A stretch of 64,000 nucleotides of DNA from Candidatus Poribacteria bacterium (GTDB lineage: Bacteria; Poribacteria; WGA-4E; WGA-3G), in NCBI GenBank assembly GCA_965215265.1, contig OZ244048.1:3807812-3871811 (forward strand), read 5' to 3'. Below are positions 1 to 64,000 of the stretch, in pieces. The notes under the pieces are model-generated. The model did not search any database. It saw only the letters and a list, made by a program, of their open reading frames with translations, and was not told the origin of the DNA. The number at the start of each line of letters is the position of its first letter. Positions within the stretch are counted from its first letter, which is position 1. The position numbers were made by a program, and so were the translations under genes.

Positions 1-270
1 GCATATCACCTCAACGCCTGGTCGGAGGTCGTCGAGGGGCTCAAGAACGTTGGCATTACGAAGATGAACATTTATCTCTTGGGATGTCGGCTGTTCATGG
101 CTATGGAAACCGTGGATGATTTTGACCTTGAACGCGATTTTTCGCGCTACCTTGAGCAACATCCGCAATGCCAGGCATGGGACGAATTAATGCGTACCTT
201 CCAAGAACCAGTGGCTGAGGCAGGCGCTGATGAATGGTGGGCGCGCATGGAACCTGTTTTTGAGTTGTAA
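1..270 (+). CDS. rhaM: L-rhamnose mutarotase, C-terminal part (5' end lies outside window)
   Basis: Reading frame 1 is open from nt 1 (AYHLNAWSEVVEGLKNVGITKMNIYLLGCRLFMAMETVDDF...WWARMEPVFEL). Pattern NYAIYLD/LFAMVE/WW..M..VF matches the RhaM/YiiL family C-terminal half. The ORF track only shows 64..270. Confidence 0.65.
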   Translation, partial: AYHLNAWSEVVEGLKNVGITKMNIYLLGCRLFMAMETVDDFDLERDFSRYLEQHPQCQAWDELMRTFQEPVAEAGADEWWARMEPVFEL

Positions 271-281
271 AGGATAAACGG

Positions 282-1124
282 ATGCAACCGACTTTTCTCT
301 CTGTTGGGCATTTTTGCTATGATGTTGCGCCCGATGGTTACATCCTGGGCGGTTCCGCTGCGTACTCAACGGTGACGGCACGAAATCTCGGAATTCCTGC
401 TCGCGCCGTCACGGCTGTCGGCCCCAATTTTGACGCTGAGAACTGTCTGTTAAAAGGCATTGAAACCCGTTATCATCAATCAACAGAAACTACGATTTTT
501 GATAACCAGTACGATGAACGTGGCAATCGACTACAGTTTATTTCTGCTCTCGCAATGAACTTAAGCCCGGAACACATTCCTATAACGTGGAGATGCCCCG
601 ATATTGTTTATCTCTGTCCAATCGCTGGTGAGGTTGATGCCGACATTATTCACATGTTCAGCGATGAAACGCTGATTGGTGTAACACCCCAAGGATGGAT
701 GAGACAGTGGGATAGCGACGGCCGTGTGTTCCCAAAGCGATGGGAAAACGCTGAAGAAATTTTGCCGCATACGGACATCTTGGTTCTCAGTGACGAAGAC
801 CTGGGGATGTACCCAGATGAATTGGAGAAATACATCACATTGACACCAATCGTTGTCTTAACACGAGGCGCACGAGACGCGCAACTCTTTCAAAATGGAA
901 ACGTCCTCAAATCACCAGCGTATTCTATTACTGAAATCGATCCGACTGGTGCTGGCGACGTGTTCGCGACTGCCTTCCTAATTAACTATTGCCAGACCCG
1001 GGCGGTCAAGCAGGCACTCAATTTCGCACACTGTGTTGCCTCGTTCGCTGTGGAGGGCACCGGCGCTTCAAATATTCCAACATTCACACAGGTGATGGCA
1101 CGATTAAAACCGATAGCAACCTAA
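282..1124 (+). CDS. PfkB-family carbohydrate kinase (ribokinase-like)
   Basis: 280-aa ORF. SD aaagga sits 9 nt upstream. C-terminal PfkB signature DPTGAGDVFATAFL. Confidence 0.8.
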   Translation: MQPTFLSVGHFCYDVAPDGYILGGSAAYSTVTARNLGIPARAVTAVGPNFDAENCLLKGIETRYHQSTETTIFDNQYDERGNRLQFISALAMNLSPEHIPITWRCPDIVYLCPIAGEVDADIIHMFSDETLIGVTPQGWMRQWDSDGRVFPKRWENAEEILPHTDILVLSDEDLGMYPDELEKYITLTPIVVLTRGARDAQLFQNGNVLKSPAYSITEIDPTGAGDVFATAFLINYCQTRAVKQALNFAHCVASFAVEGTGASNIPTFTQVMARLKPIAT

Positions 1125-1194
1125 TACGACAGGCACCTTTTGCAGAAGTCGTAATGTTTTTGAGGAAAGAATTACCTTTATCGCCGTTCCAATT

Positions 1195-1227
1195 AAGAAG
1201 TTCTCCCTGCAAAGCAGGGATGAATCC
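1195..1227. repeat. 33-nt palindromic element (family C); inverted copy at 10709-10741
   Basis: AAGAAGTTCTCCCTGCAAAGCAGGGATGAATCC. 32/33 identical to the reverse complement of 10709-10741. Internal stem TCCCTGC-AAA-GCAGGGA. Confidence 0.6.
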
Positions 1228-1260
1228 TTTTATCTGGAACAGCAAGTTTAATGAGAAAAA

Positions 1261-2088
1261 ATGATGGCAATTAACTACGACTTCATCGCATACTGCTGTA
1301 AACTCTCAACGGACACTTGGAAAATCGGAATGAAAGCCATCCAAGGCGAAGTCCCCTTGGATATTGTCATACCCGAGCAACAATACTCAGAAGAGGAGAT
1401 AGTCGGAGTTTTAAACACTGAAGGCATCGTCCGGGAAAGTTCAGATGCAGTTGAGTTAATCCGCTACCTGCGGGAGTTGAATGCAAAACCGAATGACGAT
1501 TTTGGATATAATGACCTCGTTATCCGCAATGTTCACACCCGTTTGATTAACCTGAAGGTTAATCAGGAAATCCGTGTCCAAATCACTTACTCCGAACGTA
1601 AAGGACACTATAGCCGATATCTATATCAGATTAAAATGCTCGGAATCTTCCCACACATTGAGGCTGCGGAAGAGGAAACCAGCGAGCATGAGGACTATGC
1701 AACGCACACACAGCCTGTACAACAGAGAGAAATGGCTGAAACCGCAGAGAAGCCACCCTACAAAACAACGAATACCCTTGAAAAATTAATCAATTTCGCT
1801 CAAAACCTGCAACGCGAACTCAAACAAACCCAGAAAAGCCTTTCTTTAATGGCAGACAGAGTCGAGCAATTGGAAGAAGAACGGCAGTCCTATCGTGAAC
1901 TTCGAAACATGGTCCAAGATATTCTCGATCATCTTAACCAACTTGAAACTTTTGATGAGCGAATTAAACTCCTCGAAATCGATCGGCAGCAACTCCATGC
2001 GCTCCAACAAACCTTGCAAACTTTTCTCAAAGCCTCAAATCAACTGACGCAAATGTTGATGAAAGAAAACGCTGACAATTTACGATAG
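1261..2088 (+). CDS. hypothetical protein with C-terminal coiled coil
   Basis: 275-aa ORF inside the sugar-gene cluster. No recognisable catalytic motif. C-terminal ~100 aa are Q/E/L-rich and heptad-like. Confidence 0.35.
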   Translation: MMAINYDFIAYCCKLSTDTWKIGMKAIQGEVPLDIVIPEQQYSEEEIVGVLNTEGIVRESSDAVELIRYLRELNAKPNDDFGYNDLVIRNVHTRLINLKVNQEIRVQITYSERKGHYSRYLYQIKMLGIFPHIEAAEEETSEHEDYATHTQPVQQREMAETAEKPPYKTTNTLEKLINFAQNLQRELKQTQKSLSLMADRVEQLEEERQSYRELRNMVQDILDHLNQLETFDERIKLLEIDRQQLHALQQTLQTFLKASNQLTQMLMKENADNLR

Positions 2089-2134
2089 ACGCACTTTGTC
2101 AACGGACACGCGTGATCGAAAGGAGAAGTCCGAT

Positions 2135-2935
2135 ATGATCAAATTAGGTACGATGTCTCTGAACCTCAGAAATACAAACGCGACTGCCTTCGCACAAATC
2201 GTATACGAACTCGGTTTTGATGTTATCGAACTGCATTCAAGCGCGTTTGAATCTACCGATGCGAGTTACTTGCGTGAACTTAAGAAAAACCTGATGCGCA
2301 AAGGTTTACCGTTAGGGTACATCGGCATCAGCAATAATTTCGGTGTACCTGTTGACCAACATCCGGAGCAGATCGCCAGGATTAAGCAGTGGATTGACAT
2401 TGCCGCCTTTATGAGCTGTCCACTAGTTCGGGTCTTCGCCGCTTACGTGCCTGACGATTGTGAAAATGAGGAAACCTTATGGCCACCTATGATTGAAGCG
2501 TTCAAGGAGGTAGCTGAGTATGGATATGAAGCCGGCATTCTAGTGGGGTTACAGAATCACAACCATAACAATGTGACGCGCGATGGGGATGCTGTCCTAC
2601 GAGCCTTGAATGGAACGAACCATCCGTACTTCACGCATATCCTTGATACAGGACAGTACGCAGGCTCCCCCGGTGCAAGTGGCCATCGTGGTTCACCACA
2701 TCCGGATTACGACTGCTACACAAGTATTGAGCAGACCGCGCCGCATGCAGTATACGTCCGGACAAAATTCTATCAGATTGACAGTGGCGTAGAGGAATGG
2801 CTTGACTACCCGCGCGTTTTAGAAATCTTACGCGCTGTCGGCTATAACGGTTGTCTCTCCGTTGTTTATGAAGGTCCGTCCGACCCGGTTGAATCCATGC
2901 GAAAAGCAAAAAGTTATTTGCAATCATTACTATAG
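2135..2935 (+). CDS. sugar phosphate isomerase/epimerase (xylose-isomerase-like TIM barrel)
   Basis: Start chosen at ATG 2135 with SD aaggag 8 nt upstream (ORF track starts at 2096). Family call from overall similarity to AP-endonuclease-2/xylose-isomerase-like proteins. Family assignment is moderate. Confidence 0.55.
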   Translation: MIKLGTMSLNLRNTNATAFAQIVYELGFDVIELHSSAFESTDASYLRELKKNLMRKGLPLGYIGISNNFGVPVDQHPEQIARIKQWIDIAAFMSCPLVRVFAAYVPDDCENEETLWPPMIEAFKEVAEYGYEAGILVGLQNHNHNNVTRDGDAVLRALNGTNHPYFTHILDTGQYAGSPGASGHRGSPHPDYDCYTSIEQTAPHAVYVRTKFYQIDSGVEEWLDYPRVLEILRAVGYNGCLSVVYEGPSDPVESMRKAKSYLQSLL

Positions 2936-3077
2936 AGTCGACACCTGATTCGTCTGTTATTGCTACCATCAAATAATGCTAAACATCAAACCTAAGTATC
3001 TTGTCAATAACAATGGACAACAAGGGACGGAAAATCGCCACTGCAGTAGGTAAACCTAAAATCGAGGAGAAAACAGA

Positions 3078-4181
3078 ATGAAAACGCGTGCTGCTGTTGT
3101 CTATCAACACAACCAACCTGTCGTCGTCGAAGATCTTGAGTTAGACGAACCTAAGGTTAACGAAGTTCTAATTCGCACCGCGGCCAGCGGAGTATGCCAT
3201 TCAGACTTATCTGTCGTTACTGGAACAATCTATTATGATGCAGCAGTCGCTCTCGGACACGAAGGAGCCGGTGTGATTGAAGCAGTCGGTTCGGAGGTGA
3301 CTTACGCGCGCCCTGGCGACCCGGTAATCTTATCTTTCGTCAGTTATTGCGGCAGCTGCCGGATGTGCCAGATGGCGCGTGTCTGCCTCTGCGAAAGTTA
3401 CAACGTACCACGTGGGTTTCAGTTAGACGGCACCTACCGTCTCCGCAATAAATCTGGCGATGGTATCCTCCAGATGGCACGCGTTGCCACGATGTCGGAG
3501 TACATGGTTGTGCCACAACAAAACCTCGTCAAAATTGATTCGCACTACTCATTGGAGCAAGCCGCCCTCGTCGGGTGTGGTGTCACAACAGGTGTTGGAG
3601 CAGTTCTTAACACAGCAAAGGTAGAGCCAGGGAGTTCCGTTGCCGTCATTGGCACCGGTGGAGTCGGTTTGAACGTCATCCAAGGGGCGGGCCTCGCAGA
3701 TGCAGAACAGATTATCGCCGTTGACATCTCCGAAAAGAAACTGAACTTTGCACAAAATTTCGGTGCTACAGATGGTATCAACGCCAATGAAACCGACCCG
3801 ATTGAAGCAGTGCAGGAGTTGACAGACGGCCGCGGGGTTGACTATGCATTTGAGGTTATCGGGAATCCAAAAACTATCGTGCAAGCCTATAACATGGTAC
3901 GTGCAGCCGGAACCGCTGTCATTGTCGGTATGGCGCATCATCAAGCCGAATTTAGTATTCCAGCACAGGCATTCGTTTCGAGTGAAAAACGTCTCATCGG
4001 TTCTTTCTACGGTTCATGCCAACCGCGGGTCGATATGCCTAAAATCCTCAATCTTTACGAAGAAGGCAAACTTAAATTAGACGAACTCATTACGCGGCAC
4101 TATCGCCTCGGGCAAATTAATGAGGCTTTCGCTGATATGGAGGCCGGTGAAAACGCACGCGGGGTTATCGTCTTTGACTAG
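3078..4181 (+). CDS. zinc-dependent alcohol dehydrogenase (MDR superfamily)
   Basis: Catalytic-Zn motif GHEGAGVIEAVG. Structural-Zn Cys cluster CGSCRMCQMARVCLC. NAD fold GTGGVGLNVIQGA. SD gaggag upstream. Confidence 0.85.
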   Translation: MKTRAAVVYQHNQPVVVEDLELDEPKVNEVLIRTAASGVCHSDLSVVTGTIYYDAAVALGHEGAGVIEAVGSEVTYARPGDPVILSFVSYCGSCRMCQMARVCLCESYNVPRGFQLDGTYRLRNKSGDGILQMARVATMSEYMVVPQQNLVKIDSHYSLEQAALVGCGVTTGVGAVLNTAKVEPGSSVAVIGTGGVGLNVIQGAGLADAEQIIAVDISEKKLNFAQNFGATDGINANETDPIEAVQELTDGRGVDYAFEVIGNPKTIVQAYNMVRAAGTAVIVGMAHHQAEFSIPAQAFVSSEKRLIGSFYGSCQPRVDMPKILNLYEEGKLKLDELITRHYRLGQINEAFADMEAGENARGVIVFD

Positions 4182-4195
4182 TACCGAACTAAAAT

Positions 4196-4972
4196 ATGAA
4201 ATCCATACACAATGCAGTCAGACAGCAGTTTAGCCAACACGCTGACTATTATGCACAAAGCACCGCACACGCGAAAGGCGACACCTTAGAGGTTATCCTT
4301 GACTTCGCCGAACCGATAGGCAGTGAACGTGTGTTGGATATCGCAACTGGAACAGGCTTCACTGCGTTTGTCCTCGCCCCTAAAGTCGCTCACGTCGTCG
4401 CAACCGATTTAACTGCAGAAATGGTCGCGAAGGCAACCGAGTTAGCAAATGAACAACGGATACACAACGTTGACTTTGCGCTTGCGGCTGCTGAAATACT
4501 CCCCTTTGCGAGTGCAACGTACGATATCGTGACGTGCCGCCTCGCACCGCATCACTTTCAGGACATGCCTGCATTTTTAAGCGAAGTTCACCGGGTGCTG
4601 CGGAAAGATGGACGTTTCTGCATGGTAGATTCGGTTTCCCCGGAATCCGAGAAACTCATGGCGTGGCAGAACCGCGTAGAGACGTTGCGCGATGATTCGC
4701 ATGTCTATGGCTATCCGCCATCTCAGTGGGATGCTATGATTACGGAGGCGGGATTTGTCATAGAGAAAACGACGCATGTACGAAATGCACAGATGTCGTT
4801 CGCGTGGTGGGTCCGGCCGGGGAAAAATCCACCTGAATTGGTTAATGAGATTCGCAGGGCGTTCGCGCAGCTTTCCCCGGATGAAGCCAGAGAGCATTAC
4901 ACCGTCCAGCTAGAGGGTGACGATTTTTACTTTTCATGGCCGATGTATGCTGTTAAAGCGCGGCGGCCATAA
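4196..4972 (+). CDS. class I SAM-dependent methyltransferase
   Basis: Motif I VLDIATGTGF. Methyltransf_11-like length and layout. Confidence 0.7.
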   Translation: MKSIHNAVRQQFSQHADYYAQSTAHAKGDTLEVILDFAEPIGSERVLDIATGTGFTAFVLAPKVAHVVATDLTAEMVAKATELANEQRIHNVDFALAAAEILPFASATYDIVTCRLAPHHFQDMPAFLSEVHRVLRKDGRFCMVDSVSPESEKLMAWQNRVETLRDDSHVYGYPPSQWDAMITEAGFVIEKTTHVRNAQMSFAWWVRPGKNPPELVNEIRRAFAQLSPDEAREHYTVQLEGDDFYFSWPMYAVKARRP

Positions 4973-5110
4973 TAGCAAGAACACGCTATTTATAGAAGGT
5001 ACGTCGCTGACCACTAAAGCAAAGGTTTGACTCATCTTGTGAAGATGAATAGTCGTTTTTCGCACGGTTAGTGAACGCAATGAACTGTAATCAATAGCCA
5101 TATTATACTT

Positions 5111-6082
5111 TTATCGGGCAGAACCCTCGGAGAGAAGGAATTGCTCAATCTCAATTGGAGTTGGCAACGCAGGAATAACCCCCATCCTCTGTGTGGCTAA
5201 CGCTCCGGCAGCGTTTGCATAGCGCATGATTGTCTCCAATTTCGTGGTATCAAGTGACTGGATATGCTCATGACGTATCAATTCTGACAGCATCGCAGCG
5301 ACAAACGCATCGCCCGCGCCAAGTGTATCCACAACATCAATGGCAAACCCATCAACGTACCCTTCAGCACTGCCGTTGGTGTAGTAGCATCCTCGCTCCC
5401 CTAATGTCACTATGAGCAGCACAGCACCGAGCCCGAGAATCCGTTCTGCACCCCTTCCAAACGGAACGTCTCCCATGATAAATTCCCACTCTTCTTCCGA
5501 AATTTTAACGACATCGGCTGACGGCATCACCTCCCAGATCCACTGTTTGGCATCGTTGGCGGTGTCCCAAAGCATCAACCGCAAATTCGGATCGTAGGAA
5601 AGGAATGCTCCGGCAGATTTCGCATACTGGATCGCTTTTAACGTTGCTTCTCGACTTGGTGAATGACTGAGGCTGACGGAACCGTAATGGAAGAGTTCGG
5701 TCGATTTTAGATAGGCTGCATCGACTTCATCTGGCGAGAGTTGGATGTCGGCCCCGGGGTGCCGATAGAAGGTAATATCCTTCATTCCATCAGAACGTGT
5801 CGCAACGAACGCTAAGGTCGTGCGAGAGTGCTCGCCAGCGATGAGGTAGGAAGTATCTACATTATTCTGTGTGAGTGTGTCTCTCAGGAAAACCCCAAAC
5901 GCGTCTGCGCCGACTTTCCCGATAAAACCGGTATCAATACCGAGTTTTGCCAATCCAACGGCAACGTTTGCTGGTGCGCCGCCCGGGGCTTTGACAAACC
6001 CCGGCGATGCTGCGAGCGTTACATCGGTTGCGGTTGATACAAAATCTATGAGCAACTCACCTATACAGATTGCTTTGGGCAT
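5111..6082 (-). CDS. PfkB-family sugar kinase (fructokinase/KDG-kinase-like)
   Basis: PfkB signature DTLGAGDAFVAAML near the C-terminus. N-terminal GG motif region. Confidence 0.8.
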   Translation of the reverse strand: MPKAICIGELLIDFVSTATDVTLAASPGFVKAPGGAPANVAVGLAKLGIDTGFIGKVGADAFGVFLRDTLTQNNVDTSYLIAGEHSRTTLAFVATRSDGMKDITFYRHPGADIQLSPDEVDAAYLKSTELFHYGSVSLSHSPSREATLKAIQYAKSAGAFLSYDPNLRLMLWDTANDAKQWIWEVMPSADVVKISEEEWEFIMGDVPFGRGAERILGLGAVLLIVTLGERGCYYTNGSAEGYVDGFAIDVVDTLGAGDAFVAAMLSELIRHEHIQSLDTTKLETIMRYANAAGALATQRMGVIPALPTPIEIEQFLLSEGSAR

Positions 6083-6097
6083 ACGAGTTTAGTCCCT

Positions 6098-7174
6098 TCA
6101 AAATGTCGTGTACAAGGTTTGGGCTTGCCCGGTTTGGGCAGAGCGATACCCTGCATCGAAAATCTCTATCACGTGCCGAGCATGCTCCGCCGTAACGATG
6201 GTAGGCTTATCCTCACGGATCCAGTCTACTAACTGCATGATATCCTCGTACACATGTGATTCCTCAATATTCCGATGGGAACCCACCACGTGTGGCAATG
6301 CCATGTCCGGTGCTTCAATCGGTTTTCCGTTAAGCGAATTCCCTTGAATGCTACCCTCTGTTCCGTGAATCGCTAATCCGCCGCGGACGACTGAGCCCGC
6401 GGCCGCACCGTAGACAAATCCATAGAATGCCTCTCCGAAATCCAATAAAATGAAGGTGTTATCGTCCATATCGCAAGGAAGCATCTCGCCCCGGAATTCA
6501 CGCTCCTTGACTCGAACCCCAGAAAAAGCTGTCACGCGTTTCGCGGGACCGAGGATACCTGTCATGGTATGTAGACCGTAAACCGTCATATCGTAAAGGG
6601 GACCTCCGCCCGGTTTCCGGAAATACCACGCAGGGTTAATATTTGAGAGCAGATCGGCTCCGTGTCGAACGGATTCGTTTTCGTGGTATCTGCCGAAGGC
6701 CGAACCGGTCGCTGCCCACGTCAACGTTCCAATGGCACCGGCTCGAACGAGCCTGCGAATTTCTTGGTTAATCGGACGCAACATCTGCCCAGGTGAAGCG
6801 ACTAATTTTACGCCTTTGCGCGCCGCTGTCGCAATCAGATCATCCGCTTCGTCCACAGTAGTTGTCATTGTCTTATTAAAATGTGCATGAACACCGTGTT
6901 CTACCGCAAGTTTTCCCTGCTCGTAATGCAAACCGATCGGCGACGCAATGCTAACTGCATCTACATGTCCATCAGCCAATAGTTCTTCGTAACTTTCATA
7001 GGCATGCGGTACATTGAATTTTTCGGATGCGGCTCGTGCCCTGCCTGGGACCGGATCGCACACAGCAGTTACTTGCAGCCTATCTTGGACATCGTCTTGC
7101 GTAAGGTGCGGAAGAATCCCGCGCACCGAGATACTTCCCACCCCGACGACTCCGATCCGCACTCTATCGCTCAT
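6098..7174 (-). CDS. Gfo/Idh/MocA-family oxidoreductase
   Basis: N-terminal Rossmann IGVVGVGSISVRG. ATG at 7174 has SD GGAGG 5 nt upstream. This ATG overlaps the stop of the upstream epimerase gene (ATGA). ORF-track start 7186 is a GTG inside the SD. Confidence 0.8.
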   Translation of the reverse strand: MSDRVRIGVVGVGSISVRGILPHLTQDDVQDRLQVTAVCDPVPGRARAASEKFNVPHAYESYEELLADGHVDAVSIASPIGLHYEQGKLAVEHGVHAHFNKTMTTTVDEADDLIATAARKGVKLVASPGQMLRPINQEIRRLVRAGAIGTLTWAATGSAFGRYHENESVRHGADLLSNINPAWYFRKPGGGPLYDMTVYGLHTMTGILGPAKRVTAFSGVRVKEREFRGEMLPCDMDDNTFILLDFGEAFYGFVYGAAAGSVVRGGLAIHGTEGSIQGNSLNGKPIEAPDMALPHVVGSHRNIEESHVYEDIMQLVDWIREDKPTIVTAEHARHVIEIFDAGYRSAQTGQAQTLYTTF

Positions 7175-8058
7175 GTTTGCCTCCACGCTGTGTTATGTGC
7201 CCAACCGACAGCATTTTTAAGTTTGTCACAGTTAATAAACGATTCATGTCCACTAACGGTTCTTAGCTTGGGAAGGAGTTCCGGCTTAAACCGTTCCACC
7301 AGTTCCTGAGTCGGTTCTAACGCGGAGGTATCATCGGCGTTGAGAAAATAGACATCATGCGGTGGTAGCATCTCTGCTTTTTCCATCAGTAAGCGATGCG
7401 CGCTCGCCACATCTTCACTGCCGACCCAGCACCAGAGCCACGGTGTCCATCCGGTTGTCGGTTTTGCGTTCGCTGCCATCTGTTGCCGCCGTTCTGCTGC
7501 GCAGATGCCAGCAGGACGTGTAACATAAGTTCGGATACCGTAGGCGCGGGTATAGCTCAATAGCAAATCTTCGCCACACCGTTTTGAAAAGCTGTAAGAA
7601 TCTTCCGGATAGCACGGGTGTTTCTCATCTAAGGGCAGGTAGTCCATCGGCATCTCCGTTTTGCTGATACGAAACCCGTGCCCTAATGCACAATTACTAC
7701 CGGACATCACTACCGTTTGAACGTCCTCCTCAACCGCTGCTTGCATGAGGTAATACGTGCCGAGCATATTCGTTTTGAAAGTTGCATCAAACGGAATGCC
7801 TTGTGCTTCAGCGTCCGCTCGAAGGTCCGGATGATCGACGGGACCGGGCTGCGCCCCGAGATGTTGGATTGCGTCCACACCCTCTACTGCACGTTGACAG
7901 TCTTCAAAATGATTCAGGTCACCCTGAATAAATCGCAGATGTGAAAAATCATCAGGTGGAGGGCGACGTGACATGAGCACGACAGTGTGCTGGCCCATCA
8001 ATTCTCGTATCACAAACTCACCGAGCCTGCCACTCGCTCCGGTTATCAATACTTTCAT
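7171..8058 (-). CDS. NAD-dependent epimerase/dehydratase family protein
   Basis: MKVLITGASGRLG Rossmann at ATG 8058 with SD GGAAGGA. The 72-codon upstream extension in the ORF track has no coding signal. Confidence 0.75.
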   Translation of the reverse strand: MKVLITGASGRLGEFVIRELMGQHTVVLMSRRPPPDDFSHLRFIQGDLNHFEDCQRAVEGVDAIQHLGAQPGPVDHPDLRADAEAQGIPFDATFKTNMLGTYYLMQAAVEEDVQTVVMSGSNCALGHGFRISKTEMPMDYLPLDEKHPCYPEDSYSFSKRCGEDLLLSYTRAYGIRTYVTRPAGICAAERRQQMAANAKPTTGWTPWLWCWVGSEDVASAHRLLMEKAEMLPPHDVYFLNADDTSALEPTQELVERFKPELLPKLRTVSGHESFINCDKLKNAVGWAHNTAWRQT

Positions 8059-8144
8059 AAAAAATCCTTCCGTTGACACACATTGGGAATTATGATATAT
8101 TATAGCAACGTTGAAAATTTTGTCAACACAAGGAGAAACGTGCC

Positions 8145-9185
8145 ATGTATAACGCAGCGAAACACTTTGAAACCTTATACGCATCGGTGCAGAGGAACTA
8201 CGAATTCCGTGCAACCACACGGGAAGGATGGAGTGCGTGGCAAACCGCTTTCCGCCCGAAACTGCGCGAAGCACTCGGTTTAGATAATATGGAGTCAGAC
8301 TTTCACGCGTATCAACCGAAAGCAGAACGAGCAGAATCGCTGGACATGGGCAACCATATCCGCGAAAGTTGGCACTTATGGGTAGAACCTACGGTTCCGT
8401 TACCGTTCTATCTCTTGAAGCCTAAGAACGTTGAAGGTAAACTCCCGCTCATTCTTGCACCACACGGGCACAACCACCCGCACATCTACGCAGGCATTGC
8501 ACACAGCGAATCTGAGGAAAAGGAGATCGTGGAAGGCGAACGCGATATCGCCCGGCAAGCTGCCGTAGAAGAAGGCTATATTGCCATCGCACCGACAACG
8601 CGTGCATTCGGTGAAACCCGCACGGAATCGGATAAACGCAACAATAAGACCCATTCCTGCCGCGATCAACTCGTATATAGCATGCTCGTCGGCCGCACGC
8701 CTATCGGTGAACGCGTGTGGGATATGTCCCGACTCATCGATTGGGCAATAGCGAACCTACCGATTGACTCACAACGCATTGCTATCACGGGCAATTCTGG
8801 AGGTGGGACTGTCTCGCTCTTCGCTGCGGCGTGCGAAACCCGTATCACTGTGGCAGTACCAAGTTGCTATTTCTGCACCTTTGAGGGTAGCATTGGTACC
8901 ATCCATCATTGTGACTGCAACTATGTACCGGGCTTGATGCGTCTTGGCGAGATGTACGATGTCGCTGGCTTAATAGTGCCTCGTCCCTTTTGTGCCATCG
9001 CCGGAAGAGATGATGGAATTTTCCCGATTGACCACGTTGAACTCGCGTATAAACGGCTCAAGGCAATCTACTCCGTGGCAGGTGCTGCGGATAAGTGTGA
9101 ACTTTTCATCGGTGACGGCGGGCATCGGTACTACAAAGCGGGGGCATGGCCTTTTGTCCGACGACATTTTGAACAGATGGTGTAA
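8145..9185 (+). CDS. alpha/beta hydrolase (acetyl-xylan-esterase / dienelactone-hydrolase-like)
   Basis: Nucleophile elbow ITGNSGGG. SD aaggag 9 nt upstream. Confidence 0.5.
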   Translation: MYNAAKHFETLYASVQRNYEFRATTREGWSAWQTAFRPKLREALGLDNMESDFHAYQPKAERAESLDMGNHIRESWHLWVEPTVPLPFYLLKPKNVEGKLPLILAPHGHNHPHIYAGIAHSESEEKEIVEGERDIARQAAVEEGYIAIAPTTRAFGETRTESDKRNNKTHSCRDQLVYSMLVGRTPIGERVWDMSRLIDWAIANLPIDSQRIAITGNSGGGTVSLFAAACETRITVAVPSCYFCTFEGSIGTIHHCDCNYVPGLMRLGEMYDVAGLIVPRPFCAIAGRDDGIFPIDHVELAYKRLKAIYSVAGAADKCELFIGDGGHRYYKAGAWPFVRRHFEQMV

Positions 9186-9189
9186 TTCG

Positions 9190-10644
9190 CTACCGTGAAC
9201 CCTTTTTAATCGCCCACAACGTCTTCAAAATAATTTTCATATCCAAGCCGAGAGACCAGTTTTCGATATAGTACCGGTCATAACAGATACGCTCCTCAAG
9301 CGATGTATTGCCGCGTAGCCCGTTGACTTGTGCCCAGCCTGTCATACCACATTTTACACGCTGCCGCGCGAGGTAGTGCGGGATTGATTCACGAAACTCA
9401 TCGATCAGACCGGACATCTCCGGACGTGGTCCTACCAGGCTCATATCTCCCTTAAGCACATTGTAAAATTGGGGCAGCTCATCTAAACTCCACCGCCTCA
9501 GAAACTTCCCCAACGCGGTCTGCCGGGCATCATCCGGTGTTGCCCACGTGTGTCCAACCGCAGCCTCAGCGTCTTCACACATGGAGCGGAATTTGTAAAT
9601 CTCAAAACGTTTGCCTGCCCTACCGACGCGCTCCTGCCGAAAAATCGCTTTACCGGATGATGTCAACCGAATTGCTGCGGCAATCCCAAGCATCAACGGG
9701 CTCAAAACGACTAACGCTAACGTGCTGAAGCCAATATCTATCGTCCGTTTGACGATGCTCTGCCACCCCTGAATTGGGGACTCCCTTAACTGGATAACCG
9801 GAATACCTTCAAAACTCATAACAGTAGTGCGAGGGATATGCAATTCGTAGAACTCCGGCAATACGTTAATCTGAATTGGAATTCCTTCGCACACATTGAG
9901 AATATTGCTAATGTAGGCAAGACTACCGGGCATTGGACAGGTACGCGGTTCTGCCCCTTCAAAGCAGGCTTGGGCAATGAAGAGCTGATCCAACCGATAA
10001 TTTTGGATGAGTTGCGGCACGTTTTCGGTTCGTCCAATTAGCGGATGCGTAGGCATCTTAGTGGAATCTTCTCGTTCCTTTTCACTGTCTCTCACTGCGA
10101 TGTGTCCTACAAATTGGTAACCGCTGTGCTCGTTGAGGGTGTCTATCAGTTTTTCTACGGTTGGTGTGCAGCCGACGACAGCAACCCGACTGACACCGAC
10201 ACCTTGTGCTTGGATCGCCTGCCGAAAACGATGAATCGCAAGTCTTCCGAACGCCATCCAGATGAGGTTCAATCCTGAGGCGAGGAGCATGACCCACCGG
10301 GAGTATGCGTCGTGATGATAGATGAAAAATATCGCACCTAATGTGACGATTAACGTGATGATCGCTGCTTTACAGAGTCTCCAGAAAGCTTCAAAGGTGG
10401 CATTGCTCTCCAAGCGGTACAGTTTCAAGCCTTTCAAGGTCAAGAACCAGATAATCCCCATGAGTGGAATAAGGCGGAAATAGTCTGCCAGCGGCGGGGG
10501 TGCGCCTTTGTGAATCGCGACTGCCTCAAACCAGCCGGATGCGAAACGGAGCCAATACGCTACCAAAATAGAGGTGGCAACCAGACAGAGATCGAATAAA
10601 ACTGTGAGTGCGATAAGCAGATGGGCCAGTGTTTTTTGCGACAT
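9190..10644 (-). CDS. polyprenyl-phosphate sugar phosphotransferase (WbaP/EpsL-like, Bac_transf domain)
   Basis: Several N-terminal TM helices. C-terminal hallmark SLDELPQFYNVLKGDMSLVGPRPE. Confidence 0.85.
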   Translation of the reverse strand: MSQKTLAHLLIALTVLFDLCLVATSILVAYWLRFASGWFEAVAIHKGAPPPLADYFRLIPLMGIIWFLTLKGLKLYRLESNATFEAFWRLCKAAIITLIVTLGAIFFIYHHDAYSRWVMLLASGLNLIWMAFGRLAIHRFRQAIQAQGVGVSRVAVVGCTPTVEKLIDTLNEHSGYQFVGHIAVRDSEKEREDSTKMPTHPLIGRTENVPQLIQNYRLDQLFIAQACFEGAEPRTCPMPGSLAYISNILNVCEGIPIQINVLPEFYELHIPRTTVMSFEGIPVIQLRESPIQGWQSIVKRTIDIGFSTLALVVLSPLMLGIAAAIRLTSSGKAIFRQERVGRAGKRFEIYKFRSMCEDAEAAVGHTWATPDDARQTALGKFLRRWSLDELPQFYNVLKGDMSLVGPRPEMSGLIDEFRESIPHYLARQRVKCGMTGWAQVNGLRGNTSLEERICYDRYYIENWSLGLDMKIILKTLWAIKKGSR

Positions 10645-10708
10645 TTTCCCTTACATCAGACATCCGGTATAAAGCCTGATAGACTGTTTTTTTTTTTGTG
10701 AAAATTAA

Positions 10709-10741
10709 GGATTCGTCCCTGCTTTGCAGGGAGAACTTCTT
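10709..10741. repeat. 33-nt palindromic element (family C), inverted copy of 1195-1227
   Basis: GGATTCGTCCCTGCTTTGCAGGGAGAACTTCTT. Preceded by a T10 run. Confidence 0.6.
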
Positions 10742-10881
10742 AAAAATAGAATTGAGACTTTTCCTTTTAGTTTATAGGAATCATGTCAATTTCTCAACTA
10801 ATTTTGGACATTCTTCGCTTGCCTCGAATAGCATTGAACTTGGAAGAGCAAAACTTTTATAAGCCGTAAGGAGTGCCGGAG

Positions 10882-12111
10882 TCAGAAATAGACTCGAAAT
10901 GAGGAAAAGAAAACAGTGGAATACCCCCCGAACTCCGATCGGAATTGAGGGGTTTCGTTGTTTTCGGGGCGCTTTCCGATGCCGATGAAACCGCCGGCGG
11001 AGAGGTAAATATCCTCTGCGATGTTATATCCGAACTGAGAACCGACTAACGTCGACGGTTCAATTATATTGAAGAACATCTGTGAACTGCAAGTTATCAG
11101 ATGTGTCATCTGGTAAGTGAGTCCGGATACCAGATAGTGAATGCCCATCAGGTAAACCGCGCCATGGGTGTACGCCGGGCGAGTTAAATTGGTGCGGAAA
11201 TTTTCGGGGGACTTCGCGCCTGCCCCATTGAAATGATATTCAATAAACCCGTAAGTCTTGCCCCAAAAACTATAATCCAGACCGAGGGAAGTCCGCAAAT
11301 AGTTGTCCGATTCGTTGATATTACCGGCCGGAGGCTCCACAAGTACATAGGCAGTTTCTAACCAGAATCCCGCACCACCAATGCTGCGAGCGATATCCAA
11401 CCCTAACAGCAGGTTTCTGCGAAATTCTACCAATAAAATAGAGAAATCTGTCTCTACAGCATTCAATTGACTCCGGAGAAAGAAGGCACTTTTTTCAAAA
11501 TTGAAAGCATTGCCGAAGATATATCCGGTATCAAATTCTCCCATTATACCTATTGGAATACGGACCCGAATCGCATCCACGCCGATACGGTCTTCGGTAT
11601 CCAGTTGAGTGTAACTGTAGGGGGCAACGACATCGGTTGGGTTTATGGCGCGCGCACTTCCCCATGCAATCGCATCCCGACCGAGTAAGATATCCGCGAA
11701 ATTAGTACTGAACTGAACTGATGCACGATCAAGGTTATGATAGATGCTTACACTTCCGAGCTGTTCATTCTTGTCAGGATAGATTGTGGCATCAAAATCT
11801 GCAAGGCGATACTTGTATGGATTAGTTGCCACAGGAATTAGCGAATCAGAAAACAGCGATGGGTCTTGGACACGCGGTGTAAAATCGTAGGCGAAGGCGA
11901 AAGAAACGGTATCGGTCGGCGTATAAGAGAGATTGAGCCGGAGCCGGTTGACCACTGCCCCCATAATGGGTTGATTTGGCATCGGCGAATCCAGAGTAGT
12001 AAAAAAGTTTTTGTAGTACCCACCGATGTTGAGTTTTGTGGCTCCGTTTGCCTCGCTTAGGACAGTTGAGGTTATCATCAAAAGGATGAAGAATGCCAGG
12101 ATTTTTTTCAT
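10882..12111 (-). CDS. putative outer-membrane beta-barrel protein
   Basis: Signal peptide MKKILAFFILLMITSTVLSEA. Alternating amphipathic strands. C-terminal aromatic ...FRVYF. Sits upstream of the lolCDE-like genes. Confidence 0.4.
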   Translation of the reverse strand: MKKILAFFILLMITSTVLSEANGATKLNIGGYYKNFFTTLDSPMPNQPIMGAVVNRLRLNLSYTPTDTVSFAFAYDFTPRVQDPSLFSDSLIPVATNPYKYRLADFDATIYPDKNEQLGSVSIYHNLDRASVQFSTNFADILLGRDAIAWGSARAINPTDVVAPYSYTQLDTEDRIGVDAIRVRIPIGIMGEFDTGYIFGNAFNFEKSAFFLRSQLNAVETDFSILLVEFRRNLLLGLDIARSIGGAGFWLETAYVLVEPPAGNINESDNYLRTSLGLDYSFWGKTYGFIEYHFNGAGAKSPENFRTNLTRPAYTHGAVYLMGIHYLVSGLTYQMTHLITCSSQMFFNIIEPSTLVGSQFGYNIAEDIYLSAGGFIGIGKRPENNETPQFRSEFGGYSTVFFSSFRVYF

Positions 12112-12132
12112 TTCTCAAAACCGGGAAATCCT

Positions 12133-12837
12133 TTATTGACGTTCGTCACTATCTATTTGTCCATCTCTCAGTGTTATCAAACGTCTCGCCCTCTCCATCA
12201 CCATCGGGTCATGCGTTGAGAAGATGAACGTCATGCCTGTCCGCGTGTTGAGCCGATCCATCATAGTAAGCAGGTCTGCTCCCGTTTTCGAGTCGAGGTT
12301 CGCAGTGGGTTCGTCGGCGAGAATGATCGCAGGTTCAGAGACCATGGCTCGCGCAATGGCGACGCGCTGTTGCTGTCCACCTGAGAGTTGTGGCGGTTTT
12401 CGATCCGCAAACCCCTGCAACCCGACTTCTGCTAGCATTGCTGTAACCCGCCGGTGCCGCTCAGATTTCGGTATCCCTCCGAGGAGCATGATGTATTCCA
12501 CGTTTTCTTCAACTGTCAGTACAGGAATTAGGTTGTAGGCTTGGAAAATGAACCCGATGTTATCGCGTCGAAAATCAGAGAGTTCATTGCCGCTCATGTC
12601 TGATAGCACCTTGCCGGAGAGCCACACCTTTCCAGCTGTGGGTGTATCCAACCCAGAAATGATATTGAGAAAAGTTGTTTTCCCGGAACCAGATGGGCCG
12701 ACCAAAGCCGTAAATTCCCCCGATTGGATGGTCAAATAGACCTCGCGAAGCGCATTAACGGGGATTCCATCCGCAGAATAAACTTTCGTCACACCTTCTG
12801 TGACAATGATTTCTCTTTTTTCAGTCTCTTGCATCAT
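12133..12837 (-). CDS. ABC transporter ATP-binding protein (LolD/MacB type)
   Basis: Walker A GPSGSGKTT. ABC signature LSGGQQQRVAIARA. Walker B ILADEP. Confidence 0.9.
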   Translation of the reverse strand: MMQETEKREIIVTEGVTKVYSADGIPVNALREVYLTIQSGEFTALVGPSGSGKTTFLNIISGLDTPTAGKVWLSGKVLSDMSGNELSDFRRDNIGFIFQAYNLIPVLTVEENVEYIMLLGGIPKSERHRRVTAMLAEVGLQGFADRKPPQLSGGQQQRVAIARAMVSEPAIILADEPTANLDSKTGADLLTMMDRLNTRTGMTFIFSTHDPMVMERARRLITLRDGQIDSDERQ

Positions 12838-12843
12838 CAGGTC

Positions 12844-14073
12844 CTAAAAACTCCGACGCATCGCGGCTGCCGGAGACATTTTGGCTGCGTACCGGGCAGG
12901 ATACAGCCCAGCAACGATCGTAAAAACAAAAACCGACACTGGATAGAGGATGAACTGCCGGACCGCCATGATGGGATGAATTGACTCTTGTATCGTCACG
13001 CCCATCATTTCAATGCCTGTATAATCAATACCGATATGAGCTAAAATCGCTGTGAAAATGAAGCCAACTATTGCCCCTAGGCCGATGCTTACAATTGCCA
13101 AGGCCCCGGCCTCAAATAAGATGAGGATAGCCATTCCAAAAGGGCGTGTCCCAACGGCGCGTAACACGCCGAACTCAAACATTCGTTCGTATAACGACAT
13201 AAACAGTGTATTGATAATCCCAAAGATAACTACCCCGAAAAGCACAATCCCCAGGATGTACTTGCTGTATTTTGATATTTCCAATACAGTGAGCAATTGC
13301 GGCAAAATTTCTGTCCAGCTTAATGCCTCGTTGCCATGTTGCGAATAGGCTTCCCAAAACGGCAGATGTTCATCCTGAGCGTATGCGGCTGAAATAAACT
13401 TAATCGCGATTTGATGCACACCGTTACCGATGGCAAGCATCTGTTGTGCTTTTTCAAGCCGAACGAATGCCATGCCGCTGTTCATCTCTTCATCAGCAAA
13501 GTGATAAATGCCTGAAACCCGGAACATCTCTTGCGTAAGCTCTCCGCTTTCGGCTTGAGCCACTGTCACAACCACTCGGCTGCTAAGTTCAATTTCCAGA
13601 ATTTCAGCAAGTTTGGCACCGATTACAATATCGTGGTTATTACTTCCTTCAAAGTACACACCTTCTATCATTGCGTCATCAAGCTGCGACAAGAATCGCT
13701 CGGTTGCGGGATGAACCCCCACGAGGTTAATGGCACTCACATTCGCTGCAGAGGTAATCATTCCGAAAGCGAACGTTCTTTTTGTTGAATGCTGAACAAT
13801 CGGTTCCTCAGATAGGCGTGCAGTCAACTCGTTGAGTCCCTGAATCGTCATCGAGACTGCTTGTGTGTCTCGAAAACCTTGCCGATGAATCTGTCCATCG
13901 CCAAGGAACGACTCGGTAACCGTTTGGACCAGATTCTCTTCCATGCCCAGCCATAGCGCGTCGGCAAAAATTAGAGCAGCCAAGCCGATGCCGATCGCGG
14001 TTGCTGCGATGAACGTGCGTCGTTTATTCCGAAAGATGTTTTTCCAAGCCAGTTTGATTAAAATCAGCCACAT
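12844..14073 (-). CDS. ABC transporter permease, FtsX/MacB family
   Basis: One N-terminal TM helix, large periplasmic domain, three C-terminal TM helices. FtsX-like topology. Confidence 0.75.
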   Translation of the reverse strand: MWLILIKLAWKNIFRNKRRTFIAATAIGIGLAALIFADALWLGMEENLVQTVTESFLGDGQIHRQGFRDTQAVSMTIQGLNELTARLSEEPIVQHSTKRTFAFGMITSAANVSAINLVGVHPATERFLSQLDDAMIEGVYFEGSNNHDIVIGAKLAEILEIELSSRVVVTVAQAESGELTQEMFRVSGIYHFADEEMNSGMAFVRLEKAQQMLAIGNGVHQIAIKFISAAYAQDEHLPFWEAYSQHGNEALSWTEILPQLLTVLEISKYSKYILGIVLFGVVIFGIINTLFMSLYERMFEFGVLRAVGTRPFGMAILILFEAGALAIVSIGLGAIVGFIFTAILAHIGIDYTGIEMMGVTIQESIHPIMAVRQFILYPVSVFVFTIVAGLYPARYAAKMSPAAAMRRSF

Positions 14074-14158
14074 TGTTTTGAACTGTTATCCGTTTTCAAG
14101 CTAGATTGAAAGCATCAAAGGCGGTTTCATCTCGCAATCATACGAAGAATTGTCGCGT

Positions 14159-15373
14159 TTAGTGCATCCGCATCGCCCTCGCGGACGTAATTCGGGCAGC
14201 TTTTATCGCTGGAAATAGACTCACTCCAATCGCTGAGAGCAGAACGGTGATGGCCGGAATAATGAGGCTACGGGTGTTGACCTCGGCATATATCTTATCA
14301 AATTTGATGCCACCGTAGGTAAATTCCTCCGGGAGTGTGATGCCGTATATTGATAGCAGATAATTAATTAAAACGCCAAGGAACATGCCGACAACAATGC
14401 TGACAACGGCGATAATGGCGACTTCGCATATGACCAGCCAGAAAATTTGCCTCGGCTTCGTTCCGACTGCTTTTAGCAGGCCGTATTCACGCGTCCGCTC
14501 CAGGACCGACATCAATACCGTATTCAGGACACTGATGGCGACAATAAGCATAATAATCATTCGTGCTACGGCATCTCCTTTTTTATCAGCTTGCATGGCT
14601 CGATAAAAGGATTTAGCAACCTCCTGCCAAGGGGAAACATCTAGCGTTAGATCCTTGAGGCGTGTCTCAAGTGCTTGTGTGATTTTACGGACACGGTTGA
14701 TATTCGAAAGTACGACAACCATTTCATGGACGCGCCCTTCAAGGACTAATAGCTCCTGAGCGTCTTGGAGGTTCAGATAACACGCCATCCGATCCGATCT
14801 ATCGTCGCCACTTTCTGCTATACCAACGATCGTATACATGTCATTCGCAATTGAACCATCGGCAGCCTGAGAAACAATTACAATTTCACTTCCCACTGTT
14901 CCAGAAAGAAGTCTCGCGAGTCCTTTTCCAATTATAGCTTCATGCGATGGCGTTTTCGCTGGCACTCTTCCTTCAATTACCTTTTTATCGAATTGGGTCG
15001 TTTCGGATTCTCGTTCTACATCAATTCCGATGATTTGGACAGTGGTACTCTTTTCACCAACCGATCCAAGCCCTGCTGCATACACTCGCGGTGTCCAAGC
15101 TTCGACCTCTGTGCTGCTTTGAATTATCTCACCGACAGACAGGTAAGCGTTGATTGTTTTGTAGAGAGACGGCTTATCAAGGTAGCCTTCGCGATGCACT
15201 TGAATATGCCCAATGCGGTTTCGCGTGAACATCTTGATTATGTTAGCGTAACCACCGTCTGACCAGCCGATGAAAATTGATGAGAGTGTAAATCCTACAA
15301 TCATTGCGAGAGCGGTAAGGATTGTACGCCGTTTTTGCCGGAAAATGTTACGAAATGCAATTTTGAGTATCAT
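14159..15373 (-). CDS. ABC transporter permease, FtsX/MacB family (second copy)
   Basis: Same topology as 12844-14073. The paired permeases with the ATPase resemble LolCDE/MacB exporters. Confidence 0.75.
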   Translation of the reverse strand: MILKIAFRNIFRQKRRTILTALAMIVGFTLSSIFIGWSDGGYANIIKMFTRNRIGHIQVHREGYLDKPSLYKTINAYLSVGEIIQSSTEVEAWTPRVYAAGLGSVGEKSTTVQIIGIDVERESETTQFDKKVIEGRVPAKTPSHEAIIGKGLARLLSGTVGSEIVIVSQAADGSIANDMYTIVGIAESGDDRSDRMACYLNLQDAQELLVLEGRVHEMVVVLSNINRVRKITQALETRLKDLTLDVSPWQEVAKSFYRAMQADKKGDAVARMIIMLIVAISVLNTVLMSVLERTREYGLLKAVGTKPRQIFWLVICEVAIIAVVSIVVGMFLGVLINYLLSIYGITLPEEFTYGGIKFDKIYAEVNTRSLIIPAITVLLSAIGVSLFPAIKAARITSARAMRMH

Positions 15374-15464
15374 TCTTCACACAAAGCCACACTTATCGGA
15401 TTACAAAGTTTAACCAGCATGTAAGAAGAGTGCCTTAACCATCATGCCAACTCAATGTATTGGC

Positions 15465-16271
15465 TTATCTTCTTCTTTGAAGGTTCCGACGCGTAAAGAT
15501 TTTATCGTCGATTTCAGCATCAAAAGTGGCATTCAAAAACCGAACAACCGTTTTGTGCCCATCTCTGTTTTGGGGAATCATTTCCATGACAGAAGGGACC
15601 GTTTTGCCGTCGAAAGTTTTAACCTCTTTAAAATTTAAGACCCGCATCAATTTTTCTTTTTCGTCGTAGAAATGCTGCCATACAGGCTGATAATCACCCA
15701 TCCGTATGGCAGCAACAATCTTGCCCCAAACAATCGGCGAATCTTCCTTCGGTATGAGTTGAATGTAAAGATGGCCAGGAGAGGCATCTTTAGGCGAAAT
15801 CAACTGATAGGTATAATCGTTGAGCATTGACGACTCTTTGACTAAGTCGTCATTGGTAAAGTCAGAGCCCATCCAGGAACCCATCATCATTGATGGCGGA
15901 ATTTTTATTACCTTGTTAGTCTTAGGAAGATAGTTCCACATTTCATTCCCAATGCGTAAAGTCGCACTTCCTTGTTCCTTCTTCGGAGACGTAATTCGGA
16001 TAAAAGTCTTGTGCATCCTTTTTGTCCAGACCTTCATCGCCAAGGTGCGTTCCCAATGTGGCGTGACAATATGCATCTCTATCTCTGTCTGACTCGTTTC
16101 ACTACGATAAAGTTGATCCATCTTTTTGACGATGGCTTCAACGTCTAAAGCCGGTTCGTCAGCTGCGGCGAACATGTAGAAAGGAACTAGGAGCAGCATA
16201 AAAAAACATACTCTCAAGTTTTGCGTTGCTATTTTCGTCTTATTTATAGATTTAGCCATTTTTGGACTCAT
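15465..16271 (-). CDS. LolA-like outer-membrane lipoprotein carrier/sorting family protein
   Basis: Signal peptide. ~250 aa. Last gene of the FtsX/ABC cluster. Family call is by context and size. Confidence 0.4.
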   Translation of the reverse strand: MSPKMAKSINKTKIATQNLRVCFFMLLLVPFYMFAAADEPALDVEAIVKKMDQLYRSETSQTEIEMHIVTPHWERTLAMKVWTKRMHKTFIRITSPKKEQGSATLRIGNEMWNYLPKTNKVIKIPPSMMMGSWMGSDFTNDDLVKESSMLNDYTYQLISPKDASPGHLYIQLIPKEDSPIVWGKIVAAIRMGDYQPVWQHFYDEKEKLMRVLNFKEVKTFDGKTVPSVMEMIPQNRDGHKTVVRFLNATFDAEIDDKIFTRRNLQRRR

Positions 16272-16649
16272 CCTTTCAGGAATGATATTGAATTGAAATG
16301 GATTTTATTCGTGTTTTCTTGTACCTGTCATCCGACAAGTAACTAAACAGATGCAGCCTCGGTTGATCAGGTCTAATTCCGGTAGAGGTGTTGGATTTTA
16401 TCGTTCAACTCTTGTCCTAAGACGTAAGTGCCTTTACTATGGTATACAGATCTTAGTTCCGCTGTGAATTTGGGCCGGTGCATCAGTGCAATACTTTAAT
16501 CAAAAGTGTCCAGGATCTTCGATTAGGTATCTCCAACCCCATGTTTATAGTTTAGCAGAAGTCGATGTCTTTGTCAAGTGGAAAATCATCTCTCACTTGC
16601 CCCCATTTTTTTTCTGAGAGTCGTCTGTGTCTGATATTGTTAGGTTTGT

Positions 16650-16745
16650 ATAGGAGAAAAACAGTCATCTTCCTAGTAGGTAGCAGGTAAAAGGTTATCT
16701 TATCTCTCCTGAAAAGAGAGATAAAGAATATCTAACCTGCCACAA
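16650..16745. repeat. family-B-like hairpin repeat (partial)
   Basis: Contains stem-loop TATCTCTCCTGAAAAGAGAGATA. Related to the units at 25495-25640 and 27610-27725. Confidence 0.5.
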
Positions 16746-16747
16746 CT

Positions 16748-16930
16748 GCCTTTATTGTGCTAAAAGGTACTAAAAACGAGATTTGTGCTTAGGTTTTCAA
16801 AACATAAATAGTTGTTGTGCTGAAATATACTAAAAAACGAATTTATACAGTAACTGACAAAACATAAACCTTGATGGGGCTGAAATAGACGAATATACAA
16901 AGATGGGGCTGAAATAGACGAATATACAAA
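16748..16930. repeat. family-A modular repeat cluster incl. 2 x 29-nt perfect tandem
   Basis: GATGGGGCTGAAATAGACGAATATACAAA repeated at 16873-16901 and 16902-16930. Upstream modules CGAGATTTGTGCTTAGG / GCTGAAATATACTAAAAAACG are shared with 25.67, 27.77, 29.06 and 33.02 kb. Confidence 0.7.
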
Positions 16931-16933
16931 CAC

Positions 16934-16963
16934 TTGACTTTTTTCAACACATTACGGTATAAT
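16934..16963 (+). promoter_or_regulatory. sigma70-like promoter for hsdM
   Basis: TTGACT-N18-TATAAT. -10 ends ~93 nt before the hsdM ATG. Confidence 0.5.
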
Positions 16964-17056
16964 AACTTTATGGCATAGGACTATGATAATATGGCAAGGG
17001 ATGATTTTTTATGGCTTGCTTGTAATAAAGCATCCAATAAGGATAGGCATTGAGAT

Positions 17057-19606
17057 ATGGGAATAAAGAAATCACAACTTTACGCGTCTCTATGGGCGAG
17101 CTGCGATGAGCTGCGCGGTGGGATGGACGCATCACAATACAAAGACTATGTGCTGACACTGCTTTTCCTGAAGTCTGTGTCGGATAAGGCGGCAGTGCAT
17201 GGAGATGCGACGCTGATTGTCGTCCCCCCTGGCGGGGGGTTCTCCGATATGGTGAAGTTGAAGGGGAACAAAGACATCGGTGACAAAATCAATAAAATCA
17301 TCGGAAGATTGGCAGACGCCAATGAACTGAAAGGTGTGATAGATCAGGCGGATTTTAACGATGAGAGCAAACTGGGCAGAGGGAAAGAGATGCAGGACCG
17401 GCTCTCGAAACTGGTTTCTATTTTTGAGGGGCTTGATTTACGGGGGCATAGGGCATCGGCTGAGGATCTGCTGGGTGACGCGTATGAGTATTTGATGCGG
17501 CATTTCGCGACGGAGTCAGGGAAGAGTAAGGGACAATTCTACACCCCTGCGGAAGTGTCGCGCGTAGTGGCAAAAGTTATCGGCATCGGCCCAGACACGC
17601 CCCAATATAGGACTGTCTATGATCCAGCGTGTGGCTCCGGGTCTCTGTTGCTGAGGGCAAATGCGGAGGCGCCGCGGGGGCTGTCGGTTTACGGACAAGA
17701 GAAGGATCATGCGACTTACGCGCTGGCCAGGATGAACATGATTTTGCACGATACGGCGACGGCGGAGCTCTGGCATGGTAACACGCTCTCCGCGCCCTAC
17801 TTTCTGAACGCGGAGCATGGTTTGAAGACGTTCGATTTTGCGGTTGCGAATCCGCCGTTCTCGGACAAAGCGTGGTCAAACGGGCTGAATCCTGTGCATG
17901 ACGCTTATGGCCGTTTTGCGTATGGAGTGCCGCCTGCGAAGAATGGAGATTATGCTTTTCTGCTCCATTTCCTCGCCTCGTTGAAGAGCAACGGGCAGGG
18001 GGCGATAATCTTGCCGCATGGCGTGTTGTTTAGAGGGAATAGAGAAGGGGAGATTCGGAAAGCGTTGGTCAAGCGTGGGTTCATCAAGGGGATAATCGGG
18101 TTGCCTGCGAATCTGTTCTACGGTACCGGCATTCCCGCGTGTATTCTGGTTATTGACAAGGAGAAGGCGCCTGCGCGCCGTGGCATCTTCCTGATAGATG
18201 CGAGCCGGGGGTTCCTGAAGGCGGGTAACAAGAATAGGCTGCGTGCGCGAGATATTGATAAAATAGTGAGGGTGTTCACCGAACAGCGGGAGATGGCGGG
18301 TTATGCGCGGCTGGTGCCCGTGTCTGAGATTGCGAGTGCTGCGAACGCCTACAATCTGAACATCCCGCGCTATATCGATGCGAGCGAGGCGGAAGATTTG
18401 CATGACTTGGATGCCCACCTGAACGGTGGGATTCCTGAGAGTGAGCTTGCCAGCTTGGAGGGGTATTGGAAGGTATTCCCGACATTACGTGAGGAGTTGT
18501 TTGAGAGTGGCATCCGGCCGGGCTATAGCGATGTGCGCGTGGAAGCAGAAGCAGTGAAAAGCACGATTGTAGGACATCACGAGTTAGAAGTTTACCGGCG
18601 GGGGGTTGAGAGGTGTTTTCACGCTTGGCGTGAGGTTCACACGCGGCGTCTGTTTGGCATTGAGGTAGGGACATCGCCTAAAGCGGTAATTGATGCGTTG
18701 TCTGCGGATTTACTGACGTACTTTGCAGACGCGCCGCTGCTGGATGCGTATGATGTCTACCAAGGATTGATGGATTATTGGGAAGCGGTGATGCAGGACG
18801 ATGTGTATCTTATCGCTGCCGAGGGGTGGCGTGAAGGGGTGAAACCGCGCGCGCTGATTCAGGATAAGCGGATCAAGGAGGCACCGGACCTCGTCGTCAA
18901 GCGCAAGAAATATAAGCTGGATCTGATACCGCCGGGTCTGATTGTTGCACGCTACTTTTCGGATGAGCAGGCGGCTATAGAGTGCCTCCAAGCGTCGCAT
19001 GAAAGGGCAGCGCAGGAAGTTGAGGCGTTCGTTGAGGAACACGCCGCAGAGGGTGGTGCGCTGGCTGGGCTTGAAGGGGCGCGAGGCATAAGCAAGGGGA
19101 ATGTGCTACAGCGCGTGATGGAGTATAGGGACATTATTTTGAGGGAGTTTGCTGAAGGCACTGCTGCGTCTGAACAGGCGAAAGCGATTAAGAAAGCGAG
19201 TTTCGGTGCTTGCGCCTGGACGAAGGGCGTGAAGGATGCCGGGTGTCTGTTTGCGGAATTGGACGTTCTTTATGAGTATCTGCAGCTGATAGGGGAGGAG
19301 ACGCGCCTGCAGCGGCTGCAGAAAGAGACATCAGAGGCGCTGGCGGTTTCGGTGCTTGGGAAGTATGCGGAGCTGCGCGAAATAGAGATTAAGACGTTGG
19401 TAGTGGAAGGGAAGTGGTTAGCCAGTATCCATGGGGCGATTGAGGCGGAAATAGAAGGGGTGACGCAAGCGTTGACGGGGAGTGTGCAGGGGTTGGCGGG
19501 GCGTTATGCGATGCCGTTGCGAGAATTAGCCGTCAAAGTGTCAGCGTTCAGCGCGCAGCTGGAAGTGCATCTGAAAAATATGGGGATAGAGTGGACAGGG
19601 ATATGA
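17057..19606 (+). CDS. hsdM: Type I restriction-modification methyltransferase subunit HsdM (N6-adenine), with ~350-aa C-terminal extension
   Basis: HsdM N-terminus LYASLWASCDELRGGMDASQYKDYVLTLLFLKSVSD. Motif I VYDPACGSGSLL. Motif IV VANPPFS. 849 aa versus ~520 for a canonical HsdM. Confidence 0.9.
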   Translation: MGIKKSQLYASLWASCDELRGGMDASQYKDYVLTLLFLKSVSDKAAVHGDATLIVVPPGGGFSDMVKLKGNKDIGDKINKIIGRLADANELKGVIDQADFNDESKLGRGKEMQDRLSKLVSIFEGLDLRGHRASAEDLLGDAYEYLMRHFATESGKSKGQFYTPAEVSRVVAKVIGIGPDTPQYRTVYDPACGSGSLLLRANAEAPRGLSVYGQEKDHATYALARMNMILHDTATAELWHGNTLSAPYFLNAEHGLKTFDFAVANPPFSDKAWSNGLNPVHDAYGRFAYGVPPAKNGDYAFLLHFLASLKSNGQGAIILPHGVLFRGNREGEIRKALVKRGFIKGIIGLPANLFYGTGIPACILVIDKEKAPARRGIFLIDASRGFLKAGNKNRLRARDIDKIVRVFTEQREMAGYARLVPVSEIASAANAYNLNIPRYIDASEAEDLHDLDAHLNGGIPESELASLEGYWKVFPTLREELFESGIRPGYSDVRVEAEAVKSTIVGHHELEVYRRGVERCFHAWREVHTRRLFGIEVGTSPKAVIDALSADLLTYFADAPLLDAYDVYQGLMDYWEAVMQDDVYLIAAEGWREGVKPRALIQDKRIKEAPDLVVKRKKYKLDLIPPGLIVARYFSDEQAAIECLQASHERAAQEVEAFVEEHAAEGGALAGLEGARGISKGNVLQRVMEYRDIILREFAEGTAASEQAKAIKKASFGACAWTKGVKDAGCLFAELDVLYEYLQLIGEETRLQRLQKETSEALAVSVLGKYAELREIEIKTLVVEGKWLASIHGAIEAEIEGVTQALTGSVQGLAGRYAMPLRELAVKVSAFSAQLEVHLKNMGIEWTGI

Positions 19607-19699
19607 GCAAACACAACCCAAGCTCCGTGTGAGTCGGACAGTTCGCGTGATTTCAAGCCCTCCCCAAAGCGGTTCAGCGGGGCGTGGCAGACGAAGCGA

Positions 19700-20923
19700 T
19701 TGGGGGAAATTGGTGACATAACAGGAACTGGAGTTAACAAAAAAGTGAGTCGTGATGAGTTGCCTGTCCGGCTTGTGAACTATCTTGATGTCTACAACAA
19801 GACCTTTTTGTATTCAAAAGATTTGACGCACTATGTTACAGCGAAACCGGATCAGGTTCGGCGCTTTGCAGTTGAAAAGGGTGATATTTTCTTCACGCCC
19901 TCCTCGGAGATACGTGAAGATATAGGTCGCTGTGCGGTAGCAATGGAGGATATTCCGGATGGTGTTTATAGTTATCACGTTATCCGGTTGCGTTTGAAAA
20001 CGAATTGGGACCTTCGCTTTCGTGCTTATGTTTTTGACACGAAGGGATTCCTCGATCAAGCCAGCAGAGAGTGTGATGGGAGTGGAACGCGGTATGTCAT
20101 AAGCCTGCCAAAATTCCGTGGGATGGTTGTTCGTTTTCCTGAAAATATAAAAGAACAAGCTGCCATCGCGGAAGTCTTATCGGATGTGGATGGACTCATC
20201 AACTCGTTGGAGGCGCTGATTGCAAAGAAGCAGGCGATAAAACTCGCGGCGATGCAGCAACTGCTGACGGGTAAAACGCGGCTGCCAGGGTTCACAGACG
20301 AGTGGAATAAAATAAAGATGGGAGAGATTGGTTCAATTTACGGTGGTTTGTCAGGAAAAAGTAAAGCCGATTTTGGAGGGGGTAATGCACGGTATGTGAC
20401 GTTTCTAGGGGTTTTAGAAAACGTTGTCCTTGACTTCCGCCACACCGCCCCTGTTCATGTCGGTCCGAGTGAATCACAAAACTTGGTTTTGAAGGGAGAC
20501 TTACTGTTCAACAGTTCGTCCGAGACTCCGGGGGATTTGGCAATGGGTGCGGTGATGGATGAACAATTGGAGAATCTATATCTCAACAGTTTTTGCTTTG
20601 GTTTTCGGGTTCACGATGAGCGTAAATCTTTTCCACGATTCCTCGCGTATTTTTTCAGAGGAACTGTTGGGCGCGCTATTATGAATGCTCTCGCACAAGG
20701 GAGCACGCGATATAACGTGTCAAAGAATCAATTCCTTTCGCTTGAGCTGTCCATACCTTCTTGTGATGAGCAACGTGCCATCGCGGAGGTATTATCGGAT
20801 ATGGATGGGGAGCTAGCTGCACTGGAGAAACAAGTTGAGAAGATACGTGACATCAAAAAGGCGATGATGCAGGAGCTCCTGACGGGGCGGACGCGGCTCG
20901 TGATTCCTGAAGAGAGCAGTTAG
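19700..20923 (+). CDS. hsdS: Type I restriction-modification specificity subunit HsdS
   Basis: Two target-recognition halves separated by the conserved repeat AIAEVLSDVDGLINSLEALIAKKQAIK...LLTGKTRL / AIAEVLSDMDGELAALEKQVEKIRDIKKAMMQELLTGRTRL. The listed start is TTG. The frame is open back to the hsdM stop with no ATG, so the true start is uncertain. Confidence 0.8.
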   Translation: MGEIGDITGTGVNKKVSRDELPVRLVNYLDVYNKTFLYSKDLTHYVTAKPDQVRRFAVEKGDIFFTPSSEIREDIGRCAVAMEDIPDGVYSYHVIRLRLKTNWDLRFRAYVFDTKGFLDQASRECDGSGTRYVISLPKFRGMVVRFPENIKEQAAIAEVLSDVDGLINSLEALIAKKQAIKLAAMQQLLTGKTRLPGFTDEWNKIKMGEIGSIYGGLSGKSKADFGGGNARYVTFLGVLENVVLDFRHTAPVHVGPSESQNLVLKGDLLFNSSSETPGDLAMGAVMDEQLENLYLNSFCFGFRVHDERKSFPRFLAYFFRGTVGRAIMNALAQGSTRYNVSKNQFLSLELSIPSCDEQRAIAEVLSDMDGELAALEKQVEKIRDIKKAMMQELLTGRTRLVIPEESS

Positions 20924-21066
20924 TTAACCCGATTTTGCGCGTCGGTATTCGGCACAGCGCGAATGGGCCCGTGGTGGAGAGACGAGAGTTGAAGGCACTT
21001 CATTTAAATCTGACTGAGAATGCGGGAAAAGTCAAAACTGTTCAACAGTTTGCTGTTTCAATTCAA

Positions 21067-21096
21067 TTGACATCGTGGTCGAAAGTGTTGTATCAT
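21067..21096 (+). promoter_or_regulatory. sigma70-like promoter for rpn-like gene
   Basis: TTGACA-N18-TATCAT, 14 nt upstream of ATG 21110 (near-leaderless). Confidence 0.35.
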
Positions 21097-21109
21097 ATTC
21101 ACTAGGGTT

Positions 21110-22045
21110 ATGATGCGAGAACAATCGCCGGATCACGTGCTCCCCCAGAGTCGGTATGATATTGTGACGAAGAACATCATGGGCGTGTTCGGGGAACAGA
21201 TTTTGCGCTTTCTAACTGAAAACAACGAGCTCCACTTCATTGAACAGCTCGAGACAGAGTTACCGACCGTTGAAATGCGCCGGATGGATAGTTTGTGCAA
21301 GGTGTCTCTGAATGGAGAATCGGTGTTAGTGCATTGTGAGTTTCAAGTAGGGGATAGCACTCAACTAAGGATGGAGCGCCGCAATGTGGGATATCTAGGT
21401 CGGGTGCATGAAAGATACGGGTTGCCGGTGCTATCGCATGTGATTTATCTACGCCCGGATGCCGGGCGGCGTGACACGGGGGTTTACCGTCATGAGGTGC
21501 GGGGTTACCTTTATGTTGTTGAATATAAGGTGATTCGTCTGATAGAACAAGATGGTGGCTCAGTTTTGAATGCGGGTGCTGCGGGGCTGCTACCATTTGC
21601 GCCGTTGATGCGCCCTCCTGCTGGTGTAGACAAGCTGCAGTGGGCGGCTGAGTGTCATGAAGCTACAAAGTCCGTTGCGTTTCCCTCGGCTATCCGGAGT
21701 AATTTATTGGTATCGCAGTGGGTGCTGAGTGGTTTGATTCATGATTTGGGTGCGATTTCAGCATTTATCACGGAGGACATCATGCAAGAATCTTCGGTTT
21801 ACCAACACATCATCCAACAAGGTATTGAACAAGGTATTGAAAAAGGCGAACGAAAAAACGCACTGGACTCGCTCTTTGATGTGCTGGATGTGCGTTTTGA
21901 TGAGAGTGCAGTGGAAGAGATAAAGTCGCATTTGGAACAGATTGAAGATGTGGAACGTCTGCGGCGCTTGCTCCGTGAAGCGGTGCGCGTGGAAACGCTC
22001 GATGCCTTCCAACGCGTATTGCAAAGCAACGGTGAATTTGCATAA
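21110..22045 (+). CDS. Rpn/YhgA-like recombination-promoting nuclease / putative transposase (PD-(D/E)XK), C-terminal DUF4351-like
   Basis: ...VLVHCEFQVGDS... core typical of the Rpn family. Acidic helical C-terminal tail. Immediately 3' of hsdS. Confidence 0.5.
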   Translation: MMREQSPDHVLPQSRYDIVTKNIMGVFGEQILRFLTENNELHFIEQLETELPTVEMRRMDSLCKVSLNGESVLVHCEFQVGDSTQLRMERRNVGYLGRVHERYGLPVLSHVIYLRPDAGRRDTGVYRHEVRGYLYVVEYKVIRLIEQDGGSVLNAGAAGLLPFAPLMRPPAGVDKLQWAAECHEATKSVAFPSAIRSNLLVSQWVLSGLIHDLGAISAFITEDIMQESSVYQHIIQQGIEQGIEKGERKNALDSLFDVLDVRFDESAVEEIKSHLEQIEDVERLRRLLREAVRVETLDAFQRVLQSNGEFA

Positions 22046-22094
22046 GCAGTTGCAGCATCGGATGCTCTCGCCTCAATTCCGGTTTTGAACAAAT

Positions 22095-23063
22095 ATGCGA
22101 ATTGATTGCCAAAGCCACATATTTCCGCGTGCCTATATCGAGGTGCTCGCGCAGAATCCACATCCGCCACAAGTGATTCTCCTTGGGACTGAAGCTGTGG
22201 TTACATACGGTGATGTGCAGCAGTTTAGGTTACAAGACGAGGCGTACGACCCGAGGCGAAAACTGGCGGACATGGATGCAGCGGGGGTTGACATGGCCCT
22301 GCTCAGCACCAACATTCCATCTCCGTGTATGCTGGCTCCGGAGTTAGGGCTTACAGGTGCACAAGCGATTAACGATGCGATTGGTGCAGTCGTAGATGCA
22401 CATCCGGATCGGTTTGCAGGGTTGGCGTGCCTCCCATGGCAGAATCCAGAAGAGGCTATAAGCGAAATGGCGCGGGTCAACCGGATGGGGTTCCGTGGCA
22501 TCATGCTCTATTCCCATATCGGGGGTGCCCCGGTCGATGAGGCACGGTTTATCCCAATTTATGCATACGCTGAAGCAATAGGGATGCCAATCGTTATGCA
22601 TCCGACGGTTCCTACATGGGGTGCGGCAATCAAAGAACATTGGATGATAGGTATGATGGGGCTACAAGTGGATTGTAGTTTCGCGTTGTTGCGTTTAATT
22701 CTCAGCGGCATTTTGGAAAGGCATCCGCACTTACAATTCGTGATGCCTCATGTAGGCGGGATTCTCCCGTATATGAGCGGCCGGATTGACCATCAGACGG
22801 AGGTACTTGGCAGGGCACGAGAACATATTAAGCGACCGCCGAGTGCTTATTTACGCCATATCTATTTGGATACGGTGTCGCCTTCAGCCCAAACTTTACA
22901 CTATGCGTATCAATTTTCTGGGGCACATCGACTGCTATTCGGGACAGATCATCCGTGGGTTGAGATGCCCCGGTTTGTCCGTCTGATTGAGGAGATGCAC
23001 ATTCCTGAAAAGGATAAAGCACGAATTTTTGCGGATAATGCCCGATCGCTGTTTAGGTTATAG
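22095..23063 (+). CDS. amidohydrolase-2 family protein (ACMSD-like metal-dependent hydrolase/decarboxylase)
   Basis: N-terminal RIDCQSHIFP (His metal ligand). C-terminal LFGTDHPW motif. Confidence 0.7.
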   Translation: MRIDCQSHIFPRAYIEVLAQNPHPPQVILLGTEAVVTYGDVQQFRLQDEAYDPRRKLADMDAAGVDMALLSTNIPSPCMLAPELGLTGAQAINDAIGAVVDAHPDRFAGLACLPWQNPEEAISEMARVNRMGFRGIMLYSHIGGAPVDEARFIPIYAYAEAIGMPIVMHPTVPTWGAAIKEHWMIGMMGLQVDCSFALLRLILSGILERHPHLQFVMPHVGGILPYMSGRIDHQTEVLGRAREHIKRPPSAYLRHIYLDTVSPSAQTLHYAYQFSGAHRLLFGTDHPWVEMPRFVRLIEEMHIPEKDKARIFADNARSLFRL

Positions 23064-23122
23064 ATACGGCTAGCCAATCAACAGATTGCTTGTACAGTTT
23101 CGGACAAATGAGGTTTTAGGAC

Positions 23123-23926
23123 ATGTCACATGAATTGACAGACGCACAACGGTTCTTTTTTGAAAACAACGGATATTTGATGCTTGAAAGTTTTCTGAAA
23201 GCATCGCATGTGGAGGCCCTGCGCGGCGCGCTTGGTGCCTCCGTTGAAAAACGGCGGGAATGCGAACGAAAAGGGCTCCCTCAGACGGGGATGACACATA
23301 TTCACGGTGAGAAAAGCACACGCATTTTCTACATTCTCGGCGATCATCCGCTGTTTTTAGAGTTGCTGGATTGGCAGCCGATTTTGCCGTATGTTACGAC
23401 GTTGCTCAGTAAGAAGCCGCACCATCATGCATCGGATGCTATCGTCGAACATGGTACTGATTTGATGGAACGCCCGATGGGGTGGCATATTGATGGGCAC
23501 GATGAAGGTTACCGCAATCTTCGCCCGATTCCGCTCTTGCAGCTCAAAATTGGTTATTATCTCACCGATATGAGAGAGGGGGGGCAAGGCAATCTTTGGC
23601 TGATACCGGGTAGTCACAAGGCAATGTACGATCCGAACCACGAAGACCTTCGCTATCCTTCCGAGTATCCTGGAGCCATAGAAGTCTGTGCACCCCCGGG
23701 TAGCGCGATTCTGTTCCACAACGCGCTGTGGCATTCGTCAGGGATGTTTACGAACCCGAACGGCTGCCGCGAGATGCTTTATTACGCCTACGAACACCCC
23801 TGGATGATAGCTTCTCAAGAGCATTGGGGCTATCCTAAGGCATTCTATAACACGCAGCTTTCGGCTGCGCAGCGGAAGCTTTTTCACGGATTTGTGTTTG
23901 ACCCGCCGGAACAACGGTGGGGATAA
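23123..23926 (+). CDS. phytanoyl-CoA dioxygenase (PhyH) family Fe(II)/2OG oxygenase
   Basis: N-terminal LTDAQRFFFENNGYLMLESFL. HxD...H facial triad (WHIDGHDE ... WHSSG). Confidence 0.75.
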   Translation: MSHELTDAQRFFFENNGYLMLESFLKASHVEALRGALGASVEKRRECERKGLPQTGMTHIHGEKSTRIFYILGDHPLFLELLDWQPILPYVTTLLSKKPHHHASDAIVEHGTDLMERPMGWHIDGHDEGYRNLRPIPLLQLKIGYYLTDMREGGQGNLWLIPGSHKAMYDPNHEDLRYPSEYPGAIEVCAPPGSAILFHNALWHSSGMFTNPNGCREMLYYAYEHPWMIASQEHWGYPKAFYNTQLSAAQRKLFHGFVFDPPEQRWG

Positions 23927-23946
23927 GACGGCTGGAGGGACCTGGC

Positions 23947-24825
23947 ATGCATTTGACAGAATCTCAAGTTTCGTTCTTTGAGGATAACGGTTACCTATTG
24001 CTGGAAGATGCCTTGGGTGCAGACGATTTGGCACCAGTGATTGCCGAGTACAGTGCGTTGATTGCGGAACGTGCGCGGCAATTGTACAACGATGGGAAGG
24101 TGAATTCCGTCTATCAGGATAAGCCGTTCACGGAACGTTTGCTTCGTCTCGCTAACGAAGCCCCGGAAGTAACAGCGAATTTGGACATCATGCAGGCACG
24201 GGGAGAAGGGACGTTTAACTTTCTTAAGCATCCTAAGATTCTGGACATAGCGGAATCGTTTGTCGGTTCTGAGATCATCTGCAATCCGATCCAACACATT
24301 CGGGCGGTGCTGCCACAGCGGAGTTCGCCGCGTGCAACCACGCCGTGGCATCAGGATGCCGGGGTGTGTTGGCCCGATACGGATGCCTACTTTATGCTGA
24401 CGGTGTGGATACCGATAGTGGATGCAACATTAGAAAACGGCTGCCTCCAGGTGATGCCGAGGAGCCATAAACAGGGTTTGTTGAAGCACGATTGGACACC
24501 GAACGGGTTGGAAGTGCTGCCAGAAAATCAGCCGGCTGCGCTCCAACCGAAACCGCTCCCTATCCGAGCCGGTGGCGTTATCTTATTTCACAATTACACA
24601 CTCCATAGCGCGAGGCCGAACGAGTCTACCAGCATCCGCTGGAGTTTTGATCTTCGTTACCACGACGTTTATCAACCGACGGGGCGGCCGTTTTATCCTG
24701 CGTTCCTGATGCGAAGCCGTGTGAGGCCGCAAGCGATGCAGACAGATTATGAGACGTGGTGTCAACGTTGGGAATTTGCGTTGGAGCATTCCAAAGGCGC
24801 ACAGGCCTACCGTTGGCTGCGGTAG
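23947..24825 (+). CDS. phytanoyl-CoA dioxygenase (PhyH) family protein, second paralogue
   Basis: LTESQVSFFEDNGYLLLEDAL N-terminus. HQD...H triad. ATG 23947 with SD GGAGGG. Confidence 0.75.
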   Translation: MHLTESQVSFFEDNGYLLLEDALGADDLAPVIAEYSALIAERARQLYNDGKVNSVYQDKPFTERLLRLANEAPEVTANLDIMQARGEGTFNFLKHPKILDIAESFVGSEIICNPIQHIRAVLPQRSSPRATTPWHQDAGVCWPDTDAYFMLTVWIPIVDATLENGCLQVMPRSHKQGLLKHDWTPNGLEVLPENQPAALQPKPLPIRAGGVILFHNYTLHSARPNESTSIRWSFDLRYHDVYQPTGRPFYPAFLMRSRVRPQAMQTDYETWCQRWEFALEHSKGAQAYRWLR

Positions 24826-25008
24826 GAAAGGCTATTTGTATATTTCAGCACGTTAATGACTGATGTTTTGATAACCTTAGCACAAACCTCGTCGCCCGCC
24901 CACCTAAATCCTCTGATGTTTAGAATCATAACCTAGAACGGCTCTGGCGAGATGTACACGGGAACTTATCAAAGCATAAAGCGGTGTGGGGCTCTAGTAT
25001 ACAAAAAT

Positions 25009-25425
25009 ATGATGACTATATCTGATCTGCCGGCACTCAATGCCACATTAAATACAATCAGTGGGATACTGCTGATAAGGGGTTACATGCTGATTCGGCA
25101 ACGGAAAATTGTGGCACATAAAAACTGTATGCTCGCTGCGTTTGCGGTTTCAGTCCTTTTTCTTGTTTCTTATCTAATCTACCATTATAACGCCGGCTCA
25201 AAACCGTTTACCTTGCAAGGATGGATCCGGTATGTCTACTTTACCATCCTGATTTCGCATATCATTTTGGCGTTTCTGATTCCGCCGTTGGCTCTGCGGA
25301 CGCTCTATCTGGCATGGCGAGAACGGTTCACGCAGCACCGTCGTATCGCAAAGATAACGTTGCCGATATGGTTATATGTTTCAGTGACAGGAGTGTTGAT
25401 TTATCTGATGTTATATCAGTTGTAA
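25009..25425 (+). CDS. DUF420 family membrane protein
   Basis: Four-TM ~140-aa protein with a DUF420-like conserved N-terminus (LNATLNTISGILLIRGYMLIR). Confidence 0.55.
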   Translation: MMTISDLPALNATLNTISGILLIRGYMLIRQRKIVAHKNCMLAAFAVSVLFLVSYLIYHYNAGSKPFTLQGWIRYVYFTILISHIILAFLIPPLALRTLYLAWRERFTQHRRIAKITLPIWLYVSVTGVLIYLMLYQL

Positions 25426-25494
25426 AAGCAGTATTTCATATAGTGCAGCCCCACAATGCCTGATGTTGTGTCAATCACTGTGTACATCTCCTGA

Positions 25495-25745
25495 CAGGTT
25501 AGGTATTCTTTGTCTGTCCTTCAGAACAGACAAGTAGCGAGATAGGTATCTTTCTCTGTCCATGAGAGAAGATAACCTTTTACTCGCCACCCATTGGGCT
25601 AACCTTATCCATGCCATCTATAGATCCGAGCCTGCTTAGGTATAGTCTTTTGAAGTCAAAGCATCAGAAGGCTCCGACGAGATTTGTGCTAAGGTTATCA
25701 AAACATCAATCAGTATTGGGCTTCTGTAGACGAAAAAACGGAGAT
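25495..25745. repeat. composite repeat: family B (hairpin unit) followed by family A module
   Basis: GGTATTCTTTGTCTGTCCTTCAGAACAGACAAG...CCATCTATAGATCC, then GGCTCCGACGAGATTTGTGCTAAGG...TATTGGGCTTCTGTAGACGAAAAAA. Near-identical to 27610-27900. Confidence 0.7.
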
Positions 25746-25748
25746 TTT

Positions 25749-26204
25749 CTAATCAGCAGGCTTCTGTTCAGCGAGCTGAACAATGCCTTTGAAAAACCGG
25801 CCGATCGTCATTTTCGCCGCACTCCTGATAATACGCTGACCTACACGTGCGAGTTTGCCTCCTACGTTCAATTCGCCAACCAAGCCGATTTGAGTGTTGC
25901 CCAGCCCAGTTTCTTCCAGGGTGAAGTCACAGAAACCGTTGAGGAACCCGATTTTGCTTTTTCCGTCAACCACCAACCGATATGATGAAGGTGGTTTTTT
26001 ATCCAAAATCTTCACATTTCCTTGATAAGTGCCTTTAATCGAGGCGATTCCGACCTTAATGGTCGCCTCAAAAGTGCTTTCATCTTCTAAGGGCTCAAGT
26101 TTCTCACACCCCGGAATGCACTGTTGCAGAAATTTTGGTGTTGTTAAGTAGTGCCACACTTTGTCTTGGGAGGCAGGCACGTTGTAATTGCTTGTGATTT
26201 GCAT
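25749..26204 (-). CDS. SRPBCC-fold protein, CoxG-like (carbon-monoxide dehydrogenase subunit G family)
   Basis: 151 aa. MQITSNYNVPASQDKVWHYLTTPKFLQQCIPGCE is typical of the CoxG N-terminus. Confidence 0.7.
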   Translation of the reverse strand: MQITSNYNVPASQDKVWHYLTTPKFLQQCIPGCEKLEPLEDESTFEATIKVGIASIKGTYQGNVKILDKKPPSSYRLVVDGKSKIGFLNGFCDFTLEETGLGNTQIGLVGELNVGGKLARVGQRIIRSAAKMTIGRFFKGIVQLAEQKPAD

Positions 26205-26207
26205 GGG

Positions 26208-27098
26208 CTACTCTCTGTGATATGGCCGGAAGCCGCGCAGCATCAGACCTCTGTCATTAGAGGCCTTTTTTGCGGGTGCGGTACGTTTTTCCGCTGCAGC
26301 ACGATTTTCTGTGGTGGTGCCACCCACGACCACGTAGTCATCCGTGCGGCGATAACGGTTGATAAAGACCGGGCGCGGTTTGTCTGACATATTCTGTTTA
26401 GACCCGTGAACCGTCTTAACGTTAAAGAAGATAGAATCTCCTCCTTTGCCGGTGACAGGGAGTGCGCTCTCCCAGGGCCATTCATTCTCCTCTAATCCGA
26501 GGTGCGAAAAGGTATCAATATGCTTGAGTTGTCCTAGTCGATGCGAACCGGGTACGACGTGCAGCGCGCCGTTCACCAGATTTGTGTCTACAACGTAGTT
26601 TAGGATACCGACGGGACCCTCATAGCGGTGCTCAAAATACGCAGAGTCTTGGTGCAAATGTTTCGGATGCCCCCCGACAGGCTCTTTATAAAGACACTGG
26701 CCGCTGCCGAACAATTCAACGTTCGGTCCTAAGATTGCCTCAACGATGTTGACGGTGTGTTTATCAAAAGCGGATCGGAAGAAGGCTGCACTTGTCTGAT
26801 AATTGATGGCAAGTACCATAATCTGTTTATCGCGTTCGTAGCCGGATGGGGCTGGAATGAAAAGCGTGCCGTTGGGTGTTCGCCACCCTTCAACGATTTG
26901 TTCAGCCTGATCAAGTAGCACGAGTGACTCTGCCGCGGCGGCTTCAATGTCTTGATGAATCGCCTCAATGTATGGTGCCATCAAGCCTCGAACAACCAGG
27001 CAGCCGTGTTCTTTAAAGATGCTCGCTGCCTTTTGAACATCTAAATCGTCTAGGGACATCTCGAGTTGTTCAACGGTTATCTTATTTTTTTGACTCAC
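26208..27098 (-). CDS. PhyH-family / ectoine-hydroxylase-like Fe(II)/2OG oxygenase
   Basis: HQDSAYF (HxD) plus distal VHGS His. Third PhyH-type gene in the window. Confidence 0.6.
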   Translation of the reverse strand: MSQKNKITVEQLEMSLDDLDVQKAASIFKEHGCLVVRGLMAPYIEAIHQDIEAAAAESLVLLDQAEQIVEGWRTPNGTLFIPAPSGYERDKQIMVLAINYQTSAAFFRSAFDKHTVNIVEAILGPNVELFGSGQCLYKEPVGGHPKHLHQDSAYFEHRYEGPVGILNYVVDTNLVNGALHVVPGSHRLGQLKHIDTFSHLGLEENEWPWESALPVTGKGGDSIFFNVKTVHGSKQNMSDKPRPVFINRYRRTDDYVVVGGTTTENRAAAEKRTAPAKKASNDRGLMLRGFRPYHRE

Positions 27099-27142
27099 GA
27101 AATCTCCTCCTTATTGTAATGAATCATAGCATAGAAGGATTT

Positions 27143-27215
27143 GGGTGGGCGGGCGACGATCTATAGATGCCACCCACTGGGCGTTGATAGTACGGAGATA
27201 TACGAAAATACGAAA
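27143..27215. repeat. repeat patch incl. GATCTATAGATC palindrome and orphan leader module GTACGGAGATATACGAAAAT
   Basis: GGTGGGCGGGCGACGATCTATAGATGCCACCCAC...GATAGTACGGAGATATACGAAAATACG. The leader module points into the 3' end of ORF 27218-27559. Confidence 0.6.
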
Positions 27216-27217
27216 TT

Positions 27218-27559
27218 TTAGCCCCAAGGTGGCCTCCTACCAGTCAATTCAGCCAAATAGTCAGCTGTTTTGCGGACATCTGCATTGAGTTTCTTTTTCG
27301 CTTTCTTTGTGCCTGCATTTTCAGTGGTATAGGTTACACGGTAGTTTCCGTTTTTCATGCGCTGCAGTGCGTATTCGCCGGGGACATTCCGATTGACGTA
27401 CCGGAGCATATCGTGCAGCAGCCAATAGAGGTCTTCTGCAGAGTACCGGAGTTCATTATGCGCAGATTCTTTTTGTACTGCGTCGAGTGTCAGTTGAACA
27501 GCGTCAATAACTTCGGCGAGTGTATAGGATTTGTTTTCGGGTAAATGAATCGTGTTCAT
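27218..27559 (-). CDS. hypothetical 113-aa protein
   Basis: Starts directly after the repeat-borne leader GCCGAGATATACGAAAACATG. No identifiable domain. Confidence 0.4.
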   Translation of the reverse strand: MNTIHLPENKSYTLAEVIDAVQLTLDAVQKESAHNELRYSAEDLYWLLHDMLRYVNRNVPGEYALQRMKNGNYRVTYTTENAGTKKAKKKLNADVRKTADYLAELTGRRPPWG

Positions 27560-27900
27560 GTTTTCGTATATCTCGGCACCATCATTGCGTTTGTTTTGCT
27601 AGCTCGTGTGTTGGCAGGATAGGTGTTCTTTGTCTCTCCTTTCAGGAGAGACAAGTGGCGAGATAGGTAATCTTTCTCTGTCCATGAGAAAAGATTATCT
27701 TTTACCTGCCATCTATAGATCGGAGATGACTTAGGTAATGTCTTTAAAAATCAAAACATCAAAAGGCTCCGACGAGATTTGTAAAGGGTTTAACATAGCA
27801 GCAACCTTGTATTGGGCTCCTGTAGACGAAAAAACTAGATTTGTAAAGGTTTTAAGATTGCAGCAGCCTTTATTGGGCTCCTGTAGACGAAAAAAGGGTT
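27560..27900. repeat. composite repeat: leader module + family B hairpin unit + two family A units
   Basis: Hairpin GTCTCTCCTTTCAGGAGAGAC. Then GGCTCCGACGAGATTTGTAAAGG...TATTGGGCTCCTGTAGACGAAAAAA twice. The last ~7 codons and stop of the xdhC-like gene lie inside the final unit. Confidence 0.75.
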
Positions 27901-28985
27901 GGCATGCGGTTCGGAGTTCTATCAAAAGTTTGCAAGTTGTCAGATGCGTTGCGTATCTGAATTAATTGCGCTGCGATGCTGACAGCGATTTCCGGGACGG
28001 TTTTTGAGTTAATATCCAACCCGATAGGGGCGTAAACGCGTTGTAGATTTTCGGTGGAGATGCCCATTTCGGCTAAGTCGTCAAAGATGAGTTTTATCTT
28101 CCGGCGGCTGCCAATGAGCCCGATGTATCGTGCATCGGATTCAACGACGCTGTGAAGTGCGGACTCGTCGTGCTGATGTCCGCGCGTCACAATGACGACG
28201 TAGGTAAGATAATTAATGGGGTATTTGCGTAGTTCTTCAGCGATGTCGCCGATGATAATTTCGTCTGCTTCGGGGAGCCGTTCAGACGATGCGAAGTCGA
28301 CTCTATCGTCAACGATAGTAATGTCAAAATCCAACCAGTTACCGAGGTGACAGAGTGCCTGTCCGACGTGCCCAGCGCCTGCGATGAGCAAGGTGGGGCG
28401 CGGCTGCAGCGGTTCAAGAAAAACCGAGTGTGTTTGGTTAAGTTGGAAGAGTACTGGGCGGTTTTTTTCAAGAATGGAGTCTATTTTGCTATGTACGGTG
28501 GTTTCCAAGGCTGCATCACCGAGAGTGCCGATGCGCTCGCCGTTCGTTGCGAAGACCATCTTCATGCCGACATCCACACGGCCCTCTTCGCTTTTCACAA
28601 CTGTTGCACAAACGAGAGGTATCTTTCGGGCATTGAGTTGTTGTATACGCGTGAACATCTCTGCTTCATCGGTGGTCTTGGGCAAATCGATGAAGATTTT
28701 CATATTCCCCCCACAGATGAGGCCGTCGTCCCAACCATAGTCGCTATCCAATTGAAACTCAAGCAGTCGTGGTACCCCGCCCTGCATCAAGCCGATAGCT
28801 TGTCGGCGTGCTTCAGCTTCGACACAGCCTCCGCCGAGGGTGCCGATATTGCGAAGATCCGGAAGGATTAACAACTTCGAGCCGGGCTTTTGGGGTGTTG
28901 AGCCTTTCGTTTCGACAACGGTGCAGTAGGCACCGACTTGTGAAGTTTCAATAAGTTCTGGGATTTTTTTGTATATTTTTTTCAT
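27870..28985 (-). CDS. XdhC/CoxI-family molybdoenzyme maturation (MoCo insertion) protein
   Basis: N-terminal XdhC_CoxI region (AYCTVVETKGSTPQKPGSKLL...GTLGGGCVEAEA). C-terminal Rossmann LLIAGAGHVGQAL. Confidence 0.8.
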   Translation of the reverse strand: MKKIYKKIPELIETSQVGAYCTVVETKGSTPQKPGSKLLILPDLRNIGTLGGGCVEAEARRQAIGLMQGGVPRLLEFQLDSDYGWDDGLICGGNMKIFIDLPKTTDEAEMFTRIQQLNARKIPLVCATVVKSEEGRVDVGMKMVFATNGERIGTLGDAALETTVHSKIDSILEKNRPVLFQLNQTHSVFLEPLQPRPTLLIAGAGHVGQALCHLGNWLDFDITIVDDRVDFASSERLPEADEIIIGDIAEELRKYPINYLTYVVIVTRGHQHDESALHSVVESDARYIGLIGSRRKIKLIFDDLAEMGISTENLQRVYAPIGLDINSKTVPEIAVSIAAQLIQIRNASDNLQTFDRTPNRMPTLFSSTGAQ

Positions 28986-29085
28986 TTTCTTGTATATCTC
29001 CGTACCATCAACGTCTGTGTTTTGATGAGTCGTGTTATAAAGATTTTTACATTGCAGCAGCCTTTATGGGGCTGAAATATACTAA
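28986..29085. repeat. leader module + family A unit
   Basis: Reverse complement reads ...CAGACGTTGATGGTACGGAGATATACAAGAAAATG (xdhC-like start). Plus GCAGCAGCCTTTATGGGGCTGAAATATAC. Confidence 0.7.
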
Positions 29086-29964
29086 AGACTGTTCTTCCGC
29101 GCTATGTGCGACCAATTGTTTAAACACGTCGCGTTGTTCTTTAGTGAGTGAGAGTGGGACGATACCTTCCACACCGTCGGTTCCAATTTTTGCGGGGACG
29201 TTCAGGTAAACCGCCGTTTCATCCGTAGCGAGGTAAGTTCCAACACTCATCACCCGTTTTTTATCGTGGGCGATGGCTGAGATCACTTGCAATAGATAAC
29301 TAATCCATGTATATTCGCCGGTTGTTGGGGGAGTACTGGTCTCATTAAGGGTTTGCACCTCAATTTCGGGCATGATTTGTGATAAGGGTATACCGTTGAT
29401 GCGGCAGTATTGAGGGAGGGGGTGCGTCTCCTGGTCGTTTCCGATGGCGAGCACTGTCACATCCTTGACAGACATGTTTAGTTTTTTTGTAATTTGAGAG
29501 ATTAAATGTGCGGTTGCAGTGGGGTTCGCCAGTCCGATGACTCTATGTTGCGCTGCGGCAGTTGCCTGCTGTATCCATGCTGCCATGTAATTCGCTGGTG
29601 ATAGGGCAACTAATATCTTCGCATCGGGTGTGTGCTGCTGGATGGCAGGCACAAACTGCCGTGCCAAGGCGATGCTCGTTGTTTTAGATGCTTGTGGAGA
29701 GCGGAAGTGGTTTTGCCCTACCTGCGGCATCAGTACTACGATGTCCGCACCGTTGCATCCATCTAGTGTGGATACGAAAGAGAGTTGTGTATCACTGCGA
29801 CTCATCGCATTCGCCGCAACGAGTTCTTGTAGACTTTTCGGATTTATCCGCTTGGCAAACGTGCTTCCTGAGATGAAAGTGATTTGAGTCGCTAATTCTG
29901 CATGCCCTAAGCCCCATGCAAGCGGCAGTGCCAACTGACTTTCCCCTAATAAAACTATTTTCAT
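29047..29964 (-). CDS. lactate/malate dehydrogenase-like protein with degenerate dinucleotide-binding loop
   Basis: MKIVLLGESQLA replaces the canonical G-x-G-x-x-G. Overall LDH/MDH-like length. Start ATG 29964 follows leader GGTACGGAGATATACAAAAGAATG. The 75-codon extension in the ORF track reads through the repeat. Confidence 0.55.
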   Translation of the reverse strand: MKIVLLGESQLALPLAWGLGHAELATQITFISGSTFAKRINPKSLQELVAANAMSRSDTQLSFVSTLDGCNGADIVVLMPQVGQNHFRSPQASKTTSIALARQFVPAIQQHTPDAKILVALSPANYMAAWIQQATAAAQHRVIGLANPTATAHLISQITKKLNMSVKDVTVLAIGNDQETHPLPQYCRINGIPLSQIMPEIEVQTLNETSTPPTTGEYTWISYLLQVISAIAHDKKRVMSVGTYLATDETAVYLNVPAKIGTDGVEGIVPLSLTKEQRDVFKQLVAHSAEEQSLVYFSPIKAAAM

Positions 29965-30115
29965 TCTTTTGTATATCTCCGTACTATCAACGCTTATGTC
30001 ATGATAACTCGTGTGTTGGCAGGTTCGGTTTTTTTGTCTGTCCTTCAGGAGAGACAAAAAAACCTTATCCGGCCACATCAATCCGTATTGGGCTCCTATA
30101 TACAAAAAACCGAGT
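29965..30115. repeat. leader module + family B hairpin + family A fragment
   Basis: CCTGCCAACACACGAGTTATCATGACATAAGCGTTGATAGTACGGAGATATAC (rc). Hairpin TTTTTTTGTCTGTCCTTCAGGAGAGACAAAAAAA. Then CCGTATTGGGCTCCTATATACAAAAAA. Confidence 0.7.
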
Positions 30116-30118
30116 CTC

Positions 30119-32878
30119 CTATAAAAGGGTTTCAAGGATTGCCTGAAATTGTTCTTCAAGATGTTTCCGTTGTTTATCGATATCTGCATCGGCAGCGAGT
30201 TTTGTGGTGACGAGTTCGTCGTAACGTTCGACGTACTCCATCAAGGTTTCGACTTCTTTCTCGTAGCAAACGGCGGAGGCGAGGACCTTTTCTTTGAGGA
30301 ATAAAGGGAGTTCGGCGGTAGTAATCTGTGTGAGTTCCCAGCGCCACACCTTTTCGGAGATATAAGTCACAAACTGATTGAGAGGTTCACCCTTATAATC
30401 GGTTTCTTGGAGGACTTTAACCTCTTGTATTAACCCGAGTACGTGGTTAAAGAGTTCGTCAGGGAAGTTGTTTCTCAATTCCATGAGAATTCTACCGGTT
30501 GTAGATATCGGGATATGATTTTGCAGGAGGAACATCCGTAGGTTTGGATAATCGTCAACGCCTTTGCTATGTGCAAGCCATGTGTCGCCTATTTCTGGAA
30601 GTTCACTCAGATCGAAGCTAAGTACCTGTTTCTTCCGAATTTCCTCGAGTTTTCCGTCTCTAGGGTTGAGAGCTGCGGTGGCGAGGGTTGCTATAGCCGT
30701 TTGATGTCGATATGGCTCAAGAAACGCGATGAGATCCATGACTTTTTCTTGTTCGGCTTCGAGCGTCTGTAGGTGTTTAGGGTGGGCGGTTTTTGCCCGC
30801 CCACGTTTCTGTTTTTTACGAGTTTTGGGTGCATTCGTCAAGCGTGAAGCGCGTTTTTCAAGGATTTGGTGGTAATTGTGGAATTCTTCGCCGAGTGAGG
30901 CGAGTAGTGCATCGCCATGTATTGCCAGCATCCCCTCGGTGGTGATATCCGCCAATTGGTATCCGGTTTTTACGCTGAGTGCACGATTCAAATTTCGTTC
31001 AAGCACTTTCCGGTCTTTCTCATTTTGTATGATGAGTGTGCTGCCAAGGGTAAGGTTGATTAGCCTTTTCGTCTGTTCCGGTACACTGATGTTGATATCG
31101 CATGTCGGCTGGAACTTGTCGAGCAGCAGCTGCCGCAGTTTTCCATCAAGGAGTAGCGTCCACAAGTTTGCATAATGCTGTTGCAGGTTATCTGTGGTTG
31201 GTGCATTTTTGACCCACTGCTTTATGATGTTGAAATTAGCCTTGACATGGTTGAGAAGTGCCTCGCAATCGTCTTCGTTGATTTCAAAGCCGGCAAAGTC
31301 AGGCTGGTTTCGTTGTTGGACGGGTTGCTTTCGGCGGCGCGTTGGTGCCGTTTTAGGGCTTAACAAAATATCAACTAACGGTTGCGTAACGGTTTCAAAA
31401 TCTTGTCTATTTTCGCTTGTGTAGTTAGCGAGTGCGAGCAATTCTAACCAGACTGTTCTGAGCCGTTCCAGCTGCGTTGCATGTAAGGTAGAACGTAGGG
31501 CGATGCCGGAGATTTTTTGGCGCACCGATGCTCGCGTCCAGTTCGGCAGATAAATCTTATCCAGCGGTTCCCCATTCTCAAAAGTTAAGAGGTCAAGAGA
31601 CTTCGCGAGTCCGGGCTGTATGAAGTCGGTCTCAAAAATCAGGTCATGAAAAAGCCCGGCGGCCCTATCTAACACGTGATTGGTGAGTTTATAGCAGGAT
31701 TGGATGAGGAGGTTCAAGGTGAGTTGTTGATTATCTTCCAGCTGCCAAAACTCTATCATGGGGTCGATGTTGTGTATGAGAGTCTCAGTTTTCGCCTTTG
31801 CGGCATGCTCTTCAAACTCTTCGGTAAGATATTCTGTATAGAATTCGATAAACGTCATGATGGTATTGCGTAATTCTGCAATGACGAGTTCATCCCATAC
31901 CTTATTGTGAACACGTTGCCCGGGGGTGAGTACAAGTGCGCGCAAGCGGGTTTCAACGCCTTGTTGGAATTGGGTCATGAGTTGATATGCGTGCCGGTTT
32001 GCCTTGCGCATATAGGTTTCAATTTTCTCCGAGCTTTGGACAATTACCTCATGAATCTGTTGAGTAGGTGCAGTGAATTCGATCGGCAGTAACTGAAGTG
32101 TCTCCGGTTGAAGCGGATCGTAAACCGCGGCTGTTGGGAAGACCTTTAAGGAATCGGCATTAGTTGTTTCTGCTAAGGTGGTTTGAAGTGTTAAACCGTA
32201 TTCTAAATCGACAAGGTCTGGGTACTGCTTAATATGCGTACGGAGGACGACAAGTGCTACGTCGTAAGGATTTGCCTGAACCGTGTGATTCAGGATATCT
32301 TCATTGAGATGTAGTTGGTGGATATGGGTCTGTTCAGGAATAATAACTGTAACTGGTGGGATCTCCGCGTTCTCTTTATCTCTATGTTGCGCGAGTATAT
32401 ATCCGCCAGTTTTAATGGTGCTGGGAACAGTGAGCCGGACCTGTAAGATTTCCTGGGCGAGTTCTGACAGGGTCAGAGTTCTGCCTAAGTGTTGGACAGT
32501 AATGTCGGAGACAACACCGTCTGCGAAATCGGCAATTTGCCGTGCGTTCCGTTCTAGTTCTTGTATACTTCTATGAATTTTGTTATGATCGTCGTCCGTT
32601 TCGGCGATAATTTTGGCTTCGTCGAGCCAAGATGCCCATGCGCCCGGACGCGGTTTCATTTTGACAGTGAGTGTACCGTCTTGCGAGTCGAAGCCGGGCA
32701 GGATGTCGCCTTCGGATGTCGCCTTCGGTGTCCAAATAATAAGATGTTTATCGGTTTTGGCACCGAGCCCGATTCCGAAGGTATCCCCCCAACTCATTCT
32801 GCCTTCGACACTAGATTTGATTTTATCAGTTAGCGCGAAAAGCGAATCTGAATGAAAATTAAGTGATAAACCTTGCAT
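30119..32878 (-). CDS. large hypothetical protein (919 aa), no recognisable catalytic motif
   Basis: Uninterrupted 2760-nt ORF. Predominantly helical composition. No Walker A, DEAD, PD-(D/E)XK, HNH or HEPN motif found by eye. Flanked on both sides by repeats. Next to the MT-A70 MTase. Confidence 0.6.
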   Translation of the reverse strand: MQGLSLNFHSDSLFALTDKIKSSVEGRMSWGDTFGIGLGAKTDKHLIIWTPKATSEGDILPGFDSQDGTLTVKMKPRPGAWASWLDEAKIIAETDDDHNKIHRSIQELERNARQIADFADGVVSDITVQHLGRTLTLSELAQEILQVRLTVPSTIKTGGYILAQHRDKENAEIPPVTVIIPEQTHIHQLHLNEDILNHTVQANPYDVALVVLRTHIKQYPDLVDLEYGLTLQTTLAETTNADSLKVFPTAAVYDPLQPETLQLLPIEFTAPTQQIHEVIVQSSEKIETYMRKANRHAYQLMTQFQQGVETRLRALVLTPGQRVHNKVWDELVIAELRNTIMTFIEFYTEYLTEEFEEHAAKAKTETLIHNIDPMIEFWQLEDNQQLTLNLLIQSCYKLTNHVLDRAAGLFHDLIFETDFIQPGLAKSLDLLTFENGEPLDKIYLPNWTRASVRQKISGIALRSTLHATQLERLRTVWLELLALANYTSENRQDFETVTQPLVDILLSPKTAPTRRRKQPVQQRNQPDFAGFEINEDDCEALLNHVKANFNIIKQWVKNAPTTDNLQQHYANLWTLLLDGKLRQLLLDKFQPTCDINISVPEQTKRLINLTLGSTLIIQNEKDRKVLERNLNRALSVKTGYQLADITTEGMLAIHGDALLASLGEEFHNYHQILEKRASRLTNAPKTRKKQKRGRAKTAHPKHLQTLEAEQEKVMDLIAFLEPYRHQTAIATLATAALNPRDGKLEEIRKKQVLSFDLSELPEIGDTWLAHSKGVDDYPNLRMFLLQNHIPISTTGRILMELRNNFPDELFNHVLGLIQEVKVLQETDYKGEPLNQFVTYISEKVWRWELTQITTAELPLFLKEKVLASAVCYEKEVETLMEYVERYDELVTTKLAADADIDKQRKHLEEQFQAILETLL

Positions 32879-32950
32879 TGGGTTGATTCAATCGTTTTGT
32901 ATGGATAGGCTGCGGCAACGCAGACTCAATCTTTGTCGGCGTTGACAGCT

Positions 32951-33112
32951 TTTTGTATACAGGAGCCCCATAAAGGCTGCTGCAATCTTAAAACCTTTAC
33001 AAATCCTGTTCTTTCGTATATTTCAGCCCCATAAAGGCTGCTGCAATCTTAAAACCTTTACAACACGAGTTATCATGACATAAGCGTTGACGGTACCGAG
33101 ATATACGAAAAT
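32951..33112. repeat. family A repeats, 2 tandem units + orphan leader module
   Basis: CCCATAAAGGCTGCTGCAATCTTAAAACCTTTACAA twice (32965-33003, 33019-33063). Then CATAAGCGTTGACGGTACCGAGATATACGAAAAT with no ORF after it. Confidence 0.75.
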
Positions 33113-33121
33113 CGTCTTCAA

Positions 33122-33703
33122 TTACGTAGCAGTTTGTATATCAAGTCCCCATACATCCCATCCTTGGATCTGCTTACGCGCAAAAAGTTCTATTTTCCGG
33201 TGGTATGGGAACATCTTCTCAATCCGTTCTCGCACCTCATCCGGTTTTTCAGAATGGCGCGTCCGTTTTGCTTGTACCAATTGTCGAATATTTCTGGCAC
33301 CTCTGGGTTGTGGGATTTTCCCACGTTTGAAGACGAGGCACAGTTCACATTGGCTCATCGTATAGAAGCCGGGGTTTACAGCGAGTTTATCCCATACGAA
33401 AGCGACGGTTGCCCACTGGAATCCCCATCTTGTAGCGAGTTCGATTGCTTGTGCCAGATGTGGTGACGAACTCCACATAAAAAGGAGACAATTTTCTTCG
33501 CAGATTACAGAGATATTCCAAGCTGCCATTTCTGAGACGGTGACGGTAGGATAGTGTTTAATGGCCCCGCCGCTGTCTCGTCCACCGCTTCCTGTATGTT
33601 GGAGTTGTCCTTTGTAGTCCCATGGCGGATCTGCGTAGATAATATCGTACTGTTTGTTCGGAAATGGAACAGCTACAGCTGCTATAGTGTCCTTTTGTCT
33701 CAT
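33122..33703 (-). CDS. MT-A70-family DNA N6-adenine methyltransferase
   Basis: Motif IV IIYADPPWDYKG (DPPW is the MT-A70 hallmark). ~190 aa. Start ATG 33703 (MRQKDTIAAV). ORF track begins 27 codons earlier. Confidence 0.7.
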   Translation of the reverse strand: MRQKDTIAAVAVPFPNKQYDIIYADPPWDYKGQLQHTGSGGRDSGGAIKHYPTVTVSEMAAWNISVICEENCLLFMWSSSPHLAQAIELATRWGFQWATVAFVWDKLAVNPGFYTMSQCELCLVFKRGKIPQPRGARNIRQLVQAKRTRHSEKPDEVRERIEKMFPYHRKIELFARKQIQGWDVWGLDIQTAT

Positions 33704-33853
33704 AAAATCGGTTTTTTTTCGGCTACGGCAGCACGTCACCGCCGCCAACAAAACGCGTCTGAGCCTTTCTCGGTTATGATACAAAACTTCACGGTGCGAT
33801 GTATACCGTATATTCGTTCGGATGCATCCGGCATGAAGATAAGTGCTGCCGGT

Positions 33854-34402
33854 CTATTTGGCTTCGACACTGAGTCCTTCTTGCGGGATATCATTGTTTG
33901 CGACTAGCATATCCCGGTTAAAGATGAAGTCGCTGCGAGAACTACCGAGGCTTTCTCCGGCTTTCTGACGTTCCCGGAAATATTGTGGGAGTGTGAGTCC
34001 GGTCATACGGATTGCATCTTCTGGGCAGGCTTCGACGCAATATCCGCAAAAGATACAGCGCAGCATGTTGATTTCAAAAAGATCTGGATATTTCTCGCGT
34101 TGATAACCTTCCTTCGTCAACCATCCTTGAGGGGCAGGTGCTGCTTGTATTGTGATGCAATCAGCCGGGCAAGCTGTGGCGCATAAGAAACAGGCGACAC
34201 ACTTTATCTCATCTTTCTCTGTTTTGGTTAATTTGTGAATCCCGCGATAGCGTTCGTTCCGTTCATTGACACTTCTGGGATCTTCCGGGTACTGGTAAGT
34301 TAGTTTCTTCTTTGGCAGATGTTTTAGTGTGGTAAACATCCCCTTAATGAGGGCTGGGATATAGAGTCGATCCCAAAAAGACATTTCTTCGTTAACTTTC
34401 AT
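33854..34402 (-). CDS. NuoI-like 2x[4Fe-4S] ferredoxin (NADH-quinone oxidoreductase subunit I family), orphan
   Basis: Two CxxCxxCxxxCP motifs (CVACFLCATACPADCI and CIFCGYCVEACPEDAI). Start ATG 34402 with SD AGGAAGG. No other nuo genes adjacent. Confidence 0.65.
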   Translation of the reverse strand: MKVNEEMSFWDRLYIPALIKGMFTTLKHLPKKKLTYQYPEDPRSVNERNERYRGIHKLTKTEKDEIKCVACFLCATACPADCITIQAAPAPQGWLTKEGYQREKYPDLFEINMLRCIFCGYCVEACPEDAIRMTGLTLPQYFRERQKAGESLGSSRSDFIFNRDMLVANNDIPQEGLSVEAK

Positions 34403-34420
34403 GGTAGCCTTCCTTTTTTT

Positions 34421-34655
34421 GTTTTTCGTATACAGGAGCCCCATAAAGGCTGCTGCTTTGATAAATCCTTTACAAATCTCGTTCTTTCGTATACAGGAGC
34501 CCCATAAAGGCTGCTGCTATATTAAATCCTTTACAAATCTCGCCGGAGCCTTCTTATGCTATGAATCTAAACACCGGGCGGCTTCGACGAGATTTACACA
34601 CGAATTATTATTACATAAGCGTTGATGGTACGGAGATATACAAAAAAAACAATGC
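34421..34655. repeat. family A repeats: 2 x ~60-bp tandem units + orphan leader module
   Basis: GTT(T/C)TTCGTATACAGGAGCCCCATAAAGGCTGCTGC...CCTTTACAAATCTC at 34421-34480 and 34481-34541. Then GGCTTCGACGAGATTTACA and CATAAGCGTTGATGGTACGGAGATATACAAAAAAAACAATG (5-codon ORF only). Confidence 0.75.
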
Positions 34656-34696
34656 ATCAAGCGTTGTAGGGCTGCAGTATACAAAAATGCTCCTTG

Positions 34697-36196
34697 TTAA
34701 TTGGCGAGATTTGCTACAGTGTAATTGGGTGCTTCTTCGGTGATATCAATGTCGTGCGGATGGCTTTCGCGGTGGCCGCTGCTTGACATGCGTATGAACT
34801 GGCTATCTCTACGTAAAGATTCGATATCTGGTGTGCCGCAATAACCCATGGCGGAACGGACACCGCCAACGAGTTGATAGACGAAGTTACTCAGTTTGCC
34901 TTTATGTGGAACTCTCCCTTCAATGCCCCGGGGTACGAGTTTTGAGACATCTTCTGTGGTCGGTTCTGGGTGTTGGCCGATTTGCTTGCGTAATGCACCG
35001 AGTGAGCCCATGCCTCTGTGCATCTTGTAGGTGCGTCCCTGATAGATAATTGTTGAGCCTGGGCTTTCATCAGTGCCAGCAAAGAGACTTCCGATCATGA
35101 CAGAGCTAGCGCCGGCACCAATGGCCTTGGCGATATCGCCTGAATACCGGATGCCGCCATCAGCGATGATGGGAACACCGAATTTGTCTGCTTCCTCAGC
35201 GCAGTCGTATATCGCCGTAATCTGGGGGATGCTGACCCCGGCGATGATGCGTGTTGTACAAATAGAGCCAGGACCGACACCGACTTTGACAGCATCTGCC
35301 CCCGCCTCTATGAGACTTCGTGTGCCTTCAGGGGTAACAACGTTTCCTGCGACGAGCTCCACATGAGGAAATGTAGATTTAGCGAATTCTGTTGCGCGAA
35401 TCACGTTTTTAGAATGGCCGTGTGCTGTATCCATTACAAGGACATCGACACCTACTTCAACAAGTTGTGCTGCATCATCGAGATTTGTTGATGGCTGTAT
35501 TGCGGCACCGACGCGAAGTCGCCCCGACTCATCCTTACAAGCGTGCGGAAACTGTTGTACTTTGTCAATGTCCTTGATTGTGATGAGTCCACAGAGGTGA
35601 AAATGTGAATCAACGATCGGGAGTTTTTCCTTTCGTGATTCGTGAAGAATCTTTTTGGCTTTTTCAAGCGTAATTCCCGGGGATGCAGTGATGAGTTTTT
35701 CACCGGGTGTCATCCGTTCAGTGACGGGTAAGTCTAAATTCTCTTCATATTTGAGATCTCGATTGGTAATGAGTCCGACTAGATATCCATCTTTTTTGAT
35801 AACAGGGACCCCGCCGATGCGGTATCTGGCGGTTAATTCGAGAGCATCCCGAATCGTCTTGTCTGGAGTGAGCGTAATCGGTGATGTAATCATTCCACTC
35901 TCGGAACGTTTGACACGGTCTACCTCAGATACCTGTTCATCGATGGTACAATTATAGTGAATGATTCCGAGCCCCCCTTCTCTTGCGATTGCAATAGCGA
36001 GTGTTGCTTCAGTGACGGTGTCCATCGGTGCACTGCAGAGCGGAATGTTCAGGCGTAGATTGCGCGTGAACTGCGTACGGGTATCTACTTCCGCTGGGAG
36101 CAGTTCCGATGCCGCTGGAATCAGCAAAACGTCGTCAAAAGTTAACCCTTCTTTCGCAAATTTCGGGGGGAAAGTATCGGAAATTTTGGTGTCCAT
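34697..36196 (-). CDS. guaB: inosine-5'-monophosphate dehydrogenase
   Basis: IMPDH catalytic loop with Cys ([11 protein letters not shown]). Tandem CBS domains. Start ATG 36196 with SD AAGGAG. 500 aa. Confidence 0.9.
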
Positions 36197-36595
36197 TGGA
36201 ATCGTCTCCTTAAAAAAGGTAAGATGCCAGAAAGTCTTCAGTGAGCACTGCACGGAAATATTCACGCCCGCCTTATCGCTACTGTCGACAAAAAAATGCA
36301 AACCCTAATATATTATAACACATTTTATCTTTTATGTCAACCTATTCCTAATTTTTTGCCCCGAACACGATGTCTCTTTTCCCCAATGATGTTTGCATAA
36401 GTGCACGACTTATACCAGAATTATAAAGGAAAACATAAATTATATCAAGAAATTTTTGTTATTTTTAGGTGTATTAGGAAAATAGAAAACTGATCAGATG
36501 ATTTCCAGCATCTGATAGGCTTCTTATTCACATCATGCCGAGGCTCGCCGATTCAGAGAAAATTGAATCGCCTATTGACTACAGTAAAAAAATCT

Positions 36596-36624
36596 TTGAA
36601 TCTCACGTAGAAATATGATATAAT
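36596..36624 (+). promoter_or_regulatory. strong sigma70-like promoter (TTGAAT-N17-TATAAT)
   Basis: Consensus-grade -35/-10 with 17-nt spacer in an AT-rich 850-bp gap. ~490 nt upstream of the Gfo/Idh/MocA ATG at 37122. Confidence 0.45.
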
Positions 36625-37121
36625 AATACTAAGTTCACGCGCAGCGAGAGCAGAACGTAATCGCCTATGACACAAGAATCAGAATTCCTGAAGTTTTTCG
36701 AGGGACCCCTCGGACAGTTCGCAGACAGGGCAACGCGGAGGAACATCTGTCTGCTTGCCCGATTGCGTTTTCTTCACTCATCATCACGTCTTTCACTGCA
36801 GCCAACAACCAACTTTTTAAGGTAGGTATGTGCAACCTGCCTAACCCGTTGTCAGCACGGAACTGAACACCGGTGGGAGATTTGAATCATGAATAGGGTC
36901 ATTTTGTTTTCAACATTTTCTTGGCTTTGCCAAGAGAGTTACAAGCTAGAGCTCGCCGCTACAAGGGAGTCTCGCGATTTAGCGCGGGTTCTTAACATAG
37001 AGCTAAATCGCCTTAAATCATGAAAATAAAAGAGCCTTAAAAATCTGAATTTGTGCTAAAATTTGAGTATTTTGCAGGGTTTGATAAGTTTTGTGAAAGG
37101 AAAGAAAAGGAAAGGCATACG

Positions 37122-38174
37122 ATGAATACGAAAGATAATCTAAACGTTGGTATCGTTGGTCTGGGTTGGGTTGCGGGTGCACACATTGAGACGTTCAAGA
37201 CGGTTCAAGGTGGGACAGTTACGGCTATCTGCTCACGGCGCGAACACGATGAAGTAGAACTTGAAGCGACATACCGTACACCGCTGAAAGCTTATACAGA
37301 CTACGAAGAGATGCTTGCCGATCCGGACGTAGACATCGTTGATATTTGCACACCGCATCCATTCCATGCGGCGCAAGCGATTGCTGCTGCGGAAGCCGGG
37401 AAGCATCTGATTATTGAAAAACCGATCTGTTTAACTTATGAAGATGCGAAGGCAATTCGCGATGCGGTCAAAAAAGCGGGGGTGCATGTGTGCGTCTGTT
37501 TTGAGTGCCGTTACAGCGCGCATTTCACGATGATTCGTTCAGTGATTGACAATGGGCTGCTCGGTGAGCTCCACTACGCCGAAGTTGATTATTACCATGG
37601 CATCGGCCCCTGGTACGGGCAGTATGAATGGAATATCAAAAAGGATTTTGGCGGTAGTACCCTGCTGACGGCTGGATGCCACGCACTGGACGCGCTGCTC
37701 TTCTTTATGGATGGGAACGTTGAAGAGGTGACGAGTTATCATACGCAATCCGCTGGCGAGGTCTTCCAACCGTACGAGTATAAGACGACGAGTGTGAGCC
37801 TTCTGAAATTTGAAGGGGGCCATAAGATAGGAAAAGTGACATCTTGTGTGGACTGCCTCCAGCCTTACTACTTCCATATCCATCTGGTGGGAAGTGAGGG
37901 CAGCCTCTTAGACAACCGTATCTATTCGGCGAAACTTAAGGGGATGGATAAAAGCCGGTGGAGTACGCTTGAGACATCGCTGATTGACTCTGGTGATGTG
38001 AGCGACCATCCGTATGAACCGCAGTTCCAAGCGTTTATAGACGGTATTCACAAGAATGTGCCGATGCCGCTCACCGATTTTGATACGGCTTTTGAATCGC
38101 ATCGGGTGGTTTTTGCGGCGGATATGTCTGCGGAAGCCGGCGGCAGAACAGTCAGGTTGTCAGAATTGGCGTAG
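37122..38174 (+). CDS. Gfo/Idh/MocA-family oxidoreductase
   Basis: Rossmann [17 protein letters not shown] 37122 with SD AAAGGAAAGG. Confidence 0.8.
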
Positions 38175-38227
38175 GGAATTTTGTGTCTAGTTCATGAGGT
38201 GTGTGGCTGGCTGCTATTGTCCTACGC

Positions 38228-38815
38228 CTACCAACGCATCGCAGCTTCACGATAGAGTTGAATCTGCTCCATATTGCGGGGTATTGCGACATGGATGGAT
38301 TTACGCTTCCGATCTGCAGCTTTGAGGACAATAGGTGCACGAAGCATATTTTTCATGGTGACTATACCGGAGTGATAGAAAACCCATAGCCGTTGTTCGG
38401 TGTAAGGGTTGAGGATATATTCTGTGTGCTGTCCTTGGTGCGCTCCGGGCGTGCCTGCTGGGAAAAGGTCATAAGTCGGATAAGTGAGTTCCACACTTCT
38501 ATCATGTCCTTCTAAAAAGAGTTTTTCGGGCGGAACTTTGGGCGAGTAGCCGCTCAGTTTGCAGGTACGGAATCGGATGGGGGCACCTGATTTATTACTC
38601 AGGTGAAGCGATACAACTATGGCTAAGCGATGATTGTCGTCCCGGTTGATGAACCACGTATCCTCAGGGATCATCTCTACAGTCAACCCTTGAATTTGGC
38701 GTTTTTTGTGGTAGACAACAGCTAAGGTGATAAAAGAGACAGTAGCGAGGAGTGCCCACTGTCCAGTGGGGGTAGCTAGAAATTGTAAGAGCTGCTTTAC
38801 CGCTTGTTGTAACAC
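38228..38815 (-). CDS. hypothetical membrane-anchored protein
   Basis: One N-terminal TM helix (ALLATVSFITLAVVY). No known motif. 3' end overlaps tsaC by 19 nt. Confidence 0.35.
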   Translation of the reverse strand: MLQQAVKQLLQFLATPTGQWALLATVSFITLAVVYHKKRQIQGLTVEMIPEDTWFINRDDNHRLAIVVSLHLSNKSGAPIRFRTCKLSGYSPKVPPEKLFLEGHDRSVELTYPTYDLFPAGTPGAHQGQHTEYILNPYTEQRLWVFYHSGIVTMKNMLRAPIVLKAADRKRKSIHVAIPRNMEQIQLYREAAMRW

Positions 38816-39414
38816 GCGAACTCCTTAGCGAGTGTTTCTTCGGAAATGACACCGTGGCGGCGGATACACGGGGGCGAGACAGAAATATCATATACGGTTG
38901 ATGGAACGGGCCCGGGGGTTTGTCCGCCATCAACTACGCTATCAATTTTCGCGGCGAGCTCTGCCCCGAGCTCTTGAACGGAAGTAGCGGGTGGCTCGCC
39001 TGATAGATTTGCACTGGTTATTGCCATGGGACCGCCAAACTCACGGAGAATTTGCAAAAGCACCGGGTGGTTCGGAATGCGGATTCCGACGGTATTACCA
39101 CCAGCAGTAACGATTGGTAGTAGATTTTTTGCTTCGACAATGATTGTCAAACCACCGGGCCAAAACCGCTCTGTCAAATGAAAAAAGAAGGAGGGGAGGT
39201 TTTGTGCAACTTGCTCGACATCGGCGACAGCACCCAGCATCAGCGGAATTGGTTTACCGTCGGGACGTCCCTTCAAGGTGTAGAGTTTTTGTACTGCCTC
39301 TGCATTAAAAGCATCTGCACCTAATCCATATACGGTATCAGTAGGGACTGCCAAAATGCCGCCAGTTGTGAGACATTCGGTGGCTTGTGTCATTTTTTGT
39401 GTTAGATGTTGCAT
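38797..39414 (-). CDS. tsaC: L-threonylcarbamoyladenylate synthase (YrdC/Sua5 family)
   Basis: ILAVPTDTVYGLGADAFNAEAVQKLYTLKGRPDGKPIPLML. ATG 39414 with SD GGAGAAG. Confidence 0.8.
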   Translation of the reverse strand: MQHLTQKMTQATECLTTGGILAVPTDTVYGLGADAFNAEAVQKLYTLKGRPDGKPIPLMLGAVADVEQVAQNLPSFFFHLTERFWPGGLTIIVEAKNLLPIVTAGGNTVGIRIPNHPVLLQILREFGGPMAITSANLSGEPPATSVQELGAELAAKIDSVVDGGQTPGPVPSTVYDISVSPPCIRRHGVISEETLAKEFACYNKR

Positions 39415-39578
39415 CTTCTCCGTCTCTTTCACTGCGTCTGGACCTTATAGGTGCGGTTTTCTTACAGGTCCATCGGTGTGTCCTCTTTATAGTATATGTG
39501 TTCGTCGTATTGCCAGTTATTGCCTGTCTATGAGATGCCTCTCCGGAGCACGATACGTTTCAGTAGGCGCTATGTGCT

Positions 39579-40571
39579 TTAAACAAGTGTACCGTTTGCA
39601 GCAGCATTGAGGTCAAGCCTATCACGGAGCCCTTGCTGGTATTTATGATAGGCGATTCCGGCAATCATTGCCCCGTTATCGGTGCAAAGTGGGATTGGCG
39701 GGTAGTAGACGTTCGCGCCGATATTATCAGCGGCAGTTTTGAGAGAGGTACGCAGCTGGCTATTCGCAGCGACGCCGCCGGTCAAGGTTATCGTGCGCGC
39801 GCCAGTCTCTTTCGCTGCGCGAACTGTTTTATAAACGAGGACATCTACAACAGCGGCTTGGAAACTCGCGGCAACATTTTCTATGCAAACGTTTTGCGTT
39901 TTCTCCACAAAATAACGTACGGACGTTTTAATGCCGCTAAAACTGAATTGGTAGTCGCCACTATTCCGGAGGGGGCGGGGGAAATTTATGGCCATCGGAT
40001 CTCCTTTCTGGGCGAGTTCGTCAATGACGCGCCCTCCCGGAAAACCGAGCCCCAAGTATTTGGCGACTTTATCATAGACTTCGCCGGCGGCATCATCTTG
40101 CGTGCTTCCTAATACCTTGTACTTCCACCCCTCATTAACTTCTACGAGCAGCGTATGTCCGCCAGAAACCGTAAGGCAGATATGCGGAAACCTCAAGCGA
40201 TCATGTACCATAAAGTTGGCGTAGATGTGCCCTTCAATGTGATTGATGCCGAGCAACGGCAGGCTATGGCAATAAGCGAGGCTCTTCGCGGCTGCAACAC
40301 CGACAAGCAATGCACCTATTAAGCCGGGCCGATTGGTAACAGCGACTGCGTTTAACTCTTGGAAAGAGATACCGGCTTGAGTCATCGCTCGATTAACGAT
40401 GTAGTTAATCGCTTCAATGTGTTTGCGTGATGCCAATTCCGGAACAATGCCACCGTATTCGCGGTGCTGTTCAATCTGTGAAGCGATAACGTTGGAGAGG
40501 AGCTCGCGTCCGTCCTTAACGACGGCGGCAGCGGTTTCATCACAAGAGGTATCAATGCCGAGAATTTTCAT
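39579..40571 (-). CDS. tsaD: tRNA N6-adenosine threonylcarbamoyltransferase
   Basis: MKILGIDTSCDETAAAVV N-terminus. Kae1/TsaD His-pair region GHIEGH. Confidence 0.9.
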   Translation of the reverse strand: MKILGIDTSCDETAAAVVKDGRELLSNVIASQIEQHREYGGIVPELASRKHIEAINYIVNRAMTQAGISFQELNAVAVTNRPGLIGALLVGVAAAKSLAYCHSLPLLGINHIEGHIYANFMVHDRLRFPHICLTVSGGHTLLVEVNEGWKYKVLGSTQDDAAGEVYDKVAKYLGLGFPGGRVIDELAQKGDPMAINFPRPLRNSGDYQFSFSGIKTSVRYFVEKTQNVCIENVAASFQAAVVDVLVYKTVRAAKETGARTITLTGGVAANSQLRTSLKTAADNIGANVYYPPIPLCTDNGAMIAGIAYHKYQQGLRDRLDLNAAANGTLV

Positions 40572-40732
40572 TGTTGATTCGTGGCGATAAGGCAAATTTT
40601 TGTAGAGTGCTTAGAGAACTTTTCGCAACGTGATTTATGATTATTTTTCCGAGTGAGCTGCTCGCGAGGGGCGCATGCATCAATTTTGCTCACGAGCAGC
40701 TAATCTGACTGGCTTGTTATGCAGTTCTGTTA

Positions 40733-42655
40733 TTAATTAAATCCACCGCTCATCATGCTAAGCATTTGAATGAATTGTTTGAAATCGCCGAGCGTGAGGA
40801 GGAGTTTCGCGTCGATGCCTCCGTCTCGTGCTTTGGCAGCGAAGCCGATGCTATAATTATCAGGTAGGTTCATCAGCATGCCCTCAAACGCTTGCAGTTC
40901 TGCAGCAGCGTTGGGGTCTGTGATTGGTATTAAAGGTAGAGCACCTTTAACTGCGATTATCGGCGAAATTGCTAAAAAGAGGTTATTCGCCGTGCCTAAC
41001 CTTTCTGCGAGATGCTGATAACTCGGATTTTCTGCAAGGGTGGCTCCTGTTCCTGACATCCGATCCAAGGCGTTTTTAATCGGTTGCGAACTGGCACCCA
41101 TGGATTGCAACAACTGTCCTTCATGAAAAGCGTAGTAAAAGTTATACGTTTGCGGCATGATTTGTGAAACAGATGGCGGAACATCCTGAAAAGCCTCCGT
41201 GAAGTTAGGGAAGAGGTAGCTTTTAATCTCTACGCCGTTATGCATTTCAGGGGTTCCGGCATGTGCATCCTTGTAAAGGTTAGGGGCTTGCACACTTAAG
41301 AGTCCGAGTGTCAATTGCTGTGAGACCTGTAATTGGTCAAGAAATGCTTCATCCATATAGGCCCTCACTTTTTGTTCATCTTGTAAATCAACAACGTTGA
41401 GATAATCTGGTATTAAACTATCCTCGAAATTCATGGTGAAAGTGCTAGTACCGCTGAGTGCCTCATACAAAGGAGTAGATATTTGGAGAAATTGTTCTAG
41501 TTGTTTCTTACCTTCCGGACCCTCTGCAAAAAGTTTCAATGAGGCTGTCATAAACTGAAGTAGTATGTCTGGACTCATCTGCAGTGCGCCATTGATAAAC
41601 GCGCGTTCGGGTAGAGTGTTGAGGCTTGTTAATTCCTGTGGCATTCCTTTCAGATGTTTCTGAATTTCGCTTTCGCTTTTGAATTCGAGGAAGTGCCCGA
41701 TTTGGATATCTGTGCCCTCAAGTTGAAGCGTTAAACCGAGGGATTTCAGCTGTTCAACGGTGCCTATGGCCATTCCGAACATCTTTTCAAATAGCACACT
41801 ATTCCCCATTGTTGCCGGATTGCTCTCCATGCTGTCAACTATAGAGCCCATCTCTTTCTTTAGTGCAGCACTCAGCATTGGCCCAATGGATTCAAAGCCG
41901 AGGTGAACTGTAATTAAGTTGTCAGTTTCCAAAGCATCGTTGAGGAGTGAGGCATAATCGGCATTCATTGTGATGGCTTGTGCCATGCCCTTATGGATAT
42001 CAATGGCATTTTCACAAACAGTCGCCTGCTGTGAAAAAACGAGAATGTCATTTAAAATAGCGAAGCTGCCGCTCCCACCTGCTGCATTCCAATAGGTGAT
42101 GCCGTTATATTCAACAGGTGAGGTGCCTTCCGCCTCCATTTCAATGACTTGCATCATTGCATCGGGTTCAGTCAAATGGACTGTTGCTGAAATTACTGGA
42201 GGTTCTAAGTGAGTGAAAAAGATTGCAAAATCCCTATTTAAATCGATCCCAATCTCTTCCAATTCTGAGAGTGTTTCAAATCCGGCACCGAACGTATCGG
42301 CTAAGATGCTGGCGAGGAGTTCTGGCGGCTGGGCGGCAGGCAGTAAATCAGCAGCCATTATGTTAATCCGCGTGTCTAATTCATTCAAACTGGGACAATA
42401 AATCAGTCCTAAATTCTTCTCAGGGATCAGATGCAAAACGCTATCGCTCGGCACCGTCGGCATACGGATTGCTACCGCTTCGGGAGCATCCCCGGGCATA
42501 TCACCTTCTTTTTCTTCTGTTTCATTTGTGACTTCAGGTTTAGAAGTCTGTGCTTCCATCGGAGTTGATGGATTCGCTTTTGAACTACACGCTATGAACA
42601 AAAATGGGCTTAAGAATGACAAGAGTACCAGGGTTAAAACCAAACATTTCTTCAT
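40733..42655 (-). CDS. large secreted lipoprotein, function unknown (DUF3352-like size and composition)
   Basis: Lipobox LSPFLFIACSS after signal peptide. ~640 aa. Start ATG 42655. Confidence 0.4.
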   Translation of the reverse strand: MKKCLVLTLVLLSFLSPFLFIACSSKANPSTPMEAQTSKPEVTNETEEKEGDMPGDAPEAVAIRMPTVPSDSVLHLIPEKNLGLIYCPSLNELDTRINIMAADLLPAAQPPELLASILADTFGAGFETLSELEEIGIDLNRDFAIFFTHLEPPVISATVHLTEPDAMMQVIEMEAEGTSPVEYNGITYWNAAGGSGSFAILNDILVFSQQATVCENAIDIHKGMAQAITMNADYASLLNDALETDNLITVHLGFESIGPMLSAALKKEMGSIVDSMESNPATMGNSVLFEKMFGMAIGTVEQLKSLGLTLQLEGTDIQIGHFLEFKSESEIQKHLKGMPQELTSLNTLPERAFINGALQMSPDILLQFMTASLKLFAEGPEGKKQLEQFLQISTPLYEALSGTSTFTMNFEDSLIPDYLNVVDLQDEQKVRAYMDEAFLDQLQVSQQLTLGLLSVQAPNLYKDAHAGTPEMHNGVEIKSYLFPNFTEAFQDVPPSVSQIMPQTYNFYYAFHEGQLLQSMGASSQPIKNALDRMSGTGATLAENPSYQHLAERLGTANNLFLAISPIIAVKGALPLIPITDPNAAAELQAFEGMLMNLPDNYSIGFAAKARDGGIDAKLLLTLGDFKQFIQMLSMMSGGFN

Positions 42656-42760
42656 GACAGATTTCTCCAATTTGTTTGTCAGTGTTAAGCAATAGCGGAC
42701 CTTGCTGTTTTAGAGTGTCGCGATCCGGTGCTCGTGTTCAGAAAAAAAACTAAAATTCCT

Positions 42761-43858
42761 TTATTGCCGTTGATTTTGGACGGAGGTAATTTTTTCTTGA
42801 AGTGCGTTGATTTCGGCGTTGGAAGTGAGCACGCCGATTTCGACTTCGTAGTGTCTCCTACCGCCGGGTTCAATGTATTGTAAGGTGCCTTGCTCGCGTG
42901 CCGTTGCCCTGCCATCAACCGAGCAGTTTGAGGGTTCCAGTCCCATGACGTAGGTACCTTCGCTGCACATTTTCCATTGAACGAAGTTTGGGAATTGTGT
43001 TTTGTGGTATCGGACAGAAACCCCAATTCCGCGTCCGTTGTTAAAAGCACGGTTGACTAAGGCAACATGGATGTGGTTATCCACGTCAGCTTCCATAGTG
43101 TGGTAGTAAACTTGTTCTTGGAAATCGACGGTAGGCGGCTCTCCGCGGTTGTAATTATTCAGGTTGTGAGAGGCATGTTCGTCTCGAGGTGTGACTTGTG
43201 TAGAAGGTGCGAGGAATTCGCTGCCTTCTGCGAGGATAGGGAATCCGACATTAATATGGAAGAGGTACATGTGCGGTGAATCTTGGTATCCCAAGTTTTC
43301 GACGATATCCTCAATGTGTAAGGTATGGGACCCCAGCTCGGTCCAAATTCGCCGTGTGCGACAAAGATTTTCGCCCAATGCGGCGGTTTCGGTGACCTTT
43401 CCCTGTGCCCATAGCATGTACCTGTGCCCTTCCCATCGTCCATCAACCCACACGTTTTTGGCTGGAATGTGTGAGACCCGGCCATGTAATCCGAGTTCTT
43501 CGTCGGCATCGTGTGTGGGTGTACCGACTTGCCGCATGCCGCAGGTGGTCAACAAACCTCCGTAGAAACTGCGGAGCCAGCCAAACCGTTGTGGTTCATA
43601 ATGAGCTGGGTTGACATCCCCGGTGCTTGAACGCCAACAGAGGGGGATACCTTGATATTCTGCATAAGAGATATCCAATGCACGACTCGGTAGAACGGTA
43701 AAGTTCAAACCGGAACCGGTACGGAAATCAATCGCATCAACACCCTTTTCAGAACCGTCTGTGAGTTGATACTGTTTGGCGTGCGCAATTTGTGAAATAT
43801 CCCCTACGTGGCGAAGTAGTTGTATTCTATCATACTTTTCCCCATATAGGTTGATCAA
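42761..43858 (-). CDS. aldose-1-epimerase-like / DUF4432-family protein
   Basis: 365 aa, beta-rich. Weak resemblance to galactose-mutarotase-like fold proteins. Low certainty. Confidence 0.4.
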   Translation of the reverse strand: MINLYGEKYDRIQLLRHVGDISQIAHAKQYQLTDGSEKGVDAIDFRTGSGLNFTVLPSRALDISYAEYQGIPLCWRSSTGDVNPAHYEPQRFGWLRSFYGGLLTTCGMRQVGTPTHDADEELGLHGRVSHIPAKNVWVDGRWEGHRYMLWAQGKVTETAALGENLCRTRRIWTELGSHTLHIEDIVENLGYQDSPHMYLFHINVGFPILAEGSEFLAPSTQVTPRDEHASHNLNNYNRGEPPTVDFQEQVYYHTMEADVDNHIHVALVNRAFNNGRGIGVSVRYHKTQFPNFVQWKMCSEGTYVMGLEPSNCSVDGRATAREQGTLQYIEPGGRRHYEVEIGVLTSNAEINALQEKITSVQNQRQ

Positions 43859-44200
43859 ATTAACGTTCTCCTTCGTTTAAATTTCCATAAGGACTCGCGA
43901 ATTCTGTTATCAGGTTTTGGAAACTCAATATTATACAAAATTATAGCATAAATGTCTGAAAAAATGCAACTTTTTTGTGGGGTGTGTGGTGAGAGCGTTT
44001 TTAGTTGACAGCGTTTTGGTTTTTATGGTATCTTTAACACTTGAAGTCAATTCTCGCCTGCTGTCGTGCGCCAATGAATTTACCCTTTTTTGTAGTGTCC
44101 AGGGCTCACAGCCAAGAAAGTGTGTTATAAATGCTGTCTCGGTGTACAATTGCAGATAAGGCGAGCAAATCTGGGAATATATCTGTTTTGACACCAGAAT

Positions 44201-44319
44201 GCTAACCACTTCGGTTAGGGAGAACAAAAAATCGCCCAACGAGGCGAACGAGTCTGGTAGGATGTATCTATTTATGTGATTGTCCTAACCACTCCCGTTA
44301 AGGGGAGACGAAAAGGCAA
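44201..44319 (+). promoter_or_regulatory. duplicated 36-nt hairpin-containing motif upstream of tusA-like operon
   Basis: GCTAACCACTTCGGTTAGGGAGAACAAAAAATCGCC (44201-44236) and CCTAACCACTCCCGTTAAGGGGAGACGAAAAGGCAA (44284-44319). The second ends 8 nt before the ATG. Confidence 0.4.
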
Positions 44320-44326
44320 TTTGACA

Positions 44327-44578
44327 ATGAATTTACCCGATATCACGCCTGACGCTGTTTGCGATTTAGGCGACCTGAGCTGCGGAGACCTGATTATCGC
44401 GGTCTTAAGAGCGATGCGTCCTCTTGAACCGGGACAGATAGCACAAATCCGAGCAGTGGACCCGGGGGCACCTGTCGACATCGCGGCGTGGTGTAACATG
44501 AAAGGCAATGAACTTCTCGCAGATTGCTGTGGGGAAGACAAGGCCTATTTTTTTATTAAAAAAGGAGATCAGTACTAA
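44327..44578 (+). CDS. TusA-like sulfur-carrier protein (variant Cys motif CGD instead of CPxP)
   Basis: LGDLSCGDLIIAVLRAMRPLEPGQIAQIRAVDPGAPVDIAAWCNMKGNELL follows TusA two-layer alpha/beta pattern. Stop overlaps next start (TAATG). Confidence 0.5.
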   Translation: MNLPDITPDAVCDLGDLSCGDLIIAVLRAMRPLEPGQIAQIRAVDPGAPVDIAAWCNMKGNELLADCCGEDKAYFFIKKGDQY

Positions 44579-44937
44579 TGGCTAAACTCATGATTAGCAT
44601 TACCCATGCGAAAGATAACCCAGACAAAGCTACGGTAGGTTTTGTGGTGGCTAACGCCTCCGGTGCATCTGGCGTAGAGACGGTTGTATTCCTCAGTACA
44701 GACGGGGTATATCTTTCGCAAGCTGGGTACGCGGATGACACTCACGAAGAGGGCTTCGCGCCTCTGAAACAACTCATAGCGGATTTCGCAGAGATAGGTG
44801 GTACGATATGGGTGTGTTCGCCGTGTTTCAAAAAGCGTGCTCTTGATGCAAATAACCTTATCGATGCTGCCACAATTGTGGGCGGCGCGAAGGCTGTTGA
44901 GTTCTTAACGACAGGGGCTTCCTGTATCACCTATTGA
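44578..44937 (+). CDS. DsrE/DsrF-like sulfur-relay family protein
   Basis: 119 aa. MAKLMISITHAKDNPDKATVGFVVANASGASGVETVVFLSTDGV... with conserved Cys region WVCSPC. Confidence 0.6.
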   Translation: MAKLMISITHAKDNPDKATVGFVVANASGASGVETVVFLSTDGVYLSQAGYADDTHEEGFAPLKQLIADFAEIGGTIWVCSPCFKKRALDANNLIDAATIVGGAKAVEFLTTGASCITY

Positions 44938-45129
44938 AATTGGAAAAGGGAGTTGCTGCCTATCTCGGTAGAAACTTCTTTGAAGGATGGGTTTCATCCC
45001 AAGCCTGATGTGAGAATGCCTTTCTACAACGGAGTAAATTTCTAAAGACTTTACTATATGCTATTCCTTTGTAGGTAAGGCTTCTCATCAAACGTTCTAT
45101 TCTAAAAGATAAAGCATAAAATACAAAAG

Positions 45130-45873
45130 ATGATGCGAGAAGAAGATTTAAAAGCACCAGATACGTTGCAGACACCGCATGTGTGCGAAGGCGGCAATCT
45201 CGACTGCGGTTCAGGGCTGCTGCTGTTGATTCGTAAATCAATGGAAGTTGTGCCGGATGGTGAGGTTTTAGAAATTCGCAGCACAGAAATCAGCGTTAAG
45301 GAGGACCTGCCGGCGTGGTGCCGGATGACGAAAAACCCGTATCTAGGGTGGAGGCCGGCACTAGAACATAACAAATACTTTGTACGGCGCGGCGAAGCAG
45401 GGCAGGAGGCAAATGCTGCCTACCAGCAAGCACGAGATTACCGTTGGAGTACCCGAATCCATTGGGATGGTGGCCTGCAGGCGAAGGTTTTCTGTCGGAA
45501 TCACGCTTGGACAGTCGGGCAACCTGCAAGTTTTGATGTGCAGGATGCAGCACCGAGTGCAGTGGAGTATGTCCTCGGTGCCTTGGGCGCGTGCCTCGCG
45601 ATGGGATTTCAGATTCGTGCCTCGCAGCGCAATGTGGAAATTGAGGAATTAGAAATTTCGTTGAGTGGCCAGATCGATAACATTTTCGTTTTCCTTGGCA
45701 CGGAGCAAGATGGGGATAGCGGTTTCAAGGAGATCCGCGGGACCATTTATGTCGACTCGGATGCGGATGAGGAGGTTTTGGAGAAGTTATGGGCAGAAAC
45801 AATCGCTGCGTCGCCTGTGACGAGCACGTTGACACGAAACGTTGAGATGAACGTTGCGTTGCGATTGATTTGA
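45130..45873 (+). CDS. fusion protein: TusA-like N-terminal domain + OsmC/Ohr-like C-terminal domain
   Basis: N-terminus LDCGSGLLLLIRKSMEVVPDGEVLEIRSTE...DLPAWC (TusA-like). C-terminus YVLGALGACLAMGFQIRASQRNVEIEELEISLSGQ (OsmC-like Cys). Confidence 0.5.
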   Translation: MMREEDLKAPDTLQTPHVCEGGNLDCGSGLLLLIRKSMEVVPDGEVLEIRSTEISVKEDLPAWCRMTKNPYLGWRPALEHNKYFVRRGEAGQEANAAYQQARDYRWSTRIHWDGGLQAKVFCRNHAWTVGQPASFDVQDAAPSAVEYVLGALGACLAMGFQIRASQRNVEIEELEISLSGQIDNIFVFLGTEQDGDSGFKEIRGTIYVDSDADEEVLEKLWAETIAASPVTSTLTRNVEMNVALRLI

Positions 45874-45940
45874 AAATGGAAATGCAGAGGTTACCTATAT
45901 TTTCAAGGTAAAACTCGAAAGGTTTAATAGGAAAACGGAT

Positions 45941-46786
45941 ATGACAGAATTTCTTAAGCTGATGATCCCATGTAAGCTGATGATCCCATGGTTGTGGGGC
46001 GATATTGAGTGGATCACGGAAAGTTTTATTACTACCATTTTTTTATGCACGTCGGTGTTAGTAATTCGGTTTTGGAGGAAAACCTTCAATCGATGCAGCT
46101 TAATTGACGGGTTAACCAAATACGTAAGTGAATACTCCAGACCTGCCAATCCAAAGATTCTTCAGAAGTTAAAAGAGGAATTTAATCGGCGCAACGTTGA
46201 ACTCTCCGAAGTGTTGCAGGAATTTGCTGATTCACTCATTACCCGTGAAAAGAATAATAATCAGAAGATCGTGTACAAAACAGACGAGGCCTCTCTTTTT
46301 TTTAGCGAAGACCGGCTGTTAGAGCAACACTTAAACCTCCGCTTTTGGAATAGTGTTCCTGCCCTTTTGGTAGGATTAGGGATTCTTGGCACGTTTGTCG
46401 GGCTTGTTTTCGGACTGCAATCATTTTCAGATATTAATTTTGAGAACACGGATGAGATTCAACGGGCCATTAAACAACTCCTCTCCGGCGTGTCGATTGC
46501 TTTTGTAACCTCCGTTTGGGGCATGCTGTTCTCGCTTCTGTTCAACGCATTGGAAAAGTGGCTTGTTGGCAGAGTCGGCAAGGCGATTGCGGATCTGCAG
46601 CGTGCCTTGGATCGACTTTTTACGCTGACCACCCAAGAGGAGATTTCGTTAAAACAACAAGACGAACTCGCGCAACAGACACGGGCCTTCAAAGAATTGT
46701 CGACGGATTTGGCGAGTGCAATCTTCGATACCTTTTATATCAGGTTATCCGAGACCACTTCAGTTTGGAAAACGTTTTTATCGTGA
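45941..46786 (+). CDS. MotA/TolQ/ExbB-family proton-channel protein with truncated coiled-coil tail (ZorA-like fragment)
   Basis: Signature TM2/TM3 PALLVGLGILGTFVGLVFGL...GVSIAFVTSVWGMLFSLLFNA. Then ~70 aa of coiled coil that runs into the out-of-frame SNF2 C-terminal region. No MotB/ExbD/TolR partner. Confidence 0.5.
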   Translation: MTEFLKLMIPCKLMIPWLWGDIEWITESFITTIFLCTSVLVIRFWRKTFNRCSLIDGLTKYVSEYSRPANPKILQKLKEEFNRRNVELSEVLQEFADSLITREKNNNQKIVYKTDEASLFFSEDRLLEQHLNLRFWNSVPALLVGLGILGTFVGLVFGLQSFSDINFENTDEIQRAIKQLLSGVSIAFVTSVWGMLFSLLFNALEKWLVGRVGKAIADLQRALDRLFTLTTQEEISLKQQDELAQQTRAFKELSTDLASAIFDTFYIRLSETTSVWKTFLS

Positions 46787-47640
46787 ACGGTGAGACACCC
46801 GGGAGTGCACAGCGAGCAGGTACAATGAAAATGAGCCGTCAACAAGCCGTTGATTCCTTTCAGAAAACCGCGGGTTTCAACGCCATCGTCATGTCCCCAC
46901 TTGCAGCGGGAGTTGGGTTAAACATTACAGAAGCGAACCATGTTATTCACTATAGCCGTTGGTGGAATCCTGCAAAAGAAGATCAGGCGAGCGACCGGGT
47001 TTATCGAATTGGACAAAAACGCCGGGTGCATATCTACCTCCCGATGGCAACCCATCCGGAATTTAAAACTTTTGATGTTATCCTACATGAACTCCTTGAG
47101 CGAAAACGCCGGCTGTTGCAAGACACTCTGCTCCCGACAGAACGTGCCGAAGTGAAACCTGTCGAAATTCTAACTAAATTAGACCCAATAACACCTAACA
47201 GAGGAAAAGAGTCCACATTAACGATAGAAGACGTTGACAGGCTAGATCCAAGATTCTTTGAAATTTGTGTCGCTGCACTTTTTCAGAAACAGGGTTATCG
47301 TGTTGAGGTAACGCCTTACTCAGGCGATAAAGGTGCGGATATCGTCGTTTATCCATGTGCAGACGGGAATACTGGATTTCTAATCTAGGTCAAACAACGT
47401 CGGGCGGACGGAAAATCGGCGCGTGATGCTGTCGACGAGATCATTGCGGCGAAGCTGTTTTATGAGGAAAAATATGCCATGTCTTTCAAGCCTCTTGTTA
47501 TTACCAACCGGGAGTTTACCAAAGACGCTCGCGGATACGGTCAGAAGAATCAGGTAAAGATGTACGAACGCAAAGAGTTGAAACGAAATTTAAAGCAATA
47601 TCCCGTGACGTGGCAAGATGTGAACCGGTGCCAGTTCTGA
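46700..47640 (+). pseudogene. remnant: SNF2-helicase C-terminal half fused to Mrr-type (Mrr_cat) endonuclease domain, in-frame TAG at 47386-47388
   Basis: Helicase motifs IV-VI: FNAIVMSPLAAGVGLNITEANHVIHYSRWWNPAKEDQASDRVYRIGQKRRVHIY. Mrr_cat: GDKGADIVVYPCADGNTGFLI*VKQRRADGKSARDAVDEI...FKPLVITNREFTKDA. The N-terminal ATPase half is absent. Confidence 0.6.
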
Positions 47641-47717
47641 TTCTATTGAGATGCAGTCGTTTTTTGTGGTATTCTGACTGCGGAACGACTTAAAATTCTA
47701 ATTGAGGAGCCTATTGA

Positions 47718-47861
47718 ATGCCAGAAAACAAAAACCGCAACCGTTCTACCCATGCCTACACTATAAGGGGCAATACGGCGATTGAGCTCGATCCCGATTG
47801 TGCGGATGCGTTTAAGAAATTTCTCCCCGCGATGGGGATTCATCCCCGCTTGCGGGGATAA
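47718..47861 (+). CDS. small ORF (47 aa), hypothetical
   Basis: ATG with SD GAGGAG 7 nt upstream. 3' end overlaps GC-rich hairpin ATCCCCGCTTGCGGGGAT. Below the ORF-track size cutoff. Confidence 0.3.
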   Translation: MPENKNRNRSTHAYTIRGNTAIELDPDCADAFKKFLPAMGIHPRLRG

Positions 47862-48526
47862 TTCCTTCTGCGGGCGGGGCTTTGCGAAGGCGAACATGGC
47901 ACAATATGCTGAAGCGATACCCGATTACGATATCGCTCGCTATAAAATTCAACCCCAATAAAGCCTTATCATATCATATGCGTGCTGAGGCGAAGGCACA
48001 GTTAGAGAGAACCGGGGAGCCGGAAGCGGATTACTAATCCGCATCGAAAATTGGCGGGTTCAACCCAATATTCGAACTGTTGACGCATCAAGACAAGAGT
48101 AGGATGCCAAAAGAAGGATATCCCGGTCTCATTTTAATGCTGAAAACACTAACTAAGCGGCGGGCACGTCGGTCATGACTGTCTGCAGAACAGCGTCTTT
48201 TTTTATTCATTGTTTTTATTAGAATGTTATAATCTCTCTTGGACTAACTAACTCATGGTGATATGCGGTTAGGATAATTATAGTGAAGTACGGGGTAATT
48301 CCGTTGACAAAACGTCGGTATTTATCGACGAGGGCCCGCCCACCCGGAACCGGGCGGGCTCACCGAAAGCATGCGCCACTTTGCTTATGCCCCAAAGAGG
48401 TTTGTGTCAACGAGACCCGCACCGGCAATCCGTATAGACAGAGAATCATCATCCTTGGCAAATGGACCTCACTATAGTAAAATGATATAGTTTGTGACGC
48501 ATATTCCTAAACGGAGATTATTTTTG

Positions 48527-49678
48527 ATGGTGCTGCAACTCAGTTTTAATTTTAATAGACCTAACAGTTACGCTGTCCATCTTCCTAGCTATGTAGATGA
48601 GTATTGGACAGCGAAACAACGCGCCGGACATTCCCTGCATGAAATTTCATATCGCGCCTGCTACAAGCCGCAGCTACCGGCATATTTTATTCAGAAATTC
48701 TGCAAACAGGGCGCTACGGTCTACGACCCGTTTATGGGACGAGGCACAACCCTGATAGAGGCACAACTCCACGGGCATCGGGTCATCGGCAATGATGTGA
48801 ATCCGTTGTCAAAAATCCTTGCATTGCCGCGCCTCAACCCCCCAACGTTAGCAGAAATCGAAAAACGGTTGCACGAAATCTGTCTCTCTACTGATGCCGA
48901 AATCGACAAGGAATTGCTGGTGTTTTTTCATGAGGATACGCTCCGAGAGATTTACGGGTGGCAGACCTATTTCCAACAGAAGCAACTTGATAGGGTTGAT
49001 ACATGGTTACAAATGGTAGCGTGTAACCGACTGACCGGACATTCTATTGGTTTTTTCTCCGTTTACACCCTTCCGCCGAATCTTGCTGCCTCAGTTGTGG
49101 CACAACGGAAAATTAATGAGATTCGGAGGCAGATCCCGCAATATAGAGATACAAAAGAACTCATACTGAGAAAATCTAAGCAGCTGCTACGGCATAACCT
49201 TCCGGAATGTTTTTGGCGTGATGATGCCCTGCTGCTCACTGAATCTGCCGAGAGAACCTCCCAAATTGAGGACGAATCGGTTGACTTGGTTGTGACTTCG
49301 CCGCCTTTCCTAGATACGATCGACTATAGAAAAGACAATTGGTTACGGATGTGGTTTTGTGGTATAGAACTTGAACCGGACAAAATTTGGCAATTAAAAT
49401 CGCTGGAGGAGTGGGTTGCACGGATGACAGATGTCTTTGTGGAGCTCCGTCGTGTCTTGAAACACGGGGGCCGGATGGCCTTTGAGGTAGGGGAGGTCCG
49501 GAATGGTACTGTCTTTTTAGAAGATGCAGTTGTCAAAGCATCGTTGGATGCCGGACTTATGCCTGAAAAGATCTTGATTAACAAACAGCATTTCACCAAA
49601 ACGGCGAATTGCTGGGGCGTTTCTAATAATAGGAAAGGCACAAACACCAATCGAATCGTTATTTTGCAAAAATGTTAA
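48527..49678 (+). CDS. DNA amino-methyltransferase (N6-adenine/N4-cytosine; motif I N-terminal, motif IV C-terminal)
   Basis: Motif X/I LPAYFIQKF...VYDPFMGRGTT...RVIGNDVNP. Motif IV VVTSPPFLDTIDY. ATG 48527 with SD ACGGAG (ORF track uses GTG 48494). Confidence 0.8.
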   Translation: MVLQLSFNFNRPNSYAVHLPSYVDEYWTAKQRAGHSLHEISYRACYKPQLPAYFIQKFCKQGATVYDPFMGRGTTLIEAQLHGHRVIGNDVNPLSKILALPRLNPPTLAEIEKRLHEICLSTDAEIDKELLVFFHEDTLREIYGWQTYFQQKQLDRVDTWLQMVACNRLTGHSIGFFSVYTLPPNLAASVVAQRKINEIRRQIPQYRDTKELILRKSKQLLRHNLPECFWRDDALLLTESAERTSQIEDESVDLVVTSPPFLDTIDYRKDNWLRMWFCGIELEPDKIWQLKSLEEWVARMTDVFVELRRVLKHGGRMAFEVGEVRNGTVFLEDAVVKASLDAGLMPEKILINKQHFTKTANCWGVSNNRKGTNTNRIVILQKC

Positions 49679-49778
49679 AAATGTTCAAAGGACTGGCTGC
49701 AACGGTTAATGGAATTATCAAGTTAGTTTGGGAAATTCCTACGGAACCGGAACGAAATCGTTAACTAAAGGTAATCCG

Positions 49779-50261
49779 ATGAAACAGCAACCCTCTATAA
49801 GCATCAAGGTCAATCCTGTCCTCTCTGCTGATGAGTTATTCGCCTTCTATAAGCGGAACGACATCTGTGAAGTTGGGTTCGGCAAGGAAATGGCAACGCG
49901 AATCTTGCAGTATCCTCATCTTAGAGTAGGTGCTTTCGCTGAGGGAGAGCTTGTCGGCCTCGCCCGTGCGACGTTCGATGGACTTTCCGCCCACATCATG
50001 GAATTTTCGGTAGATGTGCGACACCAAGGCGACAATACGAAGTACGGCAACGGTTCACTGATTGAAGCAGACCGCGGCGGCGTTGGACAGCAGCTTGGTA
50101 GAGTGCTACTGGATGAACTCAAGCAGATAGGTGCGACGTTTATCACCGGCTACATTGTCGCTAATTGCGAGGAACCTTTTTATAAGTCGCTGGGTTTTTC
50201 GGAAAATGAAGGGCATTTGGTCTATTATATTGACGAGCGGCCCTATATTGCAGAAAACTAA
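49779..50261 (+). CDS. GNAT-family N-acetyltransferase
   Basis: Acetyl-CoA-binding region VGLARATFDGLSAHIMEFSVDVRHQG...GVGQQLGRVLLDEL. ATG 49779 with SD AAAGG. Confidence 0.5.
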   Translation: MKQQPSISIKVNPVLSADELFAFYKRNDICEVGFGKEMATRILQYPHLRVGAFAEGELVGLARATFDGLSAHIMEFSVDVRHQGDNTKYGNGSLIEADRGGVGQQLGRVLLDELKQIGATFITGYIVANCEEPFYKSLGFSENEGHLVYYIDERPYIAEN

Positions 50262-50423
50262 TAAGACTGGTTGAAATTAAAAAAGGAAATTGGTAAAATC
50301 TGGTGTAATCAGGAGCTATGTGAATCGACAAAACGGATTAACTGCTTAATTTTAGTGAATTCGTGTGAAATATGGCAACCTGAAGCGCTCGCCCTTAGAT
50401 GTTGACTTCAAAACAAATTTTTT

Positions 50424-50957
50424 ATGAGAATTAAAAGCAACAAAAACGTCAATCCTATGACCGTTGATAAGGTCCACTGGTTTCTAGCTCTTTTCGATGA
50501 AATCGGCGTTGCAGTCTGGATTGACGGTGGATGGGGTGTTGATGCGTTACTTGGGGAATGCACTCGGGCGCACAAAGATCTGGACATCATTATTTCATGG
50601 GCAGATTCGGCACGACTGACTGATGCACTCTCTGCACGTGGCTTCATTGATATTGATACGGACGACCGCACGCATCTAAACTTCGTGATGGGGCATCAAT
50701 TATACGGATTGATTGACTTTCATGTCATCGAACTGACAAAGGATGGTGCTGGTGTCTACGGTGCTTGGGTTATCTCCAAGTCGGAGTTGAACGCTGTCGG
50801 TTTTATTGGTGGTAGGGAAGTGCAGTGCCTATCTGATGATTACCAAGTTCGCTCGCATACTGGGTATCGCCTGAAAGATACAGACTTTGCTGACCTGCAT
50901 GCCTTACACGAAAAATATGGGGTTGTGCTGCTCGATGAACAGATTAGAGGCTACTAA
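50424..50957 (+). CDS. ANT(2'')/Lnu-family nucleotidyltransferase (aminoglycoside/lincosamide nucleotidyltransferase-like)
   Basis: VAVWIDGGWGVDALLGECTRAHKDLDII parallels ANT(2'')-Ia LPLWIGGGWAIDARLGRVTRKHDDIDL. 177 aa, the same size as that family. Alternative start at 50457. Confidence 0.6.
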   Translation: MRIKSNKNVNPMTVDKVHWFLALFDEIGVAVWIDGGWGVDALLGECTRAHKDLDIIISWADSARLTDALSARGFIDIDTDDRTHLNFVMGHQLYGLIDFHVIELTKDGAGVYGAWVISKSELNAVGFIGGREVQCLSDDYQVRSHTGYRLKDTDFADLHALHEKYGVVLLDEQIRGY

Positions 50958-51029
50958 GTGAGCGGTGATGCTTTCTTCTCTAGTAGATGCTGCACAACAA
51001 AAAGTCTTTGACTGTTCCCTCATAACTGA

Positions 51030-51110
51030 GTATATTCGTATATCTCCGTCCCATAAAGGTTTATGTTTTGTAAATTACTGTATAAATCTCGTCGGAGCCT
51101 CTTGATGTTT
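51030..51110. repeat. family A repeat unit inside RM island
   Basis: GTATATCTCCGTCCCATAAAGG...TGTATAAATCTCGTCGGAGCC. Confidence 0.6.
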
Positions 51111-51210
51111 TGTCTCTAAATTGACTTATCTATGCTATCCAAATGTTTACAGAATAAAGCGATGAACACGACAAACGATAGAAAATCTACCTTTATTATG
51201 GGTTTAACAA

Positions 51211-52230
51211 ATGCCTGACACTGACGCTAATTTACCAATCAATCAAATATTGTGTGGAGATAATTGTCAACTTATCAAAAAATTACCTGACTGCAGCGTT
51301 CAATTGGTAATCACGTCACCTCCGTATTTTCAGCAGCGCGATTACGGCGGCGGAATCGGAAATGAGCAAAATGTCAATCAATACATTGATAGGCTCCTTC
51401 ATCTTTTCCAGGAATGTGTCCGTGTTGTGAAGGAGGACGGTAGCCTGGTATTCAATCTAGGCGATAAATATCAGCACAGCAACCTCCTCCTCGTTCCCTA
51501 TCGCTTTGCAATTGCCGCTACGGAAACAAGCCGGGTCAAACTCGTGAACGAAATCACGTGGGTTAAACGGAATCCTACGCCGCGCCAGTTTCGGCGGCGC
51601 CTCGTGAGCAGCACGGAGCCGTTTTTCCACTTTGTCAAATCGGATGCTTATTTCTATAACCTTGATGCATTCTTGGCTTCGGCACGCACTGACAAAAAGT
51701 CGGGCCCAAAATTGGGTACAAATATTGGGCAGCGGTATTTTGAGCTCATTGCGGATTCAGAGTTATCAGAGGCAGAGAAAACGGCTGCGCGGCGTGAACT
51801 TACAGAAGTCATCCATGAGGTGCGGTGCGGTCAGATACACAGTTTCCGGATGAAAATTCGGGGTGTTCACGCCGAACCGTTCGGCGGGCAAATTGGTGGA
51901 CGCACACTACAGATGAAGAATAAAGGGTTCACGATTATCCGGATGCACGGCAATAAACTCAAGCGAGATGTGATTGAAACGTCGGTTGCTGCCATTAAGG
52001 GAAACAAGCATCCGGCGATTTATCCGGTGGAAATTGTGGAGGAGTTTTTACATCTGCTCACGCGGCCGGGTGCTCTGGTTTTAGATCCGTTTATAGGTTC
52101 CGGTTCAACGGCAGTCGCTTGTCAAAAACTTGGTAGACACTATATCGGCTATGACATTAATCCAGACTACTGCGAGTCTGCACGACAACGAGTTTCAGAT
52201 ATACAAGGCGAAACACCCCATTTATTTTAA
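51211..52230 (+). CDS. DNA methyltransferase, beta-class (N4-cytosine or N6-adenine; PF01555-like)
   Basis: Motif IV VITSPPYF at residue ~33. Motif I VLDPFIGSGSTAVA at the C-terminus. The order IV-to-I defines the beta class. Confidence 0.85.
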   Translation: MPDTDANLPINQILCGDNCQLIKKLPDCSVQLVITSPPYFQQRDYGGGIGNEQNVNQYIDRLLHLFQECVRVVKEDGSLVFNLGDKYQHSNLLLVPYRFAIAATETSRVKLVNEITWVKRNPTPRQFRRRLVSSTEPFFHFVKSDAYFYNLDAFLASARTDKKSGPKLGTNIGQRYFELIADSELSEAEKTAARRELTEVIHEVRCGQIHSFRMKIRGVHAEPFGGQIGGRTLQMKNKGFTIIRMHGNKLKRDVIETSVAAIKGNKHPAIYPVEIVEEFLHLLTRPGALVLDPFIGSGSTAVACQKLGRHYIGYDINPDYCESARQRVSDIQGETPHLF

Positions 52231-52238
52231 GAAAAACT

Positions 52239-53393
52239 ATGAATCACGTACGCACAATTTTAGAGAACGTTTATCAGCGTGCTGAATCAAACAGCATTAA
52301 CACTTCCGATCTTTCCGAAGCCCAACAAAAATGGGTCGAAACGATCGTCAAGAAGGCGGATTCTCATAAAGGGGTTCTCGCTGTACTAATGACTTCCTTA
52401 GTCAAAAAGATTGAAACGCCGACACAAGATGTTCGATTTCACAAAAAGGAGCCGGCAAATGGATATTCAGGAAGAAGTTTTGATAACGAATACGTGACAC
52501 CCTTTATTCTAGAGAAATTTGAGCGCCTTGCTATGAAGGGAGGAAGTGGTTGGTTGACACGTTCGCTTGAACAACCTCATCCCTTCACACTTGATTATCC
52601 AGGTCGGATTCAAGATAAGTTTGTAAAGGAGGCTTTTCTTCAAATCCTCAATGACGTTGAAAAAAACCGGGGAGATCCGGAAAAATACCTTTGTACTGTA
52701 TTCGTTGGCTTAATTGCTTTGATGGAAAGCTACAATGTCAACTTTATTGTATTGGAAAAGAATAATAGGCAATTTGCACAAGCACCACAAAACGAGGCTA
52801 TAACAATTGAAGATATAGTGAATCTTTTAAGACAGCACTTTTCGCACAACTATCGCGTTGCAGGAGCATCACGTCTTCCGGTATTGGCAATTTATTCCGC
52901 TTATGAAGTATTGTTTATGGCAAATAATCGATATAAAGACAAAATACTTTCGCCATTGAAAAGTCATACTACATCAGATGTCAAATCTGGCGGAATTGGC
53001 GACATTGAAGTCTTGGACGAAAATGGCAGTTTTTTCGAAGGTGTTGAAATAAAACATAACATCCCTATTTCAGCAACGTTGGTTAGAGATGCATATCACA
53101 AGTTTGCTCAGAGAACTGTTACCCGTTATTATCTACTCACTACAGCTGAGCCAGATGTTGATGATGTAGATGCAGTAAACTGGATAGTCCGTCAAATTCG
53201 CACTGAACACGGTTGCGAAGTAATCGTCAACGGCATTCTTCCATCATTAAAATACTATCTACGTCTTTTAAAAGATTCAACAATGTTTTTAGCTAAGTAC
53301 ACAGAAAATCTTCAGTTAGATGCTAAGCGGAATGCCGACATTAAGGAAATTCACTTACGTTACTGGAAAGATTTGTTAGATTCTTTGGTATAA
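52239..53393 (+). CDS. putative Type II restriction endonuclease (PD-(D/E)XK)
   Basis: Starts 8 nt after the MTase stop. Candidate catalytic motif GIGDIEV...EGVEIKH (D...E-x-K). No other recognisable family. Confidence 0.5.
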   Translation: MNHVRTILENVYQRAESNSINTSDLSEAQQKWVETIVKKADSHKGVLAVLMTSLVKKIETPTQDVRFHKKEPANGYSGRSFDNEYVTPFILEKFERLAMKGGSGWLTRSLEQPHPFTLDYPGRIQDKFVKEAFLQILNDVEKNRGDPEKYLCTVFVGLIALMESYNVNFIVLEKNNRQFAQAPQNEAITIEDIVNLLRQHFSHNYRVAGASRLPVLAIYSAYEVLFMANNRYKDKILSPLKSHTTSDVKSGGIGDIEVLDENGSFFEGVEIKHNIPISATLVRDAYHKFAQRTVTRYYLLTTAEPDVDDVDAVNWIVRQIRTEHGCEVIVNGILPSLKYYLRLLKDSTMFLAKYTENLQLDAKRNADIKEIHLRYWKDLLDSLV

Positions 53394-53431
53394 AAATTGG
53401 CTCAACCTGAGCGTATAGAAGGTCTTCAATA

Positions 53432-54595
53432 ATGAAAAATCTACCGCCATACCCCGTGACCGTCGTGGGAAGTTTACCACGCTCACGGGCAGTTTCGAGA
53501 GGCTTGCGAAATAGACAGAGAGGCAGACTCCCCGAGTCAGAATTTAACGTGGTTGCAGATAAGGCAGTGCTTGAAAGCCTCAAGTTGCAAGAGAGCGCCG
53601 GTGTCGATATTGTCAGCGATGGAGAACAGCGGCGCGATAATTTCTATTCCTTCATCACGGAGTGTATTGAGGGCATCCGTTTGATGACGTTGGCACAAAT
53701 GCTTGACTATGTTGAGGATAAAGCTGCTTTTGAACAATTACTCAATGCGTTGGATGTGCCGGCATTCGCGTTAAAAAATCCGGTCGTTGATGGGAAATTA
53801 GTTCGGACTTCCGCACTCGTATTGAACGACTATCTCTTTCTGAAACAGCATACAACAAAACCGATCAAAGTCACGCTGCCGGGTCCGTATCTGCTGACCC
53901 GTTCTATGTGGGTGAAGCGTCTCTCCTACGAGTTTTATCCTGATAAAGAATCTCTCGGAGACGATGTGGTTCGAATTCTCCGGGAAGAATTGAGCGAACT
54001 ACGGGACGCAGGCTGTCAATTTGTTCAGTTTGACGAACCGGTGTTGACTGAAGTTGCATTTACGGGTCCGCACGAAACTCACACCTTTATGTGTGCGGCA
54101 CTTTCAGAAAAGAGCAGTCCGGAGGAAGAGCTCAACTTTGCCGTGGACTTAATGAATCGTGTAGTGAAGGGGATGGACGGTAAGATGAAAACGGCCTTGC
54201 ACGTTTGCCGCGGTAATTGGAGTCAGCAGGAGGAAGTGCTGCTCCGCGGCTCTTACGATTTGCTGATTCCGTATTTTAGTCGTATGAATGTGAACCAGTT
54301 TGTGCTGGAATATGCGACGGAGCGTGCTGGGAGTGTTGAGGTTCTCGGCGACTTACCTGCAGATAAAGAGATCGGGCTCGGTGTCGTTGACCCTCGGACA
54401 ACAGAGGTAGAATCGGTCTCTTTTGTGCTAAACAAGGTGCGCCCGCTCCTAAAGCATAGAAAGCCGGAACAGATATATCTTAACCCGGATTGTGGTTTCG
54501 GAACATTTGCCGACCGGCCTGTCAACACCACACAAATTGCGGCACGAAAGCTACAGGTTATTAGGGAAGCTGCCGAGATACTGCGCGCAGAGTAG
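53432..54595 (+). CDS. cobalamin-independent methionine synthase (MetE C-terminal-domain) family protein
   Basis: VVGSLPRS N-terminus. ...LNPDCGFGTF... zinc-ligand region typical of Meth_synt_2. 387 aa single-domain form. Confidence 0.6.
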   Translation: MKNLPPYPVTVVGSLPRSRAVSRGLRNRQRGRLPESEFNVVADKAVLESLKLQESAGVDIVSDGEQRRDNFYSFITECIEGIRLMTLAQMLDYVEDKAAFEQLLNALDVPAFALKNPVVDGKLVRTSALVLNDYLFLKQHTTKPIKVTLPGPYLLTRSMWVKRLSYEFYPDKESLGDDVVRILREELSELRDAGCQFVQFDEPVLTEVAFTGPHETHTFMCAALSEKSSPEEELNFAVDLMNRVVKGMDGKMKTALHVCRGNWSQQEEVLLRGSYDLLIPYFSRMNVNQFVLEYATERAGSVEVLGDLPADKEIGLGVVDPRTTEVESVSFVLNKVRPLLKHRKPEQIYLNPDCGFGTFADRPVNTTQIAARKLQVIREAAEILRAE

Positions 54596-54729
54596 CCTAT
54601 TTTTGTATGAGAAAAATAGGTAGACGCAGTTTTGCGGGATGCTAGCTAGCAAAGCGCGCCTACCGGAAAATGACAACATTCAATTCTTGACTTTGCCGGG
54701 TGAAGGTCAAAATCAATGCGGTTCTGACT

Positions 54730-55656
54730 TTAGTCGGTTTGCGCTCGATCTAGCCACCCTGGCAGCTTTATCTTCTCAGATAATTTCCACGCCGTGAGGT
54801 AGAGGGAGGCGGTCCAGCGTACTGACTCACGCGCCCGTTCATTCGCAAAATCGACGAGTGCCGGCGTTGGAGTTTCCCAACTTTTCAGAGGGGCTGCCAA
54901 TTCATAGACGCTATCAACTAAGCCGTGTCCGGCTTTCATCTGTTGGATAATTGCGGGCATCAGTTCGTCGACAGGCATGATGTGCTGGCCATTCGCCAAT
55001 TCGGTTGCATCCAATTCGAGTCTTTCAATGAGTGCGTCAACAGTCTCATGGATGCCGGCATGCAGCCGTGTTCCATCCTCTTGGACAATCCCGTTGAAAT
55101 GAATCGTCAGGTGTAAAGGCTGACACATATCTTGCGCGTAGTGTGATAGGAACCCCGCATAGACAAAACATTTGTTCTGAATGATGGGATTATCTGGCCA
55201 TTTGCGATATTCAGCGAAAGCAACAGCGAGTCGTTCTGTCCACTCTGCCAGTGCGTAAGGCAGGGTGCCAATTGTACGTGGTGCGAGTCCTAATTCAGCG
55301 CATAACTTAATATGTGCCTCGCGTCCGTCTGGAACGGGATGCCCTTTTAGCAGTTCTATGTCAAAATAGTGTTCGCCGTATTCGGCCTGCCGAGCGTGTG
55401 GGGTGCCACGCCCCTTGGATATATCCGGGTCGTAGGCACAGTGCGCAACCATTTTTTCGGCTGTACCGGAGCGGAAAAATTGAGGCATCTCTTCGGGTAG
55501 TGCCTTGACTGCTGCTTGTGTGAGGATGTCGTGCCCGCCACCCCACCAGGTCCATGCTGGGATAGTAAGCGTGAGAAGGAAAAGAGAGAAAACAGTGCAG
55601 AGACTGGAGGGGCGCTTACAAAACGCACCTATAGGGACATATTGGAAATACTTCAT
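54730..55656 (-). CDS. S1/P1-nuclease / zinc-dependent phospholipase-C superfamily protein, secreted
   Basis: N-terminal W-x-x-G-H (WWGGGHDIL). HYFDIE. HYAQDMCQPLH and HFNG zinc-ligand motifs. Hydrophobic leader. Confidence 0.55.
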   Translation of the reverse strand: MKYFQYVPIGAFCKRPSSLCTVFSLFLLTLTIPAWTWWGGGHDILTQAAVKALPEEMPQFFRSGTAEKMVAHCAYDPDISKGRGTPHARQAEYGEHYFDIELLKGHPVPDGREAHIKLCAELGLAPRTIGTLPYALAEWTERLAVAFAEYRKWPDNPIIQNKCFVYAGFLSHYAQDMCQPLHLTIHFNGIVQEDGTRLHAGIHETVDALIERLELDATELANGQHIMPVDELMPAIIQQMKAGHGLVDSVYELAAPLKSWETPTPALVDFANERARESVRWTASLYLTAWKLSEKIKLPGWLDRAQTD

Positions 55657-55681
55657 AGTTCTCCTATTTTTTTAGCCGTCG

Positions 55682-56632
55682 CTATAAACTAAGGTACGCT
55701 GCGGCATTCGTTTCTTGCCATTGGAATTGGAGTCGAGCGGTTTCGTGCGGCTTAAATGATGTTGCAACGTTGTCAACGGCGGGCCCGACGATGTCAATCT
55801 TATCCAAATCGGCTGTGCCGTAGCCCATCTCATTTGCATAGTGGAATAGCCCTATCTCCAACGGCTCAAATCCCATCGCTTTTGCTGTGACAGCATCTGC
55901 GGCGAATACATCGCCGCTGGCGATTGCAATGCCGAGTGGGACAGAATCCGTACCGCCGGGCCCGTTGCCTTGCAGTCCAACGGTGCCGTCAACAATCGCG
56001 ATGTCGGGCATGAGTGGACGTGAAAGGCGAAGCAGGTTCATATTAAGTGTCTGCGCTTCACGCGGTAGCACACGATCTGCGTGGCTATGATACCCATGCA
56101 TCTTGATCCGGTCTGCTTTGTGCAACGTCCCCATAATCATATTCTTCATTGCGAGCGTTACCACACCAGCATCGTGTGTTTTGGCAATCGCCACCGAAAT
56201 TGTGCATGGACACTCTAACACGCGTTTCGGCATTCGGACGGTATCTTGCTCACGTCCGGCGAGGAACACTTTCGCTTCTTCCCATCGGGTTTCTTGATGC
56301 AAATCGACGAACTGAATAGGAATGTCGTATTCCGCTTGCAGGGCATCATAGCCGAAGACCTGGAATGCCTCTCCGGAAAACTTCTCATTTGCCCCTTCAG
56401 CAATGATGACTTCTGTTGGTGGATTCGGCGTGCTTAGCAAAAAGTCTAACGCACCGCGTATTGCATCGACATGCGATGACGCGAGTTGATTCGTGCTGGA
56501 GAGGAAATTCGGTTTCAATAGGACCTGCTCTTGGACTTTCGGTATGAGTTCCTCTCGTATATTATCTAACGCCTCAAAAACGTTAGAACGGCGTCTACCT
56601 GTTTTGGCAAGTCCAACTTTTGTCGTTTCCAT
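55682..56632 (-). CDS. DUF362-like protein
   Basis: 316 aa. Weak resemblance to the DUF362 N-terminus (LLKPNF). Low certainty. Confidence 0.35.
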   Translation of the reverse strand: METTKVGLAKTGRRRSNVFEALDNIREELIPKVQEQVLLKPNFLSSTNQLASSHVDAIRGALDFLLSTPNPPTEVIIAEGANEKFSGEAFQVFGYDALQAEYDIPIQFVDLHQETRWEEAKVFLAGREQDTVRMPKRVLECPCTISVAIAKTHDAGVVTLAMKNMIMGTLHKADRIKMHGYHSHADRVLPREAQTLNMNLLRLSRPLMPDIAIVDGTVGLQGNGPGGTDSVPLGIAIASGDVFAADAVTAKAMGFEPLEIGLFHYANEMGYGTADLDKIDIVGPAVDNVATSFKPHETARLQFQWQETNAAAYLSL

Positions 56633-56703
56633 AAAGTATCTCCTTTGCTTTTTCGTCGTTCCCTAACGGGAGTGGTGAGGCTTATCGGATAAATAGAGGT
56701 ATC

Positions 56704-57642
56704 CTACCAGCTCGCTCGCCTCGTTCGCCTCGTTAGGCAATTTTTGTCGTTCTCTAACCGGATAGGTTCGAGGATAGGTCTCAAAAATCCGTTATGTTTT
56801 TCTAATAGTGTGCGTGCATCGGTTGCGTTCATCCCGCATGCTAGCATGACAATCGCCACCTTCGCGCTACCATCTGCCTTCGCTAAGGTTGCTTCGGCCG
56901 TTACCCCATCAACGCTTGTGATAGTTTGCACAATTCTGATGCTGCGTGCGACAAGTTTCGCGTTAGATGCCTGCACATCTACCATCAGGTTGTTGTAAAC
57001 CTTACCGATTTTGAGCATTGAAATCGTCGTCAGCATATTGAGTACCAGTTTTGTGGCAGTGCCTGCTTTCAATCGGGTTGAGCCCGTCACAAGTTCGGGT
57101 CCGACGATAGGTGCGATGAAATAGTCTACGAATTTGTTCAATTCTGTTGTGGGTGGTACACAACAGAGAAATATGGTTGTAGTGCCGATGGCATGCGCTT
57201 CGTCTAATGCACCGAGGACGTAAGGTGTGCGTCCACTACTTGCGATGCCAACGATGACATCTTTTGGCGTGAGCTGCCGTGCACGGATTTCTTGTTTTCC
57301 ACGTTCAGCTTTATCCTCTTCGCCTTCAACTGAACGACGTAAGGCGATGTCGCCTCCAGCAATAATCGCTTGGACCATCTCCGGCGGAGTGCTGAAGGTT
57401 GGTGGGCACTCAGAGGCATCAAGCACCGCCAGCCGTCCACTCGTTCCGGCTCCGACATAAAACAGACGTCCGCCGTGGCGAAAGGCGTTTGTGATTACGT
57501 CAACGGCTTGGGCGATTGCCTCAGCTTCAGCCTCTACTGCCGCTGCTGCTTTTAGATCCTCTTGGTTGAAAAGCTGAACGATTTCTAACGTTGATTTCAG
57601 ATCTATGTCAATTGAATTTGAATTTCGTTGTTCCGTAATCAT
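56704..57642 (-). CDS. murQ: N-acetylmuramic acid 6-phosphate etherase
   Basis: SIS domain GRLFYVGAGTSGRLAVLDASECPPTFS is nearly identical to the MurQ consensus. Start MITEQ as in E. coli MurQ. Confidence 0.85.
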   Translation of the reverse strand: MITEQRNSNSIDIDLKSTLEIVQLFNQEDLKAAAAVEAEAEAIAQAVDVITNAFRHGGRLFYVGAGTSGRLAVLDASECPPTFSTPPEMVQAIIAGGDIALRRSVEGEEDKAERGKQEIRARQLTPKDVIVGIASSGRTPYVLGALDEAHAIGTTTIFLCCVPPTTELNKFVDYFIAPIVGPELVTGSTRLKAGTATKLVLNMLTTISMLKIGKVYNNLMVDVQASNAKLVARSIRIVQTITSVDGVTAEATLAKADGSAKVAIVMLACGMNATDARTLLEKHNGFLRPILEPIRLENDKNCLTRRTRRASW

Positions 57643-57707
57643 TTTTATAGACTTAACGAATAAGGTCGGCACGGTGCGCGAGGTTCCGTGTGTATTTCGT
57701 CAAATAT

Positions 57708-58664
57708 TTACCCGTGCCTTGCTAACAAGACAGCACCGTATGCAGGTTCGTGCTTCGGAAGTATGACTGCCGCCGTGGATGTAAACCTCTCAATCCGGCT
57801 GCGGAGTACGTGAACAAACAAGGGTTCATGCAGCAAATTTCCACCACTGAGAACAATCTCAAAAGGTTCCGTGAATGCTAACCGCTTTATCACGACTGCT
57901 GTCGCGTGTGCGAGTTCCTGAGCTGCAGTGGTAACGAGTTGTTTCGCGGCCCGGTCGCCTGCTTCAGCTGCACGAAAGACTTCTTCTGCAAGCCGAGCGA
58001 TTTCCTCTCGTTTCGCTGCATGCACCCAGGGTATGAGTTCGGTGGATGCATTTAATCCCAATTTGTTGAGGAGCCGGTTTGTCAATTCAGTAGCGTATGT
58101 TCTGCCATCAGCTGCACGTGCTACCGCTTGAAGTCCTTTTAAACCGATGTCGTACCCGCTGCCTTCATCTCCGAGCAGGTATCCCCATCCACCAGCGCGT
58201 GCTTCTTGCGCATGTGCGTTAATGCCGTAGACGATGGAACCGGTCCCCGATATAACAATGATGCCTTCCTGTTTTTCGGTACCGCCGATCAGGGCGATGT
58301 GTGCATCGTGTGTGAGAATCCTATTTTCTCCGATACCCAGTTCATCGCAAATGCTGTTGATGATGTATCGATCTGCGTTACGTCCCAAGCCTGCCATCCC
58401 CAAGCAGATTTTTGCACACGTAAATGGGAAAGCTGCACCGGCCTGGCGTTTCGCACACCACTCTTGCTGGCTATCTGAGGCAGCACAACCTGCTCGTTCA
58501 AAAAGTCCGGAGATAAGTGTTTCCAAAACCGCTTTCGTGCGTGCTTCGCCAACCACGTGGTAATTTGAGGGTCCCGCTTCCATTTGTGCGATACGTTCGC
58601 CTGTCTCTGTGGTTAGGATACCAACTGTTTTAGTTCCACCCCCGTCGATCCCGATGATGTACAT
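57708..58664 (-). CDS. BadF/BadG/BcrA/BcrD-type ATPase, N-acetylglucosamine/N-acetylmuramate kinase-like (MurK-like)
   Basis: MYIIGIDGGGTKT phosphate-1 motif. Adjacent to murQ (MurNAc recycling pair). Confidence 0.7.
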   Translation of the reverse strand: MYIIGIDGGGTKTVGILTTETGERIAQMEAGPSNYHVVGEARTKAVLETLISGLFERAGCAASDSQQEWCAKRQAGAAFPFTCAKICLGMAGLGRNADRYIINSICDELGIGENRILTHDAHIALIGGTEKQEGIIVISGTGSIVYGINAHAQEARAGGWGYLLGDEGSGYDIGLKGLQAVARAADGRTYATELTNRLLNKLGLNASTELIPWVHAAKREEIARLAEEVFRAAEAGDRAAKQLVTTAAQELAHATAVVIKRLAFTEPFEIVLSGGNLLHEPLFVHVLRSRIERFTSTAAVILPKHEPAYGAVLLARHG

Positions 58665-58779
58665 GATATCTGTCTCGCTGCTGCTTGACAATTTGGCGTT
58701 GTTTTTCTATAATGTAATATATCACAATTTTGGAAATAAATGCGATCAATTTCTACGTTTAACCGTGGAGGTACAGAAG

Positions 58780-59766
58780 ATGAAAAAAAAGAATTGGGAA
58801 TCGCGCTTAGCTGCTCATGCGGAAAAGATAAAAACATTACTTAGACTTGCACTCATCGGGCTATGTGGCGGCCTCGTTTTCCTCGGTTGTACTCAGGATG
58901 ACGGAGAAATGGAGTGGCAACAGATTGAGAGTGGTACAGAGGCGCATCTCTACGGTGTCCATTTCGTTGACGCGAAACATGGATGGGCAGTCGGCAGCGG
59001 AGGTATCGTGCTAAAGACGACCAACGGTGGGTTGAAATGGGGCTCTCAGTCGATTTCCGGAGCGGTTGCTAAAAATACCTTAACCCAAGTGAATTTTACA
59101 ACGCCGGACAATGGGTGGGTTGTTAGCATCGGAACGGTGCTTTATACGGGAAACGCAGGGGAATCGTGGCATCCACAAAACCCTAATACCAAAAATGGGC
59201 TGTTGGATCTGCATTTCGTTGGCACGACGGAAGGATGGGCAGTCGGTGGAAGAGGGACCATTCTCCACACACAGAACGGAGGTACCCAGTGGAAACAACA
59301 GAGAAGCCCCTCAGAGAAACACTTGTGGAGTGTACATTTTGTTGATAATCAGAACGGCTGGATTGTCGGTGAAGAAGGTGAGATACTGCATACACGAGAC
59401 GGCGGTCAGCAGTGGATACTTCAAAAAAGTACCGTTGAACAACCGTTATTCGCCGTCCATTTCGCGAATCTCCTGGACGGGTGGATTGTGGGAACAAATG
59501 GGTTGATTCTCCACACAGCGAATGGAGGACTGCGATGGCAGCGGCAGCAGACTCCAGTGAAGTTAAACTTACGAGATGTTGCATTTCACGATGAACTCCG
59601 CGGGTGGGCAGTGGGGGAAAAAGGATTAATTCTTCACACAATTGATGGGGGACAAACGTGGAGCCAATACCACTCGCCAGCCGAACAAAATCTTCAAGAC
59701 ATTTATCTCTTTAAAACAAAAGGTTGGATTGTCGGTGGAAAAGGGACACTCTTGCGGAGTGATTAG
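58780..59766 (+). CDS. BNR/Ycf48-like beta-propeller lipoprotein
   Basis: Lipobox LVFLGCTQ. Five or more repeats of T(x)(N/D)GG(x)(K/Q/R/T)W. ATG 58780 with SD GGAGG. Confidence 0.7.
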   Translation: MKKKNWESRLAAHAEKIKTLLRLALIGLCGGLVFLGCTQDDGEMEWQQIESGTEAHLYGVHFVDAKHGWAVGSGGIVLKTTNGGLKWGSQSISGAVAKNTLTQVNFTTPDNGWVVSIGTVLYTGNAGESWHPQNPNTKNGLLDLHFVGTTEGWAVGGRGTILHTQNGGTQWKQQRSPSEKHLWSVHFVDNQNGWIVGEEGEILHTRDGGQQWILQKSTVEQPLFAVHFANLLDGWIVGTNGLILHTANGGLRWQRQQTPVKLNLRDVAFHDELRGWAVGEKGLILHTIDGGQTWSQYHSPAEQNLQDIYLFKTKGWIVGGKGTLLRSD

Positions 59767-60024
59767 ACTTCAAAATCTTCATCCACATTATGAAAGATGT
59801 TAATAGTCAAGTGAGAATAACTCATAGAGCCTTTCTGTCAGAGCGCAGATCGCTTTGTCACTATTCAGGTACTCGCCCGAAAGAGTCGCACTCGCGGAGA
59901 ACGAACATAACCCTCACCGCAGGACGGAAGACAAGCGCGCTCCAAGTTTTTTACGTTTCTGTAACTAACGGACTGATTCCGATAGCAACGGTTGGCTGTA
60001 TCTGTTATCTGATAGCATACGGTG

Positions 60025-60399
60025 TTACATGCACAGTTTGTAAATCCAGCGGAACATGCACAGGACAATCGCACTGATGAGAATTATGTTTCTGGTTAGA
60101 TGCGAGCGTTGATTCCAGGTTTTTGCTATCCAAGTTGGGAAAAACGCCGTCCCGATTGCCAAGGCAAGAATCAAGAATGAAAAGGGATGATAACCCCATG
60201 CGTCGGCAAACTTTCCTTGTATGAGGGCGAGGCATGCACGTGTCATGCCACACCCAGGACAAGGGATGTCTGTCAACATATCAAACGGACAGCGGATTAA
60301 TGAAATGACCGCTGGTATGGTTCCTATCCATGCGACGTACAGTGCGAGCACAACCAGACTGATCAGAAATAGACGTGCAAGATGAGTGTGGTTAACCAT
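60025..60399 (-). CDS. DUF2752 family membrane protein
   Basis: CPFDMLTDIPCPGCGMTRA motif characteristic of DUF2752. Confidence 0.6.
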   Translation of the reverse strand: MVNHTHLARLFLISLVVLALYVAWIGTIPAVISLIRCPFDMLTDIPCPGCGMTRACLALIQGKFADAWGYHPFSFLILALAIGTAFFPTWIAKTWNQRSHLTRNIILISAIVLCMFRWIYKLCM

Positions 60400-60860
60400 T
60401 TTCGTGGCGTAAGCGGATAAGGCGGGTCTAGCCGGAACCTTCCATTACCTATCTCACCAGAGGCTTTCCTATTATGTTTGAGTCGTGTTATAAAACTTAT
60501 TGATATGGTGCTGCTGGATAGCAAGCGAGGCAATACCAACACCGAAAATCGCCACAAAACACAGGTGGCGGGCAAACTTGTATCAACTCTCAGTTTATTG
60601 TTCTCCTGGACTTCGTTAATACCGGATGCCATTCTGTACTCGTAATAAATACCATAGATGCCGCAGGTGAGAAGGTAAAAGAAAAACCACTGCCAAAAAG
60701 AGTACTCGTCTCTTTTAAGCCAAGCATTAAGCGTCTCCATCTGTTTGTATTGCCAGTATAATCCATAGATGCCACAAGTAATCAAGCTTAACAAAATTCC
60801 GGCCAGAATACTTCTTACCGCGTCATACTCTGGATAGGGGTACTGATCGCGCATAAACAA
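60363..60860 (-). CDS. DUF4234-like small membrane protein (3' boundary uncertain)
   Basis: Repeated TCGIYG(L/I)YW segments. C-terminal ~60 codons look non-coding but lack a stop. Confidence 0.4.
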   Translation of the reverse strand: MFMRDQYPYPEYDAVRSILAGILLSLITCGIYGLYWQYKQMETLNAWLKRDEYSFWQWFFFYLLTCGIYGIYYEYRMASGINEVQENNKLRVDTSLPATCVLWRFSVLVLPRLLSSSTISISFITRLKHNRKASGEIGNGRFRLDPPYPLTPRKWLTTLILHVYF

Positions 60861-60956
60861 TCTCCTTGCATTTGCATAGGTGAGAAATTAGAGTTTAGGA
60901 TAATGAAGTGTCCACACTTAAAAGACGAACGGTTTTGAAAAGAAAGAAAAAATGTG

Positions 60957-61205
60957 CTACACACCTATTGCGTACCCATCGTGCCTCGGATCTGCACCGC
61001 CCATAAAACTTCCCTCTTCCGGGTCGAAAGCGATGCCTTGCCCGCCGCCGGCAGTCGCTGTCCAGCTCGGGAGCACCTCAACCTCATGTCCACGGACTTC
61101 CAATGCCGCACGCACGGAAACGGGGATATGTTCCTCTACACCGACATGCGTGCCTGGATTTATGAGGCGGATGCGGGGTGCTTCAATAGCCGCCTGAATG
61201 TTCAT
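60957..61205 (-). pseudogene. gamma-glutamyltranspeptidase C-terminal fragment (82 codons)
   Basis: ...FDPEEGSFMGGADPRHDGYAIGV matches the extreme C-terminus of the GGT small subunit. ~450 upstream codons absent. Confidence 0.5.
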
Positions 61206-61451
61206 CTTGTGTTCAATTCATTGGGAGCACTGCTCCCTTCTCATTAAAAACGGTGGTGCCACAGTTTTTGTGCCCGGTAGCGGTGCATATTTAACCAAAG
61301 TAGCAACATTAAACGCACGGCTACCGGTTTTAGTGCTAAAAAATTATAGCACATTTCAGGTTTTTTTTTGCAAAATCTTTTTTCGTCACATGGAGCGATA
61401 ATGCAACCTTGGGTGTGAGACATCACACGCCATCTGGTATCAGGTGAGACT

Positions 61452-61649
61452 TTAAAATATGCCGAACCCTAAAACAAGCCGGATAGTACCCAAGAAAATT
61501 GCAACAGCACAACAGATGAGTCCAGCAACCGCTAACTCTTTCTGGGCTGATACGATAACGGCAAGGATGCTAAAACAGAGGCCAAGCCTAGTAAACGGAA
61601 TGTTAACGTAGTTGAATGCTCCAAGGCACGGAATAACGCCAAACAACAT
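61452..61649 (-). CDS. small two-TM membrane protein, hypothetical
   Basis: 65 aa from internal ATG (MLFGVIPCLGAF...). N-terminal extension of the listed ORF is non-hydrophobic and His/Arg-rich. Confidence 0.3.
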   Translation of the reverse strand: MLFGVIPCLGAFNYVNIPFTRLGLCFSILAVIVSAQKELAVAGLICCAVAIFLGTIRLVLGFGIF

Positions 61650-62041
61650 TCCCACAAATTGAGTATCATCTGTAACGTGGTTTGAAGAATACCGTGGCTG
61701 CCCGGGGTGCCAATTGCAGCGAACGGCTGTCCTGCTTTCCAGACTTGACTTGGCATGGTGCCATACACATCTCGATGCGTTTATGTGGTGCAACAGCGTT
61801 CGGGCTCATCGGTTCCCTGTCAAACCAGTTCATAAAATTGTTGAGAAACATTCCAGTGGTGCCGAGAATTTCGCCTGAGCCGAACGGTTGTCCGAGGCTC
61901 TGTGTAACTGCGACGTTGAACGGTGCGTTGTGCCGTGTGATGGAAATGCCATTTTTATAGAGTCCTCTTTTTGGTATCGGGAACCGATCCGGTTAACTTG
62001 ACGAGAACGTTCTTGTACCTATCTTGTCTAAAATAGAGAAT

Positions 62042-62326
62042 CTATTTTTTCATAAAACACTGCCGAAACCGGTACCATCGCAGCCGCCACATCAACTTCT
62101 TTCTATCAATGCGATGAACAAAAATCCGTTTTCCATCTATTTCGAGCACCGGAATTAAGTGCTTATATTTTGTAAACACACCGAGATTTTTTGTGATGTC
62201 AATCTCTGTGAGTTGAAAAATAGTGGCTGATTTCGCCGAAATCATTTGCAGTTCCGCTTTTGCTTCATCGCAGAGCGGGCAGTCCGGTTTTGTATAGAAT
62301 TGAACCTGAATTTTTTCGTGTTTCAC
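62042..62326 (-). CDS. glutaredoxin-like protein (Glutaredoxin_2/DUF836 family)
   Basis: VQFYTKPDCPLCDEAKAELQ with C-P-x-C active site. ~90 aa. Confidence 0.65.
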   Translation of the reverse strand: MKHEKIQVQFYTKPDCPLCDEAKAELQMISAKSATIFQLTEIDITKNLGVFTKYKHLIPVLEIDGKRIFVHRIDRKKLMWRLRWYRFRQCFMKK

Positions 62327-62784
62327 ATGCGTACTTTTGTATCCATTAACATGCGTGCCGGTAGCGTGAAAAACTCGTGCCTGATTTCCGATGTAACTTC
62401 ACTGTAAAGGAAAACTTAGATGATGTCAACTTATTTTACATATCACTTGAACGGCTTGGAAGAGATGAAACTGAAGTTTTTTGTGCTTCTGTTGCTGCGA
62501 CCTCCGGCTCCTCGTTGTCCGAGGGTTCGCGTCGTCTTTTTTCGCAGCTCTCTTGCGCCGCGCGGACTCACAACTTTTCTCATACACAGACTCCGCCATC
62601 GCCCCCACCCGCAACTCACAAAAAAAGTGCCGCTAAATCAGACACCCCACATTTTTCTTACAAATTTTTTTCAAATATGATATATTAATGTGAACATCAT
62701 AAAAATCAGCCTGACAATGTTGAAAACCTGCTTATCAGAGGAGACAACCGCATGCACAATAAACTCACAAAGCCCAGACTCGTC

Positions 62785-62850
62785 CCTCAACTGCATCGCC
62801 CCAGAGGAGCAAACGCACCTCAACTGCATCGCCCCATAGGAGCAAACGCA
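62785..62850 (+). repeat. 33-bp perfect tandem duplication covering the RBS of the Type IIL gene
   Basis: CCTCAACTGCATCGCCCCA(G/T)AGGAGCAAACGCA x2 (62785-62817, 62818-62850). The second copy ends in the A of the ATG. Each copy carries an AGGAG SD. Confidence 0.8.
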
Positions 62851-64000
62851 TGAACAAAGAACACATCAGAGTCGCTCTTGCAGCAATATCCACTGGCCCC
62901 TTTTTACAAACCGCGAAAAACCTGCTCGCCACGCTCGGCTACCGCAGCGATTTGACAGAAGCATTCTCTGGAACAGCCGGCGACTTTATAGAGACTTTCC
63001 CCGCATTCAACTCAAACACTCAAACAGAACAAGCCCTCCGAAACCACGCAGCCTCGATACACTTCATCTTTCAACTCACAGACGCTGAAATAGATGCCGA
63101 AACGCAACAGCGGTTAACCCTCTTGGAAGGAAACGATGCCGGAAGTTTCTTTTTCTTCGCCGTAGAACTAAAAGAGAAAACCTACTCCCGCGGTGCGTAC
63201 GCAGAATTGACGCGAGAACTCAACAAGCGTCTGATTGTTCCGACGGTGGTGTTATTTCGTGTGTCAACCCGGCTAACCCTCGGTTTTGTGGGACGCCGTC
63301 CACACGCGCACCACCCAGAACGTGATGTTCTCCAACAAGTGACACTCATCAAGGACATTCGTCTGGAGGCGCCGCACCGTGCGCATCTGGATATCTTAGC
63401 GGAGCTGTCACGAACAGAATGCCTGAAGTGGATTGACGCCAATAAGAAACAGAAAAACTTAGCCGGGCTGCTATCCGCTTGGCTTGCGAAACTCAACACC
63501 GAAGCGCTCAACAAGCAGTTCTACCGAAGGTTGTTCAGCTGGTTCGAGTGGGCAGTGAGGGAAGCGAAGTTCCCGACAGCCGAGCTGAATCCGTTGGGTC
63601 CCGAGGAACACATCATCCGGCTCATCACGCGGCTGCTCTTTATATGGTTCTTGAAAGAAAAAGGGCTTGTCCCCGAGTGGCTTTTTGAAGATTCCGGGCA
63701 GAGTGAGCAGGTGAGCCTGCAAAACAACGCGCCGTCTGAAGAATCTGAGGAGAGAGGGCGGGTGGGCCTGCAAAACAACGAGCCGTCTGAATACCCCCCC
63801 CCTTACAGACGTTAAGTCTTCTGCCGAACTCCACGACAGAAAGCAGCCTGCACGCACACCTCAAAAACTTTAACCCCGACACATCCGACTACTACCAAGC
63901 CATCCTCCAAAACCTATTCTTTGCTACTCTCAACACACCCATAAATCAACGCGCCTTTAGCACACGCCGAAACCCAACCCACCGCGATTCAAGCAAATAT
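62850..64000 (+). pseudogene. MmeI-family Type IIL restriction-modification enzyme (N-terminal PD-ExK nuclease + helical linker; MTase part beyond window), frameshifted at C9 tract 63794-63802
   Basis: DAGSFFFFAVELKEK is like MmeI D..ILLIEMK. IIRLITRLLFIWFLKEKGLVPEWLF is like MmeI LVRLLFCLFAEDTTIFEKSLF. After the C9 tract the -1 frame continues ...NFNPDTSDYYQAILQNLFFATLNTP (MmeI HINTLFYVLNTP). A 30-nt direct repeat pair (63711-63740 / 63762-63791) sits just upstream of the tract. Confidence 0.7.

Follow-up and report, generated by a model that had tools for sequence, protein, structure and literature searches.

Repeat units at the gene junctions of a Poribacteria operon and the origin of three similar gene leaders

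Three consecutive minus-strand genes in a genome of Candidatus Poribacteria (contig OZ244048.1) code for an LDH-like protein, an XdhC protein and a conserved protein of 113 aa, and their conserved ATG codons (29964, 28985 and 27559) are each preceded by a similar leader. A preliminary description of this DNA proposed that the leader puts the genes under common translational control, or that it marks the recombination boundaries of gene cassettes. The question is whether either is the case, or whether the leaders became alike in some other way. Positions refer to the window, that is, the whole stretch of 64,000 nt that was analyzed.

Leaders and start codons

The common leader before the three genes was borne out, with the module found 5' of all three ATGs. 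At each of them the sequence GTTGATGGTACGGAGATATAC is followed by 6 nt and then the ATG, so that the spacing, previously given as N7, is corrected to TATAC + 6 nt + ATG. Two leaders had been said to extend further upstream, and CCTGCCAACACACGAG precedes both. The term near-identical applies to the terminal ~23 nt, where pairwise identity averages 0.88, and fails for the 29 nt upstream (0.51), and the GGAG described as common to all three is CGAG in the leader of the 113-aa gene. The 23-mer GTTGATGGTACGGAGATATACAA occurs five times at ≤3 mismatches versus none in 100 shuffles, and GGAGATATAC occurs 12 times at ≤1 mismatch versus 2.2 expected. The start codons themselves were confirmed: the N-termini of the LDH-like, XdhC and 113-aa proteins match those of orthologues from five other assemblies residue by residue, and the three ATGs are therefore the true, conserved starts. 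A fourth gene, DUF420 (ATG at 25009, plus strand), shows the same arrangement of TATAC, 6 nt and ATG in a subtype that lacks GGAG, and its start was confirmed by N-terminal alignment with orthologues. The four units that abut start codons are as follows.

29962..30019, minus strand: B unit, its outer end (…AGTACGGAGATATAC AAAAGA) adjoining the ATG of the LDH-like gene (29964); nhmmer E = 3e-12
28983..29040, minus strand: B unit adjoining the XdhC ATG (28985)
27557..27612, minus strand: B unit, CGAG variant, adjoining the ATG (27559) of the conserved 113-aa gene
24948..25011, plus strand: non-GGAG unit, …GGGGCTCTAGTATAC AAAAAT adjoining the DUF420 ATG (25009) in the same register as the B leaders

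The TATAC + 6 nt + ATG register is present in all four, and all four sit at co-directional junctions. This register counts against the reading of repeat spread preferred below, since it is tighter than random insertion followed by selection would predict. The GGAG of the repeat leaders lies 12 nt from the ATG, versus 5–9 nt (mode 7) for native GGAG sequences in these genomes. The genes behind the repeat-borne leaders are intact and conserved in two strains, and they would still be translated from these leaders, probably by means of the A-rich spacer, whether or not the distant GGAG contributes.

Structure and orientation of the repeat units

The shared leader is the outer end of one subtype (B) of a modular intergenic repeat unit of ~60 nt. 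Twenty-two hand-picked units could be aligned over ~62 nt, and an nhmmer profile of the unit retrieved 23 copies from the window, all but one at 16.7–34.7 kb; repeat counts cover ~73 kb of the 4.83-Mb genome, within which the copies are strongly clustered. Every unit (23/23) points outward from the centre of its spacer, and in colonized spacers the units lie back to back, with an outer-end consensus of …GG(G/T)NCNNNNN-TATAC-NAAAAN. Rich in A/T, the unit consensus shows no internal hairpin conserved across subtypes, the hairpins being separate central modules. Together they form extragenic mosaic clusters of units in alternating orientation plus accessory motifs. The composites are 102–312 nt long, contain no ORF, and are complementary over their terminal 12–25 nt, with arms that often belong to different subtypes. 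Of the spacer DNA at 24.8–34.7 kb, at least 60% has detectable copies at other places in the window. The remaining units and spacers are listed below.

29030..29090, plus strand: A unit facing the 3' end of the LDH-like gene; makes a ~102-nt inverted composite with 28983–29040
27772..27896, plus strand: two tandem A units facing the 3' end of XdhC
27613..27771, no strand: central mosaic modules of the XdhC/113 spacer, two perfect ~10-bp hairpins plus flanking motifs (MFE z = -4.2)
30025..30112, plus strand: hairpin module and outward unit that ends 6–9 nt short of the 919-aa stop codon (30119)
27157..27212, plus strand: B unit with GGAGATATAC, an 'orphan' directed at the 113-aa stop
32947..33113, no strand: MT-A70/919 spacer, two A units (minus) and one B unit (plus) facing the MT-A70 stop
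34421..34688, no strand: IMPDH/Fer4 spacer, two A units (minus), a central segment, and one B and one C-like unit (plus)
25429..25740, no strand: ~312-nt composite lying between convergent DUF420 and CoxG; both ends are outward units and the middle holds hairpin modules
24831..24892, minus strand: unit directed at the stop of PhyH, the upstream gene; partner of 24948–25011
16776..16927, plus strand: three tandem units, the last partial, directed toward hsdM (17057), 129 nt off
51030..51093, minus strand: isolated unit with GGAGATATAC, directed at the 3' end of an aminoglycoside nucleotidyltransferase-like gene

The orphan copies of the leader reported earlier were located at 27183–27205, 33086–33108 and 34621–34643 (all plus strand), and the further copy near 51040 at 51038–51047 (minus strand). 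The latter belongs to the only unit of the window outside 16.7–34.7 kb; the ATG that follows this unit opens merely a 39-aa antisense ORF. The sequence GGAGATATAC is also present in the T7 gene 10/pET leader. Vector contamination was rejected as its source, as the flanks differ and all copies are present in two independent assemblies. Parts of the composites recur in other spacers: positions 28987–29088 are 84% complementary to 33010–33111, and the central modules of the XdhC/113 spacer reappear at 25495–25676 and partly at 16672–16742 and 30025–30060. In two spacers the native leader is kept. The A units of the MT-A70/919 spacer point at the 919-aa start from 68 nt off, and those of the IMPDH/Fer4 spacer lie 5' of a retained native Fer4 SD, the B and C-like units there facing the IMPDH stop.

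Units adjoin stop codons as often as start codons. The outer end is 6 nt from the ATG in 4/7 start-facing units, and 12–17 nt from the stop codon, or inside the end of the ORF, in nine of ten stop-facing units. This bears on the view that the repeat is a dedicated regulatory leader, a promoter and/or RBS repeat resembling Neisseria REP2 that would exert common control over the LDH-like, XdhC and 113-aa genes. Such a role is suggested by the same 23 nt in the same register before the ATG of three consecutive genes, by the likeness of GGAG plus an A-rich spacer to a ribosome-binding site, and by the precedents of REP2 and the Borrelia IR repeats (PMC3184786). In addition, all three sense-oriented B units abut an ATG, versus one of four in the other subtypes when the outermost sense-oriented units are counted (Fisher p ~0.11, by hand), which is compatible with a degree of selection that favours GGAG-bearing units at starts. 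However, four of the seven B-type ends face stop codons, the unit end is at least as well conserved there (0.91 in stop-facing versus 0.83 in start-abutting copies), and GGAG is not enriched at starts, being kept in 2/3 start copies and 3/4 stop-facing copies of the B subtype. The 12-nt spacing falls outside the native 5–9 nt, no sigma-70-like promoter lies inside the unit, and relatives have the same genes without the repeat. The operon also has its own canonical promoter, a perfect TTGACA-17-TATAAT upstream of IMPDH that is likely to serve it. A regulatory leader of this kind is decidedly unlikely. Since the GGAG is atypically spaced, degenerate in one leader and absent from the DUF420 copy, and the unit end is equally conserved at stops, neither the common translational control nor the cassette boundaries of the preliminary description are supported.

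The outer end could instead be an outward promoter for leaderless or very short-leader transcripts, with TATAC as its -10 element. The -10 element of a leaderless mRNA is expected at such a 6-nt spacing from the ATG, and each of the four start-abutting copies has it. This is nevertheless very improbable, as the unit contains no sigma-70-like site with proper -35/-10 spacing (no -35 at 16–18 nt), TATACA lacks the invariant T at -7, and the same end is directed into gene 3' ends in 10 cases. A consensus scan of 24.5–35 kb found no excess of sigma-70-like promoters (16 found, 13.5 expected), and in these genomes the promoters are of the canonical TTGACA-17-TATAAT type and genes are led by an SD. 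Three other candidates were rejected: an ECF-like promoter (a reverse-orientation CGTATA with no matching -35, by eye), an IHF site in the unit centre (only partial matches to TATCAA-N4-TTR, by eye), and a REPIN-like conserved hairpin between the arms (the subtypes often differ, and pairing is limited to the terminal ~12–15 nt). Rfam gave no matches at the gathering score across the whole window, only chance miRNA-like hairpins at E ≥0.09.

The same junctions in related genomes

Seven loci from six other Poribacteria assemblies have the same gene order and no units. The order IMPDH-Fer4-MT-A70-919aa-LDH-XdhC-113aa-PhyH is kept in these repeat-free relatives, and CoxG follows PhyH in the window and in the loci L060 and L061. 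The unit profile found no copies in L061–L066, L071 and L072, nor in the sister-strain sequence L073, which extends the left side of the window by ~8.7 kb. L060, an independent assembly that is 99.4% identical to the window, carries 20 unit copies, so the repeats are not an assembly artefact. The sole difference between the two is a repeat-for-repeat replacement in the XdhC/113 spacer, where 39 nt in L060 take the place of segment 27613..27771, and it leaves no clean empty site. A search of public genome contigs with a 17-nt pattern, too short to discriminate, matched unrelated taxa by chance alone; in metagenome contigs, patterns of 23 and 20 nt yielded either nothing or chance matches, and two scans of viral contigs gave no matches.

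Junctions in the relatives are mostly tiny (-4 to 11 nt). Between the 919-aa and LDH-like genes, orthologues have an unrelated spacer of 7–11 nt (62 in L061) versus 154 nt in the window. In L062 the LDH/XdhC junction is -4 nt, the stop codon of the one gene sharing ATGA with the start of the other; it ranges from 51 to 784 nt in the other relatives and is 61 nt in the window. The XdhC/113 junction measures 1–8 nt in L063, L071 and L072, 33 nt in L061 and 310 nt in the window; L062 has an extra gene at this place. The gap between DUF420 and CoxG is 73 nt in L061. Native leaders have been displaced in the window: the 113-aa gene of L061, for instance, has the leader GGGAGGATACCC-ATG. The earlier idea of a leader acquired with a repeat thus stands, in that orthologues have their own leaders without it, while that of a dedicated initiation module giving common control does not. 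In other Poribacteria the same junctions are filled with different repeat families of their own. Beside this operon in another Poribacteria genome (L072) there is an IS200/IS605 element (Y1_Tnp + OrfB), not linked to the units.

The repeats also encode protein ends. The XdhC orthologues end in …RMPTIKL…, and the window protein reads …RMPT followed by LFSSTGAQ, a tail of eight residues plus stop (27870–27872) encoded by the outer unit of 27772..27896. At the C-terminus of the LDH-like protein, the last 13 residues and the stop (SLVYFSPIKAAAM, stop 29047–29049) are read from the reverse complement of 29030..29090. Orthologue homology breaks off exactly at the unit ends.

Because the syntenic relatives have tiny junctions and no units, the repeats appear to have been wedged into a once tightly packed operon. 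BIME/MITE-like mosaic clusters have colonized almost every gene junction across a stretch of ~18 kb, presumably spreading by insertion and/or gene conversion between neighbouring spacers. The 919-aa, LDH-like, XdhC and 113-aa genes were ancestrally -4 to 11 nt apart, with a composite then entering between stop and start. In three genes, one composite end displaced the native Shine-Dalgarno and now makes up all of the proximal 5' leader; the opposite end took the place of the final codons of XdhC and of the LDH-like gene, whose stop codons it supplies. On this account the similarity of the three leaders is probably a by-product of the spread of a species-specific repeat and not a regulon signal. 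A classical MITE mechanism is not demonstrated, because no target-site duplication was found at the composite ends (24831–25011, 25429–25740, 28983–29090, 29962–30112, 32947–33113 and 34421–34688) and no transposase among the ORFs scanned. The scanned ORFs also include no RAYT gene, and no tRNA or tmRNA was found as an integration target.

The inverted ends allow a further reading, in which the composites are self-propagating 'intercistronic adaptors' that supply a tail and stop to the upstream gene and a fixed-register initiation region to the downstream one. Their ends would pair in the polycistronic mRNA until the terminating ribosome melts the 5' arm and exposes the downstream start, recreating the coupling of the ancestral overlapping junctions, and the register would come from targeted or microhomology-guided (A[C/T]GA) copying and not from transposition. 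If so, a selfish repeat could enter even the overlapping ATGA junctions of essential operons without polar damage. In its favour, folding predictions pair the outer ends (UUUUUUGUAUAU with AUAUACAAAAGA) at each of the three junctions (z = -1.5, -3.1 and -4.2), the ancestral junctions overlapped or were 1–11 nt long, and the four start-abutting cases are co-directional. Masking by a terminating ribosome raises the predicted start accessibility from 0.58 to 0.88 for XdhC and from 0.36 to 0.60 for DUF420, but brings no gain for the 113-aa (0.29 to 0.33) or LDH-like gene (0.30 to 0.36). Moreover, one fold does not outperform shuffled sequence (z = -1.5), the closing helix, weak and rich in A/U, arises automatically in any inverted-end element, and composites also lie between convergent genes (25429–25740), where coupling is meaningless. 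It is a conceivable but unlikely account.

Cassette boundaries, of the integron attC or dif-module type, would fit the way in which genes and repeats alternate along eight consecutive genes, with imperfectly palindromic composites separating one gene from the next. Against this, the gene order is conserved in the seven repeat-free loci, no integrase, recombinase or transposase was found among the 50 ORFs scanned (of 59 long ORFs in the window), and the sequence as read contains no GTTRRRY/RYYYAAC core sites or dif-like palindromic arms. The units also form tandem arrays and intrude into coding ends, and cassettes are barely plausible.

Under the preferred reading of repeat spread, short repeats in an uncultivated phylum can quickly remodel operon junctions, turning overlapping or 1–11-nt junctions into structured spacers of 61–310 nt. 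In one species lineage, three ribosome-binding sites would have been replaced and two C-termini rewritten with every reading frame intact. For annotation, identical leaders here should not be taken as a regulon, and repeat-derived protein tails are to be expected. The fixed start register and the absence of target duplications hint at a propagation mechanism that is not yet understood.

Comparison with known repeat systems

The BIME/REP clusters of enterobacteria and pseudomonads are likewise extragenic mosaics of alternating short units and small motifs within operons and after 3' ends; they are recombination hot spots and are transcribed as structured intercistronic RNA (PMC3184786). Unlike these, the Poribacteria unit is ~60 nt long and A/T-rich, not a G+C-rich palindrome, and its ends adjoin, or take the place of, the sequence next to starts and stops. 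MITEs such as the Neisseria Correia elements, ERIC and RUP are also small non-coding composites with inverted ends that vary between lineages and lie beside or within gene ends; they are co-transcribed, and may donate expression signals or lengthen the 3' ends of ORFs (PMC3184786). Filled and empty sites, as seen with MITEs, were found here, with units present in the window and absent at the seven syntenic loci. The Poribacteria composites differ in lacking target-site duplications and a parent IS (in the ORFs scanned), and in their heterogeneous arms, their tandem arrays of units and their marked local clustering.

Neisseria REP2 and Borrelia IR-A are repeats placed directly 5' of unrelated ORFs that form the RBS region up to the ATG (PMC3184786). 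Four of the 23 Poribacteria units likewise run up to an ATG, and whether they bring an RBS is doubtful, their GGAG, where present, being at 12 nt versus the native 5–9. REP2 carries a promoter, lies mainly 5' of genes and is without terminal inverted repeats, whereas the Poribacteria units have no detected promoter, mostly face stops and show an atypical GGAG spacing. As in the Rickettsia palindromic elements and other in-frame ORF repeats, the repeat becomes coding (8 residues in XdhC and 13 in the LDH-like protein, plus stop), although only terminal tails are affected and there are no internal insertions. Integron attC arrays differ in that here synteny is kept without the repeats, and neither an integrase (in the ORFs scanned) nor GTTRRRY cores were found. 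Identical leaders arising through repeat spread are an already known sort of repeat behaviour, and not a dedicated control module.

The shared leader and its repeat family

Three consecutive minus-strand genes are preceded by the same leader, …GTTGAT(G/A)GTACGGAGATATAC followed by six A-rich bases, as the preliminary description had proposed:

ATG 29964, minus: start of the LDH/MDH-like gene, preceded by the shared leader
ATG 28985, minus: start of the XdhC family gene, preceded by the shared leader
ATG 27559, minus: start of the gene for a conserved 113-aa protein, preceded by a degenerate leader copy, ATGATGGTGCCGAGATATAC

A 23-mer of the leader occurs five times at ≤3 mismatches, and not once in 100 shuffled sequences. 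The leaders had been described as near-identical, which holds for the last ~23 nt (mean identity 0.88) but not for the 29 nt upstream (0.51), and the spacing is TATAC, 6 nt and then ATG, rather than the seven nucleotides given. All of the listed orphan copies were found, at 27183(+), 33086(+), 34621(+) and 51038(-). The three ATGs are genuine starts, as the N-termini align residue by residue with those of orthologues and the genes carry the expected domains.

The leader module belongs to a larger repeat family, of which it represents a single subtype (B). Twenty-two hand-picked units of ~62 nt, from which a profile was built, align end to end with the approximate consensus ACGAGATTTGTAAAGG.TTTATCAAAACAT.AGCCTTTATGGGGCT....TATAC.AAAAA. 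The profile detected 23 copies in the window, and these are strongly clustered, with 22 between 16.7 and 34.7 kb and the remaining ~46 kb holding only the copy at 51.0 kb; none was found in 8.7 kb of extra flank from a sister strain. Units are single or in tandem pairs with a 60–62-nt period, and separate hairpin modules, TTGTCTCTCCTGAAAGGAGAGACAA for example, occur together with them. In all 10 unit-bearing spacers the units point outward from the spacer centre (23/23), which makes every spacer a composite with imperfect palindromic symmetry; that at 28987-29088, for example, shows 84% complementarity to 33010-33111. Between 24.8 and 34.7 kb, at least 60% of the DNA in spacers has a detectable repeat at another place in the window. 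The repeats had no match among Rfam families, and scans of metagenome and viral contigs for the module gave nothing beyond chance matches.

The outer, TATAC-bearing ends of the composites reach the flanking genes irrespective of gene polarity. Nine of the ten stop-facing ends lie 12–17 nt from the stop codon or within the ORF end, while exactly 6 nt separate TATAC from the ATG at four of the seven start-facing ends, those of the LDH-like, XdhC and 113-aa genes and of DUF420:

ATG 25009, opposite strand to the other three: start of DUF420, abutted by a unit of a non-GGAG subtype

In all four cases the unit ends exactly at the ATG, at the point where a following tandem unit (ACGAGATTTG…) would start; all four genes open with ATGA. 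Target-site duplications are absent at every composite. The exact register, this absence and the clustering would be explained by local copying, through recombination or microhomology, no less well than by classical transposition.

Smaller elements of other kinds are also present in the window. A 35-nt hairpin element, GGATTCGTCCCTGCTTTGCAGGGAGAACTTCTTAA, lies at 10709-10743, with a second, inverted copy at 1193-1229. It is missing in the 99.3%-identical sister-strain contig L073, where the empty site reads GAAAATTAA/AATAG, and its flanks carry a TTAA duplication, which together mark it as a very small palindromic mobile element that inserted recently. Two tandem duplications are associated with a 321-aa gene, of which the genome contains several paralogues:

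62785-62850: 33-nt tandem duplication, 97% identical, just before the 321-aa gene
63686-63787: 51-nt tandem duplication, 82%, inside the 321-aa gene

Acquisition within a conserved operon

The nearest matches of the window's proteins are annotated as Candidatus Poribacteria. The same repeats recur in L060, an independent assembly with 99.4% identity to the window, the sole structural difference being a repeat-for-repeat replacement in the spacer between the XdhC and 113-aa genes (123 nt against 310 nt in the window). The gene order IMPDH-Fer4-MT-A70-919aa-LDH-XdhC-113aa-PhyH is kept in six other Poribacteria assemblies (seven loci: L061-L066, L071, L072), with XdhC identities of 76–85%, and CoxG is next in the window, L060 and L061. 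Not one unit was found in these six assemblies.

Junction lengths in syntenic relatives and in the window
919-aa/LDH: relatives 7–11 nt (62 in L061); window 154 nt
LDH/XdhC: relatives -4 nt (ATGA overlap) in L062, 51–784 nt elsewhere; window 61 nt
XdhC/113-aa: 1–8 nt in L063, L071 and L072, 33 in L061; window 310 nt

An extra gene occupies the XdhC/113-aa junction of L062. Native leaders are unrelated to the repeat, e.g., GGGAGGATACCC-ATG before the 113-aa gene in L061. The homology of XdhC and the LDH-like protein to their orthologues ends exactly at a unit end, beyond which the repeat, in reverse complement, encodes their last residues, LFSSTGAQ and SLVYFSPIKAAAM, each with its stop codon. 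PhyH, 919aa and Fer4, where the ancestral spacer is longer and has its own leader, retain the native Shine-Dalgarno region with units upstream of it.

The absence from relatives, the unrelated native leaders and the break in homology at unit ends show that the repeats were acquired in the window's lineage. They were wedged into a compact operon, overwriting three ribosome-binding regions and rewriting two C-termini. The proposal of a mobile, repeat-borne leader is thus supported by syntenic relatives that lack units and have leaders of their own. The other suggestion, that the module marks cassette or recombination boundaries, is excluded, given that synteny is conserved in repeat-free relatives and a scan of 50 of the window's 59 long ORFs gave no integrase. 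The same junctions in other Poribacteria are filled by different repeat families of their own, and such filling looks like a habit of the phylum; no published description of junction-filling repeats in Poribacteria was found in the literature.

Individual relatives show the following elements:

L062, 11791-12049 and 3122-3267: own intergenic repeat family, GCATCGAGACCGGGAGGTCTCTCCTACG hairpins, in the same junctions
L063, 9782-9859, 14898-15234 and 17929-18057: own intergenic repeats, ATAAACATATCGTTCCTACGGAACTCAAAA units, ~48–51-nt period
L066, 8921-9568: array of 41/46-nt tandem repeats, upstream of XdhC
L062, 1098-3177: upstream of IMPDH, a tandem run of five small paralogous genes (106–120 aa) whose leaders are near-identical; these are duplicated genes and not a case of a repeat-borne leader
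L072, 44-1730: IS200/IS605 element (Y1 transposase and OrfB/TnpB) directly upstream of IMPDH of the same operon

Two proteins of the operon have no Pfam domain:

27218-27559, minus: 113-aa protein gene, invariant C-terminus …LTGRRPPWG
30119-32878, minus: 919-aa protein gene

Both keep their size and position beside XdhC in five other syntenic assemblies (L061, L062, L063/L064, L071, L072), and are probably uncharacterised partners of the XdhC/CoxG/PhyH operon. L065/L066 have a different neighbourhood, in which a 121/126-aa gene replaces the 113-aa gene.

Translation and transcription of the flanked genes

GGAG is a weak candidate for a shared ribosome-binding site. Among 83 called genes of related loci, 27 have a native GGAG at 5–9 nt from their start codon (mode 7); that of the module is 12 nt from the ATG. 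Two leaders are without it, one of the three having CGAG and DUF420 no such motif. Among B-type ends it is kept in 2/3 start-abutting and 3/4 stop-facing copies, and identity over the terminal 23 nt is 0.91 in stop-facing versus 0.83 in start-abutting copies. As stop-facing ends are equally conserved, end conservation reflects the repeat itself, much as transposon ends are conserved, rather than translation, and the proposed common translational control is not supported. Both strains keep these genes intact and conserved, so initiation must be possible from the repeat-borne leader. We infer that the A-rich, weakly structured 6–12 bases before the ATG do most of this work, with GGAG contributing modestly at best; roughly every second gene in these genomes has no obvious Shine-Dalgarno sequence. 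An ATG is abutted by 3/3 sense-oriented B units and by 1/4 of the outermost units in this orientation that belong to other subtypes; some selection favouring subtype B at starts is conceivable, but the cases are too few (Fisher p ~0.11, hand calculation).

The composites could possibly couple translation between the upstream stop and the downstream start. In the predicted structures of the polycistronic RNA, the spacer is enclosed by pairing between its two outer ends (z -1.5, -3.1 and -4.2), although such pairing is an automatic consequence of any inverted-end element. A modelled terminating ribosome on the upstream stop raises start accessibility for XdhC (0.58 to 0.88) and DUF420 (0.36 to 0.60), but brings no gain for the 113-aa or LDH-like gene.

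The unit was rejected as a promoter, having no properly spaced sigma-70 hexamers and lying in a region without an excess of promoter-like sites. A perfect sigma-70 promoter probably drives the whole IMPDH…CoxG operon:

~36296-36340, minus: TTGACA-17 nt-TATAAT, upstream of IMPDH

A second, unrelated leader is shared by a TusA-like gene and a DUF362 gene, lying directly upstream of them in sense orientation:

44186-44330 (+) and 56627-56786 (-): ~130 nt, 72–79% identity

Its layout is two tandem CTAACCACTYCSGTTAGGG-type hairpins, then an A-rich stretch, then an RBS. Neither copy has an Rfam match; the stretch could represent a further repeat family or a leader with a cis-regulatory role.

Comparison with known repeats

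Enterobacterial BIME/REP clusters are mosaics of units in alternating orientation between operon genes (PMC3184786), an arrangement shared by the Poribacteria units. The inverted ends and lineage-specific presence of the composites recall MITEs such as the Correia and ERIC elements (reviewed in PMC3184786). Repeats that reach the ATG and supply the RBS region, as here, have precedents in Neisseria REP2 and Borrelia IR-A, and repeats extending the 3' ends of ORFs are also documented (PMC3184786). Unlike a MITE, the family has no target duplication; unlike REP, its unit is not a G+C-rich palindrome; and unlike REP2, it has no promoter. Because it departs from each in a defining property, it is classed by behaviour and not as a member of any of the three: a new, lineage-specific intergenic repeat whose kind of behaviour is already known.

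Follow-up and report, generated by a model that had tools for sequence, protein, structure and literature searches.

Type I Zorya, with its gene order ZorA-ZorB-ZorC-ZorD, was reportedly defined by Doron et al. in 2018. Zorya defence needs the ZorA5B2 motor, the full ZorA tail, and ZorC and ZorD, and within the motor ZorB is the ion-conducting and peptidoglycan-anchoring half. The type I system of E. coli has been dissected structurally (Hu et al., Nature 2024, PMC11946911). In that work defence was lost in every ZorA tail truncation tested although the motor still assembled, ZorC and ZorD gave no protection without ZorAB, and the DEAQ box was needed for the nuclease activity of E. coli ZorD (PMC11946911). 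Mrr is mentioned 0 times in the same paper, whereas the ZorD of Poribacteria has a C-terminal Mrr_cat domain, and the PADLOC ZorD1 models are described as "SWI2/SNF2 helicase, Mrr-like nuclease".

The locus described here is, at a probability that we put at about 0.93, the fossil, no longer functional, of a type I Zorya operon zorABCD whose ZorD carried a C-terminal Mrr nuclease, left by a 5,700-bp deletion and later by a C-to-T change that created a stop codon. It lies in the window, by which we mean the whole 64-kb stretch of DNA that was analysed. An earlier note on this DNA had already called it the fossil of a Zorya-type or related MotA-coupled anti-phage system. Its observation holds at a level far beyond chance, and its Zorya reading stands, since both remaining pieces match Zorya profiles and an intact zorABCD occupies the same site in a conspecific strain (L087). 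The feature is a pseudogenised case of a well-characterised system that is recognised by standard defence profiles, and in this sense it is already known and ordinary. Its parts, with zorA' and zorD' for the two remnants, are these:

45941 to 46786, forward strand: zorA' open reading frame, 281 codons plus stop (ORF list)
45955 to 45990, forward strand: perfect 18-bp tandem duplication (KLMIPC/KLMIPW) at the 5' end of zorA' (repeat search, family D1)
46322 to 46597, forward strand: MotA/ExbB channel core (TM2-TM3 region) of ZorA' (Pfam PF01618, residues 128-219, E 1.6e-7)
46730 to 46731, forward strand: deletion junction GATA/CCTT (blastn against L087 and a base-by-base view of both breakpoints)
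46732 to 47640, forward strand: zorD' remnant, ZorD codons 824-1125 with their own stop (PADLOC ZorD1, NCBIfam, tblastn)
46819 to 47013, forward strand: Helicase_C domain of zorD' (Pfam PF00271, E 2.7e-12)
47236 to 47586, forward strand: Mrr_cat nuclease domain of zorD', split by the stop (Pfam PF04471, E 3e-9 for profile positions 2-41 and E 2.2e-4 for 55-113)
47386 to 47388, forward strand: nonsense codon TAG, ZorD codon 1042 (sequence and translation)

The ORF list and the Pfam match bear out the first gene as a MotA/TolQ/ExbB-type channel ORF, as the earlier note had it, and its preference for a ZorA layout over TolQ or ExbB holds as well, with ZorA-specific profiles at E 3e-39 compared with 2e-7 for Pfam. 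ZorA' matched PADLOC ZorA1 (PDLC00601) with E 2.8e-39 over profile positions 22-246 of 699 and NCBIfam antiphage_ZorA_2 with E 1e-36, and so retains the MotA-like membrane core of ZorA of type I Zorya; it is also 68% identical over residues 1-252 to the ZorA of an intact operon (L002). Codons 1-263 are derived from zorA, while the final 18 codons and the TGA stop (46784-46786) lie past the junction and are out-of-frame zorD sequence. The long C-terminal coiled-coil tail of ZorA is therefore missing, given that the zorA-derived part stops at codon 263 and the intact orthologue has 641 aa; about 45-60 tail residues survive, rather than the ~70 first proposed. The 18-bp duplication belongs to the window strain only and is absent in L087 and in a sister strain (L001) that shares the deletion. 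As had also been claimed, a MotB/TolR/ExbD partner is absent, and tblastn of the 64-kb window found no ZorB homology.

The second piece contains the RecA2 lobe (SNF2 motifs IV-VI) and then the Mrr nuclease domain in another frame, an arrangement read correctly from the start and now supported by the Helicase_C and Mrr_cat matches listed above and by a match to PADLOC ZorD1 (PDLC00631) with E 1.7e-79 over positions 786-982 of 1071, which resumes past the stop with E 1.1e-13 over positions 997-1070. The NCBIfam anti-phage_ZorD model matched with E 1.2e-34, and by tblastn the piece is 66% identical to residues 819-1122 of the L002 ZorD. Its first in-frame ATG is at 46825, and a public gene call (P0083, 187 aa) corresponds to 46825-47385. 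The TAG that the earlier note had placed in frame is present in sequence and translation; it stands where the conserved LIQVK motif of the Mrr domain has its Gln, which we take to be the (Q/E)xK part of the Mrr-like PD-(D/E)xK catalytic motif. An intact Mrr_cat in one frame, as in a stand-alone Mrr, is not encoded, with the stop splitting the domain between profile positions 41 and 55. In a three-way alignment the TAG (seen in one assembly) is CAG in L001 and L087, and this position is Q in the L002 ZorD and in the ZorD' protein of the sister strain. Because both other strains have CAG, the TAG is a later change on the window lineage, in agreement with the proposed order of deletion followed by nonsense mutation. 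Nor is there a complete SNF2 ATPase with a DEAQ-box N-lobe and a C-lobe: SNF2-rel_dom is absent and only residues 824-1125 are left. The suspected loss of the N-terminal half of the helicase was confirmed by tblastn with the proteins of an intact Zorya operon, which gave no ZorB, ZorC or ZorD N-terminal homology in the whole 64-kb window.

The extent of the loss was obtained from L087 (ENA ERZ21848999, 47 kb, also in NCBI), a conspecific strain with ~99% nucleotide identity and the same flanking genes, and the intact orthologous locus in a sister genome that had been suggested as a check. It was found via a 1125-aa protein (P0197) belonging to the 90%-identity cluster of a 271-aa protein of L001. 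Its zorA (641 aa), zorB (245 aa), zorC (474 aa) and zorD (1125 aa) are all open and match PADLOC ZorA1, ZorB (E 6e-83), ZorC1 (E 9e-31) and ZorD1. The two strains share genes for TsaD, DUF3352, DUF4432, TusA, DsrE and OsmC upstream, and downstream a TPR gene, an N6/N4 methyltransferase, a GNAT-like ORF, an ANT(2'')-like gene, a second methyltransferase, a 384-aa ORF and a MetE-like gene. By blastn, window positions 40013-46730 correspond to L087 1-6768 and 46731-57659 to L087 12469-23378, at 97-99% identity, so that exactly 5,700 bp of L087 (6769-12468) have no counterpart in the window; the collinearity, with ~99% identity on both sides of the gap, places the remnant and the intact operon at the same site. 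The zorA' gene is collinear with the zorA of L087 until 46730, where the first base of zorA codon 280 (L087 numbering, equal to 263 codons in the window owing to indels further upstream) joins the third base of zorD codon 823, and the two frames differ. The frame switch, put at around 46700 in the earlier note, is thus corrected to between 46730 and 46731. The junction is blunt, with no bases common to the two L087 breakpoints and no microhomology. The single gap accounts for all the losses that had been predicted (zorA tail, zorB and zorC, 5' half of a zorD-like gene): it took nearly all of the cytoplasmic ZorA tail, ZorB (MotB-like, with an OmpA-type domain) and ZorC (EH-signature), both present in L087 and not in the window, and ZorD residues 1-823 with the N-terminal domain and the SNF2 ATPase lobe.

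The window is a single assembly, and related long-read metagenome contigs have frameshifted zor genes that are possibly errors (L083 at 18x and L085 at 6x coverage). We considered whether sequencing or assembly could have produced the frame switch, the stop, or both, by a wrong base or by a chimeric join that hides an intact operon. This we regard as highly improbable. A protein search returned a near-identical 273-aa ZorA' (P0002) on a 407-kb contig from another sample, L001 (ENA ERZ25070786), with the gene order of the window. Its junction is identical to that of the window and is followed by the same out-of-frame ZorA' tail of 20 residues, and its flanks are ~1% different from those of the window, which makes it an independent observation and excludes the assembly chimera against which the earlier note had cautioned. 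As for a base error, the TAG lies within a ~450-bp (453-bp) stretch bearing 22 window-specific substitutions and is no isolated miscall. Further copies of the junction were sought by two exact-pattern scans of JGI metagenome contigs; the first gave nothing, and the second gave one candidate (L086), which matched exactly over 21 nt (23 nt by blastn), lacked Zorya homology and was rejected. Least credible of all is that the first ORF is an ordinary TolQ/ExbB-type gene beside an unrelated Mrr-type enzyme, their adjacency being coincidental. Pfam alone yields just MotA_ExbB, Helicase_C and Mrr_cat, and would allow it; the ZorA-specific profiles are far ahead of MotA_ExbB, the TolR/ExbD partner is absent, and the two pieces align collinearly with codons 1-263 of the 641-aa ZorA and with codons 824-1125 of the ZorD of L087, an alignment that already refutes the coincidence. 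ZorA' does share the transmembrane region of MotA/TolQ/ExbB stators (PF01618), but it is a truncated ZorA with an out-of-frame tail, whereas native TolQ/ExbB proteins are ~230 aa long and have a TolR/ExbD gene next to them. Similarly, the 3' end of zorD' encodes a Mrr_cat domain of the PD-(D/E)xK type found in Mrr type IV restriction endonucleases (PF04471), but in Zorya this domain is fused to an SNF2 helicase instead of an N-terminal DNA-binding domain, and in the window the Gln of IQVK is a stop. Other SNF2-helicase defence proteins (DpdE, DISARM DrmD, BREX BrxH) gave weaker helicase-C matches (DpdE E 1e-33, DrmD E 6e-11); the ZorD1 match is more than 40 orders of magnitude better, and the orthology with zorD is seen directly in the alignment to L087.

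It could also be imagined that the remnant has been retained as a small module with a new function (a decoy, a membrane sensor or a nuclease) whose nuclease half was lost recently in the window strain. The zorA' frame is open in both the window and L001, and the indels between them in its 5' part (21, 9 and 12 bp) are all multiples of three. The zorD' ORF of L001 is intact (271 aa, Helicase_C and Mrr_cat), with few changes in its helicase-C part (3 synonymous and 3 non-synonymous). The zorA' stop overlaps a GTG that is in frame with zorD (GTGA at 46783-46786), and in a separate lineage (L039) an ORF for the ZorD C-terminus likewise comes straight after one for the ZorA N-terminus. Against this, whenever a deletion falls within an operon, the start of its first gene and the end of its last gene are bound to survive, and L039 and a similar case (L037) are as expected from independent decay, given that the ZorD C-terminus was the search key. 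Between the window and L001, ten flanking genes have pS 0.025 and pN 0.0046 (ratio ~0.18), whereas zorA' has dS 0.062 and dN 0.105 and zorD' has dS 0.048 and dN 0.033, giving dN/dS of ~0.7-1.7 for the remnants. On an alignment of 28 intact Poribacteria operons, which defined the near-invariant columns, changes in the window, the sister or both fall in 8 of 84 such ZorA columns (among them W92L in the window and W193S in the sister) and in 3 of 57 ZorD columns. The dN/dS values together with these replacements mark both remnants as being under relaxed constraint. With near-invariant residues replaced in both strains, a TAG within the Mrr motif and ZorB absent from the window, we consider retention of such a module very unlikely. 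Two related ideas were rejected. The many 273-274-aa proteins that look like a stand-alone Helicase_C and Mrr family come from contigs that show a complete zorABCD with zorD split or frameshifted just upstream of MKMSRQQ, and for a programmed -1 frameshift fusing ZorA' to ZorD' no slippery heptamer was seen at the junction (by inspection only), while the downstream TAG would break the fusion.

Returning to the fossil reading, the pieces in the window are orthologous to the zorA and zorD of L087, whose gene order and profiles are those of type I Zorya (ZorC1 with the EH signature), but the window keeps just ZorA residues 1-263 and ZorD residues 824-1125, the latter with a stop in the nuclease domain. 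Since the tail, ZorB, ZorC and the ATPase lobe with the DEAQ box are lacking, the locus presumably cannot work as Zorya. At most two products would remain possible, a 281-aa ZorA channel core without ZorB and tail and a 187-aa half-helicase fragment without a complete nuclease.

The three strains (window, L001 and L087) are about equidistant in the flanks (0.9-1.1%), and beyond 53.4 kb downstream the window is only 0.16% different from L087. Within the zorA core (46445-46694) the window is identical to L087, and L001 has 12 differences. Changes unique to one strain number 22 (window), 5 (sister) and 2 (intact strain) in the Mrr part. Acceleration is seen in all three lineages across codons 1-107 of zorA, where the sister has 30 unique changes and the window and L087 have 9 each; the window and L087 differ there by 24 non-synonymous and 0 synonymous changes, and every indel is in frame. 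The substitution density at the zorA 5' end and in the window Mrr part is several-fold greater than the neutral expectation from the flanks, and simple clock-like decay does not explain such local hot spots, at 45941-46261 and 47188-47640 in the remnant. Along the locus, the two strains with the deletion are not most closely related to each other, which implies that homologous recombination moved the deletion or the surrounding segments between strains. Our preferred reading is that the deletion allele may be older than the flank divergence suggests, and that it would have decayed neutrally, with patches overwritten by gene conversion from intact alleles. Deleted and intact alleles would coexist in a recombining population, which could explain the three-strain mosaic.

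A more eventful history is conceivable, in which an old deletion variant persists in the sponge-symbiont population, the ZorA N-terminus is under diversifying selection, for example from phage counter-defence, and the core and/or the RecA2-Mrr fragment is partly active; we think this unlikely. Three sources of the hot spots were examined and rejected. A donor of the divergent zorA 5' segment was not apparent, as the N-terminal 110 residues of window and sister are no closer to any of ~40 other Poribacteria ZorA proteins (30-56% identity for both). A generally fast-evolving ZorA N-terminus does not agree with a pN/pS of 0.18 there in L003/L005, the one close intact pair available. A diversity-generating retroelement would fit poorly with alignments in which no obvious substitution-type bias was seen (by inspection only, with types untallied). 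What stays curious about this locus is the hot spots, and that one species has both the deleted and the intact allele.

Scanning species-representative genomes with the ZorD C-terminus yielded ~40 loci in Candidatus Poribacteria MAGs at 60-72% identity; as the scan was keyed on ZorD, the counts that follow cover ZorD-bearing loci and not Zorya-free genomes. Full upstream context was available for 37 loci; at 29 of them all four zor genes are single open frames, the ZorA lengths being 573 to 874 aa, and the other 8 are disrupted. In L039, ZorA residues 1-336 are followed directly by ZorD residues 891-1125, L037 lacks zorB, zorC and the greater part of zorD, and L029 has a 3.4-kb insertion in zorB. 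The remaining five (L008, L028, L032, L042 and L045) show frameshifts, stops or partial losses, some of them possibly sequencing errors. These comparisons indicate that decay of zorABCD is recurrent, the window being one case with its own breakpoints.

The remnant is part of a variable block of ~7.5 kb (~45.9 to 53.4 kb) that is flanked by housekeeping genes and contains, besides the Zorya remnant, two type II-like DNA methyltransferases (PADLOC MTase_II, E 1.7e-147 and 3e-59), the GNAT-like ORF, the ANT(2'')-like gene and the 384-aa ORF. This last, a putative restriction gene that immediately follows the second methyltransferase, occurs in the window and L087 and is mostly deleted in L001, and the small TPR gene after zorD is broken only in the window among the three strains. 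In all, at least 4 independent differences in gene content or gene integrity occur within 7.5 kb among three near-identical strains, which supports local turnover. The earlier description of a turnover-prone defence island is therefore upheld, though less strongly than the rest: the strains do differ in Zorya, the putative restriction gene and the TPR gene, and the island is small (~7.5 kb). As regards integration-site markers, no tRNA gene and no known RNA family was found in the window.

For annotation, the locus has practical value, in that public gene calls give its fragments as unnamed ordinary proteins of 281 aa and 187 aa, and a defence-system finder would report a lone ZorA or ZorD match here. 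Our understanding of the Zorya mechanism is unchanged by it. What the locus offers is a base-exact, three-strain example of how a defence operon is lost, by a blunt 5.7-kb deletion and then by point decay, and it shows the presence or absence of Zorya to be polymorphic within one species of uncultivated Poribacteria.

The first ~107 codons of zorA (window 45941-46261) form a substitution hot spot across three strains that are about 99% identical, namely the window, its sister strain L001 and the conspecific strain L087, in which the operon is intact. Between the window and L087 these codons differ by 24 non-synonymous and no synonymous changes, and over ~300 bp at the zorA 5' end 30 changes are unique to the sister strain. 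All the indels that separate the three strains in these codons are in frame. The hot spot was not seen in the other intact species pair that was compared, for which pN/pS was 0.18. One of the length changes lies near the start of zorA', the 5' remnant of the gene, and is found in the window only, with neither L001 nor L087 having it:

45955-45990, perfect 18-bp tandem duplication (TAAGCTGATGATCCCATG x2), six codons gained

The intact zorA of L087 has an in-frame internal duplication of its own, of ~66 bp (about 6110-6210 of its contig, KFNEHNDE twice), which is missing from the window and from L001. It sits in the loop that follows transmembrane helix 1, and the length of this loop differs among all three strains. 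At the other end of zorA', the TGA stop shares bases with a GTG of the zorD frame (GTGA, window 46783-46786). This could in principle permit translational coupling into the ZorD' fragment; the overlap is probably coincidental.

The same Zorya operon has decayed independently in the representatives of other Poribacteria species:

L039, 8838-10711, ZorA 1-336, then immediately ZorD 891-1125
L037, 7736-10756, zorB, zorC and most of zorD gone
L029, 2393-5789, zorB interrupted by a 3.4-kb insertion

In some Poribacteria whose operons are otherwise complete, gene calling divides zorD into two ORFs, with the break immediately 5' of the conserved MKMSRQQ motif:

L084, 5428-8822, split zorD of 858 + 273 aa, stop and start overlapping in ATGA
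L085, 5459-8825, split zorD of 805 + 274 aa

These could be genuine split genes or could reflect frameshift errors, and such two-ORF calls account for the many database proteins of 273-274 aa annotated as 'Helicase_C+Mrr'.

Downstream of the zorD remnant, three further genes of the window were considered:

47718-48040, + strand, small TPR gene 3' of zorD
51211-52230, N6/N4 DNA methyltransferase gene
52239-53393, + strand, 384-aa ORF starting 9 bp past the methyltransferase gene

The TPR gene is an open ORF of 98 aa in L001 and is disrupted in the window by a 4-bp indel and a 19-bp insertion (about 47824-47842), the latter creating a second GC-rich hairpin beside one already there. The 384-aa ORF lies in a low-GC tract (39-41%) and had no sequence match in Pfam, PADLOC, NCBIfam or PDB. 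More than 2,000 proteins of about 383 aa are homologous to it, and many of these carry a precomputed match to PF09566, the SacI restriction enzyme family; a direct scan here did not reproduce this match. The ORF is a candidate for the restriction endonuclease of a type II restriction-modification pair. Both the window and L087 carry it, whereas most of it is deleted in L001; if it is the restriction partner, the sister strain would have been left with an orphan methyltransferase.

What the first reader, a model, noticed from the sequence alone, without database searches (positions are those of the whole stretch)
62740..64000. MmeI-family Type IIL RM gene switched off at a C9 homopolymer, with duplicated RBS upstream
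The protein from 62850 has the MmeI-type N-terminal PD-ExK nuclease motif (D-x13-AVELK) and the diagnostic helical linker (ITRLLFIWFLKEKGLVPEWLF). Translation stops 4 codons after a run of nine C (63794-63802). The clear continuation (...NFNPDTSDYYQAILQNLFFATLNTP...) is in the -1 frame, so C10 would restore a continuous ORF. Just upstream of the tract is a near-exact 30-nt direct repeat pair (GTG(A/G)GCCTGCAAAACAACG(C/A)GCCGTCTGAA at 63711-63740 and 63762-63791), which is hard to explain in a coding region. Immediately before the ATG, a perfect 33-bp tandem duplication copies the SD-containing leader. The combination of a homopolymer tract and short tandem repeats at the 5' region of an RM gene is the classic architecture of phase-variable RM systems (phasevarions). 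The alternative is a homopolymer sequencing error.
Basis: partly seen in the sequence, partly recalled or inferred. Interest (0 to 1): 0.6.

Follow-up and report, generated by a model that had tools for sequence, protein, structure and literature searches.

The report
Poly-C on/off switch in restriction-modification gene
The window ends in a large DNA-methylase/restriction-type gene that a run of nine C's puts out of frame, and a closely related strain has ten C's and an intact gene at the same locus, so this looks like a real but ordinary homopolymer on/off switch, found here in an uncultured, probably sponge-associated, bacterium.

Summary
C9 lies at 63794-63802, ORF 62850-63815 stops four codons later, and the -1 frame stays open to the window end.

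It is not a sequencing error or a dead gene. The orthologous locus in a sister strain (L086; 6 kb of flank 98.7% identical) has C10 between identical flanks and one 1218-aa ORF. Two diverged lineages show matching ON/OFF pairs (C10/C9 and C9/C13). Relatives have a single frame break, exactly at the tract. dN/dS is about 0.25 on both sides.

The genome that holds the window carries at least seven paralogues, all out of frame (C8 or C9), with two different target-recognition modules.

The MmeI/Type IIL label fails. Pfam finds Eco57I, TaqI_C and N6_Mtase; no MmeI N-terminal, helical, TRD or C-terminal domain matches, and MmeI_Mtase scores below its cutoff. The "AVELK" ExK motif is not conserved in the family, and the modelled N-domain matches no solved fold.

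In 64 of 86 sequences examined an HKD(PLD)-SNF2 gene lies directly upstream. It does not here.

The 33-bp leader duplication is 32/33 and specific to this strain. The "30-nt repeat" is part of a 51-nt in-frame repeat that varies in copy number.

Verdict: a slipped-strand phase-variable RM-type gene, a new member of a known kind. Switching rate and methylation phenotype are untested.

The parts
62657..62686 (+). Promoter-like site (CTTACA-18-TATATT with a TG extension), about 165 nt upstream of the start codon
   Evidence: Consensus scan. The sequence is conserved in L005 and L006. Function is inferred only.
62752..62853 (+). 33-codon upstream ORF with its own GGAG; its TGA stop overlaps the main ATG (ATGA)
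   Evidence: The same uORF is 22 codons in L005, L006 and L086 by my reading of the alignments. It is not conserved as a uORF in L001. Significance is untested.
62785..62850 (+). 33-bp tandem duplication (32/33) that contains the Shine-Dalgarno sequence; it is in frame with the uORF and specific to this strain
   Evidence: A single copy is present in L005, L006 and L086.
62850..63815 (+). OFF-state ORF of 321 aa: the N-terminal domain, the conserved helix and the repeat linker, ending at a premature TAA at 63813-63815
   Evidence: It is identical to P0248, which lies on a 4,833,177-bp public contig.
62850..63686 (+). Family-specific N-terminal domain (about 280 aa) ending in the invariant helix RLITRLLFIWFLKEK; function unknown
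   Evidence: No Pfam hit above threshold for the window copy; weak PF14335 (DUF4391) hits in relatives. AlphaFold2 model has pLDDT 84. No Foldseek match in the PDB below E = 0.025.
63686..63787 (+). Two copies of a 51-nt (17-aa) in-frame tandem repeat in the inter-domain linker; copy number varies between relatives
   Evidence: One copy in L001, two in L006, three in L005, and two with a 12-nt deletion in L086.
63794..63802 (+). Poly-C tract (C9), the frame switch
   Evidence: L086 has C10 between identical flanks. Paralogues have C8. The homologous tracts are C9/C10 in the L051 lineage and C9/C13 in the L062 lineage.
63791..64000 (+). Start of the downstream reading frame (-1 relative to the ORF). 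It has no ATG, GTG or TTG start of its own and encodes the conserved YYQAILQNLFFATLNT motif. It runs off the window end.
   Evidence: In L001 and L006 this frame stays open for 988 codons with dN/dS 0.28.

Best explanation
The window ends in the first 1.15 kb of a roughly 3.7-kb gene. It encodes one polypeptide made of an N-terminal domain of unknown function, an Eco57I-like N6-adenine DNA methyltransferase, and a TaqI_C-type target-recognition domain. HMMs class it as Type IIG-like. In this clade the linker between the N-domain and the methylase carries a poly-C tract. At C9 translation ends after 321 aa. At C10 (also C7 or C13) the full protein of about 1220 aa is made. Slipped-strand mispairing during replication changes the tract length, so the gene flips between OFF and ON. 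This is classical simple-sequence-repeat phase variation, as in C. jejuni cj0031 and H. pylori HP1353-54/JHP1272. Shown here: the frame logic; natural ON and OFF alleles differing only in tract length at the orthologous locus and in two sister lineages; a single frame break; purifying selection on both halves. Inferred: that switching is frequent and reversible within a population; that the ON protein methylates (and, alone or with an HKD-SNF2 partner, restricts) a specific motif; and that variation serves defence or epigenetic heterogeneity.
For: 1. Orthologous locus. Window 56815-62817 aligns to L086 1-6001 at 98.7% identity. The tract is C9 in the window and C10 in L086, with identical flanks. 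L086 encodes one 1218-aa ORF reading ...SEYPPPLQTLSLLPNSTTESSLHAHLKNF....
2. Independent lineages. L051 has C10 (OFF) while L087 and L088 have C9 (ON, 1238 aa). L062 has C9 (OFF) while L089 has C13 (ON, 1232 aa). Flanks are identical in each pair.
3. Single break. L001 and L006 have exactly one frame break, at the tract, followed by 988 open codons. dN/dS is 0.225 upstream and 0.276 downstream, with dS 0.26-0.34.
4. No independent start. The 74 codons after the tract have no canonical start codon, yet they encode a nearly invariant family motif.
5. Specific to the tract. Across the 86 sequences examined, the only genes that change frame at this linker are those carrying a tract. The standard linker is 90-93 nt with no homopolymer.
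6. Paralogues differ. C8 and C9 both occur among copies on one contig.
7. Rarity. C9 is the only G/C run of 8 or more in 64 kb.
8. Precedent. Poly-C ('PPPP') on/off switches are described in Type IIG genes of H. pylori (PMC3936762), and poly-G in C. jejuni cj0031 (PMC8355987 and PMC4889913).
Against: No read-level data are available, so within-population heterogeneity and switching rate are unknown. OFF alleles dominate: 17 distinct OFF N-terminal sequences against 1 ON in this clade. That is more OFF than random phase would give. It could reflect selection or mutational bias, or could mean that ON is rare and the tract is mainly an inactivation hot-spot. The window copy has no adjacent HKD-SNF2 partner, so its restriction role is uncertain. 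The rest of the window's own gene is outside the window and could not be fetched.
Confidence: 0.8

Rival explanations
1. Recoding at the RNA level. The gene is hard-wired out of frame, and a low level of full-length protein is made by RNA-polymerase slippage on the C run, or by ribosomal +1/-1 slippage of tRNA-Pro on CCC codons at a stall-prone PPP motif. The tract would then act as an expression throttle, not a DNA switch.
For: OFF alleles are heavily over-represented: 17 OFF to 1 ON in this clade, and all seven paralogues on one contig are OFF. Both halves are under purifying selection despite the break. A C run allows re-pairing in either register (established knowledge of tRNA-Pro slippage; not tested here).
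Against: In-frame DNA alleles exist in three lineages, so DNA-level change is sufficient and does occur. The required shift differs between alleles: -1 for C9 here and in L062, +1 for the C8 paralogues, L051 (C10) and L073 (C12). No significant or conserved RNA structure flanks the tract; z-scores are -0.94, -0.83, +1.94, +1.02 and -0.80. Efficient transcriptional slippage is documented mainly for A/T runs (my own knowledge).
Confidence: 0.1
2. Mutational hot-spot without adaptive switching. The poly-C tract is a fragile site that repeatedly inactivates dispensable or costly RM genes. The OFF copies would be young pseudogenes, and the ON alleles simply not yet hit.
For: OFF alleles predominate. 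Many more distant family members in MAGs carry other frameshifts. RM genes are commonly degraded.
Against: L001 and L006 diverged to dS of about 0.3 while both keep C9, yet they show no second lesion in 988 codons and have dN/dS of 0.28. Tracts sit at the same linker position in lineages whose N-domains are only about 40% identical, each with exactly one break. A tract that only did harm should be purged by synonymous Pro-codon changes, but it is retained.
Confidence: 0.07
3. Assembly or sequencing artefact. The true tract is C10 and was under-called.
For: Homopolymers are error-prone on long-read platforms.
Against: C9 is recovered in a SPAdes-named contig (L005, cov 51) and in contigs with long-read-assembler-style names (L006); technologies are inferred from contig names. 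The same sample (ERZ25070786) and naming style yield C9 at L006 and C10 at L086. Paralogues on one contig differ, C8 vs C9. The rest of the window has intact, densely packed ORFs.
Confidence: 0.03

Closest known systems
H. pylori Type IIG genes JHP1272 and HP1353-HP1354 (Hpy99XIV family), Krebes et al. 2014, PMC3936762
   Same: A single-chain RM-type methyltransferase gene interrupted by a poly-C run that encodes prolines. One tract length gives a truncated product and another gives the active full-length enzyme. Strains differ in tract length.
   Different: Those enzymes are compared to the MmeI/TaqII families and carry a second tract that changes specificity. This gene has one tract, in the linker after a different N-terminal domain (weak DUF4391 hits in relatives), plus an adjoining 51-nt variable-number repeat. 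Activity is untested.
C. jejuni cj0031 (CjeFIII-type Type IIG), Anjum et al. 2016, PMC4889913
   Same: A homopolymeric G/C tract inside a Type IIG RM gene causes ON/OFF phase variation. It is linked to phage resistance and methylation-dependent gene expression.
   Different: That is a cultured pathogen with measured switching rates and phenotypes. Here the evidence is comparative only, from MAGs. There are at least seven paralogous switched copies on one contig, where cj0031 is a single locus.
Phase-variable Type III mod genes (phasevarions) of Haemophilus, Neisseria and Helicobacter
   Same: The switched gene carries both the methylase and the target recognition. In most family loci a separate helicase-nuclease gene is adjacent, so switching the methylase/TRD gene would silence both modification and restriction.
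   Different: Type III Mod is a beta-class methylase and Res carries a PD-ExK nuclease. Here the methylase is Eco57I-like (gamma class, NPPY) with a TaqI_C TRD. The partner, where present, is an HKD(PLD)-SNF2 protein (PADLOC model C3a139). Repeats in mod genes are usually tetra- or pentanucleotides.
   Same: A large single-chain protein with an N-terminal domain, a helical connector, a gamma-class N6A methylase and a C-terminal TRD. MmeI_Mtase gives a sub-threshold hit.
   Different: No MmeI_N, MmeI_hel, MmeI_TRD or MmeI_C match. MmeI_Mtase scores 22.7 bits against a cutoff of 27, while Eco57I scores 126.6. The N-domain has no conserved D...ExK.

Membership tests
MmeI family / Type IIL | MmeI N-terminal PD-ExK nuclease domain (Pfam MmeI_N) with conserved D...ExK | tested here: not met
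   No MmeI_N hit at E <= 1 for the window N-terminus or the repaired full-length relative. E106 of 'AVELK' is kept in 13 of 39 family members and K108 in 14 of 39. The Foldseek search of the PDB with the model gave nothing below E = 0.025.
MmeI family / Type IIL | MmeI helical connector, MmeI methyltransferase, MmeI TRD and C-terminal domains (Pfam MmeI_hel, MmeI_Mtase, MmeI_TRD, MmeI_C) | tested here: not met
   Only MmeI_Mtase appears, at 22.7 bits, below its cutoff of 27. Eco57I scores 126.6, TaqI_C 43.7 and N6_Mtase 35.4. The PDB sequence search returns CamA and BseCI, not MmeI.
MmeI family / Type IIL | Lone-strand methylation that suffices for host protection; cleavage about 20/18 nt from the site | not testable with these tools
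   This needs enzyme assays or methylome data.
Type IIG RM enzymes (fused methylase, TRD and nuclease) | Gamma-class N6-adenine methyltransferase with an NPPY motif, fused to a TRD in one chain | tested here: met
   Eco57I, N6_Mtase and TaqI_C are found in the repaired L001 protein, and 'GNPPY' is present. The PADLOC REase_MTase_IIG model scores E = 1.3e-95. The window itself shows only the N-terminal 384 aa, with a PADLOC hit at E = 1.6e-4.
Type IIG RM enzymes (fused methylase, TRD and nuclease) | A nuclease domain in the same polypeptide | tested here: inconclusive
SSR-mediated phase-variable (contingency) gene | A homopolymer inside the ORF whose length sets the reading frame | tested here: met
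   C9 at 63794-63802; frames verified.
SSR-mediated phase-variable (contingency) gene | Tract-length polymorphism among closely related strains, giving both ON and OFF alleles | tested here: met
   Window C9 against the orthologous L086 C10. L051 C10 against L087/L088 C9. L062 C9 against L089 C13. Paralogues have C8 or C9.
SSR-mediated phase-variable (contingency) gene | An otherwise intact gene maintained by selection | tested here: met
   There is a single break, followed by 988 open codons, and dN/dS is 0.23-0.28 on both sides. This was shown in relatives. The window's own 3' part lies outside the window; P0384 on the same contig is its probable continuation.
SSR-mediated phase-variable (contingency) gene | High-frequency, reversible switching within a clonal population | not testable with these tools
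   This needs raw reads or culture work.
Phasevarion | ON/OFF methylation that changes expression of a regulon | not testable with these tools
   There are no methylome or transcriptome data.
Programmed frameshift / transcriptional slippage site | A fixed slip site and direction, a stimulatory RNA element, and no in-frame alleles | tested here: not met
   Lengths of C8, C9, C10 and C12 need shifts in opposite directions. No significant structure is present. In-frame alleles exist.
HKD(PLD)-SNF2 plus methylase two-gene system (PADLOC C3a139 'HKD+Snf2') | A helicase-nuclease gene of about 1100 aa immediately upstream of the methylase gene | tested here: not met
   It is present in 64 of 86 sequences examined, including L001, L051, L062 and L073. 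It is absent from the window, L005, L006 and L086, where the neighbours are unrelated genes.

The most novel reading that the evidence does not exclude
One uncultured, probably sponge-associated, genome carries a set of at least seven poly-C-switched paralogues with at least two different target-recognition modules. Most of the copies whose neighbourhood could be seen lack their own HKD-SNF2 nuclease-helicase gene. The copies could act as interchangeable specificity/modification subunits for a shared motor supplied in trans. That would give a combinatorial, population-level repertoire of restriction and methylation states, the functional analogue of shuffling Type I hsdS genes but built from homopolymer switches. 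The strong OFF bias would then be the designed resting state.
Probability: 0.15. Interest if true: 0.7.

Novelty: new member of a known kind. Interest (0 to 1): 0.45.

Why it matters
Phase-variable RM systems are documented almost entirely in host-adapted pathogens such as Campylobacter, Helicobacter, Neisseria and Haemophilus. Here the same homopolymer logic appears in uncultured environmental bacteria, in a poorly characterised RM family, and in many copies on one contig. My literature searches found no description of this for sponge symbionts, but those searches were limited.

If switching is confirmed, two things follow. Strain-level restriction and methylation heterogeneity in dense symbiont communities could be generated by contingency loci. 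MAG annotation pipelines would also be systematically mislabelling such genes as pseudogenes or as split ORFs.

There is a practical lesson too. The ON alleles were invisible in searches of cluster representatives and only appeared among the cluster members.

Tried and rejected
1. Neisseria origin. GCCGTCTGAA, the Neisseria uptake-sequence 10-mer, occurs only twice in 64 kb. Both copies are inside the 51-nt repeat, and relatives have CAGTCTGAA there. I treat it as coincidence.

2. General assembly noise. The window is densely packed with intact ORFs, so this is rejected.

3. A stimulatory hairpin. CGTCTG/CAGACG brackets the tract in the window, but the fold is not significant and is not conserved in L062, L051 or L073.

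4. Independent translation of the downstream part. There is no ATG, GTG or TTG for 74 codons after the tract, and that stretch includes a near-invariant motif.

5. The truncated lengths of the top hits. I first suspected long-read homopolymer errors. In fact full-length single-frame genes are common among the GTDB representative genomes, and the truncated hits are a mix of real frameshifts and contig ends.

6. Fetching the window's own contig. Look-ups for P0003, P0248 and P0241 all failed.

7. Two JGI metagenome scans with flank patterns returned 0 hits.

9. Taxon assignment through a window protein. The ORF I chose turned out to be a Type I hsdM, which is horizontally mobile and uninformative. 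The phylum is therefore not established. The nearest homologues are Poribacteria MAGs, at 59-65% identity.

Full report
**What is in the window**

A run of nine C lies at 63794-63802. It is the only G/C homopolymer of 8 or more in the 64 kb; the next longest are one G7 and seven C6. ORF 62850-63815 (321 aa) ends ...EYPPPYRR* four codons after the tract. The -1 frame is open from 63791 to the window end and reads IPPPLQTLSLLPNSTTESSLHAHLKNFNPDTSDYYQAILQNLFFATLNTP....

Two details need correcting. The "30-nt repeat" is the core of a 51-nt, 17-codon, in-frame tandem duplication at 63686-63787, 82% identical. The 33-bp leader duplication at 62785-62850 is 32/33, not perfect.

**Is it an artefact or a dead gene?**

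Neither. The 321-aa product is identical to P0248, which lies on a public 4,833,177-bp contig. The closest relatives are 81-91% identical and all stop at the same place.

At the DNA level the window, L001, L005 and L006 all have exactly GTCTGAATA-C9-TTACAGACGTTAA. L005 is a SPAdes-named contig (coverage 51) and L006 has a long-read-assembler-style name. I infer the sequencing technologies from those names.

In L001 and L006 the -1 frame stays open for 988 codons starting at the tract, so there is one break only. Between these two, dN/dS is 0.225 upstream (dS 0.34) and 0.276 downstream (dS 0.26). A pseudogene that predated their split would not look like this.

The first 74 downstream codons have no ATG, GTG or TTG, yet they encode a motif that is nearly invariant across the family. 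That stretch can only be translated by joining the upstream frame.

**The decisive comparison**

ON alleles were hidden as non-representative members of 90% clusters, so the first homology searches missed them.

P0385 (1218 aa) is encoded at L086. Six kilobases of its upstream flank are 98.7% identical to window 56815-62817, and the neighbours match (DUF4234 and gamma-glutamyltranspeptidase fragments). It is therefore the orthologous locus in a sister strain. There the tract is C10 between identical flanks, and the gene is one continuous ORF reading ...SEYPPPLQTLSLLPNSTTESSLHAHLKNF..., exactly the predicted fusion.

The same pattern holds in two diverged lineages, whose N-domains are about 40% and C-terminal parts 63-67% identical to this clade:
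- L051 has C10 (OFF), while L087 and L088 have C9 (ON, 1238 aa).
- L062 has C9 (OFF), while L089 has C13 (ON, 1232 aa).

Flanks are identical within each pair. L073 carries C12 and is OFF.

Across the 86 sequences examined, the standard linker is 90-93 nt with no homopolymer. The only genes that change frame there are the ones with a tract.

A different phylum shows the same habit at another site. Four paralogues in a Limisphaerales MAG carry G11, G15, G16 and G17 in a loop of the N-domain. One of the four is in frame at the tract.

**Mechanism**

The best-supported explanation is slipped-strand phase variation of the tract at the DNA level.

RNA-level recoding is a weaker rival. In-frame DNA alleles exist. 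The observed OFF lengths (C8, C9, C10, C12) would need shifts in opposite directions. No significant or conserved RNA structure accompanies the tract; z-scores range from -0.94 to +1.94.

The one observation that still favours recoding, or strong selection for OFF, is the bias in allele states. This clade has 17 distinct OFF N-terminal sequences against one ON. All seven paralogues on the 4.83-Mb contig are OFF: three end ...YPPPYRR* (C9), three end ...YPPLTDVKSS... (C8), and one is a variant. A mutational bias toward C8-C9, or a cost of the ON state, would explain this. Neither was tested.

**What the gene is**

It is not in the MmeI family. On the repaired full-length relative, Pfam gives:
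- Eco57I, 126.6 bits
- TaqI_C, 43.7 bits
- N6_Mtase, 35.4 bits
- MmeI_Mtase, 22.7 bits, below its cutoff of 27
- no other MmeI domain

The window's N-terminus alone hits nothing. PDB relatives by sequence are CamA and BseCI. PADLOC calls the protein REase_MTase_IIG at E = 1.3e-95.

The N-terminal 279 aa model confidently (pLDDT 84) but match no solved fold by Foldseek (best E = 0.025, TM below 0.2). The proposed ExK in "AVELK" is kept in only about a third of family members, whereas Q75, E80, S99, R114, T121 and R122 are conserved. Relatives give weak DUF4391 hits.

In 64 of 86 sequences examined, an HKD(PLD)-SNF2 gene of about 1100 aa sits directly upstream (PADLOC C3a139 'HKD+Snf2', E = 2e-107). 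The window, L005, L006 and L086 lack it. The nuclease of the system may therefore be that partner and not the N-domain. This is inference.

Paralogues on the window's contig carry two TRD types that are only about 30% identical after the NPPY motif. P0384 (type B, 90.6% identical to the matching part of P0385) is the probable continuation of the window's gene.

**The other repeats**

The 51-nt unit is an in-frame variable-number repeat in the linker. Relatives have one, two or three copies, and L086 has two with a 12-nt deletion. Other subfamilies have different in-frame linker repeats. It does not switch the frame.

The 33-bp leader duplication exists only in this strain. It lengthens, in frame, a small upstream ORF (62752-62853) whose stop overlaps the main ATG. 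That uORF is 22 codons in L005, L006 and L086. Its significance is unknown.

**Context and novelty**

The family is common in MAGs from many phyla, several of them sponge-derived or from sponge-typical groups such as Poribacteria and Ca. Porisulfidus.

Poly-C or poly-G switches in Type IIG genes are established in H. pylori (PMC3936762) and C. jejuni (PMC8355987 and PMC4889913). My searches found no report for sponge symbionts.

I therefore rate this a new member of a known kind. The mechanism is ordinary. The setting is less so: many switched paralogues on one contig, a poorly characterised family, and a marked OFF bias.

**Limits**

- There are no reads, so switching frequency and reversibility are unmeasured.
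- Enzymatic activity and recognition motif are unknown.
- The window's own 3' part was not seen.
- The phylum of the source organism is not established.

Noticed in passing
public 4,833,177-bp contig holding the window (proteins P0003, P0241, P0243, P0248-P0251; P0376, P0380-P0384): At least seven paralogues of the switched gene lie on one contig, all out of frame (C8 or C9). They carry two different C-terminal target-recognition modules, about 30% identical after the NPPY motif. The contig could not be fetched.
   Followed up: partly
L022, L040, L048, L049 (Limisphaerales MAG OZ241891.1), tract near locus positions 5955-6230: Four paralogues of the same family carry a poly-G tract (G15, G16, G11, G17) in a loop of the N-terminal domain. 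One is in frame at the tract and three are out. This looks like an independent homopolymer switch at a different site, in another phylum.
   Followed up: partly
L002 9732-9740: Another family member is broken at a C9 run inside the methylase region (...EVPPPSVHYSCL*), with the frame continuing in +1. The neighbourhood is rich in transposases.
   Followed up: no
window 62752-62853: A 33-codon upstream ORF has its own GGAG, and its TGA overlaps the main ATG (ATGA). The strain-specific 33-bp duplication adds exactly 11 codons to it. It is 22 codons in L005, L006 and L086, and absent as a uORF in L001.
   Followed up: partly
window 62818-64000 against 56815-62817, compared with L086: The gene body is 92.7% identical to the orthologue, while 6 kb of upstream flank is 98.7% identical. 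This suggests recombination or gene conversion among paralogues, or faster evolution of the gene.
   Followed up: no
P0123, P0138, P0157, P0161 (linker region): Other subfamilies have long in-frame tandem repeats in the same linker (VARLQSAPTGGG..., VGAVSNRAP...), giving linkers of up to 109 aa where the usual length is 30. The linker is a general hot-spot for repeat expansion.
   Followed up: no
L001 6087-9380 and 64 of 86 sequences examined: An HKD(PLD)-SNF2 gene of about 1100 aa (PADLOC C3a139 'HKD+Snf2'; Pfam PLDc_2, SNF2, Helicase_C, weak RE_NgoFVII) lies immediately upstream of the methylase gene in most family loci, but not in the window.
   Followed up: partly
window 17057-19606: An 849-aa Type I RM HsdM (N6_Mtase + HsdM_N). 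The region carries other defence-type genes as well.
   Followed up: no
window 46516-47385 (overlapping ORF 45941-46786; T8 at 46296-46303): An ORF with Helicase_C and the start of Mrr_cat overlaps, in another frame, a MotA/ExbB-like ORF. It may be a truncated or frameshifted helicase-nuclease gene.
   Followed up: no
window 60957-61205 (and L086 4144-4992): Only C-terminal fragments of a gamma-glutamyltranspeptidase gene remain. The same pseudogene remnants occur at the orthologous locus.
   Followed up: no
window 63731-63740 and 63782-63791: The Neisseria DNA-uptake 10-mer GCCGTCTGAA occurs twice, only inside the 51-nt repeat. It is not conserved in relatives and is judged coincidental.
   Followed up: yes
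window 10687-10697: A T11 run, the longest homopolymer in the window. It was not examined.
   Followed up: no
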